15,701 bases of DNA, taken from positions 1-15,701 of the forward strand of contig JAEORO010000022.1 in assembly GCA_016840855.1 (NCBI GenBank), read 5' to 3'. Below the pieces are notes generated by a model. It saw nothing but the letters and a program-made list of their open reading frames with translations, made no database searches and was not told the origin of the DNA. Positions 1 to 15,701 of this stretch are shown here, in pieces; position 1 is the first letter of the stretch, and each line of letters starts with the position of its first letter. This DNA is from Candidatus Thorarchaeota archaeon (GTDB taxonomy: Archaea; Asgardarchaeota; Thorarchaeia; Thorarchaeales; Thorarchaeaceae). A program made the position numbers and the translations under genes.

Positions 1-53
1 AAGTTATACTACATGAAAAACCATTTTATTAGCGAATGGTTGTGTGACGAAGT

Positions 54-60
54 CTTAAAT
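54..60 (+). promoter_or_regulatory. Putative TATA box (CTTAAAT) for the Zn-ribbon gene pair
   Basis: CTTAAAT preceded by purine-rich GACGAAG, about 50 nt upstream of ATG 109. The same heptamer recurs at 5118-5124 in front of another gene. Confidence 0.4.
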
Positions 61-108
61 GCCTATGTCGTGAATTGCGTTTAGACACAGACTCTGGAGA
101 GTTTGATA

Positions 109-1143
109 ATGGGTTCAGAAGCAGAAGCAGCGGACATGTTCAAGTGTCCTGTCTGCAATGGAAACGTAAAGACCGGACCCGATGACGTTGTAATTACTTG
201 TACGTATTGTGGTAGCACCACAACTATTGAAGGAAAAGCGATTGGCGATCACTTAATGGAAACTGCTGTTGATACGGAAGCGCGCACAGAAGGTTTCCGC
301 AACTTTCTCGACAAAAACAAGGGGATGAACAAGGCTCTTGTTAAAGAGGCGCAAGTCACAGAGAATCGTCTAATCTATGTTCCAGTCTGGACTGCAAGAG
401 TAAAGGCTGATTCATACTACAAGGGTTACAAAACCGTCCAAGTTCCGGTACAAAAGACAAGGACTGTCAGGGATTCTGATGGTCACACAAGAACTGAAAC
501 CTATACTGATTACGAAACAGGATACGTACCTGTGCAAGATGAGATTCATACAGACACTGATGAACCTCTCTTAGCTAGGAAAGGTGCTAGGTTTTATGGT
601 CTTGAGGACTATCTTAAAACCGTCAACCTGAGTCATACAGTACCTTATGATTTTGAGAAGATAAAAGATCTCGAACCAGCTATCTTGAATGCAGAGATTG
701 GTTCAGAGGAGTTTGAGAAGGCAATCCATGGGCGTGTAGCTGACAGACACAGGTCTCAAGCCGCCAGTGGGTTGGCAGAGCTTTTCGATTGTAGAACAAC
801 AACCAGCGTGAGAGGTACAACCTACCTACAAGCTCCATTTTCTTTAGTACGCTACAAATACCAGGGAGACCTCTACAAAGCGGCAATTGATGGTAACACC
901 GGAAAAGTTGTTCTTGGAGAGATTCCAATCAGTAAAGGTCAGCGTGCTCTTTGGACAATCATTGGCCTAATTGGTGTTATCGTGGCTGGTGTTGGTGGAG
1001 AGCTTCTTTTCATGGGAATGAACGCAACCACTGACGATACCTTGTTTATGATAGGTGGGATTGCGTCTATAATATTAGGAATAATTATGACATTCTTTGG
1101 GTTCCGGGTCTTGATAATGACCGAACGGACCAAGAAGGGGTGA
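109..1143 (+). CDS. Zn-ribbon-containing membrane protein, YdjG-like (paralog 1)
   Basis: N-terminal CPVC...CTYC Zn ribbon, YVPVW motif, and YKAAIDGNTGKVVLGEIPISKG followed by two hydrophobic TM segments. This resembles Bacillus YdjG-type proteins as I recall them. ATG 109 is preferred over TTG 103 because GGAGAG (96-101) is SD-like. Confidence 0.75.
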   Translation: MGSEAEAADMFKCPVCNGNVKTGPDDVVITCTYCGSTTTIEGKAIGDHLMETAVDTEARTEGFRNFLDKNKGMNKALVKEAQVTENRLIYVPVWTARVKADSYYKGYKTVQVPVQKTRTVRDSDGHTRTETYTDYETGYVPVQDEIHTDTDEPLLARKGARFYGLEDYLKTVNLSHTVPYDFEKIKDLEPAILNAEIGSEEFEKAIHGRVADRHRSQAASGLAELFDCRTTTSVRGTTYLQAPFSLVRYKYQGDLYKAAIDGNTGKVVLGEIPISKGQRALWTIIGLIGVIVAGVGGELLFMGMNATTDDTLFMIGGIASIILGIIMTFFGFRVLIMTERTKKG

Positions 1144-1147
1144 TAAC

Positions 1148-2119
1148 ATGGCAAGATGTGCGTTTTGTGATGCAGATTTTCAAACAGGACCTGGAGACCT
1201 TTTACTAGTCTGCCCATATTGTGGAACCGCCCAAACAACAGACGGTGAAAAGTTCAAAGATCACTACATGATACGTGTACACTTTGATCAATATGAGTCG
1301 CAGACAACCCTTCTCGATTGGGTGTCAAAACAACTTGGTGCTCCTGCTGACCTACCTGTACAAGCAAAGTTCGTCCAAGCTCAACAGATCTGGTATCCAT
1401 TTTGGATAAGCAGAGTTGATGCGGATACCACCTATCGGGGTCTCGGAAGGGATGCCCATTTCCATAATGAGTGGCCACAAAGGAGAGGTGCTTACAAAAA
1501 CATCGAGTACTTCTGGAAACCTGAGTCAGGCCAGTTCACGAGAAGGCATGAAATCAATATAGCCGCCGTGAAAGACATTGATCCTGATATTCGTGGTCAC
1601 CCAATCCCAACACGAGCGAAGGAATTCTTTAGTCATGCTCATGCTGAAGAGTTTGATGGCAAAGTCTTGCATAGTAACATGACTATGGAGCAAGCGAAAG
1701 AAATGGCTAAACAGATTGCTATGGATAAACAGACCCAACTGATTCTGTCAGAAGTTGACAAGATTGAGTCAAGACAAGATCGAATTGATGTTGGTGAAAC
1801 ATTCCTGATTCATGTTCCTATCTGGGAGCTTGAGTATAGATATGGCAATCGAAAGTACAAGGCTTCAGTTTCTGCTCCGACTGGATATGTAATAGAAAGT
1901 AAATATCCCCGATCTATGGCGTTCAGAGCTGCAGGAATTGGTGTGGGTCTCATAATGCTGTTGATAGGCATTAGCCTAATCGCTCTAGCTCTTGATTTCT
2001 TTGGAATCGGTGCGATACTGCAAGGTGGCGGTCTGATTTCAGGCGGTCTTCTATCAGTAATTGGCCTAGTCTTAATGTATAAAGGTGCTTCTAGAAAGGA
2101 AGCCAAAGAGAAGGTGTAG
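1148..2119 (+). CDS. Zn-ribbon-containing membrane protein, YdjG-like (paralog 2)
   Basis: CAFC...CPYC Zn ribbon, WYPFW, HVPIW, YKASVSAPTGYV and two C-terminal TM helices, colinear with the upstream ORF. SD GGGTGA (1138-1143) overlaps the upstream stop codon. Confidence 0.75.
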   Translation: MARCAFCDADFQTGPGDLLLVCPYCGTAQTTDGEKFKDHYMIRVHFDQYESQTTLLDWVSKQLGAPADLPVQAKFVQAQQIWYPFWISRVDADTTYRGLGRDAHFHNEWPQRRGAYKNIEYFWKPESGQFTRRHEINIAAVKDIDPDIRGHPIPTRAKEFFSHAHAEEFDGKVLHSNMTMEQAKEMAKQIAMDKQTQLILSEVDKIESRQDRIDVGETFLIHVPIWELEYRYGNRKYKASVSAPTGYVIESKYPRSMAFRAAGIGVGLIMLLIGISLIALALDFFGIGAILQGGGLISGGLLSVIGLVLMYKGASRKEAKEKV

Positions 2120-2138
2120 GTCACTCCTACCCTCCCTC

Positions 2139-2145
2139 TTTTTTT
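2139..2145 (+). terminator. Oligo(T) archaeal-type terminator
   Basis: T7 run at the end of a pyrimidine-rich tract, 20 nt after stop 2119, between convergent genes. Confidence 0.45.
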
Positions 2146-2167
2146 ATTGTAAACTGTTTAGTGATAG

Positions 2168-3307
2168 TCAGTTTTCAACAGTCTTGAAGACACCACCAAA
2201 ATCATCCAGAAGTGATCTCTCTTTTGTCCATACACTGATGTCTGGTGCAAGTAGAGTTTCTAGAACTGTGATTGCATTCTCTTTTGTATCTAAGACAATC
2301 TGGTCTGATTCCAGCGCTCCATTAACACCTGCACGAACCAACCATGGACCAAGGATGTTGTTGCTATTATTCCGAGAATAATGAAAAATCGTAAGATGTG
2401 CGCACTCATTTTGTTTCACAAGATTTCTGTAGGCTGAAAATCTTGCATGGTCTGCCAATACGGAGGTCTTAGATTCAGTTGTAATATTTTTGACTCCCTC
2501 TAAACTAACATCACGTTCAAAGCCTTTTTGGGTTCTTTCTATCCTGAAATAGTCAACACCTGAAAGTCCGGGTTGGAAGAATAAAGTGAAATTGTCTCCA
2601 TGAATCTCTGACCTTCCAATTCGATATGATGTTGAAACAGATTTCTCACACAATTCTATCAGGCAGCGGCTGACATAGGCATCAATAACTGCCTTGTATG
2701 CTCCTCGTGTTGGCACGAATCTTCTCCCATCTAGTCGGCCAAGCAATCCAACTGACATTAAACGTGCAACCTGATCTAATGAATAGTCATAATCAAGTAG
2801 CTTCCATGCAGCTTCGGATGCAGGAATATCTAGCTCTACAATCCTTTTCGCTACTCTACTGATCTCTGGTTCTGAAACAATTTCCAATGAATTGATTCTG
2901 ACAATAGAGCCTGCTGGTAGTTGTCCTCCAAGTGGATAAAGATTCCTAGCGGGTAGGTTGGCACCCTCCACTTCAATAGCTACTGGGCTGACAGAGAGTG
3001 CAATTGTCTGCAGAGCTTCAACTAATTTTGATGGTTCTTTCTCGCGTGCATCAATGGGAATCGTGAACCTATGTAACCTTCTGCGCATTGATAAAATAGC
3101 CTCTCTGTCTAAACCGACCCACGACTCAGGATGATCAAATATAGAGAGATATTCTGAAGGTTCTGTTGAAGCCAATACACTTGCCATCAAAGTTGGATAC
3201 TTTGCAGCTTCGATAGATATTCCGGGTGGACTAAATGCTGTTATCTTCCGATTTAGCTCTGGCTGGCTAAGTTGCAGCTGCATCGTTTGAATTTGATTGA
3301 GTGCCAT
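2168..3307 (-). CDS. nre: Nre-family DNA repair protein (divergent)
   Basis: Nre-like motifs SPPG..YP, D.PESW.G, LMSVGLLG, RRFVPTR, LGPWLVR.GV and C-terminal SLLDDF (PIP-like). ATG 3307 follows AAGGGGAAGG; GTG 3349 is an alternative start. Confidence 0.8.
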   Translation of the reverse strand: MALNQIQTMQLQLSQPELNRKITAFSPPGISIEAAKYPTLMASVLASTEPSEYLSIFDHPESWVGLDREAILSMRRRLHRFTIPIDAREKEPSKLVEALQTIALSVSPVAIEVEGANLPARNLYPLGGQLPAGSIVRINSLEIVSEPEISRVAKRIVELDIPASEAAWKLLDYDYSLDQVARLMSVGLLGRLDGRRFVPTRGAYKAVIDAYVSRCLIELCEKSVSTSYRIGRSEIHGDNFTLFFQPGLSGVDYFRIERTQKGFERDVSLEGVKNITTESKTSVLADHARFSAYRNLVKQNECAHLTIFHYSRNNSNNILGPWLVRAGVNGALESDQIVLDTKENAITVLETLLAPDISVWTKERSLLDDFGGVFKTVEN

Positions 3308-3491
3308 TGCCTTCCCCTTACTCAATTTAGACCTGAGTTCATAGGACACAAGCTTTGCTAAGTCAGTTCTTCATCATCTACTTCTCATTGAACGTATTGC
3401 AAACGGGGTGAGGGAGATATCCGAAAGTAACTCCACCGCGAAAGAAATATAGTCATAGTTAATCTTGCGAAGAAGAAATACGGTGGGAGAA

Positions 3492-5102
3492 TTGAACGAG
3501 TCCTCTGAGAAAGAAGTCAATTCCGTAGTCGAAAAGAATTCAAGTGGAAAGATTAAGATATTCAGTAGATGGCTTGATGGGAATCGAGGTTTCGTTACAA
3601 TCCTCATTACTGCTATTGTAGCAACAGGTGCTTCTTGCGCTTATTATCTTTTAACAATGCTTTCATATACAAACCCCGGATTTACATTGGATGATTCTTG
3701 GATTCACCTTCAGTTTGCAAAAACTATCTATGAGGGGACTCCTTGGGAATATTCACCTGGTTACCCAAGCACTGGTTCGACTAGTCCTCTTTGGTCTTTG
3801 ATTCTCTCATCTTTATTCTATATATACTCAGACCCCATTGGTCTCGCATGGGGCGTCTACATTATCTCAATTTGCTTCTACATTGCGTCATCTTTTGTAG
3901 TTGGTACGATTGTAAGTAATTACACTCAGAGCGTTACCTGGGGCGTTCTTGCAATCATTGGCTTTGTTATAATACCTCGAAACACATGGCTAATGCTTTC
4001 TGGAATGGAAACGCCACTGTTTGTTTTTGCTCTACTGATTTCAATCATAGTATTAGATAGAGTCGAAACGAAATATGACCTTCTTCTGGGAATACTAGTT
4101 GGAGTGGCTTATCTCTCAAGACCTGAGGGGATTATTGTTGCATTTGGTGTTCCAATCAGGTTTCTTATTCTAGGTTACAAACGAAAATTAAACAAGACTC
4201 GAATTGTCACTCTATTCGTATCTGCTGGTTTGGCTGCGTTGGTTGCATTACCATGGATCTTGCATTGTCTAAGTGTTACTGGATTACCACTTCCCGATAC
4301 ATTCTATGCAAAAGTACATACTCCATCTGAATCAGAAATTGATGCATGGAATTTCTGGTGGACATTATTTGTCAGACAGATGCCTTTCCTCCTTTTGGGA
4401 GTATTTCTAGGAATAATATTGATTGTGAAAGGAAAGCCCTTCCCATGGTTGTTTGCTGTGGTTCTAACAGTCTTATATAGACTCAGTGCTCCCTACGCAT
4501 CATTGATTAATAATAACCGATACCTTCTTCCAATATTCGATCTCTTCTATATTGTTGCAGTAATCTCTGTAGCTTGGACTCTTGAAATCGTTCTTGTCGG
4601 AATATTTCATTTCGTAAAGAGTCCAGATGTTAAACTCATAGCAGTTACTTTCACATTATTCATTCTGATTATTCCTCTTATTCCGTCCTTTATTGACCAA
4701 GCAACTTACTATGGAAGAGCAGTCAAGACAGTAAATGATTTGCATGTTAACATTGGTTACTGGATGGCAGAAAATACTCCGGAAGATGCTGTGTTTGCTA
4801 CCCATGACGCAGGTGCTGTTAGATTTATTTCAAACAGGTCCATGATTGATCTGGCTGGTCTGGTAAGCCCTGATATCATTCATGGAAACATGACTCCTAG
4901 AGAAACGTTGTCTTATTTGCGTGAAAAGGGTTGTACATATTTTGTGTACTTCAATGATTTGTTTTATTTCTGGACACTATTCCTTCCATCTGCTGCTTAT
5001 GAGATGGTCTACACTGTTACGATTCCACCTGAGGTTCACGTTGGAGGAGGCAGACCGACGATGTCTGTTTATCAGATTTTTTGGGAATACACTAGCTATT
5101 AA
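3492..5102 (+). CDS. Polytopic membrane glycosyltransferase, GT-C fold (ArnT/PMT/AftB-like)
   Basis: More than 10 hydrophobic segments. DDSWIH acidic motif after TM1, plus TGSTSPLW, SGMETPL, RPEG, PDTFYAK, DAGA and DLAGL. TTG 3492 follows SD-like GGTGGGAG; the ORF is open from 3465. Confidence 0.7.
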   Translation: MNESSEKEVNSVVEKNSSGKIKIFSRWLDGNRGFVTILITAIVATGASCAYYLLTMLSYTNPGFTLDDSWIHLQFAKTIYEGTPWEYSPGYPSTGSTSPLWSLILSSLFYIYSDPIGLAWGVYIISICFYIASSFVVGTIVSNYTQSVTWGVLAIIGFVIIPRNTWLMLSGMETPLFVFALLISIIVLDRVETKYDLLLGILVGVAYLSRPEGIIVAFGVPIRFLILGYKRKLNKTRIVTLFVSAGLAALVALPWILHCLSVTGLPLPDTFYAKVHTPSESEIDAWNFWWTLFVRQMPFLLLGVFLGIILIVKGKPFPWLFAVVLTVLYRLSAPYASLINNNRYLLPIFDLFYIVAVISVAWTLEIVLVGIFHFVKSPDVKLIAVTFTLFILIIPLIPSFIDQATYYGRAVKTVNDLHVNIGYWMAENTPEDAVFATHDAGAVRFISNRSMIDLAGLVSPDIIHGNMTPRETLSYLREKGCTYFVYFNDLFYFWTLFLPSAAYEMVYTVTIPPEVHVGGGRPTMSVYQIFWEYTSY

Positions 5103-5117
5103 TTGTATTCACAAATG

Positions 5118-5124
5118 CTTAAAT
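5118..5124 (+). promoter_or_regulatory. Putative TATA box (CTTAAAT) for the YbjN-like gene
   Basis: Identical to 54-60 and about 37 nt upstream of TTG 5161. SD GGAGG lies at 5149-5153. Confidence 0.4.
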
Positions 5125-5160
5125 CGACCAATCCTACCTCATCGTTTTGGAGGAAGTAGA

Positions 5161-5616
5161 TTGGTTGATGTATGGAACCAAATCGAGGAATATTTGGACC
5201 TCCTTAATATGAAGTATTATTGGAATGAGGAAGATGGAGTCTTTGAACTCGTCTTTAGTGAAAGGAAGGACGAAATTTCCGCAAGCGAATCGACGGAGGA
5301 TGATGCTTTATCATTCAAGTATACAGTTTTCATCAAACCTGGCGAAAAATGGGTTCAGGTCTATGCTGCCGTATATCCTTTCAGCAATATCCCTGATGAG
5401 AAGAAACAATCTGTAATACTTGATTTACTACACGCAAATAGAAAATATGCGGAAGTTTGTTTTGATTTTGATGAAACTCGGGGATGTATTGGTACATCTC
5501 AGGAGATGATGATTAAGGGCTTGAATTTTGATGTGTTTCGCGAAGAGTTTCTCGCTGTACCCTGGGCGGTCAAGAAATTTTGGACAGAGATAGCCAAGAA
5601 GCATGGTTTGCAGTGA
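5161..5616 (+). CDS. YbjN-like / type III secretion chaperone-fold protein (151 aa)
   Basis: Small acidic alpha/beta protein with pattern IEEYLD..helix, three strands, LLHANRKY..VCF.FD and a C-terminal amphipathic helix. True start is probably TTG 5161 after GGAGG; the ORF-track start 4921 overlaps the upstream gene by 182 nt. Confidence 0.65.
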   Translation: MVDVWNQIEEYLDLLNMKYYWNEEDGVFELVFSERKDEISASESTEDDALSFKYTVFIKPGEKWVQVYAAVYPFSNIPDEKKQSVILDLLHANRKYAEVCFDFDETRGCIGTSQEMMIKGLNFDVFREEFLAVPWAVKKFWTEIAKKHGLQ

Positions 5617-5674
5617 ACGACCGAGCAATTGCAAATAATAACTGACTCATTGTTTTTCTACAATCTGGACGAGA

Positions 5675-6877
5675 TCACTGAATTATCAGACGAACCTCAT
5701 TCACTAATTTCTTGTATAGTTCTACAGGATTCTCAACATCGACAAACCCTCCAGTAAATATCTCTCCTTTACCGCCTCCTTTTCCTCGAAGTTGGAGCAT
5801 GGGTTTCTGAATATATTCTGAGGCTTCCAGAGGGACTTTATTGACCTTAAGTAGCACCTGCGATTTTCGTCCCGGAGAAAAAAGAAGAATAATTGTTGGT
5901 TCTTTAGGTAGCATTCTATTTGCTAAGATCTTTAATGAACTTGGATCATAACCAGGTAGATATTCATGTTGATAATCGATGGTTCCAATATGTTCTATTG
6001 TTGAACCACTAGTTAACATCTGTGTGACCTTCTCAATCAGCATATGTTTTTCATCGATAGCCAGTTTTGCTTTATCTAGAACAGTGCCTAATTGTTCCAT
6101 CTCAAATGGATAGGAATTCTTTCTTTGGAAAGCCATGTTATATGAATTGATAACGTGGACTTGTGCAGCCAATCCTGTTATGAACTCAATTTGTGTTGCA
6201 TTGTCATTTGTTTTCACATCAATCACTTTGAAGAATCCAATATCTCCTGTTTTAGGAACATGAATACCTGAACAAGCAGAGCTATCCACTTCGCCGACAC
6301 TTACAACACGAAGCTGATCATATTTGTCTTCAAGCCCCTCACGTTTCCTGATAGACGAATCAATTTGATCTGCATCTACAAAATGACTTCTAACAGGCAA
6401 ATCCTCTTCGATTATTCTCATGAGTTCTAGTTCTGCTTCGAACACTTTTTCAATATCTAATTCAACACCTACAATTTCTACGGACCCATGTTTCCCATCT
6501 ATCCAAAGGGTTCCCACAGTAATCTCTTCAAACTTCTTTTTGATGCTTGAAACAAATAGATGCTCAGCAGTATGGTTCCTCATTAAGCTTGAACGCCATT
6601 TCATATCGATTTCAAGAAATCCTTTACTCTCTCGTTTCGAAGACTCATTGGAAACTAGGATGACACCATCTGAGTCACCAATTGTGTCAATGATATCTAT
6701 GGTTCTGTTGCCTATCGTGAGCTTTCCCTTCTCACCTGCCTGTCCCCCTCCCGCAGGTCTGATTACATTTTCTTTGATTAGAATGTGAAAGAGATCGTCA
6801 ACTCTCTTAACTGATGTAATAGAGACCTCGAATTTATTCAGCTGTTGATTATTCCAATATGGTGGGATTTCGTTCAC
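5675..6877 (-). CDS. alaX: Free-standing alanyl-tRNA editing protein, AlaX-L type with C-terminal DHHA1/C-Ala domain
   Basis: GGGQ motif, Zn-binding HTAEH and CSGIH, C-terminal GKGGGK. GTG start preceded by SD AGGTGA. Confidence 0.9.
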   Translation of the reverse strand: MNEIPPYWNNQQLNKFEVSITSVKRVDDLFHILIKENVIRPAGGGQAGEKGKLTIGNRTIDIIDTIGDSDGVILVSNESSKRESKGFLEIDMKWRSSLMRNHTAEHLFVSSIKKKFEEITVGTLWIDGKHGSVEIVGVELDIEKVFEAELELMRIIEEDLPVRSHFVDADQIDSSIRKREGLEDKYDQLRVVSVGEVDSSACSGIHVPKTGDIGFFKVIDVKTNDNATQIEFITGLAAQVHVINSYNMAFQRKNSYPFEMEQLGTVLDKAKLAIDEKHMLIEKVTQMLTSGSTIEHIGTIDYQHEYLPGYDPSSLKILANRMLPKEPTIILLFSPGRKSQVLLKVNKVPLEASEYIQKPMLQLRGKGGGKGEIFTGGFVDVENPVELYKKLVNEVRLIIQ

Positions 6878-7048
6878 TGACTTTCACCTTTAAAACCGTG
6901 ACCGTATTCAAATTGATGTGGATTAGTTTCAAAACTTTTTCTTAATGCTACATTAATCCCCACTAGTACAACTCTATCTGCCGAAACCGATATAGCATGT
7001 GCTGATTGATGTACATGCGCTCAGAATTTCAACTCGAGGCGATAATCC

Positions 7049-8299
7049 ATGTTCAAATTTCTGAAGACTGATCCAGCAAAGAAAGCTAAGAAATACATCG
7101 ATAAAGCACTAATTGAAATTGAAGAAGGGTACCCTGAATATGCAAGTGTGGAATATGAGAAGGCGGCTCGTTGCTTTCTTGAAATTGAACAGACTGATTT
7201 TGCTGTCAAATATTTTCGCGAAGCTGCATATTGTGCACTTGAGAAGAATAACCACACTCGATGCTCTGAGATGAAGGTTGCTGCTGCTGAATGCCTACTC
7301 CAAGAAGGAAGATATGATGAAGCTGGAGGACTCTATTCAGAATCGTCAGATCATCTTCACCGAGAGAAAAAATCTAAGGAATCAAACAGATCTTTAGGTG
7401 TGGCAATTGCAGGTTATCTATCTGCAAGAAACTTCAGCACAGCAATAAATTTGATGCGCAAGGCTGAGAAAAGGCTACAAGAAACATCATCAAAGAAAGA
7501 CCCTATATATGTTCTAGCCGAGCTCTGTGTGAAAATTCTATGTGAAGGTATTGATATTCCATCAGATCAATTTGAAAATGCTGCGAAAGACATTAGACCT
7601 AGCTCTTTTGAAAAACCTCTTTTTGACTTTCTTATCGCCTCGACAAGACTCGCTATCCAGACGGAGATTGTTCTAGATTGGGCTGGGGCTAAACAGAAAG
7701 AGGTGAATGTCAAAGAACCCATAGAGATTGAACTTAGATACAAATGTCCTGTTGAAGTACATATTATTGATCATAGACTAACACTCTCAAATAGCGTTAT
7801 AATGATAAAAGAACCAGAGTACACCTTAAGCCCATCAAAAGAAGAATCATGGTTGCTTGAATTCAAACCTGTACTAAGTGGAGAGGGAAGCATCGGACCA
7901 TTCACAGTTACTCTTGAGGGTGATAAGGTCCTAGTCAATAAACATACCAATACCCTAAACTTTCAGATTGCTAAAGCTCCATCTAATCTACAACTAGAAG
8001 TATCCCCAGAAAGAGTTTCATGCAACCTTGGAGATGAAGCAATCCTACAGGTGAATGTTCTTAATGTAGGTGATGGGCCAGCAGAGAATATTGAAACAAA
8101 GATAGAACTCTCAGATGGACTCGAGCTTTCACTAGGAAATGAGGCTAAACTGATTCACTTCTTAGGTAGTGGCGAAAAAGTGCATATCCAGATTTTTGTA
8201 AGAGCTGTTGGTCAAGGGGAAGAATTAGTTACCATTAAAGCAATGGACGGTCGCACAGGACAGGAAGTAGTTAAGACATCAATGGTCAGAGTAGGATAA
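7049..8299 (+). CDS. Alpha-SNAP/TPR-like helical-repeat protein fused to two Ig-like beta-sandwich domains
   Basis: aa ~10-200 are helical with an exact 20-aa period (AA 39-40, 59-60, 79-80; SS 99-100; AI 119-120). aa ~204-308 and ~312-416 have alternating beta patterns, including the CARDB/DUF11-like VNVLNVGDGPAENI. No signal peptide or TM segment. Confidence 0.7.
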   Translation: MFKFLKTDPAKKAKKYIDKALIEIEEGYPEYASVEYEKAARCFLEIEQTDFAVKYFREAAYCALEKNNHTRCSEMKVAAAECLLQEGRYDEAGGLYSESSDHLHREKKSKESNRSLGVAIAGYLSARNFSTAINLMRKAEKRLQETSSKKDPIYVLAELCVKILCEGIDIPSDQFENAAKDIRPSSFEKPLFDFLIASTRLAIQTEIVLDWAGAKQKEVNVKEPIEIELRYKCPVEVHIIDHRLTLSNSVIMIKEPEYTLSPSKEESWLLEFKPVLSGEGSIGPFTVTLEGDKVLVNKHTNTLNFQIAKAPSNLQLEVSPERVSCNLGDEAILQVNVLNVGDGPAENIETKIELSDGLELSLGNEAKLIHFLGSGEKVHIQIFVRAVGQGEELVTIKAMDGRTGQEVVKTSMVRVG

Positions 8300-8301
8300 T
8301 A

Positions 8302-9069
8302 CTACCCAGCTTTCCTCTTCTTTCGCTCAGTTTCTGACCTGATACTAAGACAAGCACTCATGACCTGCTCAATTGCTTCCTCCTCTTCAAATGCCCTAAG
8401 CATATCCTCAGCATCATCTAAATTGTTGTCAGTAAGAGCTTCACTGAAAGATAGAAGAGTTGCAAGCCAATCCCATCTAGTTTTTGTGATAATCTTCTTA
8501 GCTTTCTCGATTCGCTCTTTCGCCTTGTTCATCTTCTCAATTGTGGCAAAACCCATAGCTGCGAGAGATAGGTTGATCACAGCTCTCTCCGCGTTCCCAT
8601 CATCTATTGCCTTGTCTGCAGCTTTGTCATATAGATTTCCCATATTCTCTGCAGCAGTGAGGAAATATGTACGATTCCCTGTCTTGTGACACGAATAAGC
8701 CGCCCATAGATAGGCTTGAGCAGCAGTTTCTGTCATCCTCTCAAGAAGCGCTTCTTTTGCCGCATTTTCATAGAGAGTCAGTGCAGTCGAAAAATCACTT
8801 ACCTGTCGATATTGTGTAGCAGCTTCGAGATATGCTGTGGCTGCAGCACGATGATCATCATGCTCAACTCTATCCTCTGCATACATGTGATAATACTCTG
8901 CAGCTTTCTTAGTCATTTCAAGTACTCTATCAAGAAAACAGCTTGCAGCGTTTTTGAACTGGTTTGCAGCTTGATAGTATTTCTCAGCCTCGAGAAACTC
9001 ATTGGCTAATCGTTCCCATTGAGAACATTCGTCTTCCACGTTATCTCGACCTGCCTGTGATTCACTCAT
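8302..9069 (-). CDS. Alpha-SNAP (Sec17)-like helical-repeat protein
   Basis: All-alpha and Ala-rich, with repeats A-x-x-x-Y-x-x-A-A at 20-aa spacing (Y60, Y80, Y100, Y120), e.g. RAAATAYLEAATQY. Function unproven. Confidence 0.7.
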   Translation of the reverse strand: MSESQAGRDNVEDECSQWERLANEFLEAEKYYQAANQFKNAASCFLDRVLEMTKKAAEYYHMYAEDRVEHDDHRAAATAYLEAATQYRQVSDFSTALTLYENAAKEALLERMTETAAQAYLWAAYSCHKTGNRTYFLTAAENMGNLYDKAADKAIDDGNAERAVINLSLAAMGFATIEKMNKAKERIEKAKKIITKTRWDWLATLLSFSEALTDNNLDDAEDMLRAFEEEEAIEQVMSACLSIRSETERKKRKAG

Positions 9070-9410
9070 GCAGACTCTTGTATGAGTCTGAACAGGTTAT
9101 GCGTAAAGTGACTGTGCGCTACAAAAATGTAGCTCCGATGTAGAAAGTTCGATTTATCGATACATACAGCAATATCGATTACTATCTTTTAGATATTCAA
9201 TCAACTAACATAGTTCTGTGTAAGGTTTCTTACATTACCTATTATTACTATATACTTACAAAATCTTCTAAGCTTACGTGTAATTTAAATACAAGTTACA
9301 TATATACAATGCATCGAGCTATGTAGGTTTCGCTTTATGGGAGCGGTGTAAGAGAAGTTGGAGAGAACTAGCCCTGCTGGCTAAATCCTTTTCCATAATT
9401 GGAATCAACT

Positions 9411-9436
9411 TGTCGGGAGCCGTTTGGTTCCCGACA
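9411..9436. terminator. GC-rich stem-loop downstream of the HMG-CoA reductase gene
   Basis: TGTCGGGAGCC-GTTT-GGTTCCCGACA forms an 11-bp stem, with one G-U pair on + that is an A-C mismatch on -. It lies 14 nt from stop 9451 and is followed on + by TATTTTCT. The hairpin is certain; its role is not. Confidence 0.55.
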
Positions 9437-9450
9437 CCATCTATTTTCTG

Positions 9451-10713
9451 CTACCTCTGGATCTCTTCTAGAAGCTCTTTTGCTCGTTCAACTTTTACAT
9501 TCTTTTCTTTGACCAGTTTTTCTGCAATGATGTCAACAAGGTCTCCTCGAGCCCCTGCAGTAGCTGCGACATTGCGTGCATGAAGTGCCATGTGCCCTTT
9601 TTGAATGCCTTCAGAAGCTAGTGCTCGAAGTGCAGCAAGATTCTGCGCAAGACCTACACTAGCAATGACGTGGCCTAGCTCCGTAGCAGTTTTCACACCA
9701 AGAATTTTCACACTCGCCCTAGCTGCAGGATGTACTTTGGTTGCCCCACCAACAAGACCTACCGCCATAGGAATCTCAATACTGCCGACAAGATGTCCTT
9801 CTTGCGACTTTTCATACTTGGTGAGTGAGCTATATCCATTCATCGCTGCATAGCTATGAGCACCAGATTCGATTGCTCGGAAGTCATTTCCAGTAGCAAT
9901 TACCACGGCATCAATTCCATTCATTATACCTTTATTATGAGTAGCGCAGCGATAAGGATCAGCTTCAGCAAACGCCCATGCAGCAATAATGTCATTTACG
10001 ACCTCTTCGCCGCCAAGCAGTTCTTTGTCGAAAGTCGCACGTGAACGAACAAGTCTAAACTCAGCGAGGTTGGATAAAATTCGTAGGATGACTCTTCCCC
10101 CTGTTATTCTCTCAATTCTTGGTGCAAGTGCCTCCGCCATGGTATTCACAGCATTTGCGCCCATTGCATCCCGGGTATCCACTATTATCTCAGTAACAAG
10201 CATAACTCCTACTTTGGAGTCGAAAATACGCACGCGGAGATCTTTTGCACCGCCACCAAAACGAACGAGAATTGGATCTTGTTCATTTGCAAATGCGAGA
10301 AGATCCTCTTTTACTTCCATTATCTTTAGTTTCGCAGATTCGGGGTCGAGAACATTAATGGTCTGGATTTGCGCTATCATGTTTGGTCCTGTGTCTGTAG
10401 CAGTAAAACCGCCATGATCTCTCGCCATTCTAGCGGCATTACTGGCTGCTGCAACAACTGATGGCTCTTCAATGGCCATAGGGATTAAGTAGTCCTTTCC
10501 ATTGATTAGAAAATTAGTAGCGATGCCAAGTGGTAGTGTCATTGATCCAACAACATTCTCAATCATATGGTCGAGAACACCCATATCCACCATACCTGGA
10601 TCAACTAATGGCTCCAGTTCCTCATCACTTAGTCCTGTGACTTCTTTCAGCTTTTTGACTCGTTCCTCTCTAGAGAGTTTATAGAAACCTGTAATCCTGG
10701 AGTCGTCAACCAT
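9451..10713 (-). CDS. mvaA: HMG-CoA reductase, class II
   Basis: ENVVG, IEEPSVVAA (catalytic E83), DAMGAN, ILSNL, THNKGIMNG, GNDFRAIE and GIQKGHMALH. SD GAGGT upstream. Confidence 0.97.
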   Translation of the reverse strand: MVDDSRITGFYKLSREERVKKLKEVTGLSDEELEPLVDPGMVDMGVLDHMIENVVGSMTLPLGIATNFLINGKDYLIPMAIEEPSVVAAASNAARMARDHGGFTATDTGPNMIAQIQTINVLDPESAKLKIMEVKEDLLAFANEQDPILVRFGGGAKDLRVRIFDSKVGVMLVTEIIVDTRDAMGANAVNTMAEALAPRIERITGGRVILRILSNLAEFRLVRSRATFDKELLGGEEVVNDIIAAWAFAEADPYRCATHNKGIMNGIDAVVIATGNDFRAIESGAHSYAAMNGYSSLTKYEKSQEGHLVGSIEIPMAVGLVGGATKVHPAARASVKILGVKTATELGHVIASVGLAQNLAALRALASEGIQKGHMALHARNVAATAGARGDLVDIIAEKLVKEKNVKVERAKELLEEIQR

Positions 10714-10771
10714 CTTTTCAACCTCGCATATTAGCTACAACTCTCTAGTTTTCCATAAAAGTTCGACCATA

Positions 10772-10784
10772 GGGTTTAAGACCC
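10772..10784. promoter_or_regulatory. TATA-like element inside a short inverted repeat in the divergent mvaA/glyS promoter region
   Basis: GGGT-TTAAG-ACCC. TTTAAG is about 30 nt upstream of the glyS start, and the minus strand reads CTTAAA. Confidence 0.35.
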
Positions 10785-10807
10785 AAACCAGCGAGCATGC
10801 TGAGTAG

Positions 10808-12334
10808 TTGAGCACAATGAATTCGGAGCGAGATTTCAATGAAATCATTATGAGCCTAGCTAGGAAACGCGGCTTCATTTGGGGACCATCTCCTGAGTTA
10901 TACGGAGGCAGCTCTGGATTTTATGATCTGGGTCCACTTGGTAAATTGCTCAAGAATAGACTTGAGAACCAAATACGCGCCGCTTTTGTTCGTGCCAACT
11001 TTTGGGAGGTTGAGTGTCCAACAGTAAGTCCTAGAGAGGTATGGCTAGCCTCTGGGCATCTAGAAGGTTTCATAGATCCAGTAACTGAGTGTACTAAGTG
11101 CGGTCAGATTTATCGTGCCGATAATCTGATTGCCGAAAAATCTCCAGAAATGAACATTGCTGGTCTGAATGCAGATGGTCTCACTGAAACAATTAGAAAG
11201 ATTGGACTTGTATGTCCATCATGTAAGGGAGACCTTGGTCCTGTGCAAGCATATAATCTCATGATGCAAACCCGGTTGGGTCTTAATCAAGAAGCTTATC
11301 TAAGACCTGAAACTGCAACAACAACATACCTCCTCTTCAAGCGTTTTCTAACATTCTTCAGAGACAAGCTGCCCGCCGCTGTTTTTCAGATTGGCAAGGC
11401 ATATCGGAATGAGATCTCGCCTCGTCAGGGAATGCTTCGTCTTCGAGAATTCACTCAGACCGAAGGCCAGATATTTCTCCTTGAAAAGGACGAGATGGAT
11501 TGGTCACAATTTCATGACATCACTGATGAGAAACTTCCTCTTGTAACCTATAAAGCTCAAGAGAAAGGCAAGTTTGATTCTATTATGACAAAGATGTCAG
11601 ATGCGGTCAAGAATGGCTTCTTTCAAAAACCAGCCTATGCTTGGTGTGTTCATCTAGCTTATACGATTTTCCGCCAAATGGGATTTTCAGACGAAAAGAT
11701 GCGACTTCGACAACATCTCCCGACTGAGAGAGCGCACTATGCAGCAGATGCATGGGATGTAGAGATTCACACAGAAAGCTTTGGTTGGGTCGAGTGTTGT
11801 GGTATTCATGACCGTGGCAACTATGATCTTAGTCGTCATCAGGAATTCTCAAAACAAAACCTGAGTGTCAAAGTGGACAAAGAATACGTAGTACCTGAAG
11901 TGCTTGAGATAGCATTTGGTATTGAGAGACCCCTGTTTTGTTTAATTGACAATTCATTTCGACCTGAGAGCAAAGAACGTGATACTGACTGGCTTCAATT
12001 TCCACCTGAAGTCGCCCCAATTCAAGTTGCTGTATTTCCACTCATGGGTAAACCTGAACTACTTACTCCATCTGAGAAAATATATGATGCAGTCATGGAT
12101 GCTGGTTTTGTTGCTCAATTCGATGTGGGCGGCTCCATTGGGAAGAGATATCGACGACAAGACGAAGTTGGTACTCCATTCTGCATCACAATCGACTATA
12201 CAACCATTGAAGATGAAACCATTACCGTCAGAGACCGTGACACGATGGAACAAGTACGAGTTCACACTAGTGATCTCACTAAAGTCCTGAGGGGTCTAGT
12301 TCGAGGTACAATCCAGTTTAATTCTTTGAAATAA
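10808..12334 (+). CDS. glyS: Glycine--tRNA ligase, alpha2 (archaeal/eukaryotic) type
   Basis: YDLGPLG, ASGH, LRPETA, QIGKAYRNEISPRQG..RLREFTQ.E, AHYA, GWVE, FGIER and anticodon domain GSIGKRYRRQDEVGTPFCITID. Start is TTG 10808 or ATG 10817. Confidence 0.97.
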   Translation: MSTMNSERDFNEIIMSLARKRGFIWGPSPELYGGSSGFYDLGPLGKLLKNRLENQIRAAFVRANFWEVECPTVSPREVWLASGHLEGFIDPVTECTKCGQIYRADNLIAEKSPEMNIAGLNADGLTETIRKIGLVCPSCKGDLGPVQAYNLMMQTRLGLNQEAYLRPETATTTYLLFKRFLTFFRDKLPAAVFQIGKAYRNEISPRQGMLRLREFTQTEGQIFLLEKDEMDWSQFHDITDEKLPLVTYKAQEKGKFDSIMTKMSDAVKNGFFQKPAYAWCVHLAYTIFRQMGFSDEKMRLRQHLPTERAHYAADAWDVEIHTESFGWVECCGIHDRGNYDLSRHQEFSKQNLSVKVDKEYVVPEVLEIAFGIERPLFCLIDNSFRPESKERDTDWLQFPPEVAPIQVAVFPLMGKPELLTPSEKIYDAVMDAGFVAQFDVGGSIGKRYRRQDEVGTPFCITIDYTTIEDETITVRDRDTMEQVRVHTSDLTKVLRGLVRGTIQFNSLK

Positions 12335-12335
12335 T

Positions 12336-12695
12336 TCAGAAGACAATATCCTTACTCATCCTGACCTTTCCATTCTCGATTGGGACACCTTCCTCCTTGC
12401 AATGCTTGCATCTGCTTTCTGCTCTTTTCTTGTCGCCTCCAAAGCTTCCATCTTCTTTCACTACACGATGACAAGCAACAACTGGAAAGAGTGGATTCTT
12501 GTGCAGCGAGTTTGCCACAGCTCGATATGCTTTTGGTTTTCCAATCATCTTTGCGATTCGACCATAGGTGCTCACACTTCCCTTTGGAATCTTGAACGTT
12601 GCTGCGTAAACTTTACTGTCAAACTCGGTGTAACCAGGGATTGAAAGTGTTGCACGTTCCACATCCTCTTCGGATTTGATTTTATTAAGATCCAT
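12336..12695 (-). CDS. ogt: Single-domain O6-alkylguanine-DNA alkyltransferase (MGMT family)
   Basis: IPKG.VSTYG.IA, RAVA, NP...VVACHRVV (acceptor Cys retained) and EGV. SD GAGGT upstream. Confidence 0.88.
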   Translation of the reverse strand: MDLNKIKSEEDVERATLSIPGYTEFDSKVYAATFKIPKGSVSTYGRIAKMIGKPKAYRAVANSLHKNPLFPVVACHRVVKEDGSFGGDKKRAESRCKHCKEEGVPIENGKVRMSKDIVF

Positions 12696-12857
12696 CTCTC
12701 ATACCTCGAAATGATAATCGACTGAATGCAAAAAACGGTTTTCAAATATGGCTCTTTCACTCACAGTAGCCGAGTGTGATATAGAACTACCGAATGGTTG
12801 ACATTGAGAAAGAGAGATAAGGTTCGTAGCATATTTTGGGGACAGAGAGGGTGCTTG

Positions 12858-13307
12858 ATGAGCGAAACAGAACAAAGCGTTGAAATCAAGAGAATACTTG
12901 TTGCAGTTGATGGTTCAGAACATTCTTTGAAAGCAGTCCGTTATGCATGCGCTATGGGTCCTCCTTTAGGTGCAGAGGTAGTCCTACTTCACGTTGTTCC
13001 CATGTTGGTCTCTGCTACTCCCTATCATGATACTGTTTCAGATCAACCATTCCTAGCCCTTCAAAAAGTGGGTGAAGATATTCTCGCTCGAGCTAAGGTA
13101 ATTGCAAACGACCTCAATTGTCAGGTCATCGACATGATTTCCCATGGTGATCCTGCAGCAAAGATAATTGATATTGCACATGATAGAGGTACGAGTATAA
13201 TTATCCTCGGATCTCGAGGTCTAAGTGGAATTCGTAGACTATTTGTTGGCTCTATCAGTGATAAGGTTGTTAGTCAAGCCCATTGTCCTGTGATGATTGT
13301 CCGATGA
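12858..13307 (+). CDS. Universal stress protein (USP), ATP-binding type (149 aa)
   Basis: KRILVAVDGSEHS, LLHVV, GDPA, GSRGLSGIRRLFVGS (G-2x-G-9x-GS) and CPVMIVR. ATG 12858 follows GAGGGTG. Confidence 0.93.
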   Translation: MSETEQSVEIKRILVAVDGSEHSLKAVRYACAMGPPLGAEVVLLHVVPMLVSATPYHDTVSDQPFLALQKVGEDILARAKVIANDLNCQVIDMISHGDPAAKIIDIAHDRGTSIIILGSRGLSGIRRLFVGSISDKVVSQAHCPVMIVR

Positions 13308-14593
13308 TCTTGAAAGACCAAGATGTGATTCATCCTATGGTCGCTTCTGAGAAATATGGTGTTTCAGTTGATATTGGTACGACTAACATCACCATTCATC
13401 TGAGTCGTCTTGTAGATAACAAGTTAATCAACGAACTCACAATCACTAATCCTCAGCGCGATTATGGGGAAGAGATAATCTCTCGTATCGACTTTGCTCG
13501 GAAACCAGAGAATGCATCTTTACTTACTAGAATTGTACGAGCGCAAGTAGGAGATGGAATATCAAGAATTTTGCAGCATGCCAAGTGTAGTCCTCGACTT
13601 GTTGATTCAGTGGTTGTCGTTGGAAACACTGTAATGCACCATCTGTATTTTGGACTCTCCACAAATTCTCTCCTCAAACCCCCATATGTTGCAGAGCATA
13701 AAGGATCTATACTGATTAGTTCTTCAGATGTCGATTTAGATTTGCATGATGATTCCATGTGCTATTCACCTCCAGTGATTGAATCATTTGTAGGTGCTGA
13801 TGCAGTGGCTACAATGCTGGCTAGCGGTATAACAAAATCAGATTCTAACCTAATATCAATCGATGTTGGTACAAATACAGAGATTGCTGCTCTCAATGAA
13901 GGTGAAGTATGGATTGCATCTGCTGCTTCAGGACCTGCATTCGAGGGTATGTCTATTGAATGTGGAACACCTGGAGAATCCGGTGCCATCAGTAGAGTAA
14001 AGATAAGCGCATCTAATCATCAACCATCTTTTGAGGTCATTGGAGGTGGAAAACCTACTGGAATTTGCGGGACAGGAGTAATTTCTGCAATTGCAGGTAT
14101 GTTAGACACAGGGATATTGCTTGCTCGGGGTTCATTCAATAAAGATCTGAGAACTCCATGGTTGGTCACTGATAGCTCAATAATTCATTACATCATTGCT
14201 ACTGCTTCTGAGTCTGCAACTAACTCAAAAATTGTGTTGACACAGCCTGATGTTCGAATGATTCAACAGTCGAAAGCATCTATTCGTGCTGCGCTCGGAA
14301 TTGTTCTTCAGAACGCTCGATTAATACCTGATGATGTTTCGACTCTTTATCTTACTGGAGTATTTGGTACTGGATTGGTAGTAGATGATGCAATTAGGAT
14401 TGGGCTTCTTCCAGAACTGGTTAATACTGAGATTAAGCAAGTTCGTGGTGGGGCAAGTATTGGAGCTGATCTCTTACATAACCAAGAATATCGAGATGCT
14501 GCAGAGAAACTCGTAGCTAAAGCAAATTACATCGAATTAACAGACAACACTGAATTCAAGAGAAAATTTACCGAGTGTCTTCCGTTTCCCTAG
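13304..14593 (+). CDS. ASKHA-type ATPase, reductive activator of corrinoid proteins (RACo/RamA-like, DUF4445), no Fe-S domain (429 aa)
   Basis: DIGTT, NPQ..YG.EIISRI, VGNTVMHH, FVGAD, DVGTNTEI, GPAFEG, GICGTG and Q..KASI. ATG 13304 overlaps the USP stop (ATGA). Confidence 0.88.
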   Translation: MILKDQDVIHPMVASEKYGVSVDIGTTNITIHLSRLVDNKLINELTITNPQRDYGEEIISRIDFARKPENASLLTRIVRAQVGDGISRILQHAKCSPRLVDSVVVVGNTVMHHLYFGLSTNSLLKPPYVAEHKGSILISSSDVDLDLHDDSMCYSPPVIESFVGADAVATMLASGITKSDSNLISIDVGTNTEIAALNEGEVWIASAASGPAFEGMSIECGTPGESGAISRVKISASNHQPSFEVIGGGKPTGICGTGVISAIAGMLDTGILLARGSFNKDLRTPWLVTDSSIIHYIIATASESATNSKIVLTQPDVRMIQQSKASIRAALGIVLQNARLIPDDVSTLYLTGVFGTGLVVDDAIRIGLLPELVNTEIKQVRGGASIGADLLHNQEYRDAAEKLVAKANYIELTDNTEFKRKFTECLPFP

Positions 14594-15075
14594 TAGATGA
14601 GTTCATCCTCATGGAAGATCTCTCCTCTTCTTATTCGCGAAGATGAGAGTGGTCTTCCATCATCTGTTCTTACTCGAGGTATGACTATTATGTGGAATCT
14701 CTTGAGGCCATTATCAACCCGTTTCTGATTGATATCAAACGCATTTTGAACCACGCCAATTTCATCTGAAACAATGAGCGCCTCCAGATCTTTCATTTTA
14801 TCAGCACCGCCCTCAGTTGTTTCAATTGGGAAAATGCTTACTCTCTCAATATCAAGCTCAGCTTTGATGAATTTCATCAATTCGGCATGACGAACATCAT
14901 ATGGCTGGATGAGCTTTCTATCGCTCTTATACTCCAACATCTTATCAGTTGTAAGACCGAGTGCTACAGTCTTGCTAAGTCTGAATGATGTGCGGATTAT
15001 ATGTTTGTGCCCCTCATGAAGATGGTCAAATGTGCCAGCGAACACAACCTTATTGTATTGCCAGCCATCTGACAC
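14590..15075 (-). CDS. coaD: Phosphopantetheine adenylyltransferase, archaeal/eukaryotic type
   Basis: GTFDHLHEGH (HxGH), GLTTD, ALIVS.E, IN..R..NGL and LSSSRIR. Shares a 4-nt CTAG stop overlap with the convergent gene. Confidence 0.88.
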   Translation of the reverse strand: MSDGWQYNKVVFAGTFDHLHEGHKHIIRTSFRLSKTVALGLTTDKMLEYKSDRKLIQPYDVRHAELMKFIKAELDIERVSIFPIETTEGGADKMKDLEALIVSDEIGVVQNAFDINQKRVDNGLKRFHIIVIPRVRTDDGRPLSSSRIRRGEIFHEDELIY

Positions 15076-15081
15076 TAGAAC

Positions 15082-15701
15082 TTACACTCTCCTAGACTCG
15101 ATTATTCCAGCTTCTGTGAGGTCTTTCACAATCTTGATCATTTTACCTGATTCGATATCTTTGAACTGGAAACAAATCGAGTCCCAAATGACATCAAGAG
15201 ATGTCCAATCTCTTGCTATGTTAAGCATCTCATCAATGGATTCAAAAATATCAATATGGTGTTTCCTCATTTCTCTATACTCAGGACCTTTATCACCCAA
15301 GCTTTTGATGATATACCCTGGATCTATCGCATGGTCATATTTTCTCTTGACCTCAATTCTAAAACTAATAGTATCGGGAGGAATCTGATCTTCTTGAATT
15401 GCTTCCAATCCGACTTCCGCACATGCGCCTTCATACGCTTTCCTGGCGACAACCATCTCTGTAGTATAGACCATTTGAAGGCTTGTCTTCAAGGATTGTA
15501 GCAGGGATTCTTGCTCTTCAATTAGTGTCCATTCCTTTAATGCCTTATCAAGGGTTTCTTGTCCAAGATTGTGTGCGAGTCCAAGCCAACGAAGAACTCT
15601 TGGATAGATTTTTTCTGGATCTCCAAGACATCGTGAGAGCTCAGTGACACCACGAAGACTTACTTCTTGCATCAATTCAACAAACTCATTTCTACACTCA
15701 G
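15082..15701 (-). CDS. Hypothetical protein, probably 5'-truncated by the window edge, with a possible C-terminal winged helix
   Basis: The frame is open from the window end (ECRNEFVELMQEV...) with no stop upstream of 15675. The C-terminus SLDVIWDSI...MIKIVKDLTEAGIIES looks like a wHTH. It ends 6 bp before coaD. Confidence 0.6.
   Translation of the reverse strand, partial: ECRNEFVELMQEVSLRGVTELSRCLGDPEKIYPRVLRWLGLAHNLGQETLDKALKEWTLIEEQESLLQSLKTSLQMVYTTEMVVARKAYEGACAEVGLEAIQEDQIPPDTISFRIEVKRKYDHAIDPGYIIKSLGDKGPEYREMRKHHIDIFESIDEMLNIARDWTSLDVIWDSICFQFKDIESGKMIKIVKDLTEAGIIESRRV

Follow-up and report, generated by a model that had tools for sequence, protein, structure and literature searches.

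A SNAP-like helical domain joined to tandem Ig-like domains in a protein family of Asgard archaea

SNAPs consist of 14 helices, and to our knowledge the SNAP/Sec17 family has been treated as eukaryote-specific. We know of no published list of Asgard 'eukaryotic signature proteins' in which SNAPs appear. Ig-like domains of the DUF11, CARDB, BatD and macroglobulin (MG) types have their usual home in secreted or surface proteins. An N-terminal GTPase-like fold is described for Trs120, Trs85 and Trs130, three large subunits of TRAPP (PMC9106297). In the truncations reported for alpha-SNAP, removal of up to 160 N-terminal residues barely alters NSF stimulation (PMC2139964), from which, together with general background, we infer that the C-terminal part of a SNAP is what matters for NSF. 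The word 'SNAP' does not occur in the main text of Eme et al. 2023. A literature search found no paper on the family described below, on an Asgard SNAP-like protein or on an Asgard relative of the large TRAPP subunits; the supplementary ESP/asCOG tables (Eme 2023, Liu 2021) lay outside that search and might list the family as TPR or adaptin-C2.

Here we analyse a window of 15,701 nucleotides from a Candidatus Thorarchaeota archaeon (contig JAEORO010000022.1) and the protein P0001 that it encodes (Table 1). A preliminary description of this DNA had suggested that P0001 resembles a large TRAPP subunit or an adaptin in miniature. We put the probability that P0001 is a soluble, Asgard-restricted binding scaffold or adaptor at roughly 0.55.

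Table 1. Features of the P0001 locus, in window coordinates.
Feature	Residues	Coordinates	Strand	Evidence
P0001, SNAP-like plus tandem Ig-like protein, 416 aa		7049..8299 (stop codon included)	+	ATG-start ORF, homologues, model, codon-position-3 bias
Hydrophobic-basic motif MFKFLKTDP, lysine-rich stretch after	1-9	7049..7075	+	Conservation in Thorarchaeia
SNAP-like helical-repeat domain	9-205	7073..7663	+	Pfam SNAP, PDB profile search, VIA, HMM alignment
First beta-sandwich, BatD-like/E-set Ig-like	206-308	7664..7972	+	Fold models, BatD match, invariant G283-P284
Second beta-sandwich, DUF11/CARDB/MG-type Ig-like	314-416	7988..8296	+	VIA, DUF11/CARDB sequence matches
P0002, all-helical SNAP/TPR-like protein, 255 aa, tail to tail with P0001		8302..9069	-	Pfam SNAP 28.2 bits

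The gene, its product and their distribution

The open reading frame encoding P0001 is a real gene. When it is compared with contigs from a related strain, codon position 3 accounts for 34 of the 39 differences listed inside the frame, a bias that points to purifying selection. The metatranscriptome trace over the gene amounts to one 174-nt contig (7878-8051) from a single data set, too little to claim transcription. Both peptides cited in the preliminary description are found within the translation, and a search of NCBIfam with the protein returned noise only.

The AlphaFold2 model, built on a 27-sequence alignment, has a mean pLDDT of 91.8 and a pTM of 0.76. Ten helices at residues 9-204 are followed by strands at 206-308 and 314-415, which form two beta-sandwiches, so the layout first proposed for this protein (a SNAP/TPR-like solenoid of ~200 residues and two beta-sandwiches) is borne out. 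The proposed absence of a signal peptide and of a transmembrane anchor holds as well: a hydropathy scan found neither a signal peptide nor a membrane segment, the N-terminus is basic with a few hydrophobic residues, and the Kyte-Doolittle peak (19-residue mean) is 1.42 at residue 152, within the solenoid. P0001 is predicted from these sequence properties to be a soluble, cytoplasmic protein.

The MFKFLK start, which had been singled out as a hydrophobic patch, is confirmed as an anatomical feature by its conservation in 27 Thorarchaeia sequences, across which K6, D8, P9, A13 and K14 are invariant. Of 13 diverse family members, 8 begin with a similar hydrophobic-basic stretch. The five others, all Loki/Hel-type, lack it, and the motif is therefore not essential to the core function. 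Residues 1-5 are modelled with pLDDT <50, and DUF6435 weakly matches residues 1-21 in 7 of 20 family members. The motif may contact a membrane or a partner.

Homologues of P0001 number 181 at E<=1e-3; the 120 listed are 53-93% identical to it and mostly exactly 416 aa long. Matches at E<=1e-5 occur in 384 of 400 Asgard genomes, and strong matches (E<1e-20) in 277 of the 400, distributed over 16 of 33 families. The named full-length relatives are all Asgard (Thor-, Sif-, Prometh-, Hermod-, Hod-, Heimdall-, Hel-, Ran- and Odin-labelled), and the unnamed representatives of the family trace to Asgard loci. No full-length relative was found outside Asgard archaea, and the refuting outcome named at the outset, that the same fusion would be widespread beyond them, did not materialise.

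The neighbouring P0002 shows a weak likeness to P0001 (E 0.002). It is present in 78 of 85 genomes of family f1 and in the one genome of family f2, with weak partial matches only elsewhere, and is thus restricted to Thorarchaeia; in 72 of 76 f1 genomes it adjoins the P0001 homologue. Complex prediction for the two proteins from two alignments gave a score of 0.00 and no verdict, a result uninformative either way. We regard P0002 as genomic context for P0001, with no implication that it is a candidate partner. The gene context of P0001 is kept only within Thorarchaeia, where synteny is generally high. Outside this class the neighbours are metabolic, and a gene resembling AMP/thymidine phosphorylase lies at <=2.5 kb in all seven Loki-type loci. 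Genes for Rag/Gtr1-like GTPases stand near the homologue in 2 of the 11 non-Thor loci scanned. Gene context tells little about the function of P0001.

The helical domain and its likeness to SNAPs

The helical domain comprises seven 17-residue helices spaced 20 residues apart and three shorter helices after them. P0001 marginally passes the Pfam SNAP threshold (PF14938; 25.9 bits, cut-off 25), and 19 of 20 diverse family members match this model at E<=1; among 12 distant members, 9 do so at E<=0.01 and 2 exceed the cut-off. Ordinary TPR proteins trigger this model too, in 4 of 14 control genomes, as does a 291-aa protein from contig C21 of the same genome as P0001. A profile of 20 diverse family members was run against 177,635 PDB sequences, where the top eight matches are all SNAPs (3.1e-12 to 2e-8): gamma-SNAP at 3.1e-12, Sec17 at 3.9e-11 and alpha-SNAP at 3.9e-9 to 2e-8. 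The first non-SNAP, a designed TPR, follows at 2.6e-5, a gap of seven orders of magnitude. With P0001 as single query, gamma-SNAP is the sole match below E 0.1. The bias term of the gamma-SNAP HMM match is high, 13.7 of 34.6 bits. The C21 protein, used as a control, retrieved LGN and consensus TPRs, and its PDB match list contains no SNAP. The HMM alignment of the helical domain spans Sec17 130-265 and so reaches the SNAP C-terminal bundle. Judged by sequence, SNAPs are the nearest relatives of the helical half among characterised helical-repeat proteins.

In one VIA search the structural ranking agrees, with Sec17 (Z 15.4, rmsd 3.9, 201 aligned) and gamma-SNAP (Z 14.8, rmsd 2.7, 187 aligned) as the best matches. 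In an unbiased VIA search gamma-SNAP at Z 12.0 is level with ordinary TPR proteins (Rpn, LGN/Pins) at Z 12.1-12.3, values of Z 12-14 being easily reached by helical repeats. Among named language-model clusters, those nearest to the helical half (all <0.9) hold archaeal TPR/SNAP-Pfam proteins from Bathyarchaeota, Nitrososphaerota and Methanobacteriota, so that SNAP-like repeats are no peculiarity of the Asgard archaea. These equal scores and outside clusters, together with the generic matches of the Ig-like domains described below and the housekeeping or metabolic neighbours found everywhere, would suit an unremarkable TPR-Ig protein of this lineage that works outside membrane traffic, for example as an assembly or quality-control factor for other proteins or a regulatory adaptor, and that resembles SNAPs only through having the same long-repeat subtype of TPR. 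The seven-order gap between SNAPs and other TPR proteins of the PDB, with no such gap for the C21 control, and the passage of the alignment beyond the repeats into the C-terminal bundle argue against it, and we hold this explanation as a tentative one, with perhaps half the standing of a scaffold or adaptor.

Less probable still is a proto-SNAP, in which the helical domain would be an archaeal ancestor, or a sister, to the SNAPs of eukaryotes and the protein would link a Cdc48/NSF-type AAA+ ATPase to helical-bundle substrates at the membrane. The lead of SNAPs among solved sequences, the alignment into their C-terminal bundle, Sec17 and gamma-SNAP as best structural matches in VIA, the hydrophobic, basic N-terminus of many lineages and the wide occurrence of the family among Asgard archaea all speak for it. 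Against it stands the extent of the match. The best VIA alignments cover Sec17 89-292 and gamma-SNAP 86-275 and so leave P0001 without a counterpart to roughly residues 1-85 of a SNAP; its helical half corresponds only to the C-terminal part, some two thirds of the whole. With ten helices in ~200 residues, there is no complete SNAP body with N-terminal hairpins carrying the membrane-inserting hydrophobic loop, and the hydrophobic-basic start seen in 8 of 13 family members is a different element from that loop. Nor is there a free NSF-engaging C-terminus, the part that the reported alpha-SNAP truncations left in place with NSF stimulation spared (PMC2139964), as the chain enters a beta-sandwich at residue 206. 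With its NSF-engaging end replaced by Ig domains, P0001 cannot act as a canonical SNAP. No match to the SNARE domain (PF05739) was found at E<=1 in the genome from which the window derives, which is 92% complete and in which divergent SNARE-like proteins may escape such a search; SNAP-Pfam-positive TPR proteins also appear common in non-Asgard archaea. Equally doubtful is the proposition that the helical half is a so far unrecognised Asgard counterpart of SNAP/Sec17, in an ancestral-type adaptor that would bring a Cdc48/NSF-lineage AAA+ unfoldase to its substrates and in which the Ig tandem occupies the place of the NSF-binding tail of modern SNAPs.

The Ig-like domains and the TRAPP and adaptin comparison

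Modelled alone, the beta tandem reached a pLDDT of 94.1. In the first sandwich G283 and P284 are invariant in 20 diverse family sequences, and the family member P0138 matches BatD at 24.9 bits (cut-off 24.1). The second sandwich bears an N-x-G-x-G-x-A-x-N-I motif; VIA aligned it with a lacto-N-biosidase domain (Z 13.7), a C3 MG domain (Z 13.2) and CARDB 3idu (Z 11.7, rmsd 2.3, 98 aligned), and with MG and CARDB-like domains at Z 12.9-13.7. In a search of 1.84 billion proteins the matches outside the family were DUF11/CARDB multidomain proteins, which touch only residues ~270-410 (E 4.9e-8 to 1e-3). DUF11 was matched at E<=1 by 8 of 20 family members (best 0.0059, under the cut-off) and CARDB by 2 of 20. 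BBS9 (6vbu_9) was found at VIA Z 10.9-11.5, in the company of numerous Ig domains unrelated to it. A profile of the beta tandem retrieved only FimG from PDB sequences, at E ~1, and no TRAPP or adaptin chain at E<=10. Both sandwiches belong to generic Ig-like types, the first BatD-like and the second DUF11/CARDB-like.

The observation that the domain order recalls large TRAPP subunits proved sound as a statement on architecture. Whole-model Foldseek placed the yeast TRAPPII chain 7u06_A at rank 1 (E 8e-11) and 7u05_A at rank 5, and sub-threshold language-model leads of 0.75-0.81 pointed to TRAPPC8, TRAPPC9, TRAPPC11 and Trs120 clusters. TRAPPC13_C (PF23643) was matched sub-threshold in 5 of 20 family members (best 4.8e-5, under the cut-off) and Alpha_adaptinC2 (PF02883) at E<=1 in 4 of 20 (best 0.0088, under the cut-off). 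However, the whole-model superposition on 7u06_A is poor (TMq 0.31, rmsd 21.6 over 616 columns). A Foldseek search with only the beta tandem puts 7u06_A at rank 36, where ciliary Ig/ASH proteins, RbmA, transglutaminase and CEP192 precede it, and 7u05_C at rank 47; the E-values of these TRAPPII chains lie no more than 100-fold apart from those of many unrelated Ig tandems. The best 50 of each of three VIA lists contain no TRAPP, adaptin-ear or COPI appendage chain.

Family searches gave a similar outcome. At E<=1, P0001 has 10 listed families, none of them for TRAPPC8/9/10/11, in a Pfam copy without PF26254 (Ig_TRAPPC9-Trs120_1st). In six-frame searches of the same 92% complete genome, Ig_TPPC8 (PF24545) had no match at E<=10, TRAPPC13_C had none on the P0001 gene at E<=10, and Alpha_adaptinC2 had its one match elsewhere (E 0.5). 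In that genome, the Bet3-type TRAPP core (PF04051) was not matched at E<=10, a model for which no control genome is positive at E<=0.01, and V4R (PF02830) yielded only noise at E 0.1. The N-terminal GTPase-like fold is absent from P0001, the model of which opens with helices at residue 9.

On the reading that we favour, P0001 is neither a TRAPP large subunit nor an adaptin. The GTPase-like fold is absent, none of the TRAPP large-subunit models searched gave a match, and no ear-domain match falls on the gene. The likeness to these subunits is one of domain order only. A miniature precursor or analogue of them, serving as a tethering or coat scaffold with Bet3, longin and GTPase proteins, draws some favour from that order, the first Foldseek ranks, the language-model leads, the sub-threshold TRAPPC13_C matches and the occasional GTPase genes nearby, and is highly improbable against the evidence above and a length of 416 aa compared with >1000; as homology it is largely refuted, and as function it found no support. 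The domain-by-domain structural comparison called for by the preliminary description led to Sec17 and gamma-SNAP for the helical half, with ordinary TPR proteins level in the unbiased search, and to generic Ig domains among the best matches listed for the sandwiches. Since SNAPs are the closest sequences to the helical half, and DUF11/CARDB domains the closest to the second sandwich, the fusion of two common folds, which had been named as an equal alternative, fits better. The TRAPPII top match and the TRAPPC8, TRAPPC9 and TRAPPC11 leads call for caution: they stemmed from domain order alone and vanished on domain-by-domain testing.

Proposed role and comparison with known systems

If P0001 is a soluble binding scaffold or adaptor, as we favour, the groove of its helical domain would grip a partner that is helical or forms a coiled coil, by analogy with SNAPs and the SNAP-derived HAP40, and the Ig tandem could provide another surface for protein binding. 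Outside the Loki lineages, the short hydrophobic-basic start of the protein may help it to settle on a membrane or to dock on a partner. The presence of the family in about two thirds of the sampled Asgard genomes, with a helical domain closest in sequence to SNAPs, makes it a concrete experimental candidate for the origin of membrane-fusion accessories. Should it prove to descend from the same ancestor as SNAPs and to act like them, a SNARE-recycling adaptor would join the trafficking parts with Asgard roots; an ordinary scaffold would be of modest interest.

An atlas cluster of bacterial proteins (433 aa, Thermodesulfobacteriota) resembles P0001 in length and in combining a TPR-type domain, YfiO/BamD, with DUF11; it is known by annotation only, and its score of 0.75 makes it a lead only. 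BamD-type proteins are outer-membrane lipoproteins, and this fusion is therefore probably independent and extracytoplasmic. That a similar fusion may have arisen independently also weighs against a TRAPP or adaptin precursor.

The large TRAPP subunits (Trs120/TRAPPC9, Trs130/TRAPPC10, Trs85/TRAPPC8 and TRAPPC11) share with P0001 a helical solenoid followed by Ig-like sandwiches, but exceed 1000 residues and start with a GTPase-like fold; no family-level sequence match connects them, and the sandwiches of P0001 have no preference for TRAPP. Compared with DUF11, CARDB, BatD and MG E-set domains, the second sandwich is alike in fold (Z 11.7-13.7, rmsd 1.9-2.3, ~100 aligned), whereas the P0001 pair sits behind a SNAP-like domain in a protein without an export signal. 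HAP40, the partner of huntingtin, offers a case in which the SNAP fold serves purely as a binding scaffold. It aligns with P0001 at VIA Z 13.3-13.5 over 180-187 residues, and at Z 11.4 in the unbiased search; unlike P0001 it is eukaryotic and without Ig domains, and no match at the sequence level was seen. With the SNAP family (PF14938) P0001 has in common the helical-hairpin repeat of ~40 residues; its last three helices, shorter than the others, align with the C-terminal bundle of SNAPs. Its helical part is of ~200 residues and ten helices as against ~290 residues in a SNAP, and in place of a free C-terminus it has two Ig-like domains appended.

A conserved two-part protein of Asgard archaea

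P0001 is a cytoplasmic protein, conserved and widespread in Asgard archaea, in which a SNAP-type helical domain is followed by two Ig-like beta-sandwiches. The window has an archaeal gene content and encodes, among others, Nre, a class-I-type HMG-CoA reductase, an AlaX-like editing protein, a class II aminoacyl-tRNA synthetase, MGMT, Usp and RACo. Both peptides quoted in the preliminary description were found in the translation of the P0001 ORF. Of the 39 in-ORF differences listed for related-strain contigs, 34 fall at third codon positions (manual count; 10 more lie beyond those listed), and on sequence grounds the ORF is a real gene on which purifying selection acts. At E≤1e-3, 181 relatives were retrieved from 5.8 billion proteins. 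Identity runs from 53 to 93% among the 120 listed, most of which are exactly 416 aa long; where a source is named, it is Thorarchaeota, Sifarchaeia, Promethearchaeota or Hermodarchaeota.

Near-identical DNA to window positions 6900–9100 (at least half of sampled words) occurs in 13 metagenome runs, whose labels are marine sediment, estuary, mangrove, soil or just metagenome; the 20 runs listed for this DNA represent six studies, and the differences in a co-occurring strain are mainly synonymous. Two other window genes, adjacent and syntenic across Thorarchaeia, appear to be distant paralogues, the product of the first matching an orthologue of the second (locus L039) at 26% identity.

A profile built from 20 diverse family members matched 384 of the 400 genomes of the phylum at E≤1e-5, and reached E<1e-20 in 277 of 400 genomes and 16 of 33 families (manual count from the table of matches). 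One family of four small genomes (1.3–1.4 Mb) had no match to this profile. Five weak-match genomes were inspected and gave single-domain matches, except for one 673-aa frame with both domain kinds. This frame, from genome G055, which has no canonical form of P0001, matches the helical part (profile 26–154) and the second sandwich (316–393), and may be a longer, divergent relative. Distant full-length representatives (17–30% identical, 410–441 aa) carry the labels Hod-, Prometh-, Ran-, Heimdall-, Odin- or Helarchaeota, or map to Asgard loci, and no full-length relative from beyond Asgard archaea turned up in the protein searches. No description of the family was found in the literature surveyed.

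The AlphaFold2 model (27 homologues) has a pLDDT of 91.8, rising to 94.1 when the sandwiches are modelled alone. Both signal peptide and membrane helix are absent, the 19-residue hydropathy maximum of 1.42 lying within the solenoid; model and hydropathy thus bear out the initial observation of a solenoid and two beta-sandwiches without signal peptide or membrane anchor. The N-terminus, MFKFLKxDPxKKAKK, is near-invariant across Thorarchaeia homologues, and a comparable hydrophobic-basic start was seen in 8 of 13 diverse family members, though in none of the five Loki/Hel-type ones. DUF6435, a family of small, functionally uncharacterised proteins, weakly matches this region in 7 of 20 members (best E 0.00083), a likeness that may reflect a common short motif of the form M-F-x-F-L-K-x-D-P-x-K-K.

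Coordinates of P0001, its domains and the genes discussed
Feature	Sequence	Coordinates	Strand
Gene without family assignment; weak zinc-ribbon hints only, N-terminal	Window	103–1143	+
Gene without family assignment; weak zinc-ribbon hints only, N-terminal	Window	1148–2119	+
ORF of P0001 (416 residues)	Window	7049–8299	+
DUF6435-like region (P0001 residues 1–21)	Window	7049–7111	
P0002 gene	Window	8302–9069	-
Seven 17-residue helices, 20-residue spacing	P0001 (AlphaFold2 model)	9–144	
Three shorter helices	P0001 (AlphaFold2 model)	152–204	
First beta-sandwich	P0001 (AlphaFold2 model)	206–308	
Second beta-sandwich	P0001 (AlphaFold2 model)	314–415	
673-aa frame	L063/L067 (G055, contig C4)	495877–496740	
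291-aa TPR protein together with the 233-aa small-GTPase-like gene upstream	L001 (window's own genome, contig C21)	1141–2833	-
Gtr1/RagA-like GTPase gene	L046	9432–10376	-
Gtr1/RagA-like GTPase genes	L056	3824–5386, 5510–6418	+

Affinities of the helical and beta halves

P0001 barely exceeds the Pfam SNAP cut-off (25.9 against 25), and the model matches 19 of 20 diverse family members at E≤1. Because it also picks up TPR proteins of the ordinary kind in 4 of 14 control genomes, the 20-member profile was run against all PDB sequences. The best eight matches were SNAPs only (gamma-SNAP 3.1e-12, Sec17 3.9e-11, alpha-SNAP 3.9e-9 to 2e-8), the first non-SNAP being a designed TPR at 2.6e-5. Profile positions 45–181 align to Sec17 130–265, past the repeats and into the SNAP C-terminal bundle, and with P0001 as single query gamma-SNAP was the sole match below E 0.1. 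A control protein of 291 aa, the best Pfam SNAP match of the same genome, retrieved LGN and consensus TPRs, yet no SNAP appeared in its PDB match list. Structural re-ranking of Foldseek hits was led by Sec17 (Z 15.4, rmsd 3.9, 201 aligned), gamma-SNAP (Z 14.8, rmsd 2.7, 187 aligned) and HAP40 (Z 13.5). A Foldseek-independent search placed gamma-SNAP (Z 12.0, rmsd 1.9, 148 aligned) level with Rpn and LGN/Pins TPR proteins, a Z value that helical repeats easily attain. We conclude that the helical half is a SNAP-type repeat domain whose closest characterised relatives are the SNAPs. SNAP-like repeats as such extend beyond Asgard archaea, since, with this half considered on its own, the nearest named clusters hold SNAP-Pfam-positive TPR proteins from Bathyarchaeota, Nitrososphaerota and Methanobacteriota (language-model scores below 0.9).

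The second sandwich resembles macroglobulin, CARDB and related domains (Z 11.7–13.7, rmsd near 2 across some 100 residues). In an exhaustive search of 1.84 billion representatives, non-family matches were long DUF11/CARDB proteins, confined to residues about 270–410, and the beta-tandem profile found nothing among PDB sequences. Sub-threshold matches among the 20 members were to DUF11 (8), TRAPPC13_C (5), TRAP_beta, BatD and Alpha_adaptinC2 (4 each) and Transglut_C (2), a spread over related Ig-like families that is typical of a generic E-set domain.

Gene neighbourhood

In Thorarchaeia the P0001 gene lies tail to tail with that of P0002. Among the 76 genomes of family f1 with both places listed, match ends are <100 nt apart in 72 (manual comparison). 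P0002 is restricted to the Thorarchaeia order (78 of 85 f1 genomes and the single f2 genome, where it lies 6.7 kb from the P0001 gene), and local synteny there is generally high. P0002 itself is a 255-aa, all-helical protein scoring 28.2 bits with Pfam SNAP; it resembles P0001 only weakly (E 0.002), and in the PDB its alpha-SNAP match falls short of significance (E 0.22).

Outside Thorarchaeia, where neighbour typing covered 90 of 110 ORFs, an AMP/thymidine-phosphorylase-like gene lies ≤2.5 kb away in 7/7 Loki-type loci, and Rag/Gtr1-like GTPase genes occur near the homologue in 2 of 11 scanned loci. Taken together, the context offers no clear functional lead. At the two GTPase loci, L046 and L056, the GTPase genes are same-strand and just upstream of the family member, a placement that may be no more than chance in GTPase-rich genomes; at L056 they are separated from it by two short ORFs of 135 and 86 aa, both unannotated. 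The gene for the 291-aa LGN/consensus-type TPR protein, which has a strongly acidic tail, sits immediately downstream of a gene for a 233-aa small-GTPase-like protein and is read in the same direction.

Proposed role and comparison with known systems

The analysis establishes the fold, the affinities of the domains, the cytoplasmic character, the conservation and the taxonomic range of P0001. From these we infer that P0001 is a binding scaffold or adaptor, with a probability of roughly 0.55. Its SNAP-type domain would grip a helical partner in the manner of SNAPs and HAP40, a second platform would come from the Ig tandem, and the N-terminus would give an optional contact to membrane or partner. 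A role unrelated to traffic is rather unlikely, and a true proto-SNAP role, exercised with an AAA+ ATPase, is improbable.

The preliminary description had likened the architecture to TRAPP large subunits or adaptins in miniature and named P0001 a candidate precursor or analogue of a tethering or coat scaffold, giving equal weight to convergent fusion. The top whole-model Foldseek match is indeed a yeast TRAPPII chain (7u06_A, E 8e-11; 1106 modelled residues), which from subunit lengths we take to be Trs120, and language-model searches led to TRAPPC11, TRAPPC8 and Trs120 clusters (0.75–0.81). However, P0001 superposes poorly on this chain (TMq 0.31, rmsd 21.6), and a sandwiches-only query dropped it to rank 36, below numerous unrelated Ig tandems that all lie inside a 100-fold E-value band. 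Within the best 50 rows, none of the VIA structural lists contains a TRAPP or adaptin chain. In the window's own genome (92% complete), Ig_TPPC8, TRAPPC13_C and Alpha_adaptinC2 have no match on the P0001 gene, and neither a Bet3-type core nor a V4R protein was found. Descent of P0001 from TRAPP or adaptin subunits, or the reverse, is very improbable. A further lead from the language-model atlas, at only 0.75, is a cluster of bacterial 433-aa proteins that combine YfiO/BamD with DUF11; these would have arisen by a separate fusion of the same fold kinds.

Large TRAPP subunits, as described in PMC9106297, start with a GTPase-like fold. P0001 is missing this fold, and its resemblance to TRAPP is one of domain order. 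Compared with SNAPs, the helical domain of P0001 has no free C-terminus and corresponds only to about SNAP residues 86–290.
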